This document shows, piece by piece, positions 1-64,000 of a stretch of DNA of 64,000 bases. The translations under genes were made by a program, and so were the position numbers. Within the stretch, counting starts at the first letter, position 1. Every line of letters begins with the position of its first letter. Origin of the DNA: Candidatus Heimdallarchaeota archaeon (lineage in GTDB: Archaea; Asgardarchaeota; Heimdallarchaeia; Heimdallarchaeales; Heimdallarchaeaceae); assembly GCA_019057375.1 (NCBI GenBank), contig DXJF01000032.1, positions 1 to 64,000 of the forward strand, read 5' to 3'. The notes under the pieces are model-generated. The model did no database searches, was not told the origin of the DNA, and was given only the letters and a program-made list of their open reading frames with translations.

Positions 1-1
1 G

Positions 2-200
2 CCAAAGAAAACACCAAGTAAAACAGTTACAAAGCCAAAGAAAACACCAAGTAAAACAGTTACAAAGCCAAAGAAAACAACAAGTAAAACAGTTACAAAG
101 CCAAAGACAACACCAAGGAAGACTGTTGCAAAACCAAAGAAAACAACAAGCAAAACAGCTGCAAAACCAAAGAAAACTAAAAGTAAAACTGCAACAAAAT
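2..200 (+). repeat. 33-bp (11-codon) tandem repeat, about 6 progressively degenerate copies
   Basis: Unit ccaaagaaaacaccaagtaaaacagttacaaag occurs twice exactly, then diverges. Confidence 0.9.
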
Positions 201-235
201 CCAAAGCAACAACCTCAAAAAAATCAGCTAAATAA
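2..235 (+). CDS. 3' end of a gene (5' part outside window) encoding a Lys/Thr/Pro-rich histone H1-like tail
   Basis: Frame 2 reads PKKTPSKTVTK PKKTPSKTVTK PKKTTSKTVTK PKTTPRKTVAK PKKTTSKTAAK PKKTKSKTATKSKATTSKKSAK, with TAA at 233-235. Not in the ORF track. Confidence 0.85.
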   Translation, partial: PKKTPSKTVTKPKKTPSKTVTKPKKTTSKTVTKPKTTPRKTVAKPKKTTSKTAAKPKKTKSKTATKSKATTSKKSAK

Positions 236-268
236 TTTCTCAAAATTTTAAAATCATGAGGGTTCAAA

Positions 269-1195
269 ATGATAACTTTCCTATCAGGAGGAACAGGAAC
301 CCCAAAACTAATTCAAGGTTTTCGAAAGAATGTTCCAGAAGAACAAATATCTATAATCGCCAATTCTGCTGATAATTACTGGGTGTATGGTTTCTATGTT
401 TCTCCAGATATTGATACAATTCTATATCTCTTCAGTAACCTATTAGATACTGAAAAATACTGGGGCGTAATAAATGAAACTTACAACACTCTGGACTTCC
501 TAAACAAGTATGGAGTAAACACTTGGTTCCGGTTAGGAGACAAAGACTTAGGGTTGCATGTTTTTCGGACAAATGAAATGAAAAAGGGAGTAAATCAATC
601 TGTAATAATTGATAATTTGAGAGAGAAACTAGGCATTGGAGCAAAGATTTTTCCTAGTTCAGAGAATCATATTGAAACGCGTATTATTACTGAGGATGAT
701 AGAGATATTCACTTCCAAGAGTTTTGGGTGAAAAACAAGGGAGAAATCGAAATTAAAGATGTATATGTTAAAGATCTTGAAAAAGCAATAGTTCCAAACT
801 TAGCTCTAAATGAATTGGATATTTCAGAATTAATAATAATTGGTCCTAGTAACCCAATCACCAGCATTGGACCCATTATTGGCATTAAACCCATTAGAAA
901 AACACTTGAAAAAAACAAGAGCAAATGTATAGCTATAAGTCCAATTATTGGTGAAGCACCTGTCAGTGGACCAACAGGTAAGTTAATGAAAACCAAAGGT
1001 CTTGAGATTTCTCCAGTAAGTATAGCAAAACTGTATAAGGACATATGTAGCACAATAATAATTCATGAAACAGATAAGAATTATACTGATGAAATTGAAA
1101 AAGAAACAGGTTTAGAAGTTCTTACACATAACATTCTCTTTAGAGATGAAACTATCCCCAAGAAGCTTTCCTCTTTCATTCTAAATAGGAGATAG
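269..1195 (+). CDS. cofD: 2-phospho-L-lactate transferase (F420 biosynthesis)
   Basis: N-terminal SGGTGTPKL; SPDIDT, WFRLGDKD, HFQEFWV, IGPSNPITSIGPI and SPIIG motifs typical of CofD. Confidence 0.95.
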   Translation: MITFLSGGTGTPKLIQGFRKNVPEEQISIIANSADNYWVYGFYVSPDIDTILYLFSNLLDTEKYWGVINETYNTLDFLNKYGVNTWFRLGDKDLGLHVFRTNEMKKGVNQSVIIDNLREKLGIGAKIFPSSENHIETRIITEDDRDIHFQEFWVKNKGEIEIKDVYVKDLEKAIVPNLALNELDISELIIIGPSNPITSIGPIIGIKPIRKTLEKNKSKCIAISPIIGEAPVSGPTGKLMKTKGLEISPVSIAKLYKDICSTIIIHETDKNYTDEIEKETGLEVLTHNILFRDETIPKKLSSFILNRR

Positions 1196-1199
1196 TTCG

Positions 1200-2018
1200 A
1201 TGATAGATTTTGGTTTTAAATTTAGACCACCAATTGTTCAATCTGCCTTAGCTGGTATCTCAAACAGAAATTTTTGCCAAGAAATTCTGAGATATGGGGC
1301 TGGTATGGTAACTTTAGGAGGATTTTCAATAGATTATGCATCTCATAAAGCTACAATTAAAATGATTGAAAGAGGGAGAAATGAGTTTGTTCTTCCAACA
1401 AAACAAAAGAATGCAAAACTGTGGAGCAGAAAGAATTTAGTTCTTGAGAAACTAAACAAACATCAGTCCATAAATGTTAACGTAAGATTTTCTAAAGTTG
1501 ATAATCTAACTAAAATATGGTTAAAGAAATTTACTGAATTTGTTGATTTTATAGAAATAAATGCTCATTGTCGTCAAAAAGAGATTATCAACACCAACAG
1601 TGGACAGAGTTTACTTACAAACCTAGAACGGTTGGAACTCTTACTTAATAATATACGAACAATACTTCCTACATTTCCTTTAGGAATAAAAATTCGAGGA
1701 TATTTAGTTAAAGAGTATCAACAATTTGTAAGAATTCTAGATAAATTTTCAATTAGTTTCATTCATTCTGATACTATGTTACCTGGACACCATAGAGCTA
1801 ATATTAAAATAATCCATAATCTCGTTAATTCAACTGATATACCAATTATTGGAAATAACTCTGTACAAACTATAAACGACATTAAGACTATGCTTGAAGC
1901 TGGAGCAAAAGCGGTATCCATTGCTAGACCATTGATTAGAAATCCAAAGTTTATTCAAAGATTAGTTAAAGATTATATCGGACAGAAAAACCATGGAAGC
2001 AATAATAATTCCTTATAG
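1200..2018 (+). CDS. FMN-dependent TIM-barrel protein, dihydrouridine synthase/DHODH-like (MJ0144-like)
   Basis: SALAGIS, EINAHCRQ, IIGNNSV and GAKAVSIARP motifs; located between cofD and cofC. Confidence 0.8.
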   Translation: MIDFGFKFRPPIVQSALAGISNRNFCQEILRYGAGMVTLGGFSIDYASHKATIKMIERGRNEFVLPTKQKNAKLWSRKNLVLEKLNKHQSINVNVRFSKVDNLTKIWLKKFTEFVDFIEINAHCRQKEIINTNSGQSLLTNLERLELLLNNIRTILPTFPLGIKIRGYLVKEYQQFVRILDKFSISFIHSDTMLPGHHRANIKIIHNLVNSTDIPIIGNNSVQTINDIKTMLEAGAKAVSIARPLIRNPKFIQRLVKDYIGQKNHGSNNNSL

Positions 2019-2613
2019 AGGAACTGTGAATGATAAGAGCAGATTAAGATCTGATCTAAATGAAACTTCTGTTGGAAAACTTCTCTATCACATGACTCAG
2101 AATCTTATAAATGAGGTATCTAAGATTGAATCAGATGTTCACTTATACATATTAACAAAGAAAAATAATCTTAGTTTTTCAGGAAAATTTACTTTGCTGT
2201 CAGATAAAGGGGATGAGTTAAATGAATCACTGACTAATGCTTTCAAAGAAATAAAAGAGGATATTATCACAATAGTTATGGCTGATTTACCTTTGATTAA
2301 ATCTGAAGAAATTGAGGAAATTCTTTATAAACACAAGATTGAGAAAAAAATATTACTTGGTCCAACGCCTGATAATGGAACAAGCATATTAACTTTCAAT
2401 AAGAATAACTCTTTTCCATTAGTCTTTGGAAAGAATTCAGCCTTAAGATTTAGAGATGTTTTTGAAAAAGAAGCCATATCTTATGCGATTTTAGAAAGTA
2501 AGTCCGTTTACAGAGATATAGACAAATTTAAGGATTTAATAGAATTAATGGAAAATAATTCTATTCCAGAAAATATAAGCCAAATAATTAAGGAATGTGT
2601 AGATTTTGAATGA
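1993..2613 (+). CDS. cofC: 2-phospho-L-lactate/PEP guanylyltransferase (F420 biosynthesis)
   Basis: IIIP..KSRL, MADLPLI, PDNGT, FGKNSALRF and DID motifs; cofD neighbourhood. Confidence 0.88.
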   Translation: MEAIIIPYRGTVNDKSRLRSDLNETSVGKLLYHMTQNLINEVSKIESDVHLYILTKKNNLSFSGKFTLLSDKGDELNESLTNAFKEIKEDIITIVMADLPLIKSEEIEEILYKHKIEKKILLGPTPDNGTSILTFNKNNSFPLVFGKNSALRFRDVFEKEAISYAILESKSVYRDIDKFKDLIELMENNSIPENISQIIKECVDFE

Positions 2614-3751
2614 AAAAGTAGACAGAATTCAAGCGATTTTAGATAAACATAATGTTGATGGATGGATAATATTCTGCCATAATTCTCATGATATTCATCA
2701 AAAATATTTGCATGAAAAATGGATTTCATCAGCAACTCTTACTCTTATTCCAAAAACAGGAAAACCCTCCGTTATCACATCAAGAATGGAAGAAATGCTT
2801 GTGGATGAAAAAACCTATGATATTAAAGCTTACAAGCAAGGGAATGAATTTACAGAATTGGTAAGTAAACTATTCAATGATATTTCAGATGACTCAACAA
2901 TTGCACTTAATTATGTTGAAGAGAAAGAAGTGTTTACGAAACTAAATTACGATATTTTAACAAGCGGGGCATTCAAAGCTCTAACTAATCAGAATAAAAA
3001 TCTGAATTATATTTCAGCGAATGAGATTATCTATGATGTAAGGGCAGTCAAAACCAAGAAAGAAATTGAAAATCATAAAATTTCAGCTAAACTTGCAGAA
3101 GAGTTGATGGAAGATGTTGTTGAACCATTAATTAAACCTGGCATGATAGAAAAAGAGTTAGCGGCGATAATTGAATTTGAGTGCAATAAAAGAGGTGGAG
3201 TAGCTTTTGAACCCATAGTAGCCTCAGGGCCCAATGCAGCCATACCTCATCATAAAGCAGGAATTGGTAAAATTACAAAAAATCAAGTTCTTCTAATCGA
3301 TTATGGAGTTGCTTATGATATGTCCAATTCTGATATTACACATACATACTGGATAGGTAGCAATCCGAACGAAGAAGTTCTTAGAGCTTATGAAGCCGTT
3401 CATGAGGCAAAGGAAGCTGCTTATACTAAAATCAAAGCAGGAATTCCTTCAGATATCGTTGAACTAGCTGTAAGAGACAAATTTGAAGAATTTGGTTATG
3501 ACCATGAGAAGTTATACATTCATTCTACAGGACATCCAATTGGTATTGAGACTCATGATATCGGCGTAGGCATTAGAAAGTCTTATCCTGAGAGACCAGC
3601 CCAAAACTTACTAGAAAATTCAGTAATTACTGTAGAACCAGGTTTATACTTTGCTGGTGAATTTGGCGTACGTCTAGAAGATGATTGTATTGTGATAAAA
3701 GAGGGAGTAATAAGGATTTCAAATACACCAAAAGACATTGTGTGTCTATGA
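2606..3751 (+). CDS. Xaa-Pro peptidase (M24 family)
   Basis: IVASGPNAAIPHH, LIDYG, SDITHT, HSTGHPIG, TVEPGLY and GVRLEDD metal-binding motifs. Confidence 0.95.
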   Translation: MNEKVDRIQAILDKHNVDGWIIFCHNSHDIHQKYLHEKWISSATLTLIPKTGKPSVITSRMEEMLVDEKTYDIKAYKQGNEFTELVSKLFNDISDDSTIALNYVEEKEVFTKLNYDILTSGAFKALTNQNKNLNYISANEIIYDVRAVKTKKEIENHKISAKLAEELMEDVVEPLIKPGMIEKELAAIIEFECNKRGGVAFEPIVASGPNAAIPHHKAGIGKITKNQVLLIDYGVAYDMSNSDITHTYWIGSNPNEEVLRAYEAVHEAKEAAYTKIKAGIPSDIVELAVRDKFEEFGYDHEKLYIHSTGHPIGIETHDIGVGIRKSYPERPAQNLLENSVITVEPGLYFAGEFGVRLEDDCIVIKEGVIRISNTPKDIVCL

Positions 3752-3773
3752 AGTCTTTTTCTTTTTACTGATT

Positions 3774-4841
3774 CTAAGGTTTCTCATAACCCCAACGATC
3801 GATTGTTTCATGCCATTTTGAGTAGATGAATTCTTTATCTTTCTTCGAAATTTTGTAATTTCCTACTTTATAATCATTTAGGGAATCCAAATAAATTTGA
3901 ATTTTATCTCTTACTAATTCAAAATCTCCCAAATTAAGTTGATCAAATATATTTACTAATTCTCTCATTGGGTTCGAAATTAGACTTTCGTATTTAACTT
4001 CTATTAATTGTTCTTTGGGAATAGAATCAAAGTCTTTGTAATATTTTTCATACATCTCTAAATACAAATCGAAAATAAAATCTTCCAGCTTATATTCTGG
4101 TTTTTGTAACCAGAACAAGTGAGTATTAGTTTTATGGAGTTTAACGGTTGAAAAGAAGACTTCGTATGGATTTCTGTAAATATTGATAAATTTTGCATTA
4201 GGAAAGATTTCTAAGATAAGTTTAACTCTATGAGTATCCAGAGGATTTTTGAGTAAAAGCTGTTTTCCTCCTTCTTTTAATGTTAATTTTTTTAGATAAA
4301 ACAAGAAAGTTTCTTTCCATTTATTAATTTCAGTTTCAGTCGCTTCCTCGAATGTACCGTACTTAAGATATCGTTCTCTGTTACTTGGAAAAAACAAACC
4401 AGTTTGTGGAGAAAGCAAGCAAAGATCAACTATAGGAAAATCATGCTCTTGAGGTGTGGTTGTATCCATGGACATATTGTCCATGGGTCTAGTTTCAGGA
4501 ATAAGTGGTTTCATTAGTAATGAAATTAACCTGAAACTACCAAGCATTAGATGAGGAAATGTAGCTTCAATTAAATCCAAGTAGCCATACTTTTCATCAA
4601 GAAGTAAAAGATTTTGTAAATGAGTTGTTCCTGTCCTCCAATGACCGATTATGAATATGGGGTCTTCCTTGATTTCTGTTTTTCTGACTTTTCGATTAAA
4701 TCGTAAATGTTCATAGATGGTTAGAGGAGTAAATAAAGCTGTAACTAATGTGATTGCAAGAGTTCTTGGAATATACTTCAAACTGATGTTGAATTTATTT
4801 TCCCAGAGCAATTTTAACCACACTTTTAGACTGGCGCCCAT
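3774..4841 (-). CDS. Sulfotransferase family protein (P-loop, PAPS-dependent)
   Basis: IFIIGHWRTGTT (5'-PSB loop), LLLKNP, IYRNPYEVFFST (3'-PB) and VKYESL. Confidence 0.9.
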   Translation of the reverse strand: MGASLKVWLKLLWENKFNISLKYIPRTLAITLVTALFTPLTIYEHLRFNRKVRKTEIKEDPIFIIGHWRTGTTHLQNLLLLDEKYGYLDLIEATFPHLMLGSFRLISLLMKPLIPETRPMDNMSMDTTTPQEHDFPIVDLCLLSPQTGLFFPSNRERYLKYGTFEEATETEINKWKETFLFYLKKLTLKEGGKQLLLKNPLDTHRVKLILEIFPNAKFINIYRNPYEVFFSTVKLHKTNTHLFWLQKPEYKLEDFIFDLYLEMYEKYYKDFDSIPKEQLIEVKYESLISNPMRELVNIFDQLNLGDFELVRDKIQIYLDSLNDYKVGNYKISKKDKEFIYSKWHETIDRWGYEKP

Positions 4842-5047
4842 AATGAAAATTTAAATCACGACCTGAATTTGGAAATCCTTGTTTCGAGTTTCTTTTCTTT
4901 AGGCTTAATAAACCTTATTAGATGACCATTTACCCACTAATTTCTAAAGATTGCCATAAATCAAATGGTAATCGTAATACGACCGTGTGATGTCCATAAT
5001 ATTTCTTTTTAAGTTAACAAAAGAGTAAGCTTGTTCTGGTGAAATAA

Positions 5048-5662
5048 TTGTCATGGAGATTATGGCTAAAATCAAGGCCAAAATCAATTAATTTGGGGTT
5101 TTACGGTGAAGTAAATGCTGGTAAGACCACTCTCGCAAACAAAATTGGTGTGGATTGGGCTGACCAAGAAGTTGGAATTGTAAGCGAAATTCCACACGAA
5201 ACGAGAACAATTCAAAAGCTTGAGAAGGTTAACTTCTCATCTAATGGAACTGCTTTGGATCTTACATTAATCGATATGCCTGGTATAGCATCCTCAGTAA
5301 ATCCAAAGGAGTTTATGAAACATGGACTTACAGCTGGAGAAGCAATGCAAAGAGCCAAGGAAGCAACAAGAGGAATAGTGGAAGCAATAAAATTCCTTGA
5401 AAATGTGGATGTAGCACTAATTGTAATAGATGCAGCAAAATCACCGTTTGATCAGGTAAACTTCACTATAATAGGTAATTTGGAGCACCAAAAAAAGCCA
5501 TTCATACTAGTACCAAATAAGATTGATTTACCTGATGTGGACATTCGAGAAGTTAAAGATGCGTTCAGCGAGTATCATGTTATCCCCGTATCTGCGCTAC
5601 AGGGGTTTGGTATAGAAAAATTATATGATAAAATAGCCGAATTGGCTAGGAAGGTAAGGTGA
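5048..5662 (+). CDS. oapA: Era-like small GTPase of the OapA/ArvA family
   Basis: G1 GEVNAGKT, G2 PHETR, G3 DMPG, G4 NKID, G5 SAL; followed by a DUF2073-like gene with GTGA overlap. Confidence 0.8.
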   Translation: MSWRLWLKSRPKSINLGFYGEVNAGKTTLANKIGVDWADQEVGIVSEIPHETRTIQKLEKVNFSSNGTALDLTLIDMPGIASSVNPKEFMKHGLTAGEAMQRAKEATRGIVEAIKFLENVDVALIVIDAAKSPFDQVNFTIIGNLEHQKKPFILVPNKIDLPDVDIREVKDAFSEYHVIPVSALQGFGIEKLYDKIAELARKVR

Positions 5663-6018
5663 AGAGAATGAAGTATAGAGTAGATTTTATACCATTTTCT
5701 GAGACTGATGATCTTTCATCTGAAGAGAAAATCAGTTACATCTTATCCAAAGTAATGAGGAACAGCATATTGGTTCTCGAAGAAGCACTCTCTCATGGTG
5801 AGGAGCTTAATCTTATCGAAAGAACTATGAGTAAAATTGATTACGGGAACTTTGTAGGTATTAAGATGTTCTCATTCGAGAACGGAGAAGATTTTAAATG
5901 GACAAAACTTTTTGGTAAAGGAGCTAAAAACAAAGGATTTACTATAGTAGCACCAAATGAAGCAGTGTCAGTAATTAAAGATAAAAGAGGTATCTTATCC
6001 ATAAGAATAAGTGGATAG
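5659..6018 (+). CDS. oapB: DUF2073 (OapB/ArvB-like) protein
   Basis: EKISYIL..V..NSILVLEEAL...EE..LIERTM..I....F.GI and FTIVAP pattern; coupled to the GTPase gene. Confidence 0.75.
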   Translation: MKRMKYRVDFIPFSETDDLSSEEKISYILSKVMRNSILVLEEALSHGEELNLIERTMSKIDYGNFVGIKMFSFENGEDFKWTKLFGKGAKNKGFTIVAPNEAVSVIKDKRGILSIRISG

Positions 6019-6028
6019 AAGCTTAACA

Positions 6029-6523
6029 TTAATCTGATAAAAAAGACAAAACTTCCTCAAATGTTTTCTCTATAGAAACATCTGTGGAAACAACTCTAAC
6101 CAGATCTTTACCATATAGTTGCATCATGTCGGTCAAGATAACTTCCATTATTTCTGCTTCGATGTTCTCGTCAATCTTTGATTCACTATAACCCCGTGCA
6201 ACCAGTCTCTGTCGAAGGTTACGAATCGAACAATGAAAAACGATACACTTTGATACCAACAAGGGAGGGAGTCGCGATACATGTCCATCAAGAACAAGTG
6301 GGAGGGTTGAAGTATTGCTCTCTATTAACTGAGTTAGAACTGCATTTAATTTGTCATCGTCTACTACAAAACTATCTCGTTTTTTATCATAGAAATCAAA
6401 AAGCTCTTCATCTTTGACAAGTTTCCCAACATTTGTTACTGTGTAACCTTTATTTTCCAGTAGATCAGCAATCGTAGACTTACCTGTTCCAGGTGTTCCT
6501 GTCAGAATATAAGCTTGTTTCAT
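6029..6523 (-). CDS. Archaeal adenylate kinase, AK6/Fap7 family
   Basis: ILTGTPGTGKST, LVLDGH, RLVARGYSESKIDENIEAEI. Start taken at ATG 6523. Confidence 0.9.
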   Translation of the reverse strand: MKQAYILTGTPGTGKSTIADLLENKGYTVTNVGKLVKDEELFDFYDKKRDSFVVDDDKLNAVLTQLIESNTSTLPLVLDGHVSRLPPLLVSKCIVFHCSIRNLRQRLVARGYSESKIDENIEAEIMEVILTDMMQLYGKDLVRVVSTDVSIEKTFEEVLSFLSD

Positions 6524-6594
6524 TGTAATATTGTTTATCAATATGATTAAAAGCATTTACAAAAGATAGAAGAGATTGTTGAAAAATCTGATTT

Positions 6595-6639
6595 TTCTGA
6601 AATTTCGGAATATTTATATATGTCCGTATTTTCATATAT
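6595..6639. promoter_or_regulatory. Promoter with two inverted repeats upstream of the AbrB-arsM operon
   Basis: TTCTGAAA|TTTCGGAA (6595-6610, one mismatch); TATA-like TTTATATA; ATATATG-N10-CATATAT (6616-6639). Confidence 0.5.
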
Positions 6640-6649
6640 TCTGAGAACA

Positions 6650-6931
6650 ATGAATACAGAAAAGAAAACAGAACCTTGTTGTCCAGCTAGTACAGAAGAT
6701 TTAGGATGCTGTCACATTGAAGGTGTTGTTCATGTGGATAGTAGAGGGCAAATAGTTCTACCTAAAGGTTTGCGAGATAAAATGAAAATTAGTGAAGGAG
6801 ACAGATTGATTGTTATCAGTATGCGTGAAAAAGGAGTATTATCTAGTATTTCTCTCATGAAAGCTGACAAATTAGATGGTATGGTCAAAGTCGCCCTTAA
6901 ACCCATAATGGAGGGGTTAACAGAAGATTAA
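6650..6931 (+). CDS. AbrB/MazE/SpoVT-fold DNA-binding protein with Cys-Cys pairs (resembles the so-called HgcAB-associated family)
   Basis: PCC...GCCHIEGVVHVDSRGQIVLPKGLRDKMKISEGDRL is the AbrB signature. Confidence 0.85.
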   Translation: MNTEKKTEPCCPASTEDLGCCHIEGVVHVDSRGQIVLPKGLRDKMKISEGDRLIVISMREKGVLSSISLMKADKLDGMVKVALKPIMEGLTED

Positions 6932-6950
6932 GCCCACCAATAAGGAGGTA

Positions 6951-7070
6951 ATGAAAATGAATGAAGAAAGAAATGAAGAAAAATATGAAGAAACTTCAAA
7001 CGAGAATTGTTGTGAAGAAAACAATGAGAAAAGCTCTGAACAAGAGAAAAAGAAACAAACCTGTTATTGA
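6951..7070 (+). CDS. Unannotated 39-aa acidic Cys-containing mini-protein
   Basis: Shine-Dalgarno AGGAGGT at 6943-6949; MKMNEERNEEKYEETSNENCCEENNEKSSEQEKKKQTCY*; fills the gap between AbrB and arsM. The start may be ATG 6957. Confidence 0.6.
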   Translation: MKMNEERNEEKYEETSNENCCEENNEKSSEQEKKKQTCY

Positions 7071-7102
7071 ACAGGAATAACAAGAAAAAAAGGATGATTT
7101 AA

Positions 7103-7945
7103 ATGAAATCTAAGGAAGTTAAAAAAAGTGTACGAGATAGTTATGCAAAAGTAGCTAAAAGAGGTTCTTCTTGCTGTGGAGATAGCTCAAAATCAGAAGA
7201 TGTAAGCAAAGCAATCGGGTATTCTCAAGAAGAACTATTATCAATCCCAGATGCAGCTAATATGGGATTAGGTTGTGGAAACCCAACTGCTATAGCTTCG
7301 CTCAAAGAAGGTGAAGTTGTACTTGATCTTGGATCTGGTGGGGGTCTTGATTGTTTTCTTTCATCACAAAAGGTAGGTCAAACTGGAAAGGTAATAGGTG
7401 TTGATATGACACCTGATATGATTGATTTAGCACGTGATAATGCAGAAAAAAACAACTTTACTAACGTTGAATTCAGACTTGGAGAGATCGAAAATATTCC
7501 AGTTGCTGATAATTTTGTAGATATAATAATTTCTAATTGTGTTATTAATCTTTCACCTGAAAAACAACGAGTATTTGATGAAGCATTTCGTGTTCTTAAA
7601 CCAGGAGGAAGAATCGCAATATCAGATATTGTTCTTCTTAAACCGCTTCCTGAAGCAATTCGAGATAACAAAAAGCTTCTTGCTGCATGTGTATCTGGTG
7701 CTGAATTGAAGGACAAATATTTAGAAATGATTGAAAATGCAGGTTTTGAAGACATCCAAGTCATGCAAAAAGGAAATGCTCTCACACAAGAAGTAGAAGG
7801 GGAGAAAAAAGATGGAGAACCAGAAGCTAAACTGATTGTTGATGGGGTAGAGTTAGAGTTGGAAGATTTCGATGCAGACATTGAAGATGTTAAGAATTTA
7901 GGAAAATCTATTCAAAGCATAACTGTTACAGCAATTAAAAATTGA
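7103..7945 (+). CDS. arsM: Arsenite S-adenosylmethionine methyltransferase
   Basis: [41 protein letters not shown]. Confidence 0.95.
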
Positions 7946-7980
7946 TAAATTGTAAAAGGTAAGTTCATACTTACCCTATT

Positions 7981-8718
7981 TTATTTCAATATTTCTTCAG
8001 AAAGCTTCTTTTTACCTCTCAGAGCTTTCCATATTTTCATTTTTTTTGCTTCACCTGTTCTGATTTTTCTAATGTTGTCCTTTTGTCTGCTAATCATAAT
8101 TATTGCTACACTGAAGAGAATAATAGCTACTGCCAAATTATAGGGTGCCCAAGGCATTACTACTGGGAAGAACAATGCAATGACTCCAACTAATGCAGTA
8201 GTAACAATATAGGTAATTGAAGAGTAACCTACAATAGTTATGACTATAGGCCACAAAATAATCCAAAATGCAATCATTATTGGATTAGCATATAACATTG
8301 ATGCAAGAACTACAGTAATTCCTCTTCCTGCATGACCAGGGAGAAGATAGATTGACCAATTATGTCCAAAAATAGCTGCTACTCCAGCAACGGTAAGACT
8401 AAATCCGAGTGCTGTATCTGGAAAGAAATCTGTAAGAGGTATGTTATATTGTGGAAAATTTTGGAAGTACAAGATATTTGATAGATAAAATGGTAAAGCT
8501 ACAGCTGTTACTGATCTAGCAACATCTAGAAAACCTGCAAACAATGCCCAATTTCTAGATTTTGTAGCTCGATATACATTTCTCCCACCAACGTTACCTG
8601 AACCTATTTTTCTTAAATCTTCTCCAGTCTTAATTTTAGTAATTATCCAACTAAAAGGAATAGAACCTATTAAGTAAGAACTCAAAAAAACTAGAATATA
8701 AACTACAGAGATGTGCAT
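7981..8718 (-). CDS. plsY: Glycerol-3-phosphate acyltransferase (acyl-phosphate dependent)
   Basis: SYLIGSIPFSW, DLRKIGSGNVGGRNVYR, FLDVAR, AIFGHNWSIY and AGRG motifs; multi-pass hydrophobic. Confidence 0.88.
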   Translation of the reverse strand: MHISVVYILVFLSSYLIGSIPFSWIITKIKTGEDLRKIGSGNVGGRNVYRATKSRNWALFAGFLDVARSVTAVALPFYLSNILYFQNFPQYNIPLTDFFPDTALGFSLTVAGVAAIFGHNWSIYLLPGHAGRGITVVLASMLYANPIMIAFWIILWPIVITIVGYSSITYIVTTALVGVIALFFPVVMPWAPYNLAVAIILFSVAIIMISRQKDNIRKIRTGEAKKMKIWKALRGKKKLSEEILK

Positions 8719-8796
8719 AGCTTCGAAAACGTAATAGCTAGAATAAAAGATTTATGCGCAAGCAAATTTTTATACATCTTAGCTACTCTTAAACCA

Positions 8797-10182
8797 ATGA
8801 ATAACGATATCTCTCCAAATATCTTCCGAGCTTATGATATACGAGGAATTTACAATATGGATATTTCAGCTCCTATAATGTATAAAATAGGTCTAGCCTT
8901 TGGAACATATGTTAAAAATACGCTAAAAGGAGAAGAAGTTGTAGTAGGAAATGAAATAAGACAATCCAGTATTCCCTTGGTTTATTCTTTTATTTCAGGA
9001 GTAACAGCAACTGGAATTCATGTAGTTTACGTAGGTACAACAGCATTCGGGCAAACTCTTTATGCTGGTTGGTATTTGGAAAAAACAGCAACAGCATACG
9101 TAACAGCAAGCCATCTTCCACCTGAATGGAATGGTATAAAATTTTATCATTCAGACGGTGTTGGTTTTTCAGAAGAGGAATTAATGAAGATCAGAGATAT
9201 AACTATAGATGAAAAATATTCTATGGTGGAATGGGGAGAAATTGGAAGTTCAATTTCCTATGAAATTCAGGGGAAATATGAGGAGTTTTTCAAACAGAAA
9301 TTCAGTTTTACAAAAAAAATAAAAGTTGCATTAGATTGTGGTGGGGGTAGTACCACATTATCAGCCCCAAAAATTTTTTCATCTTTGGGAATTGAGATTA
9401 CAAAAATCTATTGTGAAACTGATCCTACTTTCTCAGGAAGACCATCTGATCCTAAACCAAAAAATCTAACTGAATTGGTTAAAGCCGTTACAAAGAATGG
9501 ATGTAATTTTGGAGTAGCATTTGATGGAGATGGAGATAGAGCTGTGATTGTAGATGATTTGGGAAGAATTCTCTCTGCAGATCAAACAGGAATAATTATT
9601 GGTCAGTATGGCTTATCTAAGAAAGAAGGGACGATTATTGCAAACGTAGAATGTTCAAAATCAGTTGCTGAACAGCTTGAACCTTTAGGTTATAAAGTTA
9701 AACAGATTCCTGTTGGACACACTTTTTTAACAATCGAAGCAAAAAACGAAAAATCTCCCTTGGGTGTTGAATCTAGTGGCCATATAATTTTGCCTGAATA
9801 TTTCCTCTTTGATGATGCACTTGTTACACCCCTTAAGATTGCAGAAATACTTAATAGAGAAAAGATAAGATTGTCAACTTTAGTAGATAAAATCCCAACG
9901 TATCCCCTAAGAAAGGAAGAAATTCATTGTGACGATGAAATCAAATTTGCAGCAGTAGATTTACTAAAGAAGAAATTACTATCAAAATATGAGGATATTA
10001 ATACCATGGATGGGGTTAGAATCAACTTGAAAGAAGGTTGGGTTCTAATTAGACCATCTAACACTTCACCTGTAATTAGAATGACAATTGAAGCAGATAA
10101 TGAGGAAACGATAGAAGAACTAGCAGTTGAATTTAAAGAAAATCTTATGGAATCAATAATTGAGATTCAAACACGAAGGTGA
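8797..10182 (+). CDS. Phosphoglucomutase/phosphomannomutase family protein
   Basis: IFRAYDIRG, TASHLPPEWNGIKF, FDGDGDR, GVESSGH, IRPSNTSP. Start taken at ATG 8797. Confidence 0.95.
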   Translation: MNNDISPNIFRAYDIRGIYNMDISAPIMYKIGLAFGTYVKNTLKGEEVVVGNEIRQSSIPLVYSFISGVTATGIHVVYVGTTAFGQTLYAGWYLEKTATAYVTASHLPPEWNGIKFYHSDGVGFSEEELMKIRDITIDEKYSMVEWGEIGSSISYEIQGKYEEFFKQKFSFTKKIKVALDCGGGSTTLSAPKIFSSLGIEITKIYCETDPTFSGRPSDPKPKNLTELVKAVTKNGCNFGVAFDGDGDRAVIVDDLGRILSADQTGIIIGQYGLSKKEGTIIANVECSKSVAEQLEPLGYKVKQIPVGHTFLTIEAKNEKSPLGVESSGHIILPEYFLFDDALVTPLKIAEILNREKIRLSTLVDKIPTYPLRKEEIHCDDEIKFAAVDLLKKKLLSKYEDINTMDGVRINLKEGWVLIRPSNTSPVIRMTIEADNEETIEELAVEFKENLMESIIEIQTRR

Positions 10183-10186
10183 AAGA

Positions 10187-10627
10187 ATGACTCTCCCAGA
10201 TTTAGAATTCTATTGTCCATATATAGACAATTGTTATGAATGCTGTTTGGAAACAGAAATGCCTCTAGGAGAAAGAGACATAACAAGAATTGAAAAATTA
10301 GGATTCCAAATTGATGAGTTTCTAGTAGAAAAAGAAGGATTTATGGTTTTAAGAAACATAGATAATCGATGTTTCTTTCTAAAAGATAAAAAATGTTCTA
10401 TCTATGAAGATAGGCCAGTAGGATGTAGATACTATCCTTTGATTTACGACCTTGAAACAGATGAATTTGTTATAGACGATTTATGTACTCATTTTCATGA
10501 TTTTAATCCAAGTATCTATCAACCACTTCATGAACCAATAAGATATTTTATTTACATGCTTTTAAGTGAAAAAGAAATACGACTTGAAAAAACAAGAGAG
10601 GAAGAAAGAAAAAGAGAAGAAATTTAA
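10187..10627 (+). CDS. YkgJ-family cysteine-cluster (Zn/Fe-chelating) protein
   Basis: C..IDNCYECC, CFFL...CSIYEDRPVGCRYYP. Confidence 0.9.
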   Translation: MTLPDLEFYCPYIDNCYECCLETEMPLGERDITRIEKLGFQIDEFLVEKEGFMVLRNIDNRCFFLKDKKCSIYEDRPVGCRYYPLIYDLETDEFVIDDLCTHFHDFNPSIYQPLHEPIRYFIYMLLSEKEIRLEKTREEERKREEI

Positions 10628-10629
10628 GA

Positions 10630-11736
10630 TTAATCGTGGAATTTATCCTCCAATTTCTGAAGCACGTTTGGTAATGTTGTATATTCCATTTCACTCAAAG
10701 GAAGACGACCAGGTTCGAAAGGTCCATGCCTACGGATATATTCTGTAATTTCATTGACTCTTGCTCGCGTAGAATCAAAAGATGGATCATCGAATAAATC
10801 TACACCGCCTATGAATATACCGTTTTTCAATTGAAAACCTAGTCCAACAACTCTAGGGGGGCCATCAAATCGGACACATTGACTATATTCAAGTGAAACA
10901 GGCATAAGTGGTCCGCGATGAGAACCTCGCATCCAACCTGAAACCAAATGACCTAAGGTAAAAGCTTCAACTATCTCCCCTACAGCTGGAAAACCACTTT
11001 GGCTTCTAATCACTGCAACAGGATCATCTTTTCCTATATACTTACCAGCTATAAGAGATAATTTATCTGTTGAAATAGCAGCTGCTCTTCCAAGATCGGG
11101 AGTTTTGCTATCAACGTACTTAACAACATATTTTCCTGGTGCACCAATTAATGCAAGTAGGTCATACATCTGTTCTGGGCAGCTTAAATCAACAAATTTG
11201 TTCTTGTAGACGTCCATAACTGAGAAAGTGAAACCTTCATGCAGTTTTGGATCTATAATCAAACCAGCTGTATTGAATGGATTAGCAAACATTTGAAAAA
11301 TAGGATAATTAAAAGCCCCTGGTTCTGTTTTATCCATCGCAAAAACTAATAGAGGCTCTGCTGGACGTTCTTCAAATTCAAATTCAGCACATCCAGGACC
11401 CATTCCTTTTATGTTTCCTGTGAAAGCATCTTTCAGCAAATCTTGTCCTGCACCATAGAGTCCTATCTCTCTAGCTTCCTTTCCAAGTGTCATAAAAGTA
11501 TCCCAAGCAAGCTTGTGTATCGCTTCATTGTCAACTCCCTTATTGTGCGATAAGAGGAGTTCAGTATCATCACCAGCATTGAACACAACGAAATCAAGAA
11601 TGACATTTTCATCTTTAGCTTTTTCCATTAGTTCTTCAGCTCTAACCATTAAAGGTTCATAAACAGTTACATGACCAGGACTTGATCCTATGTCAGCTTT
11701 GAGTAAACTTATAGTAGTTTTGACCAAATAAATCAC
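10630..11736 (-). CDS. fbp: Bifunctional fructose-1,6-bisphosphate aldolase/phosphatase (class V FBPase)
   Basis: SLLKADIGS.PGH, GLYGAGQDLLKDAF.GNIKGMGPG, DKTEPGAFN, YIGKDDPV, GWMRGSH.GPLMP. Confidence 0.97.
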   Translation of the reverse strand: MIYLVKTTISLLKADIGSSPGHVTVYEPLMVRAEELMEKAKDENVILDFVVFNAGDDTELLLSHNKGVDNEAIHKLAWDTFMTLGKEAREIGLYGAGQDLLKDAFTGNIKGMGPGCAEFEFEERPAEPLLVFAMDKTEPGAFNYPIFQMFANPFNTAGLIIDPKLHEGFTFSVMDVYKNKFVDLSCPEQMYDLLALIGAPGKYVVKYVDSKTPDLGRAAAISTDKLSLIAGKYIGKDDPVAVIRSQSGFPAVGEIVEAFTLGHLVSGWMRGSHRGPLMPVSLEYSQCVRFDGPPRVVGLGFQLKNGIFIGGVDLFDDPSFDSTRARVNEITEYIRRHGPFEPGRLPLSEMEYTTLPNVLQKLEDKFHD

Positions 11737-11839
11737 CTAAACAAATAATACGGGTGGCTAATACATATTATGGATAGTTAGTTAAAAATTTTTCTCAATT
11801 TCTTCAACAGAAAATAAAAAGAGAAGAGTTGGAAAGTAT

Positions 11840-12757
11840 TCACAAATCTTCTATTTTATGCCATAAATTGATTAAATCTTTAGAACCGCCAACAAAACCA
11901 GTTCTTTGATGCAAATAGTGCATTGATGTAAGTTTGTTTACGTCTAAGGGTTTTATATTCTCATACTTAATTTCGTGTCCATCGGCCGTTATGTAGAATC
12001 CTTCGCCATTAACTTTAGACAGAATATAAAGATAGGGGAGGATTTCATAACAGAACCTAAGTTTAGGTGCAAAATAACCAAAAACACCTGTTTTTTCAAA
12101 TACATTATTCATGTCTTGGACCATACAGCCACCATATCTGTTCTTTCCTTTAATGTCTAATGCGTCAACGAAGAGTTTCTGCTTTGCTGAATGGTCATTA
12201 TACTTACCTCCAAGCCCGAACACTGGATTTTTACTGGGGCTAATATCCAGAGTATCTCTTATTACTCGAAAAGACTCTCCATCATGAATAAATTGAATGA
12301 ACCCTAGATCTGTCGCTAAATCAAATCGCAAGAATAATGTGTAACTTACTGTCAAAGCAGCAATAGTATGCCCCTTTTGATCAATTACATTAACAATTGC
12401 TCCTGGACTTCGTGTCCTAATAATAGAAGAACCATCAATAAAATCACCTAAAATAATAAAATCACCTGTTCCTTCCATTATACTATTTTCATCTGTTTCT
12501 TCACCTAACAAGAGAGAGTAAAGATTATTGGGAATTCTTTGCATAAATAGTTCCTGTGTGGCAATATCTAGGCTTAACTGATCATCTCCAGACACGTTAA
12601 TAACACCGGAATAATCATATTCTCCTAGAAGAAATGTTAGAATCTGTTTTGGTACATCCAAACTTATATTGATAATCTCTCTCAGTATTTCTCTTAGAGA
12701 TTCAGGTTGAATTTCCTCAAGATATGCTTCAAGTGTATGATATTTTATTATAGACAT
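11840..12757 (-). CDS. Class 1 fructose-1,6-bisphosphatase (FBPase I/SBPase-like), divergent
   Basis: NVSGDDQLSLDI, GEE, DFIDGSS, RYGGCMVQD, KLRFCYE. Confidence 0.8.
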   Translation of the reverse strand: MSIIKYHTLEAYLEEIQPESLREILREIINISLDVPKQILTFLLGEYDYSGVINVSGDDQLSLDIATQELFMQRIPNNLYSLLLGEETDENSIMEGTGDFIILGDFIDGSSIIRTRSPGAIVNVIDQKGHTIAALTVSYTLFLRFDLATDLGFIQFIHDGESFRVIRDTLDISPSKNPVFGLGGKYNDHSAKQKLFVDALDIKGKNRYGGCMVQDMNNVFEKTGVFGYFAPKLRFCYEILPYLYILSKVNGEGFYITADGHEIKYENIKPLDVNKLTSMHYLHQRTGFVGGSKDLINLWHKIEDL

Positions 12758-12768
12758 TTTTTCAAATC

Positions 12769-13941
12769 CTAATATGTATTTGTTAGAAAGTTATCTAACA
12801 TATATTTAAGACAAAGAGATGCGGTATCTTCCATTTTCAAGGCTTTGATAAAATCATTCATATCTGATTCAGCTTTCACAATTATTGCTTGTTTGGCGTC
12901 CTCACTAATATTTTCAACCTCTTCAAAGAATTCTTTCCAAGCATATTTAGAATTCTTTGCGAATGTTTTATGTTCGTCTACATCAGGTTGCCCATATTTA
13001 TCTAGCACCCATGTACGTATTTTTGTAAATAATTCAGGTTCATGTTTTTCGAGAATATCTTGTACTAGTCTTTGCCAAAAAGTACCTATGTTCCCTTTTG
13101 CTATACTTCCATGTGGAAAAGTTGATGCTATTACCTCAACTGGAGTTCCTGTGATTCCATGTTGTGCAATTCTTGTTCTTATTCCCGATTTCTTGAATTC
13201 ATCTACTATCTCAACTGTTCTTTGAACATTAATGCCTAGTTGTGGAACGACTTTGCCTTCAGCGTCTACACTTACACCATGTGTGGATCCATTCGCTATT
13301 GCTAGATAATCTATTATGATATCATTGTTAATTAAGGAGGAAACATAGTGGACTGCTTCTTCAACAGTTGTAAACTCTGTAATGCCGATTTCCCCTACTT
13401 CTCCTTCAATGCCATATGGTTTTTCAGCCATCGTTTCTTTGAGAAACTCAAACAAAACAAGACCTTTCGATAAAATATCACTTAATTGACCTTTTACAGT
13501 TTCTTCTTCTCCATTAAAGAGAAAAGAAGTATCAATAGCGTAACCAGTAAATCCTGCTTCAACTCGAGCTCTGATTTCTTTCATTAAATTAGACATTTCA
13601 TCATCAGTACCTTTCTTTAAGGTCAAATGATCAGCATGTAATGAGTAGGCAAACCATTTCTCTTTTTCTGCTGCAGATTTACATCGTTGAGCAAATTTCT
13701 CTGGAGTATAACCAGTGTATCCTCCACTGAGTGACATTTCACTTAAAGCTAGTTCAAATATCACAACAGATTTTGATTGCTTTGCAGCTCTTAATATTCC
13801 ACTGATAACTTCCTCAGTAGCACGAGGATTTATTGCGGCAATAATAGTTTCTACTCCCTCAACGCCCTTAGCTATATAGTTCAACGGCAAGGGATTCCGA
13901 GGTGTTTCAAAATAAGCGATAACTTCACTTTCAGGATTCAT
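12769..13941 (-). CDS. fba: Class II (metal-dependent) fructose-bisphosphate aldolase
   Basis: LHADH, IDTS, EGEVGEIG, IANGSTHG, AQHGITG, KGNIGT. Confidence 0.92.
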   Translation of the reverse strand: MNPESEVIAYFETPRNPLPLNYIAKGVEGVETIIAAINPRATEEVISGILRAAKQSKSVVIFELALSEMSLSGGYTGYTPEKFAQRCKSAAEKEKWFAYSLHADHLTLKKGTDDEMSNLMKEIRARVEAGFTGYAIDTSFLFNGEEETVKGQLSDILSKGLVLFEFLKETMAEKPYGIEGEVGEIGITEFTTVEEAVHYVSSLINNDIIIDYLAIANGSTHGVSVDAEGKVVPQLGINVQRTVEIVDEFKKSGIRTRIAQHGITGTPVEVIASTFPHGSIAKGNIGTFWQRLVQDILEKHEPELFTKIRTWVLDKYGQPDVDEHKTFAKNSKYAWKEFFEEVENISEDAKQAIIVKAESDMNDFIKALKMEDTASLCLKYMLDNFLTNTY

Positions 13942-14074
13942 CTAACTACCCGTGGGACAATTAAATAAAGGGTATTAAGAATTTATTTGTGTATCAATAG
14001 CGGGAAATTATACATATTCAAAACATATAGTAGAATTTTATAAGCAGCTATTACATTATATTTAATAGAATCAA

Positions 14075-15865
14075 ATGTCTCTGGGGAAAATTTGCAAGAT
14101 TATGTTGTTGCTGACTATATTACTTGGAATAGGTTTTCATAGACCTTCAGCTGCAATTTTCGGAGAAAGTTCTAATGTTCAAGCAAATGATTTCACTAAG
14201 ACAACAAAACCTCAAATATTTTTGATTCAAAGTGATCCAATTCATATCACCAATGATAATAACTTCTCAGTTTTCCCAGGAAGTGGGACAAAAACAGACC
14301 CCTATAGATTAGAGAACTACAACATATCATCTGAAGTTCAAAATTTCGGAATAAACATCAGCGATACAACTAAGTATTTTGTTATTCAGAATTGCTTCAT
14401 TAAAGTTAAACAAGTAGGGATGTGGATATCATGGATTGCACATGGTACAGCAGAAATAAGAAATAATACTTGTATTGAACATGACACCTATGGTATAGAC
14501 CTCTGGGGTGCGCCGGGAACGTTAATAGATAATAATACTCTTACTTCAAATAGTTTAAACGGGATAAGCTGTATAGACTCAGACGATGTAATTGTTTCGA
14601 ATAATATACTTTCTCTAAACAAAAAAAATGGTGTTTCTATCCGATTTAGTGATGATATTATTATCTCCAATAATCTTTGTGAACAAAACCAAGTTGGAAT
14701 AGAGGTGTATTTTAGCCGTAATTCAATCGTAGAACAAAATTATTGTTTTGATAACAAAGAATCAGGAATTTATCTTTGGGAGATTAATACGGGTGACTTT
14801 CAACGAAATAAACTTTATGGAAATTTAGGTCCAGCCTTTCACTTCAAGGATTCAGAAGTTGTTCATCTCAAAGAAAATGAAGTAGTAAACAACACGATAG
14901 GATTCTACTTAGTTGAATCACATTATTTTGAAATCTATAATAACAGTATCTTAAGCAATAGAAATAAAGGAATCTACTTATTGAACTCAATTGAATGTAA
15001 GATAACCTACAATTTTATAGAATTGAACACGGGATATGGTATAACGCTAAATTACTCTTCAAGTAATTTGATTCATCACAATAATTTTATTCAAAATAAT
15101 CTTGGGGGATTAAGTCAAGCATACTCAATAAATGGGATAAATAATTTCTGGTATGAGGATGAAATGGAAGAAGGTAATTTCTGGAATGAGTGGTTGGGAT
15201 CTGGTGATTATTCTATTGAGGGGTTCTGGGGAGAATTTGATTTGTACCCTCTAGAAGAGCCTGTAAAAATACCACGAATTGAAATAGAAGAACAAAATTG
15301 GTATTTTTATATAATAATTATTATACTTCCATTAGGAGTTCTGATCTATATTATTTCATTTTTCAGTAAAAAACGGAGAGTTGGGTTCGCTCATTACACA
15401 AAGGAAACATCAGACTATATCTATTTTAAAAGAAAAATTGCTTACAGCAAAGAAGTTGGGGTCGGATTATTTCGATTTGGAATGAAAGGAGGAGAAGTTG
15501 TCAAAGCAGATTTGGAATCCTTTGACATAAACTTGGATGAATTCATAGGTTTTTGCTATGTTACAGTTGGTCAAGGTCATAGATATGAAACTGGTGTTTA
15601 TGGGCCGCTTCCAGCACCTTCTATCATCAGTCACAGTATGATAATTTTTACATTCTGGGGTAAAGATGATGTGCAATCAGATCCACGATTTGAAGGAAAA
15701 CAGTACTATCTAGTATCTGTGATTTTTCCAGAAAATAAAACAGAACACCTGATAAAAAATGATGTCATGAATAAGAGGTTTCGTACCTACATCAAGAAAT
15801 TCAAGTATCCAAATAGGTTGTCATCAGAGGAACTGAATTTCTTCAAAGAGATAGTGTTTATCTGA
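14075..15865 (+). CDS. Single-pass membrane protein: signal peptide, NosD/CASH parallel beta-helix ectodomain, TM helix, cytoplasmic longin/uDENN-like domain
   Basis: GSGTKTDPY, repeated N...GI.L...N.I.NN, GNFWNEW..GDY, TM WYFYIIIIILPLGVLIYIISFF followed by KKRR, then an approx. 140-aa C-terminal domain. Confidence 0.85.
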   Translation: MSLGKICKIMLLLTILLGIGFHRPSAAIFGESSNVQANDFTKTTKPQIFLIQSDPIHITNDNNFSVFPGSGTKTDPYRLENYNISSEVQNFGINISDTTKYFVIQNCFIKVKQVGMWISWIAHGTAEIRNNTCIEHDTYGIDLWGAPGTLIDNNTLTSNSLNGISCIDSDDVIVSNNILSLNKKNGVSIRFSDDIIISNNLCEQNQVGIEVYFSRNSIVEQNYCFDNKESGIYLWEINTGDFQRNKLYGNLGPAFHFKDSEVVHLKENEVVNNTIGFYLVESHYFEIYNNSILSNRNKGIYLLNSIECKITYNFIELNTGYGITLNYSSSNLIHHNNFIQNNLGGLSQAYSINGINNFWYEDEMEEGNFWNEWLGSGDYSIEGFWGEFDLYPLEEPVKIPRIEIEEQNWYFYIIIIILPLGVLIYIISFFSKKRRVGFAHYTKETSDYIYFKRKIAYSKEVGVGLFRFGMKGGEVVKADLESFDINLDEFIGFCYVTVGQGHRYETGVYGPLPAPSIISHSMIIFTFWGKDDVQSDPRFEGKQYYLVSVIFPENKTEHLIKNDVMNKRFRTYIKKFKYPNRLSSEELNFFKEIVFI

Positions 15866-16005
15866 CTAACAGAACCTATGAGTCGGGAAATTGTTTTATG
15901 TAGACTTGCAAAAAAACGAGGTTTAAAGCATTTTTGAAAATCCACATACTTTTTATTTTAGAACATTTTTGTTGTCTTAGGTTAAATTTCAAAGCAAGTG
16001 ATTTT

Positions 16006-17007
16006 ATGAAATATAGAAAAGTTGGAAAATCAGGATTAAAAGTTAGTGAAATTTCCTTAGGTTCATGGTTAACATATGGTGGATCAGTAGAAAATGAAGT
16101 AGCAAAAAAATGTATGACTGCAGCAATTGAAAATGGCATCAATTTTATTGATTCAGCTGAAATTTATGCAAAGGGAGGCGCAGAAATGATAATAGCTGAT
16201 TTCCTCGCTGAAGAAACTTTCAATAGAAAAGATCTAGTCATTTCTAGTAAAGTTTTCTGGGCAATGAACGATTATGATGTTAATGATTGGGGATTAAGTC
16301 GAAAGAATATCATGAATGCAATTGAAGGTACTCTTGATAGATTGAATATGGATTACATAGACATTTACTTCATGCACAGATATGATTACATGACACCTCT
16401 AAGAGAAACTGTAGAAATTCTAGATGACTTGATAAGAGAAGGTAAAGTTAGATACTGGGGAACTTCAGTATGGACAGCTGCACAATTAGAAAGAGCAAAC
16501 GCAATTGCTAAAGATATTAGAGCACATAAACCTGTTGTTGAACAGCCTTTATACAATATGTTGGTAAGACACATAGAAATGGAAATCATGTCTGTAGCTA
16601 AAACTCATGGAATGGGATTCACAGTTTGGTCTCCTCTAGCTCAAGGTCTATTAACTGGGAAATATAATGAGGGTATTCCAGAAGGTAGCAGAGCTGATAA
16701 ATCAGAATTTCTGAAGAAAAATCTTACTGAAGAGACAATTGAAAAAGTGAAAAAACTTGGTGAAATTGCTTCATCGATTGATATATCCATTGGTCAATTA
16801 GCTCTTGCCTGGATTCTACGAAGACCAGAAATCTCTTCTGCTATAATTGGTGCTACTAAACCAGAACATATAATTGAAAATGTGAAAGCTTCAGATGTAG
16901 AACTATCTAAGGATACACTTGCTCAGATAGAAGAAATATTGGATAATGAACCTGAATGGCCTTTAACATATAAACCAAACTATTACTATAAAGATAAAAT
17001 GAGATAA
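16006..17007 (+). CDS. Aldo/keto reductase (Kv-beta/YajO-like)
   Basis: YRKVGKSGLKVSEISLGSW, DSAEIY, GLSRKNI, DIYFMHR, WSPLAQGLLTGKY, IIGATK. Confidence 0.95.
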   Translation: MKYRKVGKSGLKVSEISLGSWLTYGGSVENEVAKKCMTAAIENGINFIDSAEIYAKGGAEMIIADFLAEETFNRKDLVISSKVFWAMNDYDVNDWGLSRKNIMNAIEGTLDRLNMDYIDIYFMHRYDYMTPLRETVEILDDLIREGKVRYWGTSVWTAAQLERANAIAKDIRAHKPVVEQPLYNMLVRHIEMEIMSVAKTHGMGFTVWSPLAQGLLTGKYNEGIPEGSRADKSEFLKKNLTEETIEKVKKLGEIASSIDISIGQLALAWILRRPEISSAIIGATKPEHIIENVKASDVELSKDTLAQIEEILDNEPEWPLTYKPNYYYKDKMR

Positions 17008-17070
17008 CTAATCTCTTCTTTTTTTCTCAAAACTCTTTTATAATCTCCTTAATCTAAAGATTCATTGTAG

Positions 17071-17946
17071 GTGAATAGAATGGCTCTTTTATTTGGGAAT
17101 AGACCTTTTGAATTTTCTGACTTCTTCTCTTTATTTCAAGATGGACAATTTGATATGTCTAAACTTAACTATGTCCAAATTGTGGAAAAAAATATTGATT
17201 CTGGTTTCAAACATATTGAAATAACTGGAGATCTTATTTATGTCCTACCAGGAATCTTATCCCCTGAAACAATTTCTCGGTTAATAGAGCTAAAACAAGA
17301 GAAAAACATTTCCTATTCAGTTCATTTACCCTTGTGGGGAATAGAACCAGCAGCATTTTCTCCTCATATTAGAAAGGCATCAGTTGATAGTTTTGTAGAT
17401 GTTATTGAGATAACAAAAGCTTTAGAGCCTCTATGCTGGGTTTTACATCCTACAGGAGCTTTAACAGTTGAATTCATGAACATGGGTCTTCCAGAATTTG
17501 CCAAAGGAATTATGATGCATCAGTTCACTTCTTATGCTGCAAATACTATAAAAGAAACCCTAGAACGGACAAATATTCCTTCAAGAAAACTTGCAGTGGA
17601 AAACATAGAATATCCATTTGAGCTCATGTATCCAATCATTCAGCAGATGGATTTGAGTATCTGTTTTGATACAGGTCATTTATTAGCTGGTTTTTCAGGT
17701 CAAATTTCCGTTATGGAATTCATTGACAAATATTACGATAGAATAATTGAACTTCATTTACATGATGGAAAGTTCCCCAGAATTGATCATAAACCCCTTG
17801 GAGAATATGATCTTCCTGTAAGAGAATTACTGCTGAAACTTCTTGAAAAGAACTTTGCTGGACCACTAGTATATGAACTTAATTTACAAGAAGCCATTCA
17901 GTCAATGGACTACATTAAAAACAATATTCCTGAAGTACTGGGTTAG
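17071..17946 (+). CDS. Xylose-isomerase-like/AP endonuclease-2 TIM-barrel metalloenzyme (CbiR-like phosphodiesterase)
   Basis: SVHLP, VLHP, AVENI, CFDTGH, LHLHDG, DH and VYE metal ligands. Confidence 0.8.
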   Translation: MNRMALLFGNRPFEFSDFFSLFQDGQFDMSKLNYVQIVEKNIDSGFKHIEITGDLIYVLPGILSPETISRLIELKQEKNISYSVHLPLWGIEPAAFSPHIRKASVDSFVDVIEITKALEPLCWVLHPTGALTVEFMNMGLPEFAKGIMMHQFTSYAANTIKETLERTNIPSRKLAVENIEYPFELMYPIIQQMDLSICFDTGHLLAGFSGQISVMEFIDKYYDRIIELHLHDGKFPRIDHKPLGEYDLPVRELLLKLLEKNFAGPLVYELNLQEAIQSMDYIKNNIPEVLG

Positions 17947-18004
17947 TTTAATCTAAATTCTAACAAATGTAAAAACTTATTTGGTTCAGATATCATGGAT
18001 AATT

Positions 18005-18415
18005 ATGGCACTTGTTATTTCCACAGAACTAAACGTTGGTTATGATAAATTCAGTGAAGTAGAAAAAGCTACTAGAGACATTTTAGTTGAATATGGATTT
18101 GGAATTCTAACAGAAATTGATGCTCAAGAAACTTTAAAGAAAAAAATTGATGCGGACATTCGTCCATATAAGATCTTAGGAGCTTGTAATCCTCCTTTTG
18201 CTCATAAAGCAATAGTATTAGTACCTGAAATTGGTGCCCTACTTCCTTGTAATGTCATAATATATGAAAACGAAAAAGGAAAAATCGTTGTCTCCGCATT
18301 GAATCCGAAGGAAGCCATGAGTGTGGTTAAAGTAGATAAACTCAATGAACTTGCAGATGAAGTTAACGAAATCATGAAAAAAGTAATAAAAGAGATTGAA
18401 AGTAAGTTCTCTTAA
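18005..18415 (+). CDS. DUF302 domain protein
   Basis: GFGILTEID, YKILGACNP, GALLPCNV. Confidence 0.93.
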   Translation: MALVISTELNVGYDKFSEVEKATRDILVEYGFGILTEIDAQETLKKKIDADIRPYKILGACNPPFAHKAIVLVPEIGALLPCNVIIYENEKGKIVVSALNPKEAMSVVKVDKLNELADEVNEIMKKVIKEIESKFS

Positions 18416-18419
18416 ACGT

Positions 18420-19070
18420 CTATTTTTCTCCTAAAAGGAAAATTCGAAATGGATGAACTCCAGGTTTCATTATCTCAGCGTCTACAACAGGATCATTTTT
18501 TACGAAATCTTCTGCTTCCTTTAGACTATTTGCAGTGAATATTGTTAAACCAAATTGGCCTTCAGCAAGAATTGGACCTGCAAGTAAAAGTTGTTTTTCA
18601 TCAAACTTACTTTTCAAATGCTCAAAATGAATTTCCATTATTTTGCCTTCTTCTTCAGTCATATCATTAATGAATGTTGATCGTCCAGTTATTGTTCCCA
18701 TATAGATTTTAGTTTCATCATCATATATTGATTCAATATCAAGAAACTCCTCTTCCAGTACTTCTGGTACTTCTTCTTCAGTAACAAGTGAAGCTTTGAA
18801 TTTGTAAAGAGAAACTTTGAGCAACCGGTTGTAAACATATGGATCATTTCTGATGATTCCTTTAGCTTCCTCTTCATTTTTTGATTGAATTATAACAAAC
18901 TCGCAGAAATTATCAAGGGAAGTACCTGCAAAAACTAATTTGTTTTCTTTCTTTAAATCCTTTAGAAAATTCCAATGTTTAATGATTATATCGCTATAAT
19001 CGTAAAAGGATTCTTTTAATTTTTTATCGGATAAATCATACAGAAAAATAAACTCATTTTCCTCTGTCAT
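18420..19070 (-). CDS. Tandem YciI-like domain protein
   Basis: Two repeats: H..FLKDL...KLVFAG...EEA..II.NDP and HFEHLK...LLLAGP...EAEDFVKNDP. Confidence 0.85.
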   Translation of the reverse strand: MTEENEFIFLYDLSDKKLKESFYDYSDIIIKHWNFLKDLKKENKLVFAGTSLDNFCEFVIIQSKNEEEAKGIIRNDPYVYNRLLKVSLYKFKASLVTEEEVPEVLEEEFLDIESIYDDETKIYMGTITGRSTFINDMTEEEGKIMEIHFEHLKSKFDEKQLLLAGPILAEGQFGLTIFTANSLKEAEDFVKNDPVVDAEIMKPGVHPFRIFLLGEK

Positions 19071-19142
19071 ATGACTTTATATTTCATTTCAGATTTAATA
19101 TCTTTTTGAAAGACCACGAAAAAGAGAAAAGGGAAAGAAAAA

Positions 19143-20396
19143 TTAGAATTTATCAGTGTCTTCTCTTGCCCATTCATCAGGATCATATTTAGGGGGCATA
19201 CATCTAAGAGGTTTATCCTCATAGTATCCAAGTTCATATCTAGCCTGAATAATTTTCTGAATTTCATTGGTTCCCTCATATATAGTTGCACCACGAACAT
19301 TTCTGTAATAACGTGCAACAGGATAGTCATCTGAAAAACCATATGCTCCATGAATTTGAATAGCTCTATCAGCACACCTAACAGCTGCATTTGTGGCATA
19401 CCACTTAGCAAGAGAAGTTTCTCTAGTATTTACCTTTCCTAAGTTCTTTGTCCAACCAGCTTTCCAAGTAAATAACTCAGCAGCTTCAATGTCGGAAACA
19501 CTTTCAGCTATCATACCTTGAATGAATTGGTGCTGACCGATTTTTTTACCGAAAGTTTCACGTTCGTTAGCATATTTTACAGCTGCTTCCAACGAAGCTT
19601 TTGCTCCGCCAACTGCACCACCAGCAACAGTATATCGTCCCCAATCAAGTGCAGCCATGGCAACCTTGAAACCTTCCTCAGGCAAACCAAGTAAGTTTTC
19701 TTTTGGAACAGGAGTATTTTCAAAATTAACCCATCCTGTTTCACCAGCTTTTACCCCCATTTTATGATGAAGATTCCCTGATGTAACCCCACCAAAATCA
19801 CGTTCAACAATGAAAGCTCTCATGCCTTTATGCCGAACATCTATTTCATAAGCAAAGACAAGGAAAATATCAGAAGATTCAGTGTAGCTTATCCACATTT
19901 TTTCTCCATTAACAATCCACTCATCACCTTCAAGACGACAAGTAGCTTTCAATCCTGCAGGATCACTTCCAGCAGCTGGTTCAGTTAAACCATATGTGCT
20001 CATCTTCTCCCCTGAGGTTAAGATGGGTAGGTATTGTTTTTTTTGTTCCATATTACCCCATTGCCATATAGTTGAACAGACTAATCCATTGTGAACTGAC
20101 AAAATTACTCTAAATGAGGTGTCGATTCTTTCTAATTCTTCACAAGCTATAGCCAAAGCAATATAATCAAGACCTCCGCCTCCATATTTTACAGGGATAC
20201 TAATACCAAGAAGACCTTGTTCTGCCATCTTTTTTAATATGGGTCTGTAAAAAGTATGTGCTTGATCCCATTCTTTTATGTTAGGAGCAATCTCTGCTTC
20301 TGCAAACTCTCTCACACTTTGTCTTACCATTTTATGAGTTTCAGATAACTCAAAATGAGGACCTATTTCGCTGAATTGTTCGTACATGTTTATCAC
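19143..20396 (-). CDS. Acyl-CoA dehydrogenase
   Basis: YGLTEPAAGSD, NGEKMWIS, RETFGKKIG, QIHGAYG, IYEGTNEIQ. Confidence 0.97.
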   Translation of the reverse strand: MINMYEQFSEIGPHFELSETHKMVRQSVREFAEAEIAPNIKEWDQAHTFYRPILKKMAEQGLLGISIPVKYGGGGLDYIALAIACEELERIDTSFRVILSVHNGLVCSTIWQWGNMEQKKQYLPILTSGEKMSTYGLTEPAAGSDPAGLKATCRLEGDEWIVNGEKMWISYTESSDIFLVFAYEIDVRHKGMRAFIVERDFGGVTSGNLHHKMGVKAGETGWVNFENTPVPKENLLGLPEEGFKVAMAALDWGRYTVAGGAVGGAKASLEAAVKYANERETFGKKIGQHQFIQGMIAESVSDIEAAELFTWKAGWTKNLGKVNTRETSLAKWYATNAAVRCADRAIQIHGAYGFSDDYPVARYYRNVRGATIYEGTNEIQKIIQARYELGYYEDKPLRCMPPKYDPDEWAREDTDKF

Positions 20397-20500
20397 ACTT
20401 TACAATAGTTAACAAAGTAGTGTTTTCTTGTTTCTTTAAAAGTTTCTGAATGAATATGAAGAAAAAAATATAGTTTGCTTTTAATTCTGAAGAATTATCT

Positions 20501-20932
20501 TTAATTGAAAGTTTCTTCAATTAGTGAAACAAAATAATCTTTTGAAAAACTGCTATCTTTTAATTCAACTAGATTCCATTTTCCACTTCTTATTGCATCA
20601 ATTGCACCTACTTCTACTAATGTGCTTATATGATGAGAAACTGTGGATTGTGACAATTTGAGCAAGTGTTCTATTTCACAAGCACATCTAACTCCATTCA
20701 TTATTAGCATGAGAATTAGTAATCTATTTTTATTTGCTAGTGCTTTGAATAACTTAAGCATCTTATTTATTTTTTTATCCTTCATCATTGATGGCACTTG
20801 AACTTCAATTTTCTCTAATTCTTGTATTCTTTTCTTTGCTGCTTCATTCACAATACCTTGTTCGAACAGTTGACCGAGTTTCTGTTCTAGTTCTTTCATT
20901 GCATGTTCGTGTTTATAGCTAGTCATTGTCAA
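20501..20932 (-). CDS. arsR: ArsR/SmtB family transcriptional regulator
   Basis: FKALANKNRLLIL, RCACEI, LSQSTVSHH; divergent from the arsP-like permease. Confidence 0.9.
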   Translation of the reverse strand: MTMTSYKHEHAMKELEQKLGQLFEQGIVNEAAKKRIQELEKIEVQVPSMMKDKKINKMLKLFKALANKNRLLILMLIMNGVRCACEIEHLLKLSQSTVSHHISTLVEVGAIDAIRSGKWNLVELKDSSFSKDYFVSLIEETFN

Positions 20933-21017
20933 ACCACATTATATTTCAAGTGACATAAAAGTTTCTATTAAAACGAAAGTTTATTACAATTCTCGCTGGT
21001 CTAATCAACAAATTTAT

Positions 21018-21037
21018 ATATCGAATTTTTTCGATAT
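21018..21037. promoter_or_regulatory. Putative ArsR operator (8-4-8 palindrome) overlapping the permease TATA box
   Basis: ATATCGAA-TTTT-TTCGATAT; TTTATATA at 21013-21020. Confidence 0.75.
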
Positions 21038-21090
21038 GAGTTAATGGAGGAATTAGCTTAGCATCAGCATTTTGGTTAACAATTCTTTCA

Positions 21091-22437
21091 ATGCTACAGG
21101 GAGGATTGTTTTCTCTTGCTGATTATCTTTCACTTCATGTACTTCTATGTTTAATTCCTGCGTTCTTTATTGCTGGAGCAATGATTGTTTTTGTTCCAAA
21201 GGAGCTTATTGTGAAGTATATGGGAAAAGATTCTAGAAGGATTGTTGCATATCCAGTAGCAGCAATTTCAGGATTATTATTAGCTGTATGTTCATGTACA
21301 GTTTTGCCATTGTTTGCAGGTATTAAAAAGAAGGGAGCGGGTTTAGGCCCAGCAATGACATTTTTGTTCTCTGCGCCTGCAGTGAATATACTAGCTTTAA
21401 CCTATACAGGGACACTTATCGGAATGGACATTGCAATTGCCAGAGCAATTCTAGCCCTTGCTTTTGCAATAATTATTGGTCTTATTATGGAATTTATATT
21501 CAGAGACAAAAAGAAAGAAATGATAGTTGATCTAGAAACAGATGAAGATGATGATACAAATACTCAAACTGAGATTCAAGAGAGAAACAAATTAAATCTC
21601 AATACATTAGCAAGAGTAGCAATAATCATATCCATCTTAATTGTTGGAATACTAATTGCTTTCTTTAACAGAACTAATCTTCAAGCACTAGGGGTCAATA
21701 ATCCACCTTTAATCCAAACTATTATCTGGGGCGTAGGTTTATCTTTACTAATCGCAAGTTTCTTCTTTGTCAAAAATACTAAAATCAATCTTTTTTCTGG
21801 ATTAATCTATTTATTATTCACAGGAACCTCACAAATTAGTTACTTCTCAGTTACTGACCCCAGTAATAGTGTACTACCCGGATCTTTTGAATATTTCAAA
21901 TCTGAAGCATTTAGAATCGATTTAGCAAACATGGGAATTAAGGCTGTTCTTTCAATCATAGTTGGAATCGCGATTGTGGTGTATGTTGTAAAGAGATTTG
22001 ATAAAGAAGATAGTAAAGAATGGATGAGGGAGATTTGGTTTTTCATCAAGAAAATTGTTCCTTATCTCATTATAGGAGTCTTTGTAGCAGGGATGCTCAA
22101 AGAATTAATTCCACCAGAGTTTATTCAGAATCTTGTTGGAAACAACTCAGTAGTTGCAAATCTTATAGGAGTAACTTTTGGTGTAGTTGCATATTTCCCA
22201 ACATTAATGGAAGTACCAATAGCTCAAATGTTTCTAGACCTTGGAATGGCTAGAGGGGTCTTACTTGCTTACTTGTTAGCAGATCCAGAACTGTCTATTC
22301 AGAGTATTTTAGTTACACGCAAATTTATTGGAGATAAGAAAAATTATGTTTACTTACTGCTAGTAATAGTCTTTACAGTTTTAGCAGGATTATTATTTGG
22401 TTTAATTGTTTCGAACGAACCAATAACATTTTTTTAA
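21091..22437 (+). CDS. ArsP/DUF318-family permease
   Basis: HVLLCLIPAFFIAGA, LAVCSCTVLPLFAGI, FLFSAP, YFPTLMEVPI. The true start may lie slightly upstream. Confidence 0.9.
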   Translation: MLQGGLFSLADYLSLHVLLCLIPAFFIAGAMIVFVPKELIVKYMGKDSRRIVAYPVAAISGLLLAVCSCTVLPLFAGIKKKGAGLGPAMTFLFSAPAVNILALTYTGTLIGMDIAIARAILALAFAIIIGLIMEFIFRDKKKEMIVDLETDEDDDTNTQTEIQERNKLNLNTLARVAIIISILIVGILIAFFNRTNLQALGVNNPPLIQTIIWGVGLSLLIASFFFVKNTKINLFSGLIYLLFTGTSQISYFSVTDPSNSVLPGSFEYFKSEAFRIDLANMGIKAVLSIIVGIAIVVYVVKRFDKEDSKEWMREIWFFIKKIVPYLIIGVFVAGMLKELIPPEFIQNLVGNNSVVANLIGVTFGVVAYFPTLMEVPIAQMFLDLGMARGVLLAYLLADPELSIQSILVTRKFIGDKKNYVYLLLVIVFTVLAGLLFGLIVSNEPITFF

Positions 22438-22454
22438 ATATTAGGTGAAAAAAT

Positions 22455-22700
22455 ATGTCAAATATGAAATTAATTCAAGTTGTAGGAAAAGGTTGTAAAA
22501 AGTGCGATAAGCAGTATGAATTAGTTCTTGAAGCAGTAAAAACAGCTGGAAAAGAAAATGAATACAGAGTTGAACATTTTACAGATATAACCAAATTTGC
22601 TGATCTTGACGTTTTCTTGACACCAGCACTAAGAATAGATGGAAAGGTAGTAAGTGAGGGTAGAGTGATAGGCGTAGAGAAAATAAAGAATATGCTTTAA
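22455..22700 (+). CDS. Small thioredoxin-family protein (MTH895-like)
   Basis: IQVVGKGCKKC, TPALRIDGKVVSEG; typical arsP neighbour. Confidence 0.9.
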   Translation: MSNMKLIQVVGKGCKKCDKQYELVLEAVKTAGKENEYRVEHFTDITKFADLDVFLTPALRIDGKVVSEGRVIGVEKIKNML

Positions 22701-22829
22701 GATATATAATAATCAATCAACCCAACTTTTTCAGAATAGGAACTAAATAGTGTTTGCTTCTTTGAAAAGAATTTTAACCTTTCAAATGAAATATATCTTT
22801 GGGGAACTTCGTAAATCATTCAATATAGG

Positions 22830-23501
22830 TTGAAAAACATGGCGGATGAAATTAAACACTATGCTACTGGTTCAGTAATTCCTCTAGGGGATGGGTTCAC
22901 AGGAAAATCAGTATTATCACGTCTAATTATTAATCCTGATGTTTCTGATGAAGAACTAAATGACATACTTCTGAAAACTAAAAAATCCTACAATATTGAA
23001 ATAGAATTTAGTAGTGAGGTCATAGAAGTAGATAGCTTACCAGTCACAACAACCTTGCAATTCTACGTATTTCCAGGTCAAAGGCAAAAAGCTTCTTCTC
23101 GAAGTACAACTTTTAATGAAATTCTATCTGTTTTTGATTGTTTTCCAGCTTTGTTGAGAGTATCTGCATTATTATTAATTTATGATGTATCTCGGTTTAG
23201 CACACTTGAGTCATTAGAGATATGGTTGCGATTTGCAATCGTAAAAGAATGGATTTATGAAGACACTTTAATTTTACTTGTTCCAAATAAAGTAGATCTT
23301 GAAAAACCAAAACAAAAGGATATAGATCAAATAGTCTCAACAATTTATGAATATATAGTAGATCACAATCTACCAATTGATGTTAATCACATCAAAGCTA
23401 TAAATTCCTCTTGTGTAACTCTTGAAGGGATTAATGAGATTAGAGAGGAAGTAGTAGATTGGATAGCTCATCGAGGAATTCGCGGAGTTGGAATAAAGTA
23501 A
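22830..23501 (+). CDS. Divergent Ras/Rab-like small GTPase
   Basis: G1 GDGFTGKS, G3-like VFPGQ, LLIYDVSRFSTLESLEIW, G4 NKVD, G5-like SCV. Confidence 0.8.
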   Translation: MKNMADEIKHYATGSVIPLGDGFTGKSVLSRLIINPDVSDEELNDILLKTKKSYNIEIEFSSEVIEVDSLPVTTTLQFYVFPGQRQKASSRSTTFNEILSVFDCFPALLRVSALLLIYDVSRFSTLESLEIWLRFAIVKEWIYEDTLILLVPNKVDLEKPKQKDIDQIVSTIYEYIVDHNLPIDVNHIKAINSSCVTLEGINEIREEVVDWIAHRGIRGVGIK

Positions 23502-23673
23502 TTTTTAGCTAATTTTTCTCCACTAGAAATATAGGTCATTTCTACTGCCGAGAAGGTGGGAAGTTCTTGTAATGATACCCTTGTTAGAATGTCCCCCTCT
23601 TTGCAAAATAATGAAAATAGATATTTTCGGATTTAGGGGACGATTTAATAAATACTCTTACTGTACATATTTT

Positions 23674-24267
23674 ATGTCTGAAGAAGAAAATATTCCTGAA
23701 ATACCTGGAGTTGATCCTAACACAAACAAAGTTACACCATGCCAAGAGATTATCATAAATGAGATTCCAACTGGTTCAATTATTGATATTGGAGCAGGAG
23801 GTGAAGGAGTTATTGCACAGGTTGGTGGGAAAAGAGTTACTGCAATAGATAAGCGTCAATCTGAAATTGATGAAGCGAAAGATAAAGCTCCTGATGCAAA
23901 TTGGATGGTAGCAGATGCACTGAACTTACCTTTTGAAAATGAGGAGTTTGACAATGCAACTTCCTTTTTCTGCGGTATGTATATGTCCAATGAAGATAAG
24001 AAGAAATCAATTGAAGAGATTTATAGAGTATTATCATCTGGTGGAGAATTTTGGATTTGGGATTCAATATTTGATACAGATAAAGAGAGTTTCATAATTG
24101 TATTAGCAATATCTCTACCTGATAAAGAAAAATTCAGCACTGGTTATGGGGCTTCATTAAAATTTCAAAATGAAGAATTTTACATTGAATATCTTGAAGA
24201 AGCAGGTTTCAGTATAGAAGAAAAAGAAGTGCATAAATACTGGTTTTTTATCAAAGCAAAGAAATAG
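23674..24267 (+). CDS. Class I SAM-dependent methyltransferase
   Basis: IIDIGAGGEG, AIDK, ADALNLPF, EIYRVLSSGG. Confidence 0.9.
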   Translation: MSEEENIPEIPGVDPNTNKVTPCQEIIINEIPTGSIIDIGAGGEGVIAQVGGKRVTAIDKRQSEIDEAKDKAPDANWMVADALNLPFENEEFDNATSFFCGMYMSNEDKKKSIEEIYRVLSSGGEFWIWDSIFDTDKESFIIVLAISLPDKEKFSTGYGASLKFQNEEFYIEYLEEAGFSIEEKEVHKYWFFIKAKK

Positions 24268-24401
24268 ATCACACACTCCTAATAATGTAAATTAGAAATT
24301 AGTTGTGATTTTTTGTTCCTTTTTTAAGTTTTTTTAGAAAAGATTATATGAGCACACAAAGACATATGTGATTACATATTATTGCACAAGGAGATTTGAA
24401 A

Positions 24402-25330
24402 ATGATAATTTCAAAGGGAACAATAGCTTCAATAATTATAATAACAATTGCAGGAATGGCTTTTACAGCAGGTTTTCTCCAAGAAGGGGTTTTATCGGAT
24501 GTAGAGGAAGCAAGTGTTAAAGTTTCAGAAAAAGAATTTGTTTAGCAAGAATGGATTCAGGAATCAGAAAGATAATAGAAGATGATCGCGCAAGACTAAG
24601 GAGTGGATTTGATGAAGTTAGACGAGCTCAAGAAATAGCTCTTGAATTGGAAATAACTAATGATACGCTTACTGATATTGAAAGAAACTTACTCATCAAT
24701 AAGATCAGCAATGCGCTATATAATTATATTTCGTTTGCATATTTCACAGATATAGTAACAATGTACAATCATTGGTATGTAGATGGTAATATTTCCGATT
24801 ATTATTTTGCCACAGAACAAAGAGAAGGCTTCGATTTATTTTACTCAAAGGAGGAATTTGAAACTTTTAATGCCAGTAAACGTATTTTAAGGATACAAAC
24901 AGACGTACAATTTTTTGGACACTTTTCGTTTGCAGAGTATATAATGTCGTTTGGTATCACGCCAACTGAATTCTTAAGACCTAACGTTCATGAAAATTAT
25001 GTGGAATTTCTAAAACAACCGTTATTTGCCCTTCAACAAGAAATAATTGATACAAAAATCGTGATCTCTGAATTAGAGAATAAAGCAGGTCTTCATGGAT
25101 ATGGAGTATCTTTAATCACAATTTCTACAATTTTAGCAGCTGCAATGGCAACACAATTGAATGATAGGGATAGAGAAAGGGAGTTTTCTCAGGTTAAAGC
25201 AAAACTCTTCGATGATAAATCAATGATAGTTACTAAACGGAATAAAATTGCTATGCCATTCTTATTTGTAGCTCTTATATTATCAGCACTTGGTTTATTA
25301 CTACCGATTCTCTTTAGATTAATATTTTAA
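24402..25330 (+). pseudogene. Membrane protein split by an apparent frameshift (N-terminal TM segment 24402-24545, remainder 24551-25330)
   Basis: AAGGAG RBS then MIISKGTIASIIIITIAGMAFTAGFLQEG...KEFV* (TAG 24543-45). The 259-aa ORF is open in another frame across the junction and ends in two hydrophobic helices. Confidence 0.55.
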
Positions 25331-25425
25331 ATCCATTATTTTTCTTTTTTTCCTTTTCATCTAAGAAATTTTCAAATCATACAGTCAAAGAGTATTTTTT
25401 TATACTATGTTTTTTTTCTTTCATT

Positions 25426-26697
25426 ATGTCTTCTTCAGAATATATCACATGTTTCTATTGTTCTGAATATTCAAGAATCGCAAATGATTATCCTATCAAT
25501 TTTGCTTCTAAAGATGTGGATTCTTTTACACCTCGATGCTTCCTCCATTGGGAATATGAATGCGGTAAATGTGGAGAGATGACTCATTTTAATGGGATTT
25601 CTTGGTGTTCCAGTTGTAAAGAGTTTACTTGTTTACGTTGCGTTGAGGAGAAAATGGAGAAAAAAGAATTTCTAATTTATGATTACTTTTACAAAATTCC
25701 TTGTCATAGTTGTGGAAAATACAGTCCAGCTTTAGATTTTGCAGAATATGAGGGAACACATCCTTTTCAAATTGGGGATCTTATCCCAGAAGAAGAGACA
25801 GTAGTTTGGATGCCCATCCATTTAGAAGAATTGAAATTTCAAACATTTCCTCATAAAGCATGGGGATTGAAAAGAATACTTTCACTAGGAAAATATGTGG
25901 AATTTAAGAGACTTGATTCACTTGGTGATTATGACCCAAAGTCTACTTGGGATGCTTTAGCACCATTTTGGGAACCCCTTTTTCATGATGGAGGAGATTA
26001 CCATCACAAATATAAGATTCTTCCAGAAGTATATCGTTTGCTTGATGTTATGAAAGATGAAAAAGTCCTAGATGTAGCATGTGGTGAAGGAAATGTTGCC
26101 AGAAATCTAACAAAACAAGGAGCACAAGTAATAGGTGTTGATATCTCTAAATTGGTTGACTATGCAATCGAGAGAGAAAAAGAAGAAAAGTTAGGCATTA
26201 AATATTTGAAACTAAATGCTGAAAAACTAGCTAGTAAATTTACAGAAGCATCTTTTGATAAAGCCATATGTAATATGGCATTAATGGACATAGAAAATTA
26301 TAAAACAACAATTGAGCAAATTTCATATGTTCTTAAGGAAGATGGAATCTTTGTTTTTAGCATTACACACCCAGCTTTCGCTTGGCCAACATGTACTTCT
26401 TTTCGAGTTCCAAAAGGTAGTCAAAGAAACGAAGATAAACTACGATTAGTACTAGATTATTTTGATGAAAGACCAACGCTTATTGATTATGGAAATGATA
26501 CACCATCTCTTCAATTCCCCAGGACTATAAGTTCTTATCTTAATGAGTTGGTAAAAAACGATTTAATTCTTATGGAGATGTGTGAACCACAAGCTTCAGA
26601 AGAACTTGTTAATAAATTTCCAAGAAATGCTTACATGGATGATGACATATACCCTGATTTTCTGATTATTAAAACTATCAAGAAATCAGAGTTTTAG
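25426..26697 (+). CDS. Fusion of a Cys-rich multi-zinc-finger domain and a class I SAM methyltransferase
   Basis: N-terminal CFYC, PRC..H, CGKC, H, CSSC, CLRC, CHSC; C-terminal VLDVACGEG, IGVDIS, NMALMD, ITHP. Confidence 0.85.
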   Translation: MSSSEYITCFYCSEYSRIANDYPINFASKDVDSFTPRCFLHWEYECGKCGEMTHFNGISWCSSCKEFTCLRCVEEKMEKKEFLIYDYFYKIPCHSCGKYSPALDFAEYEGTHPFQIGDLIPEEETVVWMPIHLEELKFQTFPHKAWGLKRILSLGKYVEFKRLDSLGDYDPKSTWDALAPFWEPLFHDGGDYHHKYKILPEVYRLLDVMKDEKVLDVACGEGNVARNLTKQGAQVIGVDISKLVDYAIEREKEEKLGIKYLKLNAEKLASKFTEASFDKAICNMALMDIENYKTTIEQISYVLKEDGIFVFSITHPAFAWPTCTSFRVPKGSQRNEDKLRLVLDYFDERPTLIDYGNDTPSLQFPRTISSYLNELVKNDLILMEMCEPQASEELVNKFPRNAYMDDDIYPDFLIIKTIKKSEF

Positions 26698-27480
26698 TTT
26701 TAGTATGATGGGACAATGATCTGAACCCATAGCTTCAGAAAGCATACGAGATTCTGTTACTTTGTCTATCAAATCTTCTGACACAAAGAAGTAGTCTATT
26801 CTCCAACCGACATTTCTATCTCTAGCTCCTATATTCCTCACAGACCACCAAGTGTAATGTTCAGGTTCTTTATTGAAATGCCGAAAGCTGTCAATAAACC
26901 CATGAGAAACTAGTTTGTCCATCCATTTACGTTCTTTTGGAAGAAATCCTGAAGTATCTTCATTTGTTTTTGGATGTGTTAAATCAATTTCCTTGTGAGC
27001 TGTGTTAACATCTCCACAGATAATTACTGACTTCCCTTGTTTTTTTAGATTAATCACATGCTCCAAGAATACTTCATAAAAATCCATTTTGAATTTGAGT
27101 CTTTCAGCATTTAATTTGCCATTTGGAAAGTAGACATTAAGCAATACAAAGTCAGAAAATTCTGTTTCAATCAGTCTACCCTCATTATTTAACCTTTCAA
27201 CTGCTAACTTTGTGTTTACGCTTATTGGTTTAACCTTGGAATAAGTTACAACACCACTATATCCTTTTCTTTCAGCTGATGACCAGTTACTTTGATATCC
27301 TTGAGGATTTAGTAACTTACCAGTTAATTGCTCTGGATGTGCTTTAGTCTCCTGAAGACTTAAAAAATCTGGAGAAACCTTGTGTAACCAATCATTAAAT
27401 TTTAGTTTTTCAGAAATTTCTTTCTTGGAAACAGCTCTTATCCCATTCACATTCCATGAAATCAAGGTAAGTTCTTTCAC
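26686..27480 (-). CDS. xth: Exodeoxyribonuclease III / AP endonuclease
   Basis: SWNVNGIRA, LQETK, GYSGV, NVYFPNG, GDVNTAH, GWRIDYF, GSDHCP. Confidence 0.97.
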   Translation of the reverse strand: MKELTLISWNVNGIRAVSKKEISEKLKFNDWLHKVSPDFLSLQETKAHPEQLTGKLLNPQGYQSNWSSAERKGYSGVVTYSKVKPISVNTKLAVERLNNEGRLIETEFSDFVLLNVYFPNGKLNAERLKFKMDFYEVFLEHVINLKKQGKSVIICGDVNTAHKEIDLTHPKTNEDTSGFLPKERKWMDKLVSHGFIDSFRHFNKEPEHYTWWSVRNIGARDRNVGWRIDYFFVSEDLIDKVTESRMLSEAMGSDHCPIILKLKL

Positions 27481-27704
27481 AAGTTGGTTTCATTATTTGC
27501 GTCTTAAAGTTTGTGTGCTGGCCATTTTTTGAGCTTTAACCATTCAGCTAAAGCCTTGCACCTCTCCCTTAACATCTTTAAGGAATAAACTAAATTATAG
27601 TCTAATCCAGTTACGTTATTTGACCAAATAGTTTAACCATTAATCGAATTAATTAAAAAAATCCTTTAATAAAGGGGTGATTATGTAATATTAGGTGCAA
27701 AAAA

Positions 27705-27827
27705 ATGGCAATGAAAATCAAAACTGGAAAAACAAAAAATCAGAAAATCAACCAAAGGTTAGAAAATGAATATAGTAGAATAAATCAACTAACTTTAGCT
27801 GCAAAAAATGGTGTATTTAACTACTAA
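27705..27827 (+). CDS. Unannotated 40-aa basic small protein
   Basis: AGGTG RBS and upstream TTTAATAAA box; MAMKIKTGKTKNQKINQRLENEYSRINQLTLAAKNGVFNY*. Confidence 0.5.
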   Translation: MAMKIKTGKTKNQKINQRLENEYSRINQLTLAAKNGVFNY

Positions 27828-27940
27828 CCTTTCTTTTCTTCTTCTATTAAAGAAAGAACTTTTTCTTCAATTAACTCTCTAACTTTTCTACTTTCATTAA
27901 CTGATTTGTCTTTACGATTATCTAAATACCAATTTTCAAT
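27824..27940 (-). pseudogene. C-terminal remnant of an ArsC/LMW-PTP-family protein
   Basis: Start-less frame IENWYLDNRKDKSVNESRKVRELIEEKVLSLIEEEKKG* resembles the arsenate reductase end (iEDW.l.DP.gks.ee.R.iRd.Ie..V..L). Confidence 0.6.
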
Positions 27941-29312
27941 TTTTCTTTGAAAATATTTGCTTGAAAATTGATGTTGCTTTTACTTTCTCATCCTTCAGAA
28001 ATGGATCAAAGTCCCCTTTCCAGATTATTGGAAGACATAATAATATGAAAATTGCACAAATAGGACCTAGCCAAACAAGCCCTACGTTTATTGTTTCACT
28101 TCCCACTACTTTAGTCCAATCACGCATAAAACCTGCTGTCACAAATCCAATTGCTTGAGCTATATTGAAAGGTAAACCTTTGAAACCTGTATAGAGTCCC
28201 GAACGATTTTCAGAAGTTTCTCTTTCATCTTTATCAGCAAAGTCTGCTAAAATCGCATATGGGAAAAGATAAGCTGCTGAAATACCAAACACAACCCCAA
28301 TACCAAAACCATACCCTTGAACAATGGGAGGAATAAGTGGGATTTTACCGATTAGTGGAGTTATTGGTATCCAAATTATCAGCCATGTGAAAGCAATTAT
28401 CAATGACCATTTCTTACCAAATTTCTTTGCAAAGCTTCCCCAGAAAAGGAAACTTAGTACAAAAACACAAAGCATTACTGCTGCAAAAAGAAATTTCTCT
28501 ATAGCATTAACAACACCTATAACCTTTTCCAGAAAATCTAGAATTAAAGCAGACATGATGGTAACACCAACATTGAGAATTGTAAATCCTCCAACCCAAA
28601 TCATGTAATTTCGGTTACGAAGTGCAACTTTAATCTCACTCCAAGCATTCTTCTGCTTAGTTTCAACTTCCTTTTCCTTAATCTTCAATAATGCTGGCAA
28701 AAAGAATAGAAGTTCTAACACTGCAAAAAGAAGTGCGAAAATCAATAAATATTTCCCAGCATCACCATAGATACCTTGAGGATCTTCTCTAATGAAACCA
28801 GACATTACTAAAACAAAACCAGAACCAATTGCACCTCCAATTAAGTTGACTGTATTCATTAAACCAGCTACCTGAACTCTTTCATCTTCCGAAGTTATTT
28901 CAGGCATCCAAGATTGGTAAGGAATCACGAGATATCCATAGAATAGATGGAACATTGAATTCCATATTAACAACCAGATGAACTTCGTTGCTTGACTTCC
29001 TAGTGGAATGATAAATTGAGGCGTAAATAACATAACAAATGAAAAAGCTAATGCAGGAGCTCCTGTCCAGATAAAGAATTTTCTTCTTCCAAGTTTTGAT
29101 TTTGATGATAGGGAATCAGAAACAATACCAACAACCACAGAAGAGAAACCTATTACTATTTTTCCTATAGCGTTGCCTATGCCATTGAGAACAGGATCTA
29201 AATTCACTTGATTGGTATACATCCAGAAGGTTGCTACAAAAACCACATTCAGTAGAATTGTTGTACCCATTCTACATATCGAATAGTAGATTTTTTGTCT
29301 AACTGTAAGCAT
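27936..29312 (-). CDS. MFS transporter, GPH (MelB-like) family
   Basis: VSD..SSKSKLGRRK, PYQSWMPEI, SGLYTG; about 12 TM helices. Confidence 0.9.
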   Translation of the reverse strand: MLTVRQKIYYSICRMGTTILLNVVFVATFWMYTNQVNLDPVLNGIGNAIGKIVIGFSSVVVGIVSDSLSSKSKLGRRKFFIWTGAPALAFSFVMLFTPQFIIPLGSQATKFIWLLIWNSMFHLFYGYLVIPYQSWMPEITSEDERVQVAGLMNTVNLIGGAIGSGFVLVMSGFIREDPQGIYGDAGKYLLIFALLFAVLELLFFLPALLKIKEKEVETKQKNAWSEIKVALRNRNYMIWVGGFTILNVGVTIMSALILDFLEKVIGVVNAIEKFLFAAVMLCVFVLSFLFWGSFAKKFGKKWSLIIAFTWLIIWIPITPLIGKIPLIPPIVQGYGFGIGVVFGISAAYLFPYAILADFADKDERETSENRSGLYTGFKGLPFNIAQAIGFVTAGFMRDWTKVVGSETINVGLVWLGPICAIFILLCLPIIWKGDFDPFLKDEKVKATSIFKQIFSKKN

Positions 29313-29469
29313 AATTTCACCCTTCTGAAATAATGTTAGTAAGCGAACGATAATATAACGGGAACGTTTTATTTAAGAGTTTATACCTAAATTATTACTC
29401 CATCCGAGATAATACGCCTTAAACCAAAGTTTTTTGTTTTGACATGAAATGTTTACTTGAAGTGTTTGG

Positions 29470-30354
29470 ATGTCAAATGATGAGATATTGAAAATAATTA
29501 AACTACTAGAAGACCCAAGTCCAGCTCTCCGCCAACTTGCATTGGAACAATTAGCTCCTTTTGGAAGTGAAGAAATTGCAAAACAGAAGATAATCCAGTC
29601 ATTGAAAGATTCTGACCCTGAAGTTAGAATTTATGCAGCAGAAATCCTTGGGGATATAGTTGATAATCAAGCTTTAATTGCATTAAGTCAAGCACTAGAA
29701 GATGAAAATTGGGGCGTAAGGAAAGCTTCTATTGATTCTTTTGGTAAGCATAAAAACCCTGATACTCTCTCTTTCATCATTCACACATTAGATGATGAAC
29801 ACCCTCAAGTTAGATATTCCGCTGCTAAAGCGTTAAAGAATTTTGATGATATTGCTATAATTGAACCATTATTTAAGAGATTGAAGGATGAAACTGAATC
29901 AGTCAGAGAAGAAGCTAAGACAACTATACTAAGATTTCCAATCAAAGTTCCAGCTTCCCTTGTAGCTAATTATGTTCTAGATTCTAATAAACTAGTTAAG
30001 GAAGTAGTTGTAGAGTTTCTAACTTATCGTGTAGAAGGTAATCCTGTTCCTCATTTAATAAAAGCTTACGATGATCAAGATTGGGAAATTAGATTACAAG
30101 CTTTGCAAGAAATAAGAAAACTAATTGATATAGGGGAAATAGAGGATTCGAGGATTTATGAAGCAAATTTAAGTGCTTTAGACGATACTCACCCAAGAGT
30201 AAGATTTGAAGCTATCAGCAACATAGGTATTCTAAGAGATCCAAATGCTATAGATGTTCTAGGGGAAATAGCTAGAAATGATGAAGATTCTAATAATAGA
30301 TTGATGGCAACAGAAACAATGACAGCTATCAGAAGAACTATGAGATTAGAATAG
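29470..30354 (+). CDS. HEAT/PBS-lyase repeat protein
   Basis: Repeated L.D....VR..AA..LG units. Confidence 0.9.
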   Translation: MSNDEILKIIKLLEDPSPALRQLALEQLAPFGSEEIAKQKIIQSLKDSDPEVRIYAAEILGDIVDNQALIALSQALEDENWGVRKASIDSFGKHKNPDTLSFIIHTLDDEHPQVRYSAAKALKNFDDIAIIEPLFKRLKDETESVREEAKTTILRFPIKVPASLVANYVLDSNKLVKEVVVEFLTYRVEGNPVPHLIKAYDDQDWEIRLQALQEIRKLIDIGEIEDSRIYEANLSALDDTHPRVRFEAISNIGILRDPNAIDVLGEIARNDEDSNNRLMATETMTAIRRTMRLE

Positions 30355-30399
30355 ATAAATTTCCCTAAAATTTTTATAATGAACACTTCAGTTGACTGT

Positions 30400-30648
30400 A
30401 TGAAACCACCAATTTGCATTATTTGTTACAAGGAATTCAGAGATTCAGATGAAGGAGGATTAGTTTACTTTGGGAAAAGCAAAAGCGATGAAAGATGGAT
30501 TAAAGCTATGAAAGTTGAAGGATTAACTGGTCATCCACCTTATGCAGATTGGTTCTGCGACAAGCACTATGCGGCAGCTAAGGAATTATCACATCTAACA
30601 ATATCAGAAGCTATAGAAATATTAAAAGTAAAATTTTCAGAGGAATAA
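30400..30648 (+). CDS. Small Cys/His zinc-binding protein, paralog 1
   Basis: MKPPICIIC...GG...F...W...GHPPY.DWFCDKH. Confidence 0.8.
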   Translation: MKPPICIICYKEFRDSDEGGLVYFGKSKSDERWIKAMKVEGLTGHPPYADWFCDKHYAAAKELSHLTISEAIEILKVKFSEE

Positions 30649-30654
30649 TATCGG

Positions 30655-30918
30655 ATGAAGCCACCAATTTGTGAAATCTGTTTAAAAAGATTTAATCACG
30701 CAGAGGAAGGAGGAATTATTAGTTTTAAGAAAAACAAATCTAATATAAAATGGGAGAAAAGAGTCAAAAAGAAGGGGATAGTTGAGCATCCGCCTTATAT
30801 GGAATGGTTTTGTGGAGAACACTTTGATGCTGCAAAAAAACTAGAACACTTTCATCGGCATGAAGCTCTAGAGGAACTGAGAAATCTATTTCTATTGGAA
30901 GAAGAATCTTTATCTTAA
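30655..30918 (+). CDS. Small Cys/His zinc-binding protein, paralog 2
   Basis: MKPPICEIC...GG...F...W...EHPPY.EWFCGEH. Confidence 0.8.
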   Translation: MKPPICEICLKRFNHAEEGGIISFKKNKSNIKWEKRVKKKGIVEHPPYMEWFCGEHFDAAKKLEHFHRHEALEELRNLFLLEEESLS

Positions 30919-30958
30919 TAAAAAATCACATTATGAAATAATATTCAAGTGAGTATTT

Positions 30959-31240
30959 ATGGCGAATATAGAAATTATTACTTTCACAAAAATCAAAGAG
31001 ATCATAGGCAAGAAGAAATTCTCTTACGAAGCATCATCTGTAGGAAATCTACTCAATAAGATGTTTGAAGAATTCGGCGAAATTCTCAAAACTGAGATTC
31101 TCGACATCAATGGTGATGTTAAAAAACACTATCGAATAATTGTAAATGGCAGAAATATTAATCTTTTAGAGGGATTTAAAACAATATTAAATGAAGGAGA
31201 TATGGTAGCATTTATGCCAACAATAGCTGGTGGAAATTGA
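30959..31240 (+). CDS. MoaD/ThiS/SAMP ubiquitin-like sulfur carrier
   Basis: YRIIVNGRNI, L.EGD.VAFMPTIAGG, followed by one extra Asn. Confidence 0.92.
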   Translation: MANIEIITFTKIKEIIGKKKFSYEASSVGNLLNKMFEEFGEILKTEILDINGDVKKHYRIIVNGRNINLLEGFKTILNEGDMVAFMPTIAGGN

Positions 31241-31291
31241 TTTTCGTGTTATTTTGAGTAAGTTTTTAACTGTCTGATACAATACAATATT

Positions 31292-33100
31292 GTGCCACTC
31301 AAGAAGTACAAATATAGGCTAAAAACAACTAAAATCAGATTTGTAGCTGTTTTTGTTTTAGTTTTTACCTTATTAGTACTCAGTATGCCAGTTACAATTT
31401 ATAGTTCTGATGAGACGGTCATAGGAGGAGAATATTTGGGACCATCATGGTCAACTCCTTTTGGTAAAAACATCAAGGGATCCCCTTCTCTTGTTGACCT
31501 TGACAGAGACGGAGATATCGAAATTGTAGTTTTGACCACCAACTATGTTTTTTGTTTGAATAACATAGGTACAATAAAGTGGTATCTTAATCTAGACACA
31601 ACTCTTTCTGGAAAAATCAACTTTGCAGATCTAGATGAAGATGGAAAGATTGATTTATTAATCTCAGGAGAATCCTCACTAATCTGCATTAATCACAGGG
31701 GATCAATTCTTTGGGAATATTTAGCTGATTCTGAACTTAAGGACTTTACTCCTTGTATTTTTGATATCGATGGTGACATGCATTTAGATATTATTGTTTC
31801 GACAGCAAAAACTACAAGTCAACCTTTTGTCTTAAATCGAAAAGGAAAAATTGCATTTTATTTTAATATAACATTACAATTTTCAGGATATTGGGCACTC
31901 TTCTTTGGTTCAGCTCCAATCATTGCAGATATTGATAATAACGGTATTTTAGATATTTTATTAATCGGAAATGATTACAAACTTCATTCCTTTACTACTT
32001 CAGGTGAAGAGAAATGGATATCACAAACAATTAGAGGAGATTCTTTAATTGGAGTAGCAGATCTTGATGGAGACAGTACCGCAGAAATAATAGTTGGAAG
32101 CACTTTTCATCTGTATTGTTTTGATCATAATGGAGAAATAGAATGGTCGTATACACAGGAATTACAAAATAACAGAAGCAATATCATGAACTTCAATCCC
32201 TGCATTGCTGATATAGATAATGATGGTAGCCTTGAGGTCATATCTAGTGCTTATAACCCTTTGACAGGTGAAGGAAACATCTTTTGTTTAAATGAAACCG
32301 GACAACTTCAATGGAGATATAATTCTATAAATAGTCTAGGTAGTCCTTGTGCAATTGATATTGATAACGATAAAACTTTGGAGATTCTTTTCAGTGAAGG
32401 AAACGATAATTTTATGGGATTGAATCATCTGGGGGAATTATTGCTATTTCGGGAAGTTGAGGGTATACACACAGATCCTCCCTTGGTGGCAGATATTGAC
32501 AAAGATGGTAAACTAGAAGTAATAATATCAAGAGTAAACAAGAAAGATGTGCATTGTTTTGAACTACTTGAGTCATTCAATTCTACTAGCTCCTGGTGGA
32601 CCTATGGAGGAAGTTTTCAGCGACATGGAAGTCCAGATAGTGATGGGGATTATTTGAATGATTTTGCTGAAATCAACTTATATAATACAGATCCTTACTT
32701 AAAGGACAGTGACGGAGATTTACTTTTAGATAGCTGGGAGGTAGAGTATTTCTTGGATCCACTTGAAAATAGTACTTATGATGATCCAGATAAAGATGGT
32801 TTTACAAATATCGAAGAATTCGAAAGAGCTTCAAACCCAAACAAATGGGATAACTGGGCAAGACTCTATGGAGGATATCTAATTCCAGCATGGTTACTAA
32901 TTCTCGGGGTCTTAGTGTATAGTTGCATTAAACTAAAATCTATATCACCAAAAATCTGGAATTCATTAGTTACATTTTATATTTATCTTAGAGTGCGATT
33001 TGCACGAGACATAACTAAACAAAGAGAGCTTTACATCACAGATAGAGAATTTTTTGGTGATGTAGAAGAGGCCTTGAAGGAACAAGAAAATGATTTATAA
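31292..33100 (+). CDS. Membrane-anchored FG-GAP/beta-propeller protein with TSP3-like Ca-binding repeats
   Basis: Signal/TM segment; about 8 copies of P.iaDiD.DG..Ei; DSDGDYLND/DSDGDLLLD/DPDKDG repeats; C-terminal TM helix. Confidence 0.85.
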   Translation: MPLKKYKYRLKTTKIRFVAVFVLVFTLLVLSMPVTIYSSDETVIGGEYLGPSWSTPFGKNIKGSPSLVDLDRDGDIEIVVLTTNYVFCLNNIGTIKWYLNLDTTLSGKINFADLDEDGKIDLLISGESSLICINHRGSILWEYLADSELKDFTPCIFDIDGDMHLDIIVSTAKTTSQPFVLNRKGKIAFYFNITLQFSGYWALFFGSAPIIADIDNNGILDILLIGNDYKLHSFTTSGEEKWISQTIRGDSLIGVADLDGDSTAEIIVGSTFHLYCFDHNGEIEWSYTQELQNNRSNIMNFNPCIADIDNDGSLEVISSAYNPLTGEGNIFCLNETGQLQWRYNSINSLGSPCAIDIDNDKTLEILFSEGNDNFMGLNHLGELLLFREVEGIHTDPPLVADIDKDGKLEVIISRVNKKDVHCFELLESFNSTSSWWTYGGSFQRHGSPDSDGDYLNDFAEINLYNTDPYLKDSDGDLLLDSWEVEYFLDPLENSTYDDPDKDGFTNIEEFERASNPNKWDNWARLYGGYLIPAWLLILGVLVYSCIKLKSISPKIWNSLVTFYIYLRVRFARDITKQRELYITDREFFGDVEEALKEQENDL

Positions 33101-33130
33101 AACAAATGAAATCTTTCTTCAGTAAATTCT

Positions 33131-33607
33131 CTAAGGAATAACTTCTGGTTTTTCTACATCCAAATCCTTTCTTTTATACTCTGCAAATTCCTTTGTTGAT
33201 TTGAAGTGCAGTGCTTCCTCAGGGCAGTATTTGACACATTGTGGGTTGCCATCACATAAATCACATGTTATTGCAATATTTTTTTCTGGATTAAATCTCA
33301 TAACATTAAATGGGCAGGCTTCCACACAAATTTTACATCCGGTACACAATTCTTCGTTTATCTGAATAGCTCCAGTTATTGGAGATTTAGATATTGCTTT
33401 CTCTGGACATACTTCTATGCATTTCCCACATATAACACATACTTTAGGAATCGTAATCCCCTCTACTTCGTTCTTAATAACTTGGATTCTAGAGAGAAAA
33501 GGAGAGAAAACTTTCTCATGTTCAAAAGAACATCGTAGTTCACAAATCCGACACCCATTGCACTTTTCTTTTTGAGCGAATATTCTTTTTTTGATTTCTG
33601 AATTCAA
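33131..33607 (-). CDS. 4Fe-4S dicluster ferredoxin-like partner of AOR
   Basis: CNGCRICELRC, CVICGKCIEVCP, CTGCKICVEACP, CDLC...CVKYCP. Confidence 0.95.
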   Translation of the reverse strand: MNSEIKKRIFAQKEKCNGCRICELRCSFEHEKVFSPFLSRIQVIKNEVEGITIPKVCVICGKCIEVCPEKAISKSPITGAIQINEELCTGCKICVEACPFNVMRFNPEKNIAITCDLCDGNPQCVKYCPEEALHFKSTKEFAEYKRKDLDVEKPEVIP

Positions 33608-33608
33608 T

Positions 33609-35522
33609 TTATTTCTCCTCCTTTACTAAATTAAAAATTTCTGCCGATTCAAGAAGATCTAATTTCCTTAACAAGGATTCCTTCGGTAATCCTGTTTCAA
33701 AATCCCATCCCCTCAATTCGTAATATTTCGGCAGCATTTTATCTAATTCTACATATTGGCCTTTTGCAGGTCCTTCAGACAAAGGTTCCTCAGTAAATCT
33801 CTTAGGAAGGTTATCTTCATTTTTGCCTATTCCTTCCCTTAAATTAAACAATCTTTCTAAATTGTATATTCGTTCCCCTATTAGAAGCAATTCATCAGAG
33901 GAGATATTTCTTCCAGTTGTGAGTGACAGAAAAATAGCCATATCTTCCGGTCTAACTGCATATGCTGAAAAGCAAGTATACTTGCACATTTCTGCTGAAT
34001 CAACTATTGCTCCAAAATTTTCATGCCAGACCACCATCCTTGGTTTTCCTTCATGAGAGTGAGGATCTACTGCTTTTTCAGAACCAAACCATTCCAAACC
34101 TTTTTCAGGTTCATAACCCAACAGCTCAAAATTAGGTAAAGCTGCTAGATGGTCTGCTCCTCTTGTAGCTGTTGCCCAGCCTAAACCAAAAGCTTTTGCT
34201 GTTCTAACATCATATGCAGGTGGTTCCATTCCTTTTATATGAAGTGCAAACTCTTCAGACCCAGCATTTATTTTTTCAGAGAATCTCTTTGTTCCTTCAG
34301 CAAGATCGTTTCCAATTCCTTCACGAAAGGCTACTTTTTTTATTAGTTCAATTAAAGCGTCATCATTTCCCCATATTAGTTCTAGTCCATCAGTATCTTT
34401 TGATGACAAGATACCTTTTTCATAAGCCTCCATAGCAAATGCTATAGTATCTCCCAGTGAGATAGTATCCAGACCAAATTTATTGGCTAACTCATTCGCT
34501 TTTAGAATTGCTCCAAGATCACCAATTCCACATTTAGATCCTAAACAAACAACTGTTTCATATTCGGGACTTCCACCTTTAGTTCCAGCATATTTCCCAG
34601 TTTTTACCTTGGAATACTTTCCACAATGAATGGGACATGCAAAACAGCTTTCAGACTTAATTCTATATAATTCATCAAATGTTTCTGTGGAAATGTTCTC
34701 ATATTGGTCAAATATTCCTGATTGGTTATTTCGAGTTGCTAGTCCTCCGCTTATATAAGCTAAATCAACTAAAAATGTCGTGCCATAATATGACAGACTT
34801 GGAAATGCAGGATCATCGTAAATTTTCTTAAGAGTTTCATCAACAAAATCATGGAATTCTAGTGGGTTAGCTATCTCTACTCCACCAGTTCCTCTAACAG
34901 CAATAGCTTTCAAGTTCTTTGAACCCATTACTGCTCCTAATCCAGTTCGAGCTGCAGCTCTGGATAGATTGTTCATTAGTGCTGCGTATTTAACTAGATT
35001 TTCTCCCCCTTGTCCTATGCATAGTATTTGAAAATTTTCAGATAACTCATTTTTTAATATAGAATCAGTTTCCCAAGTATCTTTTCCCCAAAGATGAGAT
35101 GCATCTCGTAATTCCATCTGGTCATCTTCAATGTAAAGGAATACTGGTTTTTCTGATTTACCATGTAGAAAGACAGCATCGTATCCTGCATAAGCAAGTT
35201 CTGGAGCAAAGTGTCCTCCAGAATTTGCATAGCCAATCCCCCCTGTCAGTGGAGATTTTGCCGCAACAGTATATCTAGCTGTTGAAGGAGCAAATGTTCC
35301 AGTAAGAGGACCTAGACTTACGACAAGTATATTCTCTGGACTAAGAGGGTCAACATCTTGCTTTAAATTATCATAAAGATATTTAATCGCCCAACCTCGA
35401 CCTCCTAAGTAATTCTCAATCAACAAAGGATCAGTTTCTTTTACAAGAAAAGATTGGGTTGTTAAATCTACAACTATGGTTTTACCTCTATATCCTTTAT
35501 AGTGAGTTGTTGTGGAGTTCAA
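33609..35522 (-). CDS. aor: Tungsten-containing aldehyde:ferredoxin oxidoreductase
   Basis: LGGRG, AKSPLTG, GLGAVMGSKNLKAI, CFACPIHC, PEYET, GLDTIS, RGADH, YYELRGWD. Confidence 0.95.
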   Translation of the reverse strand: MNSTTTHYKGYRGKTIVVDLTTQSFLVKETDPLLIENYLGGRGWAIKYLYDNLKQDVDPLSPENILVVSLGPLTGTFAPSTARYTVAAKSPLTGGIGYANSGGHFAPELAYAGYDAVFLHGKSEKPVFLYIEDDQMELRDASHLWGKDTWETDSILKNELSENFQILCIGQGGENLVKYAALMNNLSRAAARTGLGAVMGSKNLKAIAVRGTGGVEIANPLEFHDFVDETLKKIYDDPAFPSLSYYGTTFLVDLAYISGGLATRNNQSGIFDQYENISTETFDELYRIKSESCFACPIHCGKYSKVKTGKYAGTKGGSPEYETVVCLGSKCGIGDLGAILKANELANKFGLDTISLGDTIAFAMEAYEKGILSSKDTDGLELIWGNDDALIELIKKVAFREGIGNDLAEGTKRFSEKINAGSEEFALHIKGMEPPAYDVRTAKAFGLGWATATRGADHLAALPNFELLGYEPEKGLEWFGSEKAVDPHSHEGKPRMVVWHENFGAIVDSAEMCKYTCFSAYAVRPEDMAIFLSLTTGRNISSDELLLIGERIYNLERLFNLREGIGKNEDNLPKRFTEEPLSEGPAKGQYVELDKMLPKYYELRGWDFETGLPKESLLRKLDLLESAEIFNLVKEEK

Positions 35523-35583
35523 GTTAATACTATATCACCATTTTAGAGGATATAAGCTTTACTTCATAATGCAAGATCAATAA

Positions 35584-36132
35584 TTATTTAGGGGTAATCT
35601 TAACTACTTCAACTAATTCAGAGAAGGATGTAAAATCAGCTGTTGCAGAATCATCAGTTTTAGGATTCCAACCAAATAACATCTTAGCAGCCTTAGGATA
35701 TTTAGTTACATACCACTTAAACAAATCATTCTTTTGCTCAATGGATGCAAGTAATTCAAAACCTATAGATTGTTTTCTGAATCCAACTTTAATTCTAATA
35801 TCTTGTGGATTTGCTAACATATTCTTGAGCCAATGTGCTTTCATCCCTCTACCCGCAACAAAATGAATTACTCCATCTTTTTTTCTATATTCTACTGGAG
35901 TAATCCTTTTCTTACCTGTTTTTCTTCCTTTAGTGTATAGAAGCAAGAAGATTTTTCCAAAACCGAATAAAGGAAGAATATTCACTCGATATAAAGGAAT
36001 GGTAAAGTATTTGTTTAGTCGCTTCCAAGTCTTGAGAGTCTTTGCTTGGGACTCTGAATCTCCGAATAATAAATTGTACTCTGCGGAACCTGAACGAGGA
36101 AAATCAAAGATTTGATCAGTCATATTTAACAA
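35584..36132 (-). CDS. Deazaflavin (F420H2)-dependent nitroreductase/DDN-like protein
   Basis: LLLYTKGRKTGKKRITPV, AGRG...HWLKNMLANP. Confidence 0.85.
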   Translation of the reverse strand: MLNMTDQIFDFPRSGSAEYNLLFGDSESQAKTLKTWKRLNKYFTIPLYRVNILPLFGFGKIFLLLYTKGRKTGKKRITPVEYRKKDGVIHFVAGRGMKAHWLKNMLANPQDIRIKVGFRKQSIGFELLASIEQKNDLFKWYVTKYPKAAKMLFGWNPKTDDSATADFTSFSELVEVVKITPK

Positions 36133-36232
36133 GAACTCTTTACATTCAAAAAAATTGTTGTTCAGATGAAATTGAAAATATGAAATAGGGAAGAGTTATT
36201 TTTGCAGATATCAATCTACTATAGGGATTTCC

Positions 36233-36592
36233 TTGTTTACTGAAGAATTTGTCAGCGAAGAAGAGCTTCTTCTAGAAGAAGAAATTGAAGAGATATACCA
36301 GTATCATGGTGCTGAGTATGATGAACTTCCTTTCATTGAGTTCAAAGATCATGAGGAGGAGAATCATTCTGATTACCGTCTAACTCTATTCTTTGCATTA
36401 TTATTAGCAATTACAGGAGCTGTTGTGCTCGGTTTCTTAACGCCCCGAACATATGGAGAAACATTAAATGATGTTTACTGGTGGACTCCTCTTATTGGTG
36501 GATTGATTGGAGCTTTTCTAGGAGGTTTTGTTGGTTTAATGATAGATTCTCTACTTTATGGTAGGTCTAAAGGTAATCAACAAACATCATAA
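36233..36592 (+). CDS. Hypothetical two-TM membrane protein with acidic N-terminus
   Basis: Glu-rich first 45 aa, then two hydrophobic helices with Gly-rich spacing. Confidence 0.7.
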   Translation: MFTEEFVSEEELLLEEEIEEIYQYHGAEYDELPFIEFKDHEEENHSDYRLTLFFALLLAITGAVVLGFLTPRTYGETLNDVYWWTPLIGGLIGAFLGGFVGLMIDSLLYGRSKGNQQTS

Positions 36593-36629
36593 TTATGAAG
36601 AATTTTAAAAACTAACAATCAGCAAAAAT

Positions 36630-37403
36630 TCATGTTTCTTTTGATGATTTAGTTAAGAATCTATGACTCACATAATCTATATATCCATTATCAGATATGG
36701 TAGAATGAAGTTCAAACAGTTTGTCTCTATATTTTTCAACTGTAAATCCAGGTATTTCCCAAGGAGCCGCTAATAGATAAAAAACGATTGCACCAACATC
36801 AAAAAATCGAGTTATCGGAAAACACTCTTTCTTCTTGAGAATCTTAAATCCATTATTTTCTAATTGATTTGCTGCGAAATCTGCAGTCCATTCTGGATAC
36901 TCACTCACTTTATCATTAAGGAAAAATTCTCTTAATCCATCATCATTGTGAGCTCCTACTTGCTGAGTTAGAAAAATGCCTTCTTCTGAGAGTATTCTAT
37001 GAACCTCAGTAGGAGAATAAGATTCATGTCTATTGATAATTAAATCAAATGAACCATCTTCAAAAGGTAGGTTCTCATCACCACTAATTTGAGTTACTTC
37101 TACTCCTAAGGGTTCTAGTCTTTTTTTTGCAATGGGAACATTTGGTTCATAAGCTTCAGTGGCATATGTTTTTTCTGGAAAAGGTTGTAACATTGATAGA
37201 AACTCTCCACCACCAGTTCCCATGTCAAGTAAGGAATTAGCTTTTCTTAAAACTGGAAGTATTTCTGAGGTATAACTCCATATTAATGGTGCTGTAACCA
37301 TTCTATTATCAACATAGGAAAAATCCCATCCAAGAAAAGGTCTTTGGGCTTCTTTAATTAATAGTTCAAATGTTTCTTTACAACTTCTAGAATCATCATC
37401 CAT
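36630..37403 (-). CDS. Class I SAM-dependent methyltransferase
   Basis: GWDFSY, LLDMGTGGGE, FDLIINRHE, FLTQQVG. Confidence 0.92.
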   Translation of the reverse strand: MDDDSRSCKETFELLIKEAQRPFLGWDFSYVDNRMVTAPLIWSYTSEILPVLRKANSLLDMGTGGGEFLSMLQPFPEKTYATEAYEPNVPIAKKRLEPLGVEVTQISGDENLPFEDGSFDLIINRHESYSPTEVHRILSEEGIFLTQQVGAHNDDGLREFFLNDKVSEYPEWTADFAANQLENNGFKILKKKECFPITRFFDVGAIVFYLLAAPWEIPGFTVEKYRDKLFELHSTISDNGYIDYVSHRFLTKSSKET

Positions 37404-37534
37404 ATTACAAACTTGAGAGACATATTAATGATTTTTATGTATGGAGAGACCATTTGTATGCATTCAAAAATAGTGACTTAAATGGAAAAAGATCAAGAAA
37501 TTTTATTAAAAAAATAGAATGAAAATAGAATAAT

Positions 37535-37918
37535 TTACTCTACTTTTACTTCTTTTTCATATTTCCAAAAACCGTGTATGTTACAATAAGATGTTGCAAT
37601 AAGCTTTCCTGGTTTGTCAGTTTTTAGTTGAAAAACTGTATAGGGTTCTGAATAAACACCACTTGTATCGGGCCCTTTTATTGAAGCTCCATGAGCATCA
37701 AAATTGACTAAACCAAGTTGATATGGGTATTTTTCATCTTCTGGCCAGAACATTAGTTTTATCCAAGAAATATGATGTTCTGTTTTGTTAGGATGAGCAA
37801 TTTCTTTTCCAACACTAACAGTTACAAGAGTTTTTTCACCAGCTTTAATGACATCTGTAATTTCAATAACAGGTACATGTTTTTCTGTTTTCCAATCAGC
37901 TGTTCCATATAATTCCAT
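37535..37918 (-). CDS. Class II superoxide-reductase-like (SORL/desulfoferrodoxin) protein
   Basis: EKHVP, HPNKTEHHISWI, SYCNIHG. Confidence 0.92.
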   Translation of the reverse strand: MELYGTADWKTEKHVPVIEITDVIKAGEKTLVTVSVGKEIAHPNKTEHHISWIKLMFWPEDEKYPYQLGLVNFDAHGASIKGPDTSGVYSEPYTVFQLKTDKPGKLIATSYCNIHGFWKYEKEVKVE

Positions 37919-37999
37919 GGGAATCACCTAACTCTAGAAAAAACATAGCTATAAATAAATTTCTTGGAAAGACAAAAATAGAAGTAAATAGGAAAAAAA

Positions 38000-38497
38000 T
38001 TACTCGTCGTAATCTTGGTAAGTTGTTGTCAGGGGTTCATCTTCATCTTCAGTATTTTCATCGTCATCGTCTAGTACTGCTGCTTCAAGAGGAACAGTAG
38101 ATGATGCAACCACAGGTGTAGATTCACCACTTTCATGTGCTTTGATATCGGTTTCAGCTTCCTTAAGTTCAAATTCAAGTTTTTCTAAATCTTCTTCAAC
38201 TTTGAGTATTTTTCTTTCAAGTTCTTTAAGCTTATAATCCCTTTCTGCAATAGAAGCTTCCTTTTTCTTTGCTGAAACTTCACTTTTCAAAGCTTTATCT
38301 GGTTGTCCTTGATTTTCAAACTCTGTTTTCTTGACAAGATTTTCTTCTCGCTCTCTGTTATCTTTTGCTCTTTTTTTGTTTTCATTAGCAATCTTTTTCT
38401 TAAGATCTTGAAGGTTACCAAGCTTCTTGTAGATGTCTTCTTCAATGTCAAACTTTTTCTCTAAAAGCTTGAAATAATGAACATTTGACTCACTCAT
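38000..38497 (-). CDS. Hypothetical coiled-coil protein with acidic tail
   Basis: Long K/E heptad helices, then DDDDENTEDEDE. Confidence 0.75.
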   Translation of the reverse strand: MSESNVHYFKLLEKKFDIEEDIYKKLGNLQDLKKKIANENKKRAKDNREREENLVKKTEFENQGQPDKALKSEVSAKKKEASIAERDYKLKELERKILKVEEDLEKLEFELKEAETDIKAHESGESTPVVASSTVPLEAAVLDDDDENTEDEDEPLTTTYQDYDE

Positions 38498-38689
38498 AAT
38501 AATCCAGTAAAGTAAGGAAGAACACATTTTTAAGTTTACTCAATTAGGGGACAAAAGTGTGAAAACAGTAAATTTGTGCTTACTTAGTAGCATGGTTATT
38601 CAATCGAGATAGAAAAGAAAAATTTAAGAATAAAGTAGAATGGAAAAAAGTGTAGAGGATTAATCTACAAAAAAAATCAAAGAAGAGTC

Positions 38690-38813
38690 CGGGCTTTAGC
38701 TCAGTGGCTTAGAGCTCTCGGCTGTAGTCAATAGACACCCTTGTGAGCAATGATCAAGGTGTCAGCCGGTAGAGACCGAGCGGTCCCGTGTTCAAATCAC
38801 GGAAGCCCGACCA
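38690..38813 (+). tRNA. tRNA-Tyr(GTA) with 47-nt intron at 37/38 (38728-38774) and encoded CCA
   Basis: Acceptor CGGGCTT/AAGCCCG (C1:G72), D arm GCTC..GAGC, anticodon stem CTCGG/CCGAG with CT-GTA, T arm CCGTG-TTCAAAT-CACGG, discriminator A, CCA. Confidence 0.95.
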
Positions 38814-38815
38814 CT

Positions 38816-39571
38816 TCATCTTTTTCTACCAATTGCATAAAAAACTGGAATGAAAATAGTTCTTTTATTTTCATTAATTACCTCTTTTTCCACTATTAGT
38901 TTATTTCTAAATTCTTCTTTTGATATTAATTGAGATTCATATATAAGTCTCCATTCTTGTTCAATATTCATCAAGAGGTTTTCTTTATCCCATACTTGTG
39001 CAATTACACCGATTGAAGTATCAAGGTTAGCTGTTTCGAATAAAGTTCTGAGTTTTCTTCCCATAAAAGGATCAGCACCTTCACGCTTCAGATAATCTTT
39101 ATGATACTTCCCCAAATTATATTCTGGGTACTCTAACCAACCCCCATAATCCGGTTCTGCTAAAGCTGCTACAAACCCTCGTTTCTTACACACTCTACTC
39201 ATTTCCTTAATCGCTTTCTCAGGTTTAGATAACCACAGAAAGAGATATTGACAGAGCACAATGTCAAACATACCAGATCTCATAGAGAGTTTCTCAACAT
39301 TTTCCCGCTTAAAGTTAACATTTTTCACGTTCTCTTCTGCTAAGGAAAGCATGGATTTATCATGATCAACTGCAGTAATTTTTGCTCGAGTTCTTTTCCT
39401 TAGTTCATCTGTAATAACACCTGTCCCACAACCCACCTCTAAAACTCTTTTAGCCCCTCGTAAGTTTATTTGAGGATATATTTTGTTCCTAACAGATTCA
39501 GTCCAGTTAGCTTGGCGGACAAATTGCTCATGGATTTGTGGACCCCAGTTAACGTCTTCATTGTTTGTCAT
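38816..39571 (-). CDS. Class I SAM-dependent methyltransferase, third gene of the radical SAM operon
   Basis: VLEVGCGTG, AVDHD, FDIVLCQ, EPDYGG, GADPFMGR; ATGA overlap with the radical SAM gene. Confidence 0.92.
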   Translation of the reverse strand: MTNNEDVNWGPQIHEQFVRQANWTESVRNKIYPQINLRGAKRVLEVGCGTGVITDELRKRTRAKITAVDHDKSMLSLAEENVKNVNFKRENVEKLSMRSGMFDIVLCQYLFLWLSKPEKAIKEMSRVCKKRGFVAALAEPDYGGWLEYPEYNLGKYHKDYLKREGADPFMGRKLRTLFETANLDTSIGVIAQVWDKENLLMNIEQEWRLIYESQLISKEEFRNKLIVEKEVINENKRTIFIPVFYAIGRKR

Positions 39572-40872
39572 GAAAATGCTTCCTTACAAATATACGAGGG
39601 GGACGCATAATTCAAAGGACACCCACCTCCACAAATCTCCCTTTCTGGGCAATCTAAACATTCTTCCTGGAGGTAGTTCATTTTGCGAAGATTTTTAGAT
39701 ATCTTATTATTCCAAATCTTTCTCCATTTAGTTGTTAGTATATTTCCTAAAGGTTCAAAGTAGCTTTGACAAGGAAGTACAGCTCCATCAGGTTCAATAG
39801 CCATTGCGATATGAGCTGCTGAACACTGTTTCATCCCTAATCCTTTTTCAATAGGGTTGAAGTCACAATATCTTGTAGGGCTATACCAAATGAAAGACAG
39901 CTCTTTTTTCTCTGCAGTTTTTAGAATCCTTGTAAGAACTTCATCTAGTTCTTCAAGAGGGAGAGCTAATTCTTCTTGTTTTCCTCCACCGGATTTTATG
40001 ATGCTATTTGCAGCAAAATGATCAATTCCCAAAGAACCTAAAAATTCAACTGTCTTTTCTATTTCTTTGACATTAAATGGAGTTAGGGTAGTATTTGTCA
40101 TGATATAAACTGGAGTTGGGATAACATTCTTTATTCCTTGTACAGTTTCTTCCCATGCCCCTTTAACTCCACACAATTGGTCATGAATTTTTGAATCATG
40201 ACTCTCTATTGTTAATTGAAAATGATCAATCCCGGCTGTAACAAGCTTATCTACTAGAGCCTTATTTTTTAGTTTTCGACCGTTAGTAATCAAGCCTGTT
40301 ATAATCCCTAAATCTTCAGCATATTCCACCAAATCTGGTAGGTCTTTTCTTAGGGTAGGTTCTCCTCCTGTAAATGTAACATGTGGGATACCTATGTCCC
40401 ACAGCTTATCTAGAACCAACTTCCATTCGTCTGTTGATAGTTCCTTAATTTCTCTTGGGGTTTCAACGTAACATTTGGTACATTTACTATTGCATTTGTA
40501 TGTTAGAGCTAAATCCATCCTTAATGGAGCAGAGAAGGGAGTTTCGTTTAAAGGATTTATATCTTGAGATAAGTGTTGAACAGGATCTATATCAGGTGTT
40601 GTCATAAGTTCATTAATAGATGTTTTAAGCTCACGAAGATCAATTTCTAACTGTTCAATAGAAACTCTGTATTTCTTTTTCATTTCGAATAGAATATCAA
40701 TATCTTCTTTTCCTTCAATAATCCGTGAAACAAAATCTGTTGCAGTTTTGTTTAGATGAAGGATTCTTGTGGCATTAACTAGTAATAAACCTGTTCCACC
40801 CTTTTCCTTTCTAAGATGCATTCGAGCTGTGGTATCAAGATTTCTTTGATGATAAACTCTATATTTACCCAT
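39568..40872 (-). CDS. Radical SAM/SPASM maturase with N-terminal PqqD/RRE-like domain
   Basis: N-terminal ILHLNKTATDF...KKYRVSIEQLEIDL; CNSKCTKC; FTGGEP; SPASM CSAA...EPDGAVLPC...CLDC.....CGGGCP. Start at ATG 40872 (TAATG overlap with the upstream gene). Confidence 0.93.
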   Translation of the reverse strand: MGKYRVYHQRNLDTTARMHLRKEKGGTGLLLVNATRILHLNKTATDFVSRIIEGKEDIDILFEMKKKYRVSIEQLEIDLRELKTSINELMTTPDIDPVQHLSQDINPLNETPFSAPLRMDLALTYKCNSKCTKCYVETPREIKELSTDEWKLVLDKLWDIGIPHVTFTGGEPTLRKDLPDLVEYAEDLGIITGLITNGRKLKNKALVDKLVTAGIDHFQLTIESHDSKIHDQLCGVKGAWEETVQGIKNVIPTPVYIMTNTTLTPFNVKEIEKTVEFLGSLGIDHFAANSIIKSGGGKQEELALPLEELDEVLTRILKTAEKKELSFIWYSPTRYCDFNPIEKGLGMKQCSAAHIAMAIEPDGAVLPCQSYFEPLGNILTTKWRKIWNNKISKNLRKMNYLQEECLDCPEREICGGGCPLNYASPSYICKEAFS

Positions 40873-42554
40873 TATCTTCCACCTCCAGCACAAGCGCAAG
40901 CACAAGCACATGCACAAGCACAGCCCCCTCCACTGTAACTTCTACCACCACTACTTGATCTAGCTGGTGGAGGTCGAGTTATATTTTTCACAGAATCACG
41001 TAATGAGCTAGGTTTATGCACCAACCCAGACATGAAACTTTGGACAGGAGCTATTTGAGATATTCTTCCCTGTCGACTTATTCGCATAAAAGGTCCTATA
41101 CTTTTATGACTTCTGCGAGATATGCTTGAACCTATTGCATAATAATAGTAACTTCTCACATACCAACCAGGATAATAATAAGTTCCCCCATATTTTTCCA
41201 AACGCTGGTCATAATTTTCATCTACCATAATCCAAAGGAAGGCATTAAGCAATTCTGGATTTGATTTACTCATTTCCTGCCATGCTTTATCTATTATTGA
41301 TTCGTAATAATCCCTTGTTTTTCTAGCAGAAAAGCCTTTCATTTTTTTAGCAACACTTTTTATTTGAGCAACTAGTGCATTTTTCAAATCAGTTTGATGA
41401 ACAGGTTCTTTGGGAATTGCTCCTGAAGCTGCTCCTCTTATCCACTTTTCATCTTCTTTGTTTCTTTTTCTTATACCAACAATCATTGTTTTATGTGGTT
41501 TTGAAAATTCAGCTATAGTTGCATCTGTAGCTGCAATATCTAATCTTAACTCAGGTTTCCTTGTTCTAATATTTAGATACCCTTTTTCCATTAATTCAAA
41601 TAGCATTAAAGAAGCAACTTGCGTTAAAGGTCTTTCAAAAAGTAATGCAACTTCAGAGGGGGCTAGATCTTCTCTAATTCCTCCTCCCAATGAGCTAATA
41701 GAGGGCGGGAGATATCGTCTAGAGTTTCTTATTTTTCTAAATATGAATATAATCACAGCTAGTACAATTATACAAGCTATTGCAGTTGCTATGGGGTATC
41801 TTATCATACTGCCCCATACTAATAAAGTCCAAAACGAATTAAATGTTTTTGAATACTCTTCAGGAAATGCAACCCCAACTTCATAGCTGAAATAAGGTGT
41901 TCCTATTGATGAAAACTGTACATAAGGACCCTCAGGTGAACTTGCTACCTTGGTAAAATCTGCTATATCTGCAATTCTATAATCAACTTCCGAAATATCT
42001 GTGAGATCTTCAGGAAAATAAAATCTAACAGTTCTATTAGTTGAGCCAAATGAATAATCTAACTCATACCATGTTTGATAAAATACAACTGAAGCTAAGC
42101 CTTCTTGATTATCACTGTAAACCATTTTAGGATTGTGACATTCAACCTCTAAGATTCCAGTTTGACCAGCATAAATATAACCTACTTCATCAAGCCAAAT
42201 CTCTACACCGATATCAATGTATTCACTTTTTCTTATATCTGTTACTTCTATCCCATTTAACCAAGCTCTTACAGATTTTAGCTGATAGTAAACATTAGGG
42301 AAACCAACATCAACTACATCTATTGCTTGACCTTCTGAAGGGTGGTTAACAAACTCAAATCTATAATAAATGTCGATGGACCCATCATCAAGTATTGATA
42401 TTTCAGTGTATATTGATGGAACCTCAAAGTAGTAAGCTTCCATTCTTGGATTAGACTCAGATATATCATTTTCTCTTGCTATTGAAAATGATGGTGATAA
42501 GCTGATAGTTAAAATTACAACACTAAAAACCACAAATATTTTTTTCAAAGTCAT
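40872..42554 (-). CDS. Single-pass membrane protein (DUF2207-like architecture) ending in a GGG(CA)6GGGR tail; putative radical SAM substrate
   Basis: Signal peptide, beta-rich ectodomain, TM followed by RKIRNSRR, cytoplasmic domain, Ser/Gly linker, CACACACACACAGGGR*. Confidence 0.9.
   Translation of the reverse strand: MTLKKIFVVFSVVILTISLSPSFSIARENDISESNPRMEAYYFEVPSIYTEISILDDGSIDIYYRFEFVNHPSEGQAIDVVDVGFPNVYYQLKSVRAWLNGIEVTDIRKSEYIDIGVEIWLDEVGYIYAGQTGILEVECHNPKMVYSDNQEGLASVVFYQTWYELDYSFGSTNRTVRFYFPEDLTDISEVDYRIADIADFTKVASSPEGPYVQFSSIGTPYFSYEVGVAFPEEYSKTFNSFWTLLVWGSMIRYPIATAIACIIVLAVIIFIFRKIRNSRRYLPPSISSLGGGIREDLAPSEVALLFERPLTQVASLMLFELMEKGYLNIRTRKPELRLDIAATDATIAEFSKPHKTMIVGIRKRNKEDEKWIRGAASGAIPKEPVHQTDLKNALVAQIKSVAKKMKGFSARKTRDYYESIIDKAWQEMSKSNPELLNAFLWIMVDENYDQRLEKYGGTYYYPGWYVRSYYYYAIGSSISRRSHKSIGPFMRISRQGRISQIAPVQSFMSGLVHKPSSLRDSVKNITRPPPARSSSGGRSYSGGGCACACACACACAGGGR
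40887..40922 (-). repeat. Six-fold Cys-Ala dipeptide repeat
   Basis: TGT GCT TGT GCA TGT GCT TGT GCT TGC GCT TGT GCT; all variation is synonymous. Confidence 0.95.
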
Positions 42555-42703
42555 TGTATCTCCCCTTTTATTTTCGATTATGAATACTAAACTTTTTCCA
42601 TTGCATTAGTGTATTCTGTTGAAAAGATACAAACCTATGTTTGACAGGTATATTGAATCTATATCGCTTCTTAATTGTAAAAGAGAGCGGGAAGTTTGCT
42701 TTT

Positions 42704-43453
42704 CTAGAAGAACAAATGCTCTTCAGCTTCTTTGTCCTTTTTTTTCTTTCTTCGTTTTCTTTTCTTAATAGGTTCTTCTTTAGGCTTAATAGGTTCATCC
42801 ACATCAATTTCTTTATCTAGTTTAGTAGCTACCTCTGCCAAAGTTTTGTATAACAAAGAACGCATTTTGAATTTTGTCTCTTCATCAAAAATAGTTTTTA
42901 AAGCAGTATAAACAGTTTGATTTGCATATTTAGGTATTATACTTAGAGCAATTTGTCTAGGATATACATCGTGGTCATTCTTGATGGTTTCCAAGATTAA
43001 TTTTCTCATTACAGCTTTTTTTAGTTTCTTTCTTTCGTGCAATTTCCTAAGGGCAGCAGATCTAACAACATCGTTTAAATCATTTTTCGAAATATTCAGA
43101 AGCATCTCATCAGTATCCGAAGTAGACATGTCACCAAGTGATTCAGTTATAGCTAATCTAACATTTCTATCTCTTTCATAAGCATAAAGCTCACTCAATT
43201 TTTGGGCTATATCACTATCTTCAAATTTTGTAACGGTCATTATTGCTTTAATGCGAATTTTATAGTATTTGTCATTCTCACTTACCTGAATAAGAAAATC
43301 TACCAAATTCTGATTTTTTTGTTCATTTCCTAATTTATCCAATAACTCAAATTTAGCAAAATCGGGAGAATTATTGAATTTCTTCATCATCTTAGCTAAT
43401 TCTTGTTCCATTACATCTAAATTATAGTTTGTGCTTTTATAATTTACTAACAA
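42704..43453 (-). CDS. HEAT-repeat protein with basic C-terminal patch
   Basis: KIRIKAI, NVRLAITESLG, VVRSAAL repeats; KKRKRRKKKK near the C-terminus. Confidence 0.8.
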   Translation of the reverse strand: MLVNYKSTNYNLDVMEQELAKMMKKFNNSPDFAKFELLDKLGNEQKNQNLVDFLIQVSENDKYYKIRIKAIMTVTKFEDSDIAQKLSELYAYERDRNVRLAITESLGDMSTSDTDEMLLNISKNDLNDVVRSAALRKLHERKKLKKAVMRKLILETIKNDHDVYPRQIALSIIPKYANQTVYTALKTIFDEETKFKMRSLLYKTLAEVATKLDKEIDVDEPIKPKEEPIKKRKRRKKKKDKEAEEHLFF

Positions 43454-43518
43454 TCCAGTTCCAATTTTTCTTAAATTGGGGTTTTTATAACATGGTAAAT
43501 GAAATATAATGACTCAAA

Positions 43519-44073
43519 TTGACCACGTTACAGGATACTGAAAATATAGAAAAAGAGGGCTTTGCCATCGTATATTTTGCTGATAGTGGTTTTGAGATTT
43601 TCGCTTCAGATTTAGACGATATAAAACTCGAAACAATGCTTACAACGTATCCTACATTAATGGGAATCATGCAAAACCAAGAAATAAAGGGATTAGCATC
43701 AACAAAAATCAATGAAAAATCATTCTTGTTAGCTTTTGCTATAAACCTGAAAAACCTAAATGCAAAGGATACAAGGTTAAAACTAAAGACAGCAACAATT
43801 ATTAATTTTATTGTATCAAGAGAGATATATAAACAGCTAGTGGTTAACTTTGATGAATTCGAGAAGTTTCTAGAAAAATACTTTAAACCAATTGTTTTTC
43901 TCTTTGATCTTTATGCTGTAGACCTATCAAGAATAATACCTTTATTTCTTGAAAAACAGAAACGAGAGGAAAAACTGAAGAGAATAAAAGAGATAAAAAA
44001 GGATAATATCTCAATTGCAACAGAGTTTAACAAATGGTTAACTAGTACAATTTTTGAAAAGAAAAAAGGATGA
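43519..44073 (+). CDS. Stand-alone longin/uDENN-like domain protein
   Basis: GFAIVYF..SG.EI..SDL ... AFAI..K...KD.R pattern aligns by eye with the C-terminal domain of 14075-15865. Confidence 0.65.
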   Translation: MTTLQDTENIEKEGFAIVYFADSGFEIFASDLDDIKLETMLTTYPTLMGIMQNQEIKGLASTKINEKSFLLAFAINLKNLNAKDTRLKLKTATIINFIVSREIYKQLVVNFDEFEKFLEKYFKPIVFLFDLYAVDLSRIIPLFLEKQKREEKLKRIKEIKKDNISIATEFNKWLTSTIFEKKKG

Positions 44074-44135
44074 TATTTAATGTTATTCCAATAATTTTAT
44101 TACGTCCCTAAGCATTCGATGGTTAGTGACGTTTT

Positions 44136-45050
44136 ATGCTAGAAATAAGATTCCATGGCCGAGGAGGATCAGGCTCAGTTCTAGCTTCAAGAGCTTTGGC
44201 CAAGGCTGCTTTCTATGAAGGAAAATATGCTGTTTCTTTTCCTTCTTTTGGTGCTGAGAGAAGAGGATCACTTGTTCTAGCATTTGCACGTATTAATGAA
44301 AGAAAAATCTTCAGAAGAACCCAAATCTACACTCCAGATATTGTTGTTGTTCTTAATGAAGATATTCCAGAGTTAATTGATATTATCGAAGGATTAAAAC
44401 CTGAAGGTATAGTTGTTTTAAATTCAACAAAAAAGCCAGAACAGATTATTTTGTCTAAATCCACTAATGTAGGGGTTGTTGAAGCCACAAAAATTGCTCA
44501 AGATATTCTTGATGAACCCATAACAAACACTGCAATGTTAGGTGCCTTAGTAAAGAGTACTGGTATAATATCTTTGGAAAATCTTGAGAAAGGAATTTTT
44601 TCAGTTTTCAAAAAAAGATTAGGAGAAACAATAGCAAGAAAAAATGTTGAAATCGCTCGAATTGCGTATGAAGAAACCATACTAGGAGTCTCACAAGCAG
44701 GTAAAACTTATGTTGAAATGCGTTCGTGGCTACCTACAGTTGATGAACTCCCGTTAGGAACAATTCTTCCAAAATCAGCTCTTCCAAATGGACAAGAAAT
44801 TGGTCCGGGTGCTGCAAAACGTAGGAAAACTGGAACGTGGAGTAAAGAAAAAGCAGTAGTTAATCAAGAAAAATGCATTGAGTGTCTCAAATGCTTGTTT
44901 CATTGTCCTGAGGGTACAATCTATAGAAATAATGGGAAAGTTAAAGTAAACAATATTTATTGCAAAACATGTGGAATTTGTGTTGCTGTTTGCCCAGTTA
45001 ATGCTATTTCAATAGAAGAAATAGAAGATTATACAGAAATCATACCTTGA
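44136..45050 (+). CDS. 2-oxoacid:ferredoxin oxidoreductase gamma subunit fused to the delta (ferredoxin) subunit
   Basis: EIRFHGRGG.G, FGAERRG, NTAMLGA; C-terminal CIECLKCLFHCP and CKTCGICVAVCP. Confidence 0.92.
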   Translation: MLEIRFHGRGGSGSVLASRALAKAAFYEGKYAVSFPSFGAERRGSLVLAFARINERKIFRRTQIYTPDIVVVLNEDIPELIDIIEGLKPEGIVVLNSTKKPEQIILSKSTNVGVVEATKIAQDILDEPITNTAMLGALVKSTGIISLENLEKGIFSVFKKRLGETIARKNVEIARIAYEETILGVSQAGKTYVEMRSWLPTVDELPLGTILPKSALPNGQEIGPGAAKRRKTGTWSKEKAVVNQEKCIECLKCLFHCPEGTIYRNNGKVKVNNIYCKTCGICVAVCPVNAISIEEIEDYTEIIP

Positions 45051-45962
45051 TTATTTGTATCTCTCCAAATCATCTCTTTCATTTTTGTTTTCAGAAAAAG
45101 TTGAATTTGAGCTAAAGGAAAATGTTTTGTTAGAATTTGATGATTTATTGCGTTCATTGAGATTTTTGAAATCTTCATCAAACTCTTCCTCGTATTCTTC
45201 TTTAAATTCTTCATCAAACTCTTCATCATATTCTTCATTAAACTGTGCATCATCTTGGATGAAGTCAAAGCTACTTTCGAGGAATGAATAATCAAATTCT
45301 TGTATTTCTTGTGATTCTAAAACTAAGTTCAATAGTTTTTCTAATTCCTTTAAGGCTAATAAAGAAGCATCTAAATCGACTTCGTATGTATTACAATAAG
45401 AAAGAATACTTAGAACAGGAAATCTATACGCGGTTCCTTCAGCAAGAAGGAAACTTATGGGACCTTTGATTGATAAATCATCTCTAAAGGTTCTCTTGGT
45501 ACCAAAGAGTTCTGAATATTTTTTAGTAGGAATCAGAGTTACCCAAGAATCATCAGAAGAATTACGGACATCTTCTCTTAATCCACCTATTATGATGTAG
45601 CGCTTCGCCTCCCAAGACAGGATCTCTTGTGTTATCCATTTCCAAAAAGCATCAGGAAGAGCATTATAGCCAACAACAGGTATAGGTAATCTAGAAGTTA
45701 CTAGTACAAACTTTTCTTTTGGGTCATCAGATTTTACATCAAGTTCATACATGGTAATGGGTGATTCCAGATTTCCTTTATGAAACCAACTAAGGTTCCC
45801 CCAAAAACCAATTGATCCAACCTTAAGTACTTCTACAATATGATTGAGAACAGTTGTTCCCACTGAACCATAACCAGAAAATCCCAAAATTACAGTAGTG
45901 TCAGAATCGATTTTTATTGCATCAAAAGACATCTGATTAAGAAACAGCCATGTATTCTTCAT
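45051..45962 (-). CDS. PAC2-family (proteasome assembly chaperone-like) protein with acidic repeat tail
   Basis: ILGFSGYGSVG, IIIGG, GPISFLL; C-terminal Asp/Glu-rich extension. Confidence 0.8.
   Translation of the reverse strand: MKNTWLFLNQMSFDAIKIDSDTTVILGFSGYGSVGTTVLNHIVEVLKVGSIGFWGNLSWFHKGNLESPITMYELDVKSDDPKEKFVLVTSRLPIPVVGYNALPDAFWKWITQEILSWEAKRYIIIGGLREDVRNSSDDSWVTLIPTKKYSELFGTKRTFRDDLSIKGPISFLLAEGTAYRFPVLSILSYCNTYEVDLDASLLALKELEKLLNLVLESQEIQEFDYSFLESSFDFIQDDAQFNEEYDEEFDEEFKEEYEEEFDEDFKNLNERNKSSNSNKTFSFSSNSTFSENKNERDDLERYK
45168..45245 (-). repeat. 12-bp periodic repeat encoding (F/Y)-x-E-E units
   Basis: FNEEYDEEFDEEFKEEYEEEFDEDFK. Confidence 0.85.
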
Positions 45963-46013
45963 TATCTGACAGCCAATTTTACTAGGTTAAAAAAGTGATG
46001 GTAAGGAAGTTAT

Positions 46014-47642
46014 TCAGCTCTCTTTTTTCTTATCTAATCGATCTTTATTTCTTCTCCTTACCTTTGCTTTTTCAACAAATTCATCCTCTGCTGGCCAAAG
46101 GAATGTGGCTATAGATGTTAGCATTAGAAGAATGACGATAGGTACTAAAATACCTACAATATTATATGCAAAATTATCACTAACGCCTGATACTCTGAAA
46201 ACAACTAACAGCGCCAAACCACCAAGAATAATTCCAATAATTTCACTTATAGAAATAATGGTTTGTTGAATGCTCATAGTTGCACCATGGAATTCTGCTT
46301 GTTTTTCTAATTCAACTTCTGTTTTTGAAACACTATTTTTTATATCTAAAGAACTACTATCGCCAAGCCTTCCACTGATTGCTGGAAAATATGCTGAGCT
46401 CATCAAAACAGCTACTCCTAGTAATAGTAGTATCCAAATATTACTATAGAGACCATTAGGGTCGAATTCAGAAGAGGGATCGTGCCAAGGCTGTCCTCCT
46501 GTTAGAAGGTTTGTAAAGAAAGCAATACCTATTCCTGCTACAAGCAAAATCAACCCCATTACTCCAATAGCTAAAGTTTTCTTTCTTCCAATTTTATCTG
46601 CAACCCACCCCCATAAAAACATTGGAAGACCCATGGCTAGAGTTATTCCTACTGTTGCATAACTAGCAGTACCTGGCGTAGACTCAATTGATAAAATTAG
46701 GAAACCCCAATTGTTTAACACTCCTATAATTGATGCCGTCCCAATTAAAGGTAAAATAATTCCTCGCCTGCGTTTATTTGTCATCATTCGCCAAGATGTG
46801 GCTAATTCCTTCTTTATACTGTACTTTTCTTCCTTTACAACTGATTTTGTTTTATCAACCATGAAGTAAACAACAACAGCTGATATAATTATCGCGAAAC
46901 CAAAAAGAAGATAGATGTATGCCAGTCTTCCTGGATTTACTGGATCCCAGAAATTAATGAATTTACTTGCTGTAATTTCATCAAATCCAAATACAATTCT
47001 GTTTTTACCTCTATACCATCTAACCTTTTCATCAATCCCCACAATTTTATCATAAAGTAATCCTGCAAGGATAACACCAACTGAACGCCCAACAGTGACA
47101 GCAACATTATAAAATCCAATCCTAGTTGCTCGGTTTTCATAAACAGAGAATCTAGAGATGTAACCGTAAGAAGCATTTACTTTGCACGACCCAGCTAAAC
47201 CATGAAGGAAATGATAAAGACTCATACCAAAAATCAGTAACCCATTTGTTAAGGGAATTATTCCTATCCATCCGAGCCAATTTAGTGCACAAATTCCATA
47301 GCCACCTAGGATCAACCCCCCAGCTGCTGTACCGAATAAAATCCACCTTTTAGCATCTGAAGTATCTGATTTGAAACCAAAAAACCCTGAACTAAAAATA
47401 ACAGCAAGTGCATAAGTTATTTCAACTACAATCACAGAGATATTAGCTGCCCAACCCTCCATACCCAAGTGCTCCCAGATGAAGATTGGCATTAAAACAG
47501 TAGTACTACCAAATGCTACACGTAAAAAGAAAGTTGATATCAAAATACCAATAAGAGATAAGTTTGGATGAGGAAGTTTATACAAACTTTCTTCGCGCTC
47601 AGCAGAAGAATCAGAGTTTGTTTTTGGAGCATCTTCACTCAT
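46014..47642 (-). CDS. MFS transporter
   Basis: GFFGFKSD, GFYNVA...G, WGWVADKIGRKK; about 12 TM helices. Confidence 0.85.
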   Translation of the reverse strand: MSEDAPKTNSDSSAEREESLYKLPHPNLSLIGILISTFFLRVAFGSTTVLMPIFIWEHLGMEGWAANISVIVVEITYALAVIFSSGFFGFKSDTSDAKRWILFGTAAGGLILGGYGICALNWLGWIGIIPLTNGLLIFGMSLYHFLHGLAGSCKVNASYGYISRFSVYENRATRIGFYNVAVTVGRSVGVILAGLLYDKIVGIDEKVRWYRGKNRIVFGFDEITASKFINFWDPVNPGRLAYIYLLFGFAIIISAVVVYFMVDKTKSVVKEEKYSIKKELATSWRMMTNKRRRGIILPLIGTASIIGVLNNWGFLILSIESTPGTASYATVGITLAMGLPMFLWGWVADKIGRKKTLAIGVMGLILLVAGIGIAFFTNLLTGGQPWHDPSSEFDPNGLYSNIWILLLLGVAVLMSSAYFPAISGRLGDSSSLDIKNSVSKTEVELEKQAEFHGATMSIQQTIISISEIIGIILGGLALLVVFRVSGVSDNFAYNIVGILVPIVILLMLTSIATFLWPAEDEFVEKAKVRRRNKDRLDKKKES

Positions 47643-47885
47643 ATTGACTTATCCCGTAATTTATGAAGAAAAGAGTTTGTGAGTGATATTAAAATTTATG
47701 GTTTAAATGTAGGTAAGAGCTCATTAAAATTTGAATAAATTTCTTTTTGTTAATCACTTTATTATAAAAACAAAATAGCTTATTGTCACACGCAGTAGCG
47801 TAAAGTATTTAAGAAAGGCATAAAGTATTTAATATTGTAGTTACATAAAGTAATCAATAATAGTTATAGATGGAGAATAAAAAAA

Positions 47886-48314
47886 ATGAGCAGCGAAAAG
47901 CAATCAGTAACGATCGCAAAGATGGTGAAATTAGAGGCTGAAAAGCCAATTGAACTACCAGAAGAATTCTTATCAGCCCTTAAACCAGATGGCAAAACAT
48001 TTGCAGTACTTATATTAGCACCTAATACAAGAATTATTAGGATTATTCCTACAAGTACTAATGAAGTAGCCAAGATTAATATCAACATCGGAAAACTCTC
48101 TCCAGATTTCCTTCGTAAAATGGGATCCATCTTCATCAGGCTTGGTATTAAAACACTTTACAGCACCGGTTTATGCTTTACTCAGTCAGCCTGCGTATAT
48201 GAGGGTTACATCGATTCTGATGAACTTAAAGAAGTTAGCATTGACCAGATTAAGGATGAACTCGAGAGAATCGAAGGCGTTTCGAGCGTCGAAGTTGATG
48301 CCTTAACTGCCTAG
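47886..48314 (+). CDS. Conserved-looking hypothetical protein with C-terminal ACT-like domain
   Basis: beta-alpha-beta-beta-alpha-beta pattern (KININI..DFLRKM..YSTGLC..ELERIEGVSSVEV). Confidence 0.6.
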   Translation: MSSEKQSVTIAKMVKLEAEKPIELPEEFLSALKPDGKTFAVLILAPNTRIIRIIPTSTNEVAKININIGKLSPDFLRKMGSIFIRLGIKTLYSTGLCFTQSACVYEGYIDSDELKEVSIDQIKDELERIEGVSSVEVDALTA

Positions 48315-48329
48315 AGGAGCGAACCATCG

Positions 48330-49043
48330 TTGGTTCGACGGAGAGTAAAGGAAAAACGTCTCACTTTGCTGCTCCATCCATTACGTAGAGAGCTTTACCG
48401 TCTTGTGTGTGAGACCCCAGGTGTATATTTTTTTGAATTATCTAGTGCTTTAACTGCACCTCATGGTACTATTAATTGGCATTTAAGAAAACTAGAAGAA
48501 GCTATGCTTATTAAATCTATCAAATTTGGTGGAAAAAGAGTTTATTTTTCTAGAACTTTACGTTCTGAGGATGTGGAAAAAGCCTTTGTTGTTCTCAAAC
48601 ATTCTACAGCAAGGAAAATCTTTGCTTACATTTTGAACAATGAAGGATGTCATCAAACTCTAATAGCTAAATCCTTAGGAATTCATCATGACACAGTTCG
48701 TCATCACACAGATAGAATGGTACAAGCTAACTTAGTATCAAAATTTAACGTAGGTAGAAAAACTTGTTATAAACTGGATGAAGTGGGTTTAAAAATACAA
48801 GAGGAGAGCATCAATACTATCTCTAATACATATGTAGCAGCTCTAATGGATATTCTTGAAGAAAACTGTTTACATCCGGAAATAGAGGAAGTTTCCAAGG
48901 ATCACTTGACAGTAAGGATAGAATGTCCAGGGTCAACTGATGCAACTTTTACAATATCCCTTTCTCAGTGGACATTTGATGAAGAATGGGAGGAAACTAT
49001 ACAAACTGATATTGAAAAAGAAAAAATTGAGGAAGCAACTTAA
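48330..49043 (+). CDS. Tandem winged-helix (ArsR-like) transcriptional regulator
   Basis: LHPLRRELY...PG....HGTINWHLRKLEE, and a second HTH ARKIFAYI..NEG..HDTVRHH. Confidence 0.85.
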   Translation: MVRRRVKEKRLTLLLHPLRRELYRLVCETPGVYFFELSSALTAPHGTINWHLRKLEEAMLIKSIKFGGKRVYFSRTLRSEDVEKAFVVLKHSTARKIFAYILNNEGCHQTLIAKSLGIHHDTVRHHTDRMVQANLVSKFNVGRKTCYKLDEVGLKIQEESINTISNTYVAALMDILEENCLHPEIEEVSKDHLTVRIECPGSTDATFTISLSQWTFDEEWEETIQTDIEKEKIEEAT

Positions 49044-49130
49044 TCTAGAAACATTTTTTGTTTTTCCGTTAGTTTTAATTTCTATCATTAAAATACTTTT
49101 ATAAGGGAATTTGTCACATAATCTTAAGGA

Positions 49131-50153
49131 GTGTTAGATATGAGTTCTAAGGAGAAAACCAAATCTCGAAAGAGCACAAAGACTTCAAAAACTAGTTTGA
49201 AAACAATTTCAACAAAAATTAATGAAATTTACACTAATATGAGTAGAGTGATTGTAGGTCAAAAAGAGGTAATTAACGCTATGATTACTGCTGTTTTAGC
49301 AGACGGTCACGTTTTACTTGAAGGTGTACCAGGAATAGCAAAAACTTTAATGGTTAGAGCACTTGCAAAAGCAATATCAGCAGATTTCAAAAGAATACAA
49401 TTCACACCAGATCTGATGCCTTCTGATGTTACAGGAGTAATGGCTTTTAAACCAGAAACGGGAGATTTTTACTTCAAGGAAGGACCGGTATTTACAAACT
49501 TGTTACTTGCAGACGAGATTAACAGAGCACCACCAAAAACACAAGCAGCGATGTTAGAGAGCATGCAGGAAAAACAAGTAACAATAGAAAAACAAACAAC
49601 AGCTCTACCAGATCCGTTCATAGTTTTCGCAACTCAGAATCCAATTGAAACCGAAGGAACTTATCCTTTACCTGAAGCACAGATCGACAGATTTGCATTC
49701 AAGGTTTTAGTATCCTATCCCACTGAAGACGAGGAAACTGAGATAGTCAATCGTTTCACTGGAGAGTATGATTCTTATGACATACTGGATGAAATTGTTC
49801 CAGTACTAACTGCTGCTGAAGTAATAAGTTTACAAAAGGTTGTTAGAAAAGAAGTTAGTATTTCTGAAGAGCTTTCTAAGTATATTGTTAGAATTGTCAC
49901 TTTAACTAGAGAAAGTGAGGAGGTTTACATGGGTGCTAGTCCACGAGCTAGTCTTTGGATGACCATCTCAGCCAAAGCATCAGCAGCTATGGATGGAAGA
50001 AATTATGTTAATCCTCTTGATATTCAAAAAGTGGCTAAAAATGTTCTTCGTCACAGAGTTCTCATTAAACCTGAGTATGAATTCGACGGGACCACTTCGG
50101 AGATAATCATTGACAGGATTCTAAAACATACTCCCGCTCCAAGCATTCAATAA
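49131..50153 (+). CDS. moxR: MoxR-family (MRP) AAA+ ATPase
   Basis: [67 protein letters not shown]. Confidence 0.97.
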
Positions 50154-50159
50154 TAGAGA

Positions 50160-52349
50160 TTGAGATTCATGAAGCTAAATCGTAAGTATTTCTTACTAAT
50201 CGTTATTTGTTTAGAAATGGTTATGTTAGTGGGGGGGAGTATCTACATTATCAATGCTAAAACCAATAATGTAGTCGCACAAGAAACTGATTTCACTGTC
50301 GTAATTTCTAAAGATCAGTATTATTTCAAAAACGATACAATGAGAACAGATGGCTATATCTATTGGGTTGACTTAAACTCTCCTGGTGGATACCTAACCA
50401 TCTATGGGAATACTTCCGACATGTATGAAATAGTCTTTTGGGATGGCATCGGTGATATGAATGAGGATCAAGATTATTTTCTTGAACCCGACAGAATAAG
50501 GGTGTTACCAAGAACAACTGGATTAAACTATAGAATTAGGAGCAATTATTATCCTGATTATTTCCTTGATACCAACTTTGTAGTAATATTTGACACTTTT
50601 TGGGCTCAATTTAGTTATCTAACTCCCGATGGAGACGAAAGATATTCTCCAGTAACATATCATAATAAACAATTATTACCCGAGGATGCTGGTCTAGTGA
50701 GTTTTGCTCCCACCGATAATGCAGTAATTGTTAAAGAAGGGGACTCTTTTGGAATAACATGGGATTATGAAGAAAGAGCAATGGACCCATTCCATGAACC
50801 GTTGACATATGAAATTACTTACAATTTTGATCCAATTTATCTACAGTTTACAGAACAGATGTTTGAAAACCAATCTCAACAACAAGAGATTGAACAAGTT
50901 GAGAGTTTGTTAAATCTATTACAAATTTACTTTAAACTTATTGCATTTATTGCGATAGCAATTAGCATATTTGCTGCACTCTTTGGTTATTTAAGAGCTA
51001 AAAGGAAATTCAAATCCAAGCTTAATGAAGCACGAAGTATGCCTAAAAAGATGTTAAAAGATATTGAAGCTGAAATAGACCCCCGGAAAAGAGTATCATC
51101 ACTCTTCAACGCTTTCTTTATCTTACTTTTAATCTCTCCAGCACTTTATACGAATCAGCAGATGACAACTGATATGGATGTTGTAGCAAATAATAAAATG
51201 GTTACAATAGAGGGATATACTCCCATCATGACAAGTGAAAGAGATATTAGGTATGAAGCCTCTATCGAACTGGGAGAGGATGGAATTGCATTTGAGACAG
51301 TTATTATGGAATTACCTTTTACAGTGGATAATTTCAGTATTTGGGCTGATACAAGTTCAGTTTTAGAATTCAGAGCATATAATGAATTTCATGCCCCCCT
51401 ATCTTATCAACAATTCAGTGATAAATATGTAATAAGAAATCTTCAAGGCTTTATTGAGTATGAAATAGTACGACCTTATACATATTATAACAATAGCAAT
51501 ATCCTAGTATATCTTGATTATTTCTGGTTATTATTCGTCGATCCTGTATTGCAAGATGAATCTCTACCACCAATTTATTCAAAGGCAGATATCAAATTTA
51601 CAGTTATTGTTCCAGAGGGGGCAATATTATACAGTGCATCACCTGAAAGCATTCTAACTCTAAGTCAAACTCCAGAAGGTAGAAGAAAAGTAACTTTCAT
51701 TGATGAAGATAGAGATATTGATCCTTATCATGATTTGTTTTCAACGCAAATTACTTATTCATTTATTGATGTAATTGAAGCAATAGAAAATCAATCTGCT
51801 AGATTTGAACACTTCAGAGTTGAAACAAAAATATCTGAAGAGCAGAGGGCTTCTTTAAGTAGAAATCTTATATTTATCAGTTTATTAGGTTTGATTGCAC
51901 CTATTCTAGCTTTTCTATTAACATATTTTATTGTTCGAAGAAGAATGTTAAGAAAAATTCAAGAAGAGGAGCAAAAATATGAAATGCTTGTTTCAGTTGA
52001 AGAAATACAATTACAGGCTATGAATAGAGCTAAGGAAATAGATGCTTCATCAGAACCATGGAAAGCAATGTTGGGTGAGTACTGGGAATTATTGGGATAT
52101 ATTAGTAGGATTGTACCAGTAAACTTACTAGCAGCGCCTGAAGAAATCCATGAGAGAACAGACAGACAATATATTCCTTCCAACCTTATTACTGAGACTT
52201 TAGAGATTCTCTCAGTAGGGGGAGCACTTTCAAACAGCTGGATAAGCGATGAGCAGATCTACTATAATAAACAACAAGCTCGAGATTATTTAGAATCCGT
52301 AATGAAATTAATCGAGAAAATAGAAAAATGGAGAAAAGATCAAAAATGA
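50160..52349 (+). CDS. Large membrane protein of the MoxR operon with two extracytoplasmic beta-rich domains
   Basis: Signal peptide, ectodomain 1, TM pair, ectodomain 2, TM, helical tail; internal duplication visible. Confidence 0.8.
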   Translation: MRFMKLNRKYFLLIVICLEMVMLVGGSIYIINAKTNNVVAQETDFTVVISKDQYYFKNDTMRTDGYIYWVDLNSPGGYLTIYGNTSDMYEIVFWDGIGDMNEDQDYFLEPDRIRVLPRTTGLNYRIRSNYYPDYFLDTNFVVIFDTFWAQFSYLTPDGDERYSPVTYHNKQLLPEDAGLVSFAPTDNAVIVKEGDSFGITWDYEERAMDPFHEPLTYEITYNFDPIYLQFTEQMFENQSQQQEIEQVESLLNLLQIYFKLIAFIAIAISIFAALFGYLRAKRKFKSKLNEARSMPKKMLKDIEAEIDPRKRVSSLFNAFFILLLISPALYTNQQMTTDMDVVANNKMVTIEGYTPIMTSERDIRYEASIELGEDGIAFETVIMELPFTVDNFSIWADTSSVLEFRAYNEFHAPLSYQQFSDKYVIRNLQGFIEYEIVRPYTYYNNSNILVYLDYFWLLFVDPVLQDESLPPIYSKADIKFTVIVPEGAILYSASPESILTLSQTPEGRRKVTFIDEDRDIDPYHDLFSTQITYSFIDVIEAIENQSARFEHFRVETKISEEQRASLSRNLIFISLLGLIAPILAFLLTYFIVRRRMLRKIQEEEQKYEMLVSVEEIQLQAMNRAKEIDASSEPWKAMLGEYWELLGYISRIVPVNLLAAPEEIHERTDRQYIPSNLITETLEILSVGGALSNSWISDEQIYYNKQQARDYLESVMKLIEKIEKWRKDQK

Positions 52350-53020
52350 AAACCAAATTAAAAATCTTCTATTTTATGGTGATATCGCTTCTTATTGCGA
52401 GTATATTTCCAATTTATCATTCAGTTGGGCAAGAAGGTGTGTATACTTCCCCCACATATTCATTTGAAATAGATGAAAATACTAATTTCACGGTCGTTTC
52501 TCAAGCACCTCTCACTTGGCAACAAAATCAATATGAAAATATAACAGTCATAATAAAAACTTCAGGATTAGCAGTAGGTGAGAATCTCTCGTTAACTTTA
52601 GTTTCTTTCTTCTTTAATTATCCAGAAGATCCAATTCCTCACTCATCTGGTTCAAAAATAATAAACCAAAACCTTACACAAATAGATCAAATCTATGAAT
52701 TTAATAAAACATTTGTCCCACCAGATGAAGAGAGATTCAATATAACCATCAAGATTATTGCTAATAGTACTGGAGTTCCTGCTGCTCAAGAGTTTTTTGC
52801 TCAATTTCCTGGAGATGAAACATATATTGAAGTTGAAAAAAGTAAAGCGTTACCCGTAATCAATCTTCCAGGCTTTCCCGATCCACAGACTTTCGTTAGA
52901 TGGATATTCATTTTTCTTGTAATTATTGGGATTATATCTCTACCATCTATCTTTGTAGCATATACGAAAATCCAGGAAAAGGTGAAAGGTAGAAAAACGA
53001 AAGGAGATGATAAGAAATGA
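52328..53020 (+). CDS. Membrane-anchored Ig-like protein of the MoxR operon
   Basis: Signal peptide, beta-strand-rich domain, C-terminal TM followed by basic residues. Confidence 0.75.
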   Translation: MEKRSKMKTKLKIFYFMVISLLIASIFPIYHSVGQEGVYTSPTYSFEIDENTNFTVVSQAPLTWQQNQYENITVIIKTSGLAVGENLSLTLVSFFFNYPEDPIPHSSGSKIINQNLTQIDQIYEFNKTFVPPDEERFNITIKIIANSTGVPAAQEFFAQFPGDETYIEVEKSKALPVINLPGFPDPQTFVRWIFIFLVIIGIISLPSIFVAYTKIQEKVKGRKTKGDDKK

Positions 53021-54609
53021 GTTCTGAAGAAACTACAACTCCGCTTGAAAGATCCATGAAGAAGATGGATGTTCTAATGAGATCATTTGGAATGAGAACA
53101 AGGGTGTTCAAAGGTGCATCTAGAGCAGTAGTAAAAGGTACTCGAAAACTCTATCCTTATGAGCTGAATGCTACATTAGTAGAGACAGCTAGAGGGGTTG
53201 GAATTCGCGTTAGACTTGAAAAGATTTGGTACACATTCCTCAAACTCACCCCGTTCTTAATTGTTATACTCTTTTCTATCTTACAGGCAACAGTTCCTGC
53301 AGCAGGAGAAAGTATTGCAAGTGCGACAGGAGTAAATTTGTTTTTACTTCTTTTAGGAACAAATCCAAGTGGTTTAGGTATTTGGATAGCGCTACCGATT
53401 ATAGGATTAATAATTGTTGGTGCAGAGATTCTAGAAAGAATCATTCGTGCAAAATATATTCAAGATCGAATGCCTAGATTTCTCAGTGGAGCTGAGTGGA
53501 CAGTTTCTGAACCACCAGTAGTTCTAGATCTCATTAGTTCTGCAAATAATCTATTCTGGTTAATGTATGTTGTACTAATTATTAGCTTTGCACCAATGTC
53601 CTTCCACGGAGATATATTTACTAAATTCTTAGAAGTATATGAAGTAGATGCGGGGGCGCTGATTGAAACTACAAAGTTTATTTCAATCTTGAATATAGGG
53701 TTTCTAGGTGGACTTTTGTTTGCGGTTCTTTATCAAAATTATGAAAAATTCAGAGGTAGTCTCGACAGACAACAGCTAAGACAAGATATCAAATTTGAGA
53801 GCCAAACAAGACAAATGTTTCAGGTCGCAATCGGAGCAACAATGTTTGCATCACTAATGCTAGTTGGATATTATTTCACATTTTGGTCAGGAATTACTGT
53901 AATTCAAGTTTTGATATTTTATGCAGTTACAATAATATCAAGTGTTCTTGGTGTATGGTTATTCTGGCAAAAAGAAGGCTATATCTTCATCACAATGGCA
54001 ATCTGGTTCTTCCTAAGTGCAGTAGTAATGATTTTTATGAATGCCAACAATCCATCTTATTCATGGATGATTATTTGCAACTTGTTCCTTATTGTTCTAG
54101 TAGTAGTTTTATCTCTGAATAGATATTTTACGAAAAATTTAGAACAGAAAGGAATTCATGAACCAAGCTGGATGTATAACTTCTTCCCATTATTTGCATT
54201 TATTTCAATACTAATCAAAAAGAAAGTTAGAATATCGAGAGGTGTGGACAAAGAACTTGATGAGATTCTAGAGGAGGAAATGAAGGATAGAGCAAAAGAG
54301 AAAGAACCGCTAGTTATCGACATGGATAAAATTAAGAAGAAAGGAAAAGAATCTATAAAAATTATCCAAACCTATCAGAAACTGCTCTCTAGAATTGTCA
54401 AGGGGGAGGTTAACATTGTATCTCTGGTTGGTCTAAATAATCTTGTCTTAGATATAATTAAAGATGATAGAAAATTACACAAGGAAGCTATTCAAGTTTT
54501 CAAAGTAGTTGATAGTTTACTTTGGGATGATAATTATGTTTTGAAACAAGGTGAAAATATTCTAACTTCTGCAGCAAACATCTATGAAGAACTTGTAAAA
54601 CGAAGGTGA
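53017..54609 (+). CDS. Multi-pass membrane protein of the MoxR operon
   Basis: About 10 hydrophobic helices and a C-terminal helical domain; ATGA overlap with the upstream gene. Confidence 0.8.
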   Translation: MSSEETTTPLERSMKKMDVLMRSFGMRTRVFKGASRAVVKGTRKLYPYELNATLVETARGVGIRVRLEKIWYTFLKLTPFLIVILFSILQATVPAAGESIASATGVNLFLLLLGTNPSGLGIWIALPIIGLIIVGAEILERIIRAKYIQDRMPRFLSGAEWTVSEPPVVLDLISSANNLFWLMYVVLIISFAPMSFHGDIFTKFLEVYEVDAGALIETTKFISILNIGFLGGLLFAVLYQNYEKFRGSLDRQQLRQDIKFESQTRQMFQVAIGATMFASLMLVGYYFTFWSGITVIQVLIFYAVTIISSVLGVWLFWQKEGYIFITMAIWFFLSAVVMIFMNANNPSYSWMIICNLFLIVLVVVLSLNRYFTKNLEQKGIHEPSWMYNFFPLFAFISILIKKKVRISRGVDKELDEILEEEMKDRAKEKEPLVIDMDKIKKKGKESIKIIQTYQKLLSRIVKGEVNIVSLVGLNNLVLDIIKDDRKLHKEAIQVFKVVDSLLWDDNYVLKQGENILTSAANIYEELVKRR

Positions 54610-54613
54610 ATTA

Positions 54614-55555
54614 ATGTCAGTAGCAGGTGAACTAAAAACTGTGAAAGAGAAGAAAGATAGCGTTAAAATTCCTCTAAAGAAGCTAAGGAGATTGGAGATT
54701 CTTGCAAAAGAGAAAACTACTAGCTTCCTTCAAGGACATAGACGATCCATCTTTCGAGGACCTGGTACTGAATATGCAGATTTAAGAGAATATATTGAGG
54801 GCGATGATCTCAGATTTGTAGATTGGAACGCATCATCCAGAGTTCCATTCAAATTAATAGTTAGGGACTATGAACAAGAAAGGAATACAAATGTTATATT
54901 AATGTTAGATACCAGTTATTCTATGTTATTGGGTGAACCAAATCCCAGAATTAAAATGGCAGTTGAAGCAATTGCCACCCTTGCATATACTGTTATGAAT
55001 AACAGAGATAATTTTGGATGGGTATCTTTCTCAGAAAAAATACACAAATATATTCCTGCTAGAGGTGGAAAAACACACCTTTATCATATTTTCAATGAAA
55101 TGTTGAAAATAGCTCCATTTGGTAGTACAAATATAGGTGAAACTGTAAAAGAAATTGCCTTAGCTCAGAAGAGAAGATCAATTATAATAGTACTTACAGA
55201 CCTTCATAGTAATCTTGAAGAAGCAATGGATGGGTTCAAGGTTGCCAATGTTAAGCATCACGATTTTAAACTATTTCATATTCATGATCCGGAAGAATTT
55301 TTGTTTCCTAAAAACCCTAGACAAGTAAAATATCAAGACCCTGAAACAGGAGAAATAAAAATTGTTAATTTTAGTAATTTACTTGAAAGAGGAAAGTTCA
55401 TGTATGAGCTCGGCCTCGAGATTAGAAAAATTAATGAATTTAAGCGAGAAGTTAGAGGTTTAAATATAGAAGTGATAGATGCGCCAACAACTGTTCTAAC
55501 AGAAAAACTATTGCTTACTTATTTTGGTTCAAAGAGGAGAGGACTAGTAAGATGA
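54614..55555 (+). CDS. DUF58 (VWA-fold) protein, MoxR partner
   Basis: GHRRSIFRGPGTEYADLREY..GDD.R.VDWNAS, VRDYEQER, LDTSYS, VLTD. Confidence 0.95.
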   Translation: MSVAGELKTVKEKKDSVKIPLKKLRRLEILAKEKTTSFLQGHRRSIFRGPGTEYADLREYIEGDDLRFVDWNASSRVPFKLIVRDYEQERNTNVILMLDTSYSMLLGEPNPRIKMAVEAIATLAYTVMNNRDNFGWVSFSEKIHKYIPARGGKTHLYHIFNEMLKIAPFGSTNIGETVKEIALAQKRRSIIIVLTDLHSNLEEAMDGFKVANVKHHDFKLFHIHDPEEFLFPKNPRQVKYQDPETGEIKIVNFSNLLERGKFMYELGLEIRKINEFKREVRGLNIEVIDAPTTVLTEKLLLTYFGSKRRGLVR

Positions 55556-57414
55556 AATACGTTCGAGTCAAGTCTCTATTTGTTCTACTGTTAATCATAA
55601 CCTCAAGCAATTTCATAATTATCACAACTTTTGAGTACGCAATTGCTGGGAGTCCTAGCTCAGGAGATATTCCCCCTCCAGATGGAGGAGGTTCAGATAC
55701 AAGTGGTGGGGGTTCTGCAGGAGGATTATATATGAATTATAGAATTCCTTTAGTAATAAAATCTGGACCATTTGCTCCGACTTTAATAACAATCAATACA
55801 TTCTATGATGGTGTTCCGATAATCTTCGGTTTCGAATCCATAGAACATGGAAATGAGACCATATTAAATGCAAATGAAACATTAATAATCAACCCTTTGC
55901 TTGAACCTAATTTAACTAATGGGTCTTTAATACAAACTTTTGCACCACTTCAGATAAATGTGTATCATCCATTTAGTAATTCATCTTTTGATGATACGTT
56001 CTCATATTCAACTCTTGTTATGTCTATGTGGGGGAAGCAGTATCAAAGTCAATATGACAATATGAAAGCAATGATAGTAGCTGGAATCAACTTAACAGAT
56101 GTCACAGTCACACATCCAGGAGAGGAAGCAGAATTTTATAATTTACCGATTATAGGTGACATATTAGAACTAGATGTACAAAAAGGAACAATAGTAGAAG
56201 CAAATGCACCCATAGGTGTGGTATTTTATTCTCTCTCAACTACTGGAGGATCATTTGCATATACTGCAATTCCTCGCTTTTTATGGGGTAAAAGATACTA
56301 TGGATATCCAGCTCAAGATATTGACTCTATACCCCTATTACAGGGTAACACTGAACTAACTTTATCTACAATAGGTGAAGGAGAAGATATACATCCTATA
56401 ACAAGTAATCTGAATGATCCATTAACGAATTTACCTGAAAACGGAGTGATAACACTTTCTAATAGTGGTCTTGCTTCTGGTGAATTTTATTTCAATATTA
56501 CTAGTAATTATATTAATTTTTCATTAACAGTAATGTACGACTATACTATTGATGGAACGGCTCATAAAGCAACAATTCAGTACATGGCATCAGAGAAAAT
56601 GACTTATGCTGAATTTTATTATTCAGCTTTAAGTTATACAAATCAAGAATTAGGTATTATTGTTCATAGAGAAGAATCTTGGATAATTCCAGTTATATCA
56701 GATGATAATGGAACCATTTACTATGATTTAGGAGGATTTGTTGAAAAGAATCTTGGCGATTCATTAACCTATATCTGGAACAATTCTCTTGGTATCATTG
56801 GGAATGGTTCATTTCATGGTTTTCTATTAACCTCGCCCCCAGAATCAGCAATTTGGAACAGTTCTGCTAACAATCTTTTCCCACTTAATCTAATATCATA
56901 CTTCGAAAACACAACCACATTCTTTCCGTCTTGGTATAGATTCCCTAACATAAATGTAAGAGAAGTAATTGTAAGTCCAACAAATCTTACAGAATTCAGG
57001 AGACTTCAATTGGATATAATGGTTCAGAATAATGGTTCAGTACCTTCTGCTCCTTTTTGGGTAAGGGTAGTTGTCAATGATACAATAAGAATCAACAAAA
57101 AAATTGAAGGGGGACTTGACATAATGGAAGCGATCCCAATCATTTTTGAAGAATTTCAGGGGTTCGGATTGAAGGTTTGGAATATTTCCATTTTTACAGA
57201 TTCTGAAAGTCAAATATATGAGCTTTACGAGTTTGATAATTCTTATCAATTATTTATTGAAGTAACTAGAAATTGGAATATAGTTTATACTGGAATTGCA
57301 ATAGCTGTTGTGATAGTATCTTTCATCATTTATAAAATTACAAAAAGATTAAGAAAATCAAGAAAGAGAAGAAAAACACAGTTTGATGTAATACTGAGTG
57401 ATATTGAGGTTTAA
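55552..57414 (+). CDS. Secreted, C-terminally anchored protein with IgGFc-binding-like repeats and a CARDB domain
   Basis: Signal peptide, GP-rich linker, two (M/L)WGK(Q/R)Y motifs, VQNNGSVPS....E..E.DN (CARDB), C-terminal TM plus basic tail. Confidence 0.7.
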   Translation: MKYVRVKSLFVLLLIITSSNFIIITTFEYAIAGSPSSGDIPPPDGGGSDTSGGGSAGGLYMNYRIPLVIKSGPFAPTLITINTFYDGVPIIFGFESIEHGNETILNANETLIINPLLEPNLTNGSLIQTFAPLQINVYHPFSNSSFDDTFSYSTLVMSMWGKQYQSQYDNMKAMIVAGINLTDVTVTHPGEEAEFYNLPIIGDILELDVQKGTIVEANAPIGVVFYSLSTTGGSFAYTAIPRFLWGKRYYGYPAQDIDSIPLLQGNTELTLSTIGEGEDIHPITSNLNDPLTNLPENGVITLSNSGLASGEFYFNITSNYINFSLTVMYDYTIDGTAHKATIQYMASEKMTYAEFYYSALSYTNQELGIIVHREESWIIPVISDDNGTIYYDLGGFVEKNLGDSLTYIWNNSLGIIGNGSFHGFLLTSPPESAIWNSSANNLFPLNLISYFENTTTFFPSWYRFPNINVREVIVSPTNLTEFRRLQLDIMVQNNGSVPSAPFWVRVVVNDTIRINKKIEGGLDIMEAIPIIFEEFQGFGLKVWNISIFTDSESQIYELYEFDNSYQLFIEVTRNWNIVYTGIAIAVVIVSFIIYKITKRLRKSRKRRKTQFDVILSDIEV

Positions 57415-57417
57415 TAA

Positions 57418-59682
57418 ATGACTTTGCCAGAGCCTGAACAAGTGAAGAACTTTTCTACAAGAATAAGGCAATTCCTCAATAAATTTTGGAAGAATTTTAA
57501 AGCTAAAGGTGTCTTACCAAAGGACCAATATGAATCATTTAGTGTAATTCTAGGAAGAGACTTAATTTTTATGGATTGGACTATTCAATTTGGTGGTCAA
57601 CTTCTAGGTATTCTTTTAGGAGCTTTGGTAAGCTTTCTAGTTGGTGCAAATCTCTTCAAAGATCTCTTTGGGCAAACTGAATCTATAAATCCAAACTCCT
57701 ACATCTCACTTTATGTTGGTACTTTACTAGCAGTTGTAGGTTTATCTGTATATTATATAATGAAACTTGGGATTAGAATTAATACACCTAAAAAAATAGC
57801 TAAAAATAAATTCAACATAGCCAAAGTAGCATTTTTTGGTCTTTCATTTGTTTTTGGTCTATCTTACTTGTATAATACTTTCTTGGAACCAGCTGTTAAC
57901 AAAATTGCCGGTATTGCGAATCCTTTTGATCCAAACGGTAATGGAGGAGATCCTGGAAATGGAGGTGGTGTTGATTGGCAGTCAACAAATCAATACATAA
58001 TTCTTATAGCTTCTATTTTAGCAGTAGCAGCAGTATTTGCTCTTCTTTATTCTGGAATAATGTATTCGTTGAACAAGAAAGTTGGAACGATAGATGGAGT
58101 AGCAATTGTTGCGGCATCTACATTATTGATGTTCTATTTATTATCACAGTTTTCAATGCCTCAATATCTAATCGAGGCATTTCAAACTAAATCTTATTCA
58201 CTTCTCTTACCTTTGTTAAATGATATTCTATATTATTCTCTTATTGCATTTGTAACGATAATGGTTTATCATCTAAGTAGGAGAATTGAGTTATCTATCA
58301 TCATATTGTTCCTTGGTTTTGCATTTGGATATGAATCCACAAATATTGTTGAATTTCTTATTATTTTAAAATGGGATTTTCCCGAGAAATCATATATATC
58401 AGCTACCTTAATCAAAACTTTGCAAGGGTTACAATATGCAGGTTTAGCAGGAATGATTGCATATCCTCTAGTTTTCTATAGAGACACAGCTGCATTCTTT
58501 AAGAAAGCATATGTAACAATCAGAAATCAGGGAATGGTTTTATTTGGATTCTTCCTAGTAGTTCTTCTAATCGAAATAATATTGCAATTTGTTTTTACAT
58601 ACTTAGGTATTTTATTCTCACTTATTATTTTCATTGTTCTAGTTGGTTTAGTTAATTCACTTATTACGAAAAAATATGGAAAGCAAAGCTTTACTGGACT
58701 GTTGTCAACAATGTCTAAGGCTACTCTCCAGATGGGGGAATCTGTGATTCCTACATTGAAAAAACAAACAAAATTTCTTGAGGAAAAATCGATTAGAAGA
58801 AGATTGACAGCCGTGATTTTAGGAACTACAATTCCATTGGCTCTATATTTTGGTACTATGTATCTAACGACAGCGATAACTGAACAAACAGTTATTGGTA
58901 CAACAGTATTTCTGTATACAGCTGTTCCTATTTCTATTGGGTTCATCGCATTTTCATTGAGTTACTTCTGGGTTAAGAATCCAATTATAAGAAGCAATTT
59001 TAATTATCAATATCCTCTAAAAATAGCTGGATTGATTGGAGGAATTTTTTACTTCTTCTATGCAGTTAATGGTTTAATATATAACAGAGTGGGAGTATAT
59101 CCATTAATTGCTCTTTTCTATGTTCCAATAGTTTTAGTAGCTATTTTTAGAAAAGATAAACTAGGTACTTTGTTACTCTCTTTAGCAGGTGATAATAAAG
59201 ATACAGCACTAAAAGAGCTACTCCTCAGGAGAGATTTAGATATTCCTTCTTTAGATGAGAAATTTTACAAATCTCCACCATACCTAAAAACTTGGCTTGC
59301 CATGATTTTAACAAAACGAGGAGAAAAAGCTCAAACTTCTCAGAATCTTGTATCAATGCTAGCAAGTAGCTTTCCATTAGAAAGGGCAACAGGTGCTTTG
59401 TGCATACTTTATCTAAATGATAAAGAAACTATGGAAAGAGTAATTAAAATTCTTGAAAGTGATTCCGATCCTAGAGTTAGAGACGCCATAGCCTATGGTA
59501 TTAGATATTTTGAGGATCTTCCTGAAGAAATTTACAAAAGAATCATCGACTCCCAACACTATGAAGATGATGCTAAAGTACTTGAAACACTGAAAGAAAC
59601 CATTTCTTCTTTGGATATTAGGTTCTCTGCCGAGGAACAAGAAAAGGAAGTGGAATTAGAAGAGTATTTTGAAGAAATTTAG
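57418..59682 (+). CDS. Multi-pass membrane protein with C-terminal HEAT repeats
   Basis: About 14 hydrophobic helices; ERATGALCI and DPRVRDAIAYGI HEAT units. Confidence 0.8.
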   Translation: MTLPEPEQVKNFSTRIRQFLNKFWKNFKAKGVLPKDQYESFSVILGRDLIFMDWTIQFGGQLLGILLGALVSFLVGANLFKDLFGQTESINPNSYISLYVGTLLAVVGLSVYYIMKLGIRINTPKKIAKNKFNIAKVAFFGLSFVFGLSYLYNTFLEPAVNKIAGIANPFDPNGNGGDPGNGGGVDWQSTNQYIILIASILAVAAVFALLYSGIMYSLNKKVGTIDGVAIVAASTLLMFYLLSQFSMPQYLIEAFQTKSYSLLLPLLNDILYYSLIAFVTIMVYHLSRRIELSIIILFLGFAFGYESTNIVEFLIILKWDFPEKSYISATLIKTLQGLQYAGLAGMIAYPLVFYRDTAAFFKKAYVTIRNQGMVLFGFFLVVLLIEIILQFVFTYLGILFSLIIFIVLVGLVNSLITKKYGKQSFTGLLSTMSKATLQMGESVIPTLKKQTKFLEEKSIRRRLTAVILGTTIPLALYFGTMYLTTAITEQTVIGTTVFLYTAVPISIGFIAFSLSYFWVKNPIIRSNFNYQYPLKIAGLIGGIFYFFYAVNGLIYNRVGVYPLIALFYVPIVLVAIFRKDKLGTLLLSLAGDNKDTALKELLLRRDLDIPSLDEKFYKSPPYLKTWLAMILTKRGEKAQTSQNLVSMLASSFPLERATGALCILYLNDKETMERVIKILESDSDPRVRDAIAYGIRYFEDLPEEIYKRIIDSQHYEDDAKVLETLKETISSLDIRFSAEEQEKEVELEEYFEEI

Positions 59683-59728
59683 TTTTTCGCAATTACTTTT
59701 TCACTTACTTAAGAAAAGAAGAAGAGAA

Positions 59729-60415
59729 TTACTTCAGAATTATTCTTGCATCTACAGGGAATAATCCATCCTCATTTGCTATTATTGGATTAATATCCAT
59801 TTCCGCAATATACTCCTTATATTTCCATGCTAATTCTGAAAGTTTTACAATCAAATTAGAAAGATCTTCTTTATTCACCTTTGGCATTCCTCTGAAACCT
59901 TCTAACAAAACCCTTGCATTGATTTCTTCAATAGCTTGTAATGCTTGAGGTTGAGTTGTTGGACATAAACGAAAGACCACATCTTTGATTGCTTCAACCA
60001 TGACTCCCCCTACTCCAAATAGAATAACAGGACCAAATGTTGGATCAGTATTTGTTCCTATAATCATTTCAAGACCTTTACCAACCATTTTTTCAACAAG
60101 AATACCCGCAACATCAACACTTGAGAATCTTTTCATAAAATCATCAAATGTTGATTTTACTTCCTCTTCTGATTGTAGATCTATTACAACTGCGCCATAA
60201 TCTGTTTTATGTAAAACTTCAACCGACATCAATTTCATAACTACAGGATATCCAAATCTGCCTGCTGCTTCAATAGCTTCTTCTTTTGTTTTCACTAGAG
60301 ATGAAGGAGGAACAATTATTCCCATTTTTCTCAATATCATTTTTGCTTCATGTTCTAGAACAGCTTTCCTCTGTTCTGATTGGATTACTGTAAGTATTTC
60401 TTTTATTCCACTCAT
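59729..60415 (-). CDS. acdB: Acetate--CoA ligase (ADP-forming), beta subunit (ATP-grasp)
   Basis: EHEAK, GYPVVMK..S..VLHKTDYG, DPTFGPVI.FG.GG, EMDINP, VDARI. Confidence 0.95.
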   Translation of the reverse strand: MSGIKEILTVIQSEQRKAVLEHEAKMILRKMGIIVPPSSLVKTKEEAIEAAGRFGYPVVMKLMSVEVLHKTDYGAVVIDLQSEEEVKSTFDDFMKRFSSVDVAGILVEKMVGKGLEMIIGTNTDPTFGPVILFGVGGVMVEAIKDVVFRLCPTTQPQALQAIEEINARVLLEGFRGMPKVNKEDLSNLIVKLSELAWKYKEYIAEMDINPIIANEDGLFPVDARIILK

Positions 60416-60417
60416 TT

Positions 60418-61839
60418 TTAGTCCTCCATTTTGATAGATCTTGGATCCACCCCATGTTTTTGAAGATATTTAGTATAGCCAGTAAGCATACCTAATGCTC
60501 TGACAGCTCTACCAGGACTTTCAAATGCGGGTAAATCTTCTTTTAATAATTCTGCAGTTGCATAATCTGCCTCTTCGCCTCCAACTAAAGCCGTTACAAA
60601 GGGTTTTTCTTTTCTCTTAGCTAATTCTTTTGTAATTTTGATATATTCTTCTATATCTAAATCAGGTATAACTGGAATACAGATATTAACAATTGAATCA
60701 ACATTTGGATCATCATAAACTGCTTCTAAAGCAATTCGATAATCTTCTGCTGTTGCACTTCCAGTTATATCAATTGGATTTCCAGTTGCATAAAATGATG
60801 GAAAAGTGTCATCGAGTTTTTTCTGTACATCAGCTGAGAACTTAGCAAGTGTAAGACCACAATCAGAAACCATATCTGAGGCCATTACTCCAGCTCCACC
60901 ACCATCTGTTACAATCGCTACTTTATTTCCCAATGGCAAAGGTTGAGTTCCAAATACTAAAACACAATCTTCTAATTGGTCCCATGTAATTACTCGGATT
61001 ATTCCTGCATCACTTAGTAAGTCATCCACTATTACATCATTAGCTGACAATGCCGCAGTATGTGAGGCTCCTGCTTTTGCACCAGTTTCAGTACGGTTTG
61101 CTTTAATTCCCATAATAGGTTTTTTTAGAGATATTTCTCTTGCTTTTTGCATGAATTCTCTGCCATTTTTGAAGTCTTCCAGATAGATAATAATCATTCT
61201 TGTATCAGGGTCTTGTCCAACATATTCTAAAGAATCAGTTTCGTTAATGTCACTTGCATTTCCATATGAAATAAATTTGGAAACCCATTTACCAGAACCT
61301 AAACGAGAGAGCTGATCAATGAAAGCAGCACCAAAAGCTCCACTTTGAGTGAATATTGATACAGGTCCGTTAGTTGGTCTTTTTAATTTACTATCTGGTA
61401 AAAACATTGTATCATAACCAAGAGCTGGTGAGTATAAACCTAAGCAATTTGGTCCAATAACATTAATTTCAAACTCCCTCATAATATCGAACAATTGTTT
61501 TTGAAGTTTGATTCCTTCATCCCCAATTTCACTAAAACCACCAGTTGTAACAATTATGTTCTTTATACCTTTTTTTCCACATTCTTGTAAGGCAAAAGGA
61601 GCATATCGAGCTGGAACGATAATGCATGCAGCATCAATTGAATCATCTATCTCTAAAACTGATTTGTATAATTTATTATTATATAGCTCTCCACCTTTTG
61701 GGTTAACAAGATACGTTTTCCCAGGAAAAAAGTGTACAAAATTATATGCTACTACATTCCCAGGTTTATTGGGAGTGGTAGAAGCACCTACAACACAAAA
61801 TGATTTGGCGTTAAAGAATTTCTCTAGCCTCGCTTTCAT
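60418..61839 (-). CDS. acdA: Acetate--CoA ligase (ADP-forming), alpha subunit
   Basis: VVGAS, GGFSE.G, IGPNCLG, QSGA, SYGN..D, ASHTAAL, NPIDITG. Confidence 0.95.
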   Translation of the reverse strand: MKARLEKFFNAKSFCVVGASTTPNKPGNVVAYNFVHFFPGKTYLVNPKGGELYNNKLYKSVLEIDDSIDAACIIVPARYAPFALQECGKKGIKNIIVTTGGFSEIGDEGIKLQKQLFDIMREFEINVIGPNCLGLYSPALGYDTMFLPDSKLKRPTNGPVSIFTQSGAFGAAFIDQLSRLGSGKWVSKFISYGNASDINETDSLEYVGQDPDTRMIIIYLEDFKNGREFMQKAREISLKKPIMGIKANRTETGAKAGASHTAALSANDVIVDDLLSDAGIIRVITWDQLEDCVLVFGTQPLPLGNKVAIVTDGGGAGVMASDMVSDCGLTLAKFSADVQKKLDDTFPSFYATGNPIDITGSATAEDYRIALEAVYDDPNVDSIVNICIPVIPDLDIEEYIKITKELAKRKEKPFVTALVGGEEADYATAELLKEDLPAFESPGRAVRALGMLTGYTKYLQKHGVDPRSIKMED

Positions 61840-61888
61840 TAGCTATCAGAAACAAGAAATATTGTTTTGTTAAAAATTTTTGGAATAA

Positions 61889-62020
61889 TACTACAAAAAT
61901 CTTTTACATATTTCTAAACAATACTGTATTCATTGCGAAACCTCGAATAATGCAGTAGATACATTATGTATAAATTGTGGAGCAAAATTAATAAATAAAC
62001 TCCATTTTCTCTTTCATTAA
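61889..62020 (+). pseudogene. Start-less zinc-ribbon remnant
   Basis: Frame reads ...QYCIHCETSNNAVDTLCINCGAKL...*; an in-frame TAA lies at 61886-88 and no start codon follows it. Confidence 0.55.
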
Positions 62021-62057
62021 AGAGAAAGCTGTCAAACACAACTTTTTTTATTCTTTC

Positions 62058-63257
62058 ATGTCTTTTTCAAGTATGGCTAAAGAGTTTTCAATCCCTGCAT
62101 ATTGGAAAATTCCATATCAAGAAGAAATGACAGGAAAAATAACTAAAATTAGAGGAAAGGAAGTACAGTTCAGTCAGAAGTTCTTTTATCCGGGAGGAGG
62201 GGGGCAATTATCAGATAGAGGTACTATTGTTTATGCTGATAAGGAATTTCCAATAATTAATGTCTATAAAGACGAAGAGGGAATTTGGCATGAAATAAAA
62301 TCTAAAGGAAATATTGAATTTGAGATAGGAAAAGAAATACTTCTAAAATTAGATTGGAAAAGAAGATATTCATTTATGAAAGCACATTCTTCGCAACATC
62401 TCATATCTCATATTCTAGAAGAGATTTATCAATGTAGAACTCTAAAAGCTAATTTTGAGGAAGGGAAGATTGATATTGAAACTTCTATAAAATTATCACT
62501 TGAGCAAGTGATAGAGGCTTTAGAACAAACAAATGATATTATAAGTTCGGGAACTAAAATCAAATCGATTGTTGTAGATCAAGAGGAATATAAGAAAAAA
62601 TTCAAACAAAGGACAAGAGGAAAGACCTCAGATGAAGAAACTGTTAGACTCATTCAACTTGGTGAAGATGAAGGATTTGATTTAGTCTGTTGTGGAGGTA
62701 TACATGTGAAGAATCTTTCTGAAGTCAAGGGAATAGTTCTTGAAAATCTAAAGGGTTATACTCTCAAACTTCTAGTTGATCAATATGGCTTTACATTTGC
62801 AAATCAACAAAGAAAAATGATGATTGCTTTAGAAGAGCTAACTCAAAAGAAAGATGAGAAACTTGTTAAGATGATACAAAATAAACTTAACAACTTCCAT
62901 GTCCTACAATCAGGAAATGTAAAATTACTTAAAATGATTTTTAGTAATCTACAACATTGGAAGATAACAATCAATGGCTTATCATGCATTTTCTTTGAAT
63001 TACCAGAAATTGATCGTCAAGCAATTCAATCTGCGGCTAAAGAGATGATTGAAGGATTTCTTGTAGTTATAATAGGAAAGAACGAAATTCTTTACATTTT
63101 ATCTTCAGATGAAAATATTCCAGCAAATGAAGTAACTAAGAAGCTTCTAGAAATTACAGGAAATAAAGGTGGAGGAAATAAAGCTTTTGCACAAATATCT
63201 ATACAAAAAGTAGAAAATCCACTAAAACTAGTTGAAGATGTAATAAAAAGTTTCTAA
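62058..63257 (+). CDS. alaX: Alanyl-tRNA editing protein, AlaX family, with C-terminal DHHA1-like domain
   Basis: FYPGGGGQLSD.G, R...M..HSSQH, CCGG.HV, C-terminal KGGGN..FAQ. Confidence 0.9.
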   Translation: MSFSSMAKEFSIPAYWKIPYQEEMTGKITKIRGKEVQFSQKFFYPGGGGQLSDRGTIVYADKEFPIINVYKDEEGIWHEIKSKGNIEFEIGKEILLKLDWKRRYSFMKAHSSQHLISHILEEIYQCRTLKANFEEGKIDIETSIKLSLEQVIEALEQTNDIISSGTKIKSIVVDQEEYKKKFKQRTRGKTSDEETVRLIQLGEDEGFDLVCCGGIHVKNLSEVKGIVLENLKGYTLKLLVDQYGFTFANQQRKMMIALEELTQKKDEKLVKMIQNKLNNFHVLQSGNVKLLKMIFSNLQHWKITINGLSCIFFELPEIDRQAIQSAAKEMIEGFLVVIIGKNEILYILSSDENIPANEVTKKLLEITGNKGGGNKAFAQISIQKVENPLKLVEDVIKSF

Positions 63258-63268
63258 GCTTAATTTGC

Positions 63269-64000
63269 TTAAAAGAATACATCGTCTCTTGGTGCTATGT
63301 AAGTATAAGTTATTGGGTCAGATTTCTCATTTTTCTGAACTTTGTTTTCATCTATTAGTTTATTCAGATGGGCAGTCATGTTAGTTTTTGGTGCCAATAT
63401 AGAATAGGGATGATACCAAACGATACCTTGAGAATTATGAACTCTTTCTATAAGTTGATTCATAGTCAGATATTTTTGTTCTGTCATCGCCATTTCTAGT
63501 TGATTTTCAAATTGATGAAATGCTTCCTTTACATCATTTACGTAAGGTATAACATGTCGATTTTCTTGATAATTGTCATGAGCAGGACATATCATGGAAA
63601 TTTCTGCTTTTTCGAGAAACTCGATATTTCTCAACCACACTTTATAAGAACCTGAATAATCAATTAAATAGCTGCTAGAGAGAGCAGGATACAAGTTGAG
63701 TGCATCACCAGTAAACATGGTTCTTTCCGCAGTTGCAAAAAACATACTGTGACCTTTACATATCCCATCAAAATTTATTACCATCAATTTTGTATCATCG
63801 ATTTCAAATTTTTCTCCATCTTTGAAATAAATATCTGGTTTGAATGAATCTAAATCATCGAATGGGTCTTTCTTAACGGCAAAGTATAATTTCTCCTTTC
63901 TTGTGAAATTGAAATTATCCGCTTTAATTAAATTATTAGGGTCATCCATTAGAGATTTACATTTTTCATTAATAGCGACTTGGGCATTAGGAAATATTTT
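63269..64000 (-). CDS. MBL-fold metallo-hydrolase with C-terminal winged helix (5' part outside window)
   Basis: GH, FTGDAL and CPAH motifs; the frame stays open from ATG 63949 to the window edge (KIFPNAQVAINEKCKSL). Confidence 0.85.
   Translation of the reverse strand, partial: KIFPNAQVAINEKCKSLMDDPNNLIKADNFNFTRKEKLYFAVKKDPFDDLDSFKPDIYFKDGEKFEIDDTKLMVINFDGICKGHSMFFATAERTMFTGDALNLYPALSSSYLIDYSGSYKVWLRNIEFLEKAEISMICPAHDNYQENRHVIPYVNDVKEAFHQFENQLEMAMTEQKYLTMNQLIERVHNSQGIVWYHPYSILAPKTNMTAHLNKLIDENKVQKNEKSDPITYTYIAPRDDVFF

Follow-up and report, generated by a model that had tools for sequence, protein, structure and literature searches.

What does a radical SAM (rSAM) enzyme built like a maturase of ribosomal peptides (RiPPs) act on when no precursor peptide is encoded beside it? 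This question is raised by an operon in a 64,000-nucleotide stretch of DNA from a Heimdallarchaeota genome (the window), where three overlapping minus-strand genes encode a 560-aa membrane protein, a 434-aa rSAM/SPASM enzyme with an RRE, and a 251-aa class I methyltransferase (Table 1). The ORF list agrees with an earlier note that described the genes as co-oriented and coupled, with the first two joined by a TAATG overlap (40874-40870) and the second and third by an ATGA overlap (39571-39568). Also in line with that note, no plausible short precursor ORF exists in or beside the operon: a search for a conserved small ORF of the RiPP precursor type yielded none there, and the idea of a hidden small precursor was rejected. 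A tRNA was likewise sought in and next to the operon and rejected. In the Heimdall operon, the only constant neighbors of the rSAM gene are those for the membrane protein and the methyltransferase. Beyond this Asgard source, the operon is common to many anaerobic bacteria and archaea.

Table 1. Coordinates of the operon and its encoded features in the window.
Feature	Position	Strand	Basis
Tail-bearing single-pass membrane protein, 560 aa	40872..42554	-	ORF; AF2 model
N-terminal signal/anchor helix	residues 3-19	-	AF2 secondary structure
Predicted extracytoplasmic beta-sandwich ectodomain, residues ~40-235	41850..42437	-	AF2 and Foldseek
Transmembrane helix, residues ~254-278	41721..41795	-	AF2 helix 241-278 and sequence
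Conserved segment just upstream of Gly/Ser linker, residues ~512-530	40965..41021	-	alignments, AF2 helix 515-526
Invariant tail CACACACACACAGGGR, residues 545-560; proposed substrate ("core")	40875..40922	-	alignments, codon comparison
RRE-radical SAM-SPASM enzyme, 434 aa from ATG	39568..40872	-	start overlaps upstream stop (TAATG)
PqqD-like RRE, about residues 6-94	40591..40857	-	alignment, Pfam in orthologs, profile search, AF2
CxxxCxxC cluster motif CNSKCTKC, then invariant Tyr	40471..40494	-	alignment of 30 orthologs
SPASM domain	39583..39867	-	alignment; PF13186 39.6 bits
Class I SAM-dependent methyltransferase, 251 aa	38816..39571	-	start overlaps rSAM stop (ATGA)

The most conspicuous feature of the membrane protein is its C terminus, which reads ...SYSGGGCACACACACACAGGGR*, or GGG-(CA)6-GGGR. 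A Gly/Ser-rich linker (SSSGGRSYSGGG) precedes this tail, and residues 539-560 are disordered in the AF2 model (pLDDT below 50). A query from which the tail had been removed recovered 504 homologous clusters at 50% identity, and 121 of the top 150 matches end in CACACA(G)CACACAGGGR, with nearly all others being truncated sequences. The tail is the best-conserved part of the family and is invariant even in homologues of 27-33% identity, at its Ala, Gly, and terminal Arg positions as well as at Cys. It is present in 80/80 genome loci, which were gathered by a search that itself used a tail pattern. Because the tail is conserved across phyla and its DNA varies at third codon positions only, we rejected the possibility that it is a chance microsatellite. 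Literature searches for the tail string gave no match, and no relevant work emerged from searches on RiPP rSAM systems in Asgard archaea.

Judging from sequence and from the AF2 model, the order of RRE, CxxxCxxC motif, and SPASM domain in the second protein is that of RiPP maturases. Its identity as an rSAM/SPASM enzyme, as proposed in the earlier note, is borne out by the CNSKCTKC motif and by Pfam matches to Radical_SAM (PF04055, 89 bits) and SPASM (PF13186, 39.6 bits). In an alignment of 30 orthologs, whose numbering starts at 40875 and thus runs one higher than from the ATG, C128, C132, C135, and Y136 are invariant. The SPASM domain carries the seven-Cys motif for two auxiliary clusters: C351, C369 (within an invariant P-C-Q-S), C406, C409, C415, and C419 are invariant, C337 occurs in at least 90% of the sequences, and the C-terminal Cys is also conserved.

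The PqqD/RRE-like N terminus, likewise suspected earlier, is supported by several searches. It is modeled as three or four beta-strands followed by three helices (AF2 strands 7-41, helices 43-92), and the motifs R-x-H-L-R and I-N-A...H-L-N-x-T-A are invariant. Pfam PqqD (PF05402) matches 23/30 orthologs (best E 3e-9); the Heimdall RRE itself can be aligned to this model yet falls short of significance at E 0.01, and was called via its orthologs and fold. A profile search with the enzyme finds the RRE protein TfuB1 (6jx3_B) at E 5.5e-4 and matches SkfB from position 15. Along its entire length, the AF2 model can be superposed on SuiB, SkfB, and CteB, and Foldseek returns SkfB (8e-21), SuiB (TM 0.72 over full length), and CteB. 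Both fold and sequence searches also return anSME and EpeE. No curated NCBIfam model reaches its cut-off. The best match, PqqE (TIGR02109), was rejected at 145.3 bits versus a cut-off of 381, as were the CrpC family (TIGR04463, 31.3 versus 525), the rSAM of the ACGX system (TIGR04340, 63.6 versus 400), the sactisynthase StsB (NF045574, 91 versus 625), and NirJ/AhbD, for which scores were far below the cut-offs.

The tail protein and the enzyme are co-inherited in a near-obligate manner. The concern that tail homologues might occur mostly without the rSAM proved unfounded: an ortholog is found in 74/80 tail loci, usually directly downstream (identity mostly 35-86%, but 31-33% at four loci), and in the four testable exceptions, long loci that show no adjacent rSAM gene, a 578-644-bit ortholog is encoded at another place in the same genome. 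A survey of 251 Asgard and 151 Anaerolineae genomes shows that the two genes nearly always occur, or are missing, jointly. In four Asgard families, tail protein and rSAM fall in the same genomes (23/25 and 23/25, 9/17 and 9/17, 4/54 and 4/54, and 1/1 and 1/1, respectively), while in Anaerolineae 22/22 tail-positive genomes have the rSAM ortholog and 22/24 ortholog-positive genomes have the tail protein; related genomes in these counts are not independent samples. The genes are unlinked in Asgard family f16, where 9/19 rSAM-positive genomes lack a visible tail gene, and a search for the tail pattern in five of these nine did not find it. Completeness is 72-89% for the f16 genomes without a tail gene, and in this family contig ends are a frequent location of the tail gene.

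Membrane proteins with (CHSA)n tails, from Loki-type Asgard archaea and Anaerolineae, are paired with a sister clade of the rSAM (33-37% identity). The motif C-x-x-A is shared by the (CA)6 and (CHSA)n tails, and in the tree the type of tail follows the rSAM clade. Because this tree is a quick one in which related genomes share labels, the pattern is weakly suggestive of co-evolution between tail and enzyme.

The third gene product meets the earlier description of a class I methyltransferase, with matches to Methyltransf_11 (76.7 bits) and Methyltransf_25 (72.6 bits) that indicate a Rossmann-type SAM-binding domain. It reaches no NCBIfam equivalog, and its best named PDB relative is LahSB (6uak, E 1.7e-7). 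As a member of the cassette it is frequent but not universal, being co-located in 40/54 loci that extend at least 5 kb downstream. ORF clustering over the 80 loci revealed four widely shared gene families, namely a Zn-ribbon protein, the rSAM, a pseudo-rSAM, and the methyltransferase; the next largest families, which are unannotated, each occur in at most 17-18 of 80 loci. The small Zn-ribbon membrane protein is a constant neighbor in bacteria and adjoins in 65/74 loci, yet it was not found in the Heimdall source genome (89% complete). We therefore rejected it as a universal substrate.

Alignments and the AF2 model (pLDDT 84.8) show that the body of the membrane protein has a conserved, multidomain, receptor-like fold. 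Its ectodomain matches ribophorin I/OST1 (E 9e-9) and M1-aminopeptidase N-domains in Foldseek searches, and no Pfam or NCBIfam family matched the protein. It may be distantly DUF2207/TIGR04222-like. Its ESM Atlas neighbors include DUF2207 clusters with scores of 0.94-0.97, which serve as a lead only, and 0/73 family members have any Pfam match at E 0.01, DUF2207 (PF09972/PF20990) included. The TIGR04222 model (cut-off 43 bits) does not match the Heimdall protein and is weakly matched by 5/73 relatives (best E 1e-5); the one score on record, for the Leptolinea ortholog, is 20.4 bits and lies below the cut-off.

The transmembrane helix is directly followed by RKIRNSRR, so that the positive-inside rule predicts a cytoplasmic location for the C-terminal half. 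With this inferred orientation, the tail would reside in the same compartment as the rSAM. The conserved segment upstream of the linker has the family consensus F-T-x-x-V-T-x-x-T-N-P-x-P, with P528 nearly invariant, and is a candidate docking site for the RRE. Its motif differs in the CACAG-CACACACA subfamily, and thus the candidate docking motif is not kept in every subfamily.

Given the invariance of the tail, its pairing with the rSAM, and the absence of a short precursor, this comparative evidence favors the proposal of the earlier note that the tail is the substrate. We consider it probable that the rSAM modifies the cytoplasmic Cys-Ala tail, and that thioether cross-links are the most likely outcome. 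The membrane protein would be inserted with its beta-sandwich ectodomain outside the cell, while a winged-helix/helical domain, the flexible Gly/Ser linker, and the 16-residue tail would follow in turn on the inside. The cytoplasmic enzyme would dock on the C-terminal region via its N-terminal RRE, and 5′-deoxyadenosyl-radical chemistry would then covalently alter the tail while it is still attached to the protein. The most likely products are intramolecular thioethers that link a Cys sulfur to the alpha (sactionine) or beta (ranthionine) carbon of a neighboring Ala or Gly. Subsequently, the methyltransferase might methylate a remaining thiol or the carboxylate of the invariant C-terminal Arg. 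The modified tail may provide a receptor-like protein with a rigid tag that has metal or redox activity.

Another possibility is that the tail forms an unmodified metal or iron-sulfur site, similar to the CxCxC arrangements of metallothioneins. The rSAM would then be its partner for some other reason, such as cluster or electron transfer, or action on an unseen small molecule while the RRE anchors the enzyme to the membrane protein. A resemblance to metal ligands is seen both in the tail's six Cys, spaced i,i+2, and in the Cys/His-rich (CHSA)n tails. Copper handling is associated with the MNIO-linked relatives, namely bufferins and TIGR04222 proteins (PMC12452194), and the archaeal protein CrpA is suspected of metal binding (PMC13692751). 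Also counting against thioethers is that Cys-x-Cys and the Cys/His repeats of the sister system are classic metal ligands whose thiols would be consumed by such cross-links. We nevertheless judge a purely metal-binding tail to be unlikely, because an RRE fused to an rSAM/SPASM core is a signature of peptide-modifying enzymes, and because the Ala, Gly, and terminal Arg residues are also invariant, which is more than metal binding by itself would demand. Moreover, distinct rSAM clades pair with distinct tail alphabets, and the Heimdall operon contains no other conserved candidate for a substrate.

It is improbable, in our estimation, that the enzyme alters the tail by a different radical reaction, such as conversion of Cys to formylglycine or dehydroalanine (anSME-like), epimerization of Ala or Cys (EpeE/PoyD-like), or formation of C-C cross-links. 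The matches to anSME and EpeE by fold and sequence would fit such a reaction. In CteB, a substrate Cys binds an open iron site of an auxiliary cluster, and C337 may fully ligate the first auxiliary cluster of the Heimdall enzyme, which counts against the favored reading and resembles anSME/SuiB rather than CteB. However, the tail lacks the anSME motif C-x-[PA]-x-R, an RRE is missing from anSME, and the closest full-length matches of the rSAM are RiPP cross-linking enzymes. Even though the Gly run before the tail resembles a double-Gly leader cleavage site and RiPP core peptides sit at the C terminus, we find it highly improbable that the 540-residue body is a giant leader from which a modified peptide of 16-20 residues is released by cleavage behind the Gly-rich linker, since the body itself is a conserved receptor-like fold, the tail is predicted to lie inside the cell, and the 80 loci share no further gene family widely.

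If the tail is indeed modified by the rSAM, this would be one of very few cases of RiPP-type radical chemistry on a full-size protein and among the most widespread of them (at least 295 species genomes from many phyla, and the 504 clusters). In that case, a function could be assigned to a large, unnamed family of membrane proteins with receptor-like features, found in Asgard archaea and in anaerobic bacteria. We tentatively speculate, with rather more doubt than conviction, that the rSAM, joined in many cases by the methyltransferase, makes the tail into a polycyclic thioether or otherwise remodeled sulfur structure. This structure could act as a tethered, protein-derived cofactor or as a metal or redox sensor on the cytoplasmic face of a DUF2207/ribophorin-like single-pass receptor. 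Such a structure would constitute a new class of built-in prosthetic group in Asgard archaea, Chloroflexota, and many other anaerobes, with the (CHSA)n family as a second "alphabet" of the same principle. The system appears tractable: the candidate substrate is sharply defined by 16 invariant residues, hosts are available in culture (Bellilinea caldifistulae, Ornatilinea apprima, and Leptolinea sp.), and the (CHSA)n system permits comparison.

The earlier note envisioned a protein-scale, membrane-tethered, RiPP-like modification system. The evidence agrees with this description, and we found no described RiPP-type radical modification of a membrane protein, but the protein scale is not unprecedented, given QhpD, CrpC/CrpA, and the putative TIGR04222/MNIO pairs; a modified Heimdall tail would add to the short list of such examples (QhpD, CrpC). 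QhpD, an rSAM/SPASM enzyme, makes Cys thioether cross-links in QhpC, which stays part of quinohemoprotein amine dehydrogenase. When compared by description, the proposed Heimdall reaction is similar in that the polypeptide is kept in a functional protein, whereas QhpC, a small soluble subunit, undergoes export after modification and has neither a repeat tail nor a membrane anchor. Haft's ACGX-repeat system reportedly pairs an rSAM/SPASM enzyme (TIGR04340) with small peptides of short Ala-Cys-containing repeats, in contrast to the tail of a 560-aa protein.

TIGR04222 membrane proteins with C-terminal Gly/Ser/Cys-rich tails are proposed substrates of MNIO (DUF692) enzymes (PMC12452194), and thus resemble the Heimdall protein in combining a membrane protein, a low-complexity Cys-bearing tail, and a proposed RiPP-type modification. 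However, their variable tails are predicted to lie in the periplasm, and about a third of the genomes lack an MNIO (PMC12452194), whereas the Heimdall tail is invariant and its nearly obligate partner is an rSAM. CrpC makes ranthionine thioethers on the whole 28.8-kDa CrpA of Methanococcus voltae (PMC13692751, 2026), and this archaeal, protein-scale system likewise places an RRE-rSAM-SPASM enzyme beside a Cys-rich protein with C-terminal Cys repeats. CrpA is soluble and carries ten 17-residue C-x-x-Q/D repeats (PMC13692751), while the Heimdall partner is membrane-anchored and bears a single short (CA)6-GGGR tail, and its operon has an added methyltransferase.

The alternating Cys residues of the tail, near Gly-rich residues, recall the hairpin sactipeptides of StsB/StsA and BlaB/BlaA, in which StsB joins a CxCxC core to GxGxG by sactionines from Cys sulfur to Gly C-alpha (PMC10288494). 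StsB acts on StsA, a short free precursor, and the RRE of that system is supplied by a separate protein (StsC), whereas the Heimdall RRE is fused and the candidate substrate is a 560-aa protein. The two enzymes also differ at motif positions 5 and 6, which, as mapped by motif adjacency only, are Q-S in the Heimdall rSAM and K-L in StsB.

Judged by its sequence conservation, the Cys-Ala tail at the C-terminus of the membrane protein is a selected feature. The string CACACA(G)CACACAGGGR terminates every full-length homolog recovered in word- or pattern-seeded searches, down to 27% identity. Because searches seeded in this way could favor the tail, a tail-less query (residues 1-540) was also run against 1.84 billion representatives (E<=1e-3). 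This query returned 504 clusters, and the tail forms the C-terminus in 121 of the best 150 matches among them; the remaining minority are truncated fragments, except for three near-variants. In addition, in a DNA alignment of tails from Heimdall archaea, Methanomassiliicoccaceae, Thermococci, Anaerolineae, and Zixibacteria, all first and second codon positions are invariant, and variation is confined to third positions.

Relatives are encoded in at least 295 species genomes. Archaea among the best 80 loci include Heimdall-, Hod-, and Promethearchaeota, Methanomassiliicoccaceae, and one Thermococci MAG, and the bacteria include many Anaerolineae (among them the cultured Bellilinea caldifistulae, Ornatilinea apprima, and Leptolinea sp. 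HRD-7), Acidobacteriota, Aminicenantes, Zixibacteria, Cloacimonadota, and others. The earlier note's pairing of tail and radical SAM (rSAM) enzyme would be in doubt if tail homologs occurred mostly without the enzyme, and they do not. An rSAM ortholog is present in 74 of these 80 loci, mostly immediately downstream of the tail gene, with identities of 35-86% in most loci and 31-33% in four. Two of the six exceptions are short contigs, and the other four have an ortholog elsewhere in the genome (578-644 bits).

The two genes also track each other across genomes. In the sample of 251 Asgard genomes, tail protein and rSAM are found, family by family, in 23/25 versus 23/25, 9/17 versus 9/17, 4/54 versus 4/54, and 1/1 versus 1/1 genomes, and these per-family matches fall in the same genomes. 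One family (f16) departs from this pattern, with the rSAM in 19/19 genomes versus the tail protein in 10/19, and the genes unlinked. For example, at loci L088 and L089 the tail, which reads SCACACACVSCACACAGGGR, is encoded on a separate contig from the rSAM-methyltransferase pair. The f16 tail gene often lies at, or is broken by, contig ends, for which the repeat may be responsible; the tail DNA pattern is absent from five rSAM-only genomes of this family that are 80-89% complete. The tail protein occurs in 22 of 151 Anaerolineae genomes, each of which also carries a high-scoring rSAM; conversely, 22 of the 24 genomes with such an rSAM encode the tail protein.

Three co-oriented genes whose stop and start codons overlap, as described in the earlier note, were located on the minus strand (see table). 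Pfam assigns Radical_SAM (89 bits), SPASM (39.6 bits), and Methyltransf_11 (76.7 bits) domains to the operon and has no match to the window's own copy of the membrane protein. No curated NCBIfam cut-off is reached in the operon, where the top match is PqqE (145 bits versus 381). GC content is ~33%, and the nearest relatives are Heimdallarchaeota MAGs. None of the flanking genes (36630-37927 and 42704-45050) recurs in related loci.

Coordinates of the operon, its neighbors, and examples from related loci
Feature	Location	Strand	Remark
Tail-bearing membrane protein, 560 aa	40872..42554	-	ends ...SSSGGRSYSGGG-CACACACACACA-GGGR*
Radical SAM/SPASM protein, 434 aa	39568..40872	-	start/stop overlap TAATG at 40874-40870
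Class I methyltransferase, 251 aa	38816..39571	-	start/stop overlap ATGA at 39571-39568
Second class I methyltransferase	36630-37403	-	operon neighbor
Desulfoferrodoxin/neelaredoxin-type protein	37535-37927	-	operon neighbor
Acidic coiled-coil protein	38000-38527	-	operon neighbor
HEAT-repeat protein	42704-43453	-	operon neighbor
304-aa protein	44136-45050	+	by eye resembles fused gamma-delta subunit of 2-oxoacid:ferredoxin oxidoreductase (putative)
Zn-ribbon protein (alignment A4)	L038:7522-7896, L077:7523-7915, L080:5716-6078		examples
rSAM paralog lacking CxxxCxxC	L077:11053-12213, L038:10936-12201, L069:11129-12289		examples
Sister membrane protein	L086:4447-6615	+	with sister rSAM
Sister rSAM	L086:2304-3737	-
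Further sister membrane proteins	L087:9576-11834, L091:1809-3566, L093:7637-9643, L094:9730-11481

Across 30 rSAM orthologs, C128/C132/C135-Y136 is invariant (residues counted from 40875, one higher than from the ATG), and they share the SPASM cysteines and an N-terminal block R-x-H-L-R ... I-N-A ... H-L-N-x-T-A. The proposal that this N-terminus is PqqD/RRE-like is borne out by several observations. Pfam PqqD matches 23 of the 30 orthologs, with no match in the window's own copy, and the rSAM profile matches the stand-alone RRE protein TfuB1. Furthermore, the AF2 model (pLDDT 85.2, pTM 0.87) places strands at 7-41 and helices at 43-92 before a TIM-like core and the SPASM domain. The profile also matches SkfB (from position 15, 1e-31), PqqE, SuiB, CteB, and anSME, and the top Foldseek ranks are SkfB (8e-21), SuiB (TM 0.72, full length), and CteB. 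Membership in the CrpC (31 bits versus 525), ACGX (63.6 versus 400), and StsB (91 versus 625) families was rejected.

Loki-type Asgard genomes and eight Anaerolineae genomes encode an RRE-rSAM of a sister clade (33-37% identity, about 350 bits). Five of the regions with it encode 583-752-aa membrane proteins that are related through their cytoplasmic half and have tails made of (ACHS)n repeats that end in ...ACVSGGFR, SSF, or SRF. No tail was seen in another such region examined (L092), and no methyltransferase homolog in the sister loci examined. In a quick rSAM tree, tail types fall in supported clades; since labels are shared among related genomes, this evidence is weak. Two different Cys-repeat tails that each go with a separate rSAM clade are the pattern expected of an enzyme-substrate pair.

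The AF2 model of the membrane protein (pLDDT 84.8) has a signal/anchor helix; residues 43-231 form a beta-sandwich ectodomain, and residues 241-278 a TM helix, after which comes RKIRNSRR. A winged-helix plus helical domain, predicted to be cytoplasmic, extends to residue 526, and residues 539-560 are disordered. Based on this topology, the tail is predicted to sit in the cytoplasm, on the same side as the oxygen-sensitive rSAM. Foldseek (model m2b33d68083a4) matches ribophorin I/OST1 of the eukaryotic oligosaccharyltransferase (E 9e-9, with a low TM-score and domains aligned piecewise), as well as N-domains of M1 aminopeptidases. ESM Atlas neighbors carry DUF2207; Pfam gives no match to Ribophorin_I or DUF2207, and TIGR04222 weakly matches 5 of 73 relatives.

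We lean toward the view that the tail is enzymatically and covalently modified; the main rival is that it binds metal without covalent change. If it is modified, thioether cross-links installed by the rSAM would be the most likely chemistry. Both tail alphabets contain C-x-x-A, the repeat is flanked by Gly acceptors like that of StsA, and cross-linking maturases are the top full-length matches of the rSAM. The methyltransferase's top named structural relative, a generic match, is LahSB (E 1.7e-7), which methylates a lanthipeptide C-terminus. Given this likeness, the methyltransferase may act on the carboxylate of the invariant C-terminal Arg, a candidate methylation site.

In Methanococcus voltae, the RRE-rSAM-SPASM enzyme CrpC cross-links the 28.8-kDa Cys-repeat protein CrpA through ranthionines (PMC13692751), StsB forms hairpin sactionines joining a CxCxC core to GxGxG (PMC10288494), and for TIGR04222 membrane proteins that carry Cys in their tails, a role as MNIO substrates has been proposed (PMC12452194). 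Thus, the principle is already known. The exact tail string was not found in literature searches, and the family, its membrane tether, the invariant tail, its breadth, and the methyltransferase are not described in the literature searched.

The Heimdall operon consists of the trio only. Bacterial cassettes usually add a Zn-ribbon protein of ~125 aa with two TM helices, CxxC...CxxC, and an invariant C-terminal ...EEPKW, encoded immediately before the tail gene in 65 of the 74 loci that have room upstream; a search of the window's genome (89% complete) did not find it. Of the 54 loci in which at least 5 kb of downstream sequence is available, 40 carry the methyltransferase. In Anaerolineae, the rSAM and methyltransferase genes are separated by that of an rSAM paralog, which retains a PqqD-like N-terminus and part of SPASM but lacks CxxxCxxC, and is therefore probably a non-catalytic partner. 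Some bacterial loci (L009, L011, L041, L046, L070) carry two tandem tail-bearing paralogs, which in the CACAG-CACACACA subfamily have the rSAM on their upstream rather than their downstream side.

Follow-up and report, generated by a model that had tools for sequence, protein, structure and literature searches.

The (Cys-Ala)6-Gly-Gly-Gly-Arg tail at the C-terminus of P0001, a 560-residue protein encoded in the window analysed here (64,000 nt of a Candidatus Heimdallarchaeota genome), most likely marks the place where a whole membrane protein receives a so far undescribed chemical modification, because it has stayed the same from archaea through many bacterial phyla and is invariably passed on together with a radical SAM enzyme of the peptide-modifying kind. 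The best overall explanation, to which we assign a probability of roughly 0.65, is that the tail serves as the core peptide of this enzyme, which docks through its RRE on a YLPP motif, that the Cys residues probably become thioethers, and that the product is retained at the membrane. For no member of the tail-protein family has any chemistry been demonstrated, and we found no published description of the tail and enzyme system.

P0001 has no Pfam or NCBIfam family match and is best explained as a type-I membrane protein made up of a signal peptide, a ribophorin-I/DUF2207-like beta-sandwich, one transmembrane (TM) helix, a cytoplasmic winged-helix/helical domain, a disordered Gly/Ser linker and the tail (Table 1). 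Residues 3-18 form a helix in the AF2 model, and cleavage of the signal peptide is inferred from its sequence features. Foldseek matches of the ectodomain are to ribophorin I/OST1 (8pn9_E, E=1e-9, TMq 0.27) and to the N-domains of M1 aminopeptidases. DUF2207 (YciQ-like) proteins and ribophorin I/OST1 share with P0001 the succession of signal peptide, beta-sandwich ectodomain, TM segment, cytoplasmic helical domain and Gly-rich end, and Atlas clusters with DUF2207, DUF2207_C and Ribophorin_I match the P0001 structure at a TM-score of about 0.37-0.41 (below 0.5). Weak DUF2207_C matches occur in 12 of 58 family members (best E=9.9e-5); P0001 itself gives no Pfam match to DUF2207 or DUF2207_C (PF09972, PF20990) even at E<=1, and its resemblance to ribophorin I (PF04597) is a fold match only, without a Pfam match. 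To our knowledge, canonical DUF2207 proteins have neither a Cys-Ala tail nor a radical SAM partner.

Table 1. Features of the tail-protein locus; coordinates are positions in the window.
Feature	Coordinates	Strand	Basis or remark
Class I SAM-dependent methyltransferase, 251 aa	38816..39571	-	ATG overlaps radical SAM stop (ATGA)
RRE-radical SAM-SPASM enzyme P0002, 434 aa	39568..40872	-	PF04055 (E=5e-25), PF13186 (E=6e-10)
N-terminal RRE (PqqD-like) region, about residues 17-100 of P0002	40573..40824	-	Profile match; conserved HLR and LNxTA motifs
Tail protein P0001, whole gene, 560 aa	40872..42554	-	ORF
Signal peptide-like N-terminus, residues 1-26	42477..42554	-	KK n-region, hydrophobic core, SIA before R27
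Beta-sandwich ectodomain, residues 40-235	41850..42437	-	AF2 pLDDT >90
TM helix core, residues 253-272	41739..41798	-	Inside AF2 helix 241-278
Basic cluster RKIRNSRR, residues 273-280, positive-inside determinant	41715..41738	-	5 K/R within 8 residues
Juxtamembrane segment with near-invariant YLPP, residues 280-296	41667..41717	-	Predicted docking site for enzyme RRE (leader equivalent)
Residues 403-412 around conserved KMKGFS	41319..41348	-	Second predicted enzyme contact
Gly/Ser/Arg-rich linker, residues 528-544	40923..40973	-	AF2 pLDDT <50 from residue 534
Tail (Cys-Ala)6-Gly-Gly-Gly-Arg, residues 545-560, exact C-terminus of P0001	40875..40922	-	Read from sequence
GGAGGTG, Shine-Dalgarno-like, within Gly557-Gly559 codons	40880..40886	-	7 nt before radical SAM start codon
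Stop TAA of tail gene	40872..40874	-	Last A shared with radical SAM ATG (40870-40872), TAATG overlap

The original prediction had placed the tail in the cytoplasm on the strength of a single TM segment followed by a basic cluster, and both features are as it described them. P0001 has five K+R in the 15 residues after the TM segment versus one in the 15 before, and the same bias holds among homologues (n=113; means of 4.82 after and 1.43 before, with inside exceeding outside in 106 of the 113); lineages with extra helices have three, again an odd number. Given the signal peptide, the odd TM count and the basic cluster after the TM segment, these conserved topology signals put the tail in the cytoplasm, on the same side as the RRE-radical SAM-SPASM enzyme and the methyltransferase, although the assignment relies on sequence rules and the AF2 model only, without a dedicated predictor or experiment. 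On the cytoplasmic side, Y281 is invariant and P283/P284 nearly so in alignments of homologues; G407 is invariant in alignment A1 and nearly so in A2, and M405 and K406 are nearly invariant in A1. A nearly invariant T-x-P/PPP motif (T526, P528) stands just ahead of the linker, which in homologues varies in sequence and has a median length of 19 residues and 46% G+S.

Read on the minus strand, the tail consists of six Cys-Ala pairs followed by GGA GGT GGA AGA, with Cys written as TGT five times and TGC once, and Ala as GCT five times and GCA once; TRF reports a period-6 array of 6.0 copies (40887-40922). There are two departures from (TGTGCT)6 in 36 bases and both are synonymous, as had been pointed out originally in favour of selection on the peptide. 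This alone is weak evidence, since about 4 of the 18 single-base changes per hexamer are synonymous and the chance of both being so is ~0.05. It is the comparative data, namely pN/pS and recoding in GC-rich genomes, and not the codon pattern by itself, that decide the matter, and these alignments demonstrate that the tail is selected at the protein level under extreme purifying selection. Among 22 congeneric genomes the tail has a pN/pS of 0.011 (mean pN 0.005, mean pS 0.47) versus 0.37-0.71 elsewhere in the gene, with well-conserved ectodomain and cytoplasmic domain at 0.37-0.48. Every variable base of the tail is a synonymous third position, and the whole tail pN stems from one congener with five repeats rather than six. 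Absence or frameshifting of the tail in close relatives would have refuted the prediction, but it is intact in all 22 congeners with the gene. More distantly, GGGR is written GGC GGC GGC CGC in a bacterium of 66% GC, the same peptide is encoded by GC-rich codons without a Shine-Dalgarno-like motif at locus L028, and the tail is also retained where the next gene starts 150-180 nt away. Relatives differ in repeat number by whole units (L019, P0004, P0006 and P0020 have five), no variation is seen in the six to eight thiols of the family tails, strictly spaced as Cys-X-Cys, and the final (CA)3GGGR does not vary in a 58-sequence alignment (A2). Because GGAGGTG lies just ahead of the radical SAM ATG, the Gly557-Gly559 codons probably double as a ribosome-binding site, an inferred role; codon 557 is GGA in 22 of 22 congeners.

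The genome from which the window derives has exactly one such tail. A first homologue search with the tail left out of the query returned 12 full-length matches, all 12 of which carry it, and a second tail-less search found a (CA)n...GGGR end in 120 of 150 representatives, most of the others being fragments. Conversely, a search with the tail DNA pattern alone gave 119 loci, of which 111 encode members of the tail-protein family, five are cut by locus ends and three are short, probably frameshifted ORFs; none of the 119 encodes a clearly different protein bearing the tail. The family amounts to hundreds of clusters at 50% identity, with 501 representatives matching at E<=1e-3, and ranges over Asgard and other archaea, Methanomassiliicoccales, Chloroflexota, Acidobacteriota, Planctomycetota and other phyla, with more than 10 bacterial phyla in all; known cultured carriers are Bellilinea caldifistulae, Ornatilinea apprima and Leptolinea sp. 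HRD-7. These searches establish that the tail defines a widespread protein family and is exclusive to it.

P0002 has the radical SAM motif CxxxCxxC (C127/C131/C134, invariant in 39 sequences) and the seven-Cys SPASM pattern (C350, C368, C405, C408, C414 and C418 invariant, C336 nearly so), and its alignment to CteB takes in the CteB SPASM region. The nearest solved relative is the sactisynthase SkfB (6efn, E=3.5e-32). P0002 reaches no NCBIfam equivalog cut-off (PqqE, NirJ2, AhbD, SkfB, StsB, AlbA, GeoRSP, WgkB and others): its best scores, 145 bits, fall short of cut-offs of 381 and 500, with 104 bits for the SkfB model (cut-off 300) and 91 bits for the StsB-family model NF045574 (far under its cut-off of 625), and TIGR04463 (CrpC family) is absent from the best 25 of its 69 NCBIfam matches. 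The reaction type is not settled, because the PqqE, NirJ2 and AhbD models outscore those of the thioether synthases. At the catalytic-site proximity positions 1-4, P0002 has Y,T,I,T compared with Y,T,I,S in the sactisynthase StsB and F,F,T,S in the ranthisynthase CteB, so that the first three are identical to StsB and the fourth is a conservative T for S, whereas Q,S at positions 5-6 matches neither StsB (K,L) nor CteB (H,Q); the positions were mapped by landmark motifs, without structural alignment for positions 2-4. Support for the RRE is weak by sequence, with only E=1.6e-4 between the family profile A3 and the lasso-peptide RRE TfuB1 (6jx3_B; positions 32-102), and no PF05402 match in P0002 at E<0.01. 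The methyltransferase has generic methyltransferase matches only, all below cut-off. An assignment as ArsM was rejected (34 bits against a cut-off of 575).

The tail gene and radical SAM gene share a T[AG]ATG overlap in 22 of 22 congeneric loci, and the enzyme gene directly follows the tail gene in five of six distant loci; in the exception (L001) it lies ~2.9 kb downstream, beyond a second tail-protein gene and a channel gene. More widely, the enzyme is within ~4 kb of the tail gene in 74 of 80 loci, two of the remaining six being too short to judge, and where no enzyme is that near a cognate copy (596-684 bits) is present elsewhere in the genome (4/4). In 41 related genomes the two genes co-occur without exception, with both present in 23 and neither in 18; this count ignores kinship and its weight is overstated, since related genomes are not independent. 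The methyltransferase follows the enzyme in 20 of the 22 congeneric loci, which is every one long enough, and in most distant loci. Gene content thus shows the tail to be inherited together with an RRE-radical SAM-SPASM enzyme, usually with a class I methyltransferase as well. We also observe a divergent ArsR-type (HTH_5) regulator adjoining the cassette in one bacterial locus, and a hemerythrin gene at the end of the Bellilinea locus.

A predicted complex of P0002 with P0001 scores 0.72 versus 0.01 for the best of three controls, a mark that 58 of 80 solved complexes attain, compared with 2 of 110 mismatched pairs; between runs at least 62% of contacts agree, and the partner pLDDT is at least 77. 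The score is a model confidence and no measured binding, the benchmark counts are only a rough guide because own alignments and riding ligands were used, and part of the score may reflect likeness to known structures, since RRE-leader and rSAM-peptide complexes have already been solved. In the model, enzyme residues 30-47 and 68-89 meet partner residues 280-296, with additional contacts at partner residues 403-412; the lowest-error contacts are between partner 282-289 and enzyme 38-47, and tail residues 547-560 are placed in the active-site cavity, next to residues of the barrel and of the SPASM domain. The non-tail contact residues have a conservation of 0.65 versus 0.40 for the rest of the cytoplasmic domain, a value reached by 97 of 5000 random block pairs. 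The suggestion that the upstream cytoplasmic domain could act as a giant leader peptide survives in a reduced form, as the modelled enzyme touches these two segments and not the whole domain.

We therefore infer, as a proposal about mechanism, that the tail would be the 'core peptide' of the RRE-radical SAM-SPASM enzyme, which would dock via its RRE on the juxtamembrane YLPP, about 250 residues upstream of the tail and equivalent to a leader, would also contact the KMKGFS motif, and would have the flexible tail threaded into the cavity between its radical SAM barrel and SPASM domain. The most likely reaction would be formation of Cys-derived thioether crosslinks within the tail, probably of sactionine type and joined to the alpha-carbons of Ala or Gly; the methyltransferase of the operon may then add methyl groups, and the product would remain on the membrane protein and act at the inner membrane face without export as a free peptide. 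The chemistry is inferred, with thioether crosslinks as the best guess and metal binding as the main rival. The fuller picture is only tentative: a thioether ladder on an intact, membrane-anchored ribophorin/DUF2207-like protein, with sactionines or lanthionine-like radical links to Ala/Gly, some of them maybe methylated, representing a new covalent inner-face modification, common to Asgard archaea, Methanomassiliicoccales and many phyla of anaerobic bacteria, in which an internal juxtamembrane motif has taken over the part of the RiPP leader.

Since metals are classically bound by Cys-X-Cys runs, the unmodified tail could bind a metal, metalloid or Fe-S cluster as a metallothionein-like run at the inner membrane face, with the enzyme acting elsewhere or using the tail as a cluster ligand or anchor. 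The number of thiols and their invariant strict spacing suit such a site, as do the ArsR-type regulator beside one bacterial cassette, the hemerythrin gene closing the Bellilinea locus, and the tie of CrpA-type proteins to iron-sulfur acquisition in M. voltae (PMC13692751). A metal site nevertheless seems unlikely, for it leaves unexplained the genome-wide co-inheritance with an RRE-bearing maturase and a methyltransferase, the invariant Ala between the Cys residues and the invariant GGGR at the very C-terminus; moreover, the methyltransferase is no ArsM, the complex model has the tail in the active-site cavity, and no small alternative precursor ORF is conserved in the Heimdall operon.

Less probable still is that the tail is a true RiPP core, cut from its 'giant leader' after modification and released or exported as a free peptide. 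The enzyme architecture is of the RiPP maturase type and the T-x-P/PPP motif could mark cleavage or a hinge, but no peptidase or exporter is conserved in this cassette or in those of the distant loci inspected, and the predicted recognition site adjoins the membrane. A short precursor, composed of a leader at the N-terminus and a Cys-rich core at the C-terminus, is lacking, the only conserved Cys-rich partner being P0001, and as a 560-residue membrane protein with well-conserved domains P0001 must be more than a disposable leader. Lipidation, which the original prediction had also entertained, or a CaaX-like signal with the methyltransferase acting on the processed C-terminus, could make use of Cys residues near the C-terminus and of a methyltransferase in the operon, but it is very improbable: the gene neighbourhood offers no support, with no prenyltransferase, acyltransferase or CaaX protease in the cassette, the protein ends in CAGGGR and not in a CaaX box, the methyltransferase is a soluble class I enzyme, and the TM helix already anchors the protein. 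Finally, a neutral hexanucleotide microsatellite, or a 3' end conserved only as DNA for the downstream ribosome-binding site, would fit the six-copy array, the whole-unit differences in copy number and the DNA-invariant codon 557 within GGAGGTG, but is refuted as a sole explanation by the near absence of nonsynonymous change, the GC-rich recoding at L028, the tails distant from any next gene and their survival in archaea and more than 10 bacterial phyla.

If modification of the tail is real, it would be a new post-translational modification of proteins, would offer a handle on the function of a large set of 'hypothetical' DUF2207-like membrane proteins, and would show how an internal docking motif can become the centre of a rebuilt RiPP recognition system. 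The idea lends itself to direct testing, since a short tryptic peptide is predicted and carriers are available in culture.

Most of what is known of radical SAM maturases comes from short secreted peptides. The hairpin sactipeptide systems, with StsB/StsC acting on StsA and BlaB on BlaA (PMC10288494), resemble the present one in having an alternating Cys core (C-x-C-x-C) with nearby Gly acceptors and an RRE-dependent SPASM-type sactisynthase, although here the RRE is weak by sequence. In the Sts system the precursor StsA is short, of the secreted type and led by an N-terminal leader, and the RRE is a discrete protein, whereas P0001 is a membrane protein; the Sts acceptor pattern is G-x-G-x-G, whereas in the present tail GGG comes right after the last Cys-Ala. 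A second parallel is QhpD, which acts on QhpC of quinohemoprotein amine dehydrogenase; this radical SAM enzyme makes several intra-chain crosslinks, and QhpC stays functional as a protein and is not released as a peptide (PMC7876137), as we propose here. QhpC differs in being a small, soluble periplasmic enzyme subunit with Cys linked to Asp/Glu and without a repeat tail or membrane anchor.

The closest comparison is with CrpC, which installs thioethers in CrpA of Methanococcus voltae and which only recently gave the first demonstration that an enzyme installs thioethers on large proteins (PMC13692751, 2026). As here, where the RRE is weakly supported, the gene of an RRE-radical SAM-SPASM enzyme adjoins a region of Cys-rich repeats that closes a protein of full size at its C-terminus; the thioether crosslinks made by CrpC are on that protein and not on a short peptide, as is proposed here, and domain-domain contacts beyond the RRE-leader interaction help binding, which is a likeness to our model (PMC13692751). 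CrpA is soluble and has ten Cys motifs of 17 residues each, together with a leader-like segment at its N-terminus (PMC13692751), whereas the present substrate candidate is a single-pass membrane protein with a 10-19 residue (CA)n-GGGR tail, a predicted recognition segment that is internal and juxtamembrane, and a co-inherited methyltransferase. As a candidate, the tail-protein system is far more widely spread than CrpC/CrpA, and its enzyme is presumed to act on the cytoplasmic tail of a membrane protein.

The gene for the tail protein (P0001), whose C-terminal residues 545-560 are (CA)6GGGR, is followed by those for an RRE-radical SAM-SPASM enzyme (P0002) and a methyltransferase, and we consider it probable (roughly 0.65) that the tail is the substrate of this enzyme on the intact protein, no chemistry having been shown. 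The first two genes overlap as TAATG, the final A of the P0001 stop codon being the first base of the P0002 ATG, and the P0002 stop overlaps the start of the methyltransferase gene. The gene upstream of P0001 codes for a protein of 249 aa that has HEAT-like repeats, a Lys-rich end and a weak match to NblB (E=2e-4), and it has no counterpart as a cassette member in the distant loci. A tRNA (tRNA-Tyr) adjoining the methyltransferase gene was considered, and none was found by ARAGORN or by Rfam at gathering threshold (positions 38000-43600 / 38300-43600); an intron-containing tRNA is not excluded. The coordinates of these and other features are collected in the table.

Coordinates of the features discussed, within the window unless a locus in another genome is named
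Feature	Position	Strand	Basis or remark
P0001 ORF, 560 aa	40872-42554	-	ORF call
Tail: last 16 codons, six Cys-Ala pairs then Gly-Gly-Gly-Arg, then TAA	40875-40922	-	
Period-6 array, six copies	40887-40922		TRF
Gly557-Gly559 codons GGA GGT GGA	40878-40886	-	contain GGAGGTG
P0001 ectodomain, ribophorin I/OST1 match	41850-42437		fold match
P0002, 434-aa radical SAM/SPASM protein	39568-40872	-	domain matches
Class I methyltransferase gene	38816-39571	-	generic methyltransferase matches, all below cut-off
HEAT-like repeat protein gene	42704-43453	-	
Two-TM zinc-ribbon gene (five loci)	L001:5578-5967, L002:412-813, L028:2448-2852, L027:5744-6007, L067:3522-3896		
Tandem tail-protein paralogues, one bacterial contig	L001:6001-7650, L001:7826-9331		
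Second radical SAM gene, Bellilinea caldifistulae	L067:6936-8201		PqqD/RRE domain, PF05402, E=1.5e-6
Hemerythrin gene, Bellilinea caldifistulae	L067:8954-9427		
ArsR/SmtB-type regulator gene, bacterial locus	2217-2579	-	HTH_5
Cassette copy divergent from that regulator	4426-8430	+	

The six Cys codons of the tail are TGT five times and TGC once, and the Ala codons GCT five times and GCA once, so that it departs from a perfect (TGTGCT)6 at 2 of 36 bases, both synonymous, just as had been read from the sequence. The chance of both synonymous changes in one sequence is ~0.05, which is only suggestive of selection at the protein level, and because two such changes alone are weak evidence the relatives were compared. 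The P0001 gene was found in 22 of 24 congeneric genomes and in none of 16 genomes that share its order but not its family. All 22 congeneric copies have the tail in frame, as (CA)6GGGR in 21 and (CA)5GGGR in one, and the absence or frameshifting in close relatives that would have refuted the original prediction is not seen. Nei-Gojobori counts over the 231 pairs of these congeners give the tail a pS of 0.47 and a pN of 0.005 (pN/pS 0.011), the latter arising entirely from the one-unit length difference; elsewhere in the gene pN/pS is 0.48 (ectodomain), 0.71 (TM segment), 0.37 (cytoplasmic domain) and 0.52 (linker). Distant homologues specify the same peptide with other codons, and a bacterium of 66% GC uses GGC GGC GGC CGC for GGGR. 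Neutral microsatellite evolution is thus excluded by the low pN/pS and the recoding, and the proposed selection on the peptide itself is supported. Repeat number differs by whole Cys-Ala units (five or six in the Heimdall group), and slippage may therefore supply the length variants that selection then filters.

Within the final codons in this genus, GGA GGT GGA AGA, a GGAGGTG stands 7 nt ahead of the radical SAM ATG, and codon 557 is GGA, invariant at the DNA level, in all 22 congeners; to judge from the nucleotide sequence, the end of the tail probably doubles as the ribosome-binding site of the coupled radical SAM gene. This role alone cannot account for the peptide, because GGGR is retained both where the next gene is 20-180 nt distant and where its codons form no GGAGGTG-like site.

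The tail was excluded from the queries of two homologue searches. Words taken from the first 500 residues of P0001 recovered 17 relatives, and the 12 of them whose C-terminus is complete all finish with (CA)n...GGGR, and an exhaustive search with residues 1-530 only gave 501 representatives at E<=1e-3; among the best 150 of these 501, the canonical tail stands at the end of 120 and variants in two. Nearly all of the other 28 are plain fragments (<500 aa or ending mid-domain), and three proteins (P0115, P0139 and P0141) may genuinely lack the tail. The two rare variants, P0144, which ends GGGA, and P0158, where Val replaces several of the Ala, the spacers are irregular and the terminal Arg is missing, could reveal positions tolerant of change. 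Most bacteria have (CA)2-5, a G or S spacer and then (CA)3-4-GGGR, and the Heimdall group and Methanomassiliicoccales have an unbroken (CA)5-6-GGGR; alignment of the homologue tails, which had been suggested as a check, reveals variable repeat number and a final (CA)3GGGR that is invariant across 58 sequences.

In the reverse direction, DNA encoding (CA)3GGGR and a stop was sought in one genome per species, giving at least 120 loci. Among the matches listed, 111 of 119 tail-bearing ORFs fit a profile made from the family body, five run off the end of their locus and three are short, with no clearly different protein bearing the tail; a single tail of this kind is encoded in the genome from which the window comes. 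The tail therefore is, as far as these matches and their conceptual translations go, exclusive to the P0001 family. The three short ORFs (L160, L165 and L201) are of 34-52 aa with a canonical tail and no family body in frame, and are probably assembly frameshifts or pseudogenes. Together the tail-less representative search and this pattern test replaced a set of 80 loci for which the tail peptide was one of the search patterns, and which is thus not a census of tail presence. Among the archaeal carriers are Heimdall-, Hod- and Loki-group Asgard archaea, Methanomassiliicoccales and other Thermoplasmatota; bacterial carriers include many Anaerolineae, Acidobacteriota, Planctomycetota, Zixibacteria, Cloacimonadota, Aminicenantes and others, with Bellilinea caldifistulae, Ornatilinea apprima and Leptolinea sp. 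HRD-7 as cultured Anaerolineae.

P0001 begins with a signal-peptide-like stretch, in which an n-region with KK leads into a hydrophobic core and residue 27 is preceded by a small-x-small site. An AF2 model (mean pLDDT 84) contains a beta-sandwich (residues 40-235, pLDDT >90), one long helix (241-278) and a winged-helix plus helical domain (284-530), with pLDDT below 50 from residue 534 into the tail. Five K/R residues lie in the 15 positions after the TM core (253-272) and one in the 15 before it. Under a strict criterion of at least 17 charge-free residues, 96 of 115 homologues have one TM segment between ectodomain and tail; most of the others have a wrongly placed start or a Gly/Ala segment of weak hydrophobicity, and one (L099) is ambiguous. 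One lineage and P0016 have three TM helices, an odd number that leaves the orientation unchanged. Mean K+R is 4.82 after the last TM segment versus 1.43 before the first, with inside exceeding outside in 106 of 113 homologues. A cruder hydropathy scan that reported 2-5 'TM' segments per protein was misleading, because the Cys-Ala tail scored as a membrane segment, as did an amphipathic helix that is buried (PLNKV...KKG region), and it is superseded by the strict criterion and the single TM helix of the AF2 model. Since signal peptide, TM count and K/R bias agree, the tail is predicted to be cytoplasmic, by sequence rules and modelling and with no experiment. Both an Fe-S, SAM-dependent enzyme and a methyltransferase that uses SAM need to act in the cytoplasm. 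The original prediction thus stands in its observation and in both testable parts of its interpretation, namely selection at the protein level and a predicted cytoplasmic location of the tail, after a single TM segment and a basic cluster. A GlyGly-CTERM/rhombosortase-type sorting signal is rejected, as the tail has no TM segment and a rhomboid gene lies near the cassette in one locus only, and CaaX-like processing is also rejected.

The enzyme gene accompanies the tail gene closely. It overlaps the tail gene stop in all 22 congeners, and the methyltransferase gene is next in all 20 congeneric loci that extend far enough. Six distant loci were retrieved via unbiased protein matches; a radical SAM/SPASM gene lies downstream of the tail gene in every case, and a methyltransferase gene follows it in five, the sixth (L028) ending in an unidentified partial ORF. 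One of these, the bacterial contig L001, has intervening genes, in the order tandem tail-protein paralogues (the second with Asp for the first Ala), K+ channel, radical SAM and methyltransferase. Across the 80-locus set the enzyme is within about 4 kb of the tail gene in 74 (upstream of it in one subfamily), and two of the other six loci are too short to judge; all four genomes without a nearby enzyme encode a cognate copy elsewhere (596-684 bits against the family profile), with no tail ORF within about 1.5 kb on either side. Presence of the cognate enzyme, called at a summed >430 bits (divided between two contigs in G004), coincides with that of the tail protein in all 41 related genomes: 23 encode both and 18 neither, with a best enzyme match of <=104 bits in the latter. 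Because related genomes are not independent, this co-occurrence is supportive and not a statistic. The 18 include two congeners, 90% and 76% complete (G011 and G019), whose lack of both genes fits either a loss of the pair or assemblies that miss both.

Other neighbours vary. Directly upstream of the tail gene in bacterial and Loki-group loci is a gene for a small protein with two TM helices, a C-terminal CxxC...CxxC zinc ribbon and a PKW end; neither this nor the other neighbour genes conserved in those loci are matched in the window (tblastn, E<=0.01). In the Anaerolineae version of the cassette in B. caldifistulae, a second radical SAM gene with a PqqD/RRE domain sits between the SPASM enzyme and methyltransferase genes, and a hemerythrin gene follows the latter.

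P0002 has CxxxCxxC at residues 127/131/134, seven conserved SPASM cysteines and a conserved N-terminal region with HLR and LNxTA motifs. A profile built from 39 members of the enzyme family finds TfuB1, a lasso-peptide RRE (E=1.6e-4), and its best match among solved structures is the sactisynthase SkfB (E=3.5e-32), followed by PqqE, SuiB and CteB; no NCBIfam equivalog reaches its cut-off for P0002. Precord et al. defined six 'catalytic site proximity' residues (PMC10288494), which map, on the landmarks given there and with P0002 aligned in turn to SkfB, PqqE and CteB, to Y135, T168, I195, T221, Q369 and S370 of P0002. The same positions are Y, T, I, S, K, L in the sactisynthase StsB and F, F, T, S, H, Q in the ranthisynthase CteB (PMC10288494), so P0002 agrees with StsB at three of the six and differs conservatively at a fourth. 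This alignment points towards sactionine-type chemistry as a lead, not a proof, and that the product is specifically thioether crosslinks remains a tentative proposal at somewhat under even odds, the chemistry not having been shown.

A complex of the enzyme (39-sequence alignment) with P0001 residues 280-560 (58-sequence alignment), three 4Fe-4S clusters and SAM was modelled with a score of 0.72, against 0.01 for the best of three controls; the runs show at least 62% contact agreement and a partner pLDDT of at least 77. A score this high was obtained for 58 of 80 solved complexes and for 2 of 110 mismatched pairs, counts that are only rough here because we used our own alignments and riding ligands, and part of the pass may reflect resemblance to RRE-leader complexes, which have already been solved. 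In the contacts predicted with the lowest error, residues 38-47 of the enzyme, from a strand and helix of the RRE, meet residues 282-289 of the partner, the near-invariant YLPP segment immediately after the basic cluster; a second modelled contact involves partner residues 403-412 (KMKGFS), and tail residues 547-560 are placed against barrel and SPASM residues including 195, 350 and 368-370. Non-tail contact residues have a conservation of 0.65 versus 0.40 for the rest of the cytoplasmic domain, a value reached by 97 of 5000 random block pairs. The enzyme thus appears, in this model, to recognize two short motifs, YLPP beside the membrane and KMKGFS, and the folded domain and flexible linker would allow the tail to reach back into the active site. 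The suggestion that the upstream cytoplasmic domain acts as a giant leader is partly sustained, in that the domain is predicted to be used in recognition, but only through these two short motifs.

That the tail simply binds metal seems unlikely. An ArsR/SmtB-type regulator gene is divergent from one bacterial cassette copy and, as a single case, is a weak hint of metal responsiveness. Arsenite or metal methylation, an idea arising from the same neighbour, is not retained as a specific reading, the methyltransferase scoring 34 bits against ArsM models with cut-offs of 510-575.

We found nothing relevant in the literature on the tail string, Cys-Ala repeats, DUF2207 with radical SAM, or ACGX, no publication or curated family (Pfam, NCBIfam) for this cassette, and no Pfam or NCBIfam match for P0001. 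In fold and overall architecture the body of P0001 is like ribophorin I and the DUF2207 proteins, but its sequence does not place it in either family. In the PDB, the whole P0001 model has ribophorin I/OST1 of the eukaryotic oligosaccharyltransferase as its top fold match (8pn9_E, E=1e-9), which is notable in an Asgard genome, but the TM-score is low at 0.27 and the P0001 family is mostly bacterial.

For modification of the tail by P0002, the closest precedent is CrpC/CrpA: CrpC, an RRE-radical SAM-SPASM enzyme of M. voltae, forms ranthionine crosslinks in a Cys-rich protein, and binding beyond the RRE contributes (PMC13692751). StsB/StsA offers the closest core pattern, with a sactionine hairpin in StsA joining C-x-C-x-C to G-x-G-x-G (PMC10288494). 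The acceptor residues of StsA and CrpA were located by NiCl2/NaBD4 desulfurisation with MS/MS. At the level of a whole protein there is the precedent of QhpC, into which a radical SAM enzyme introduces crosslinks (PMC7876137). The present system differs from all of the systems compared here in its candidate membrane-anchored substrate, its predicted internal docking motif, a (CA)n-GGGR core at the exact C-terminus and a co-inherited methyltransferase.
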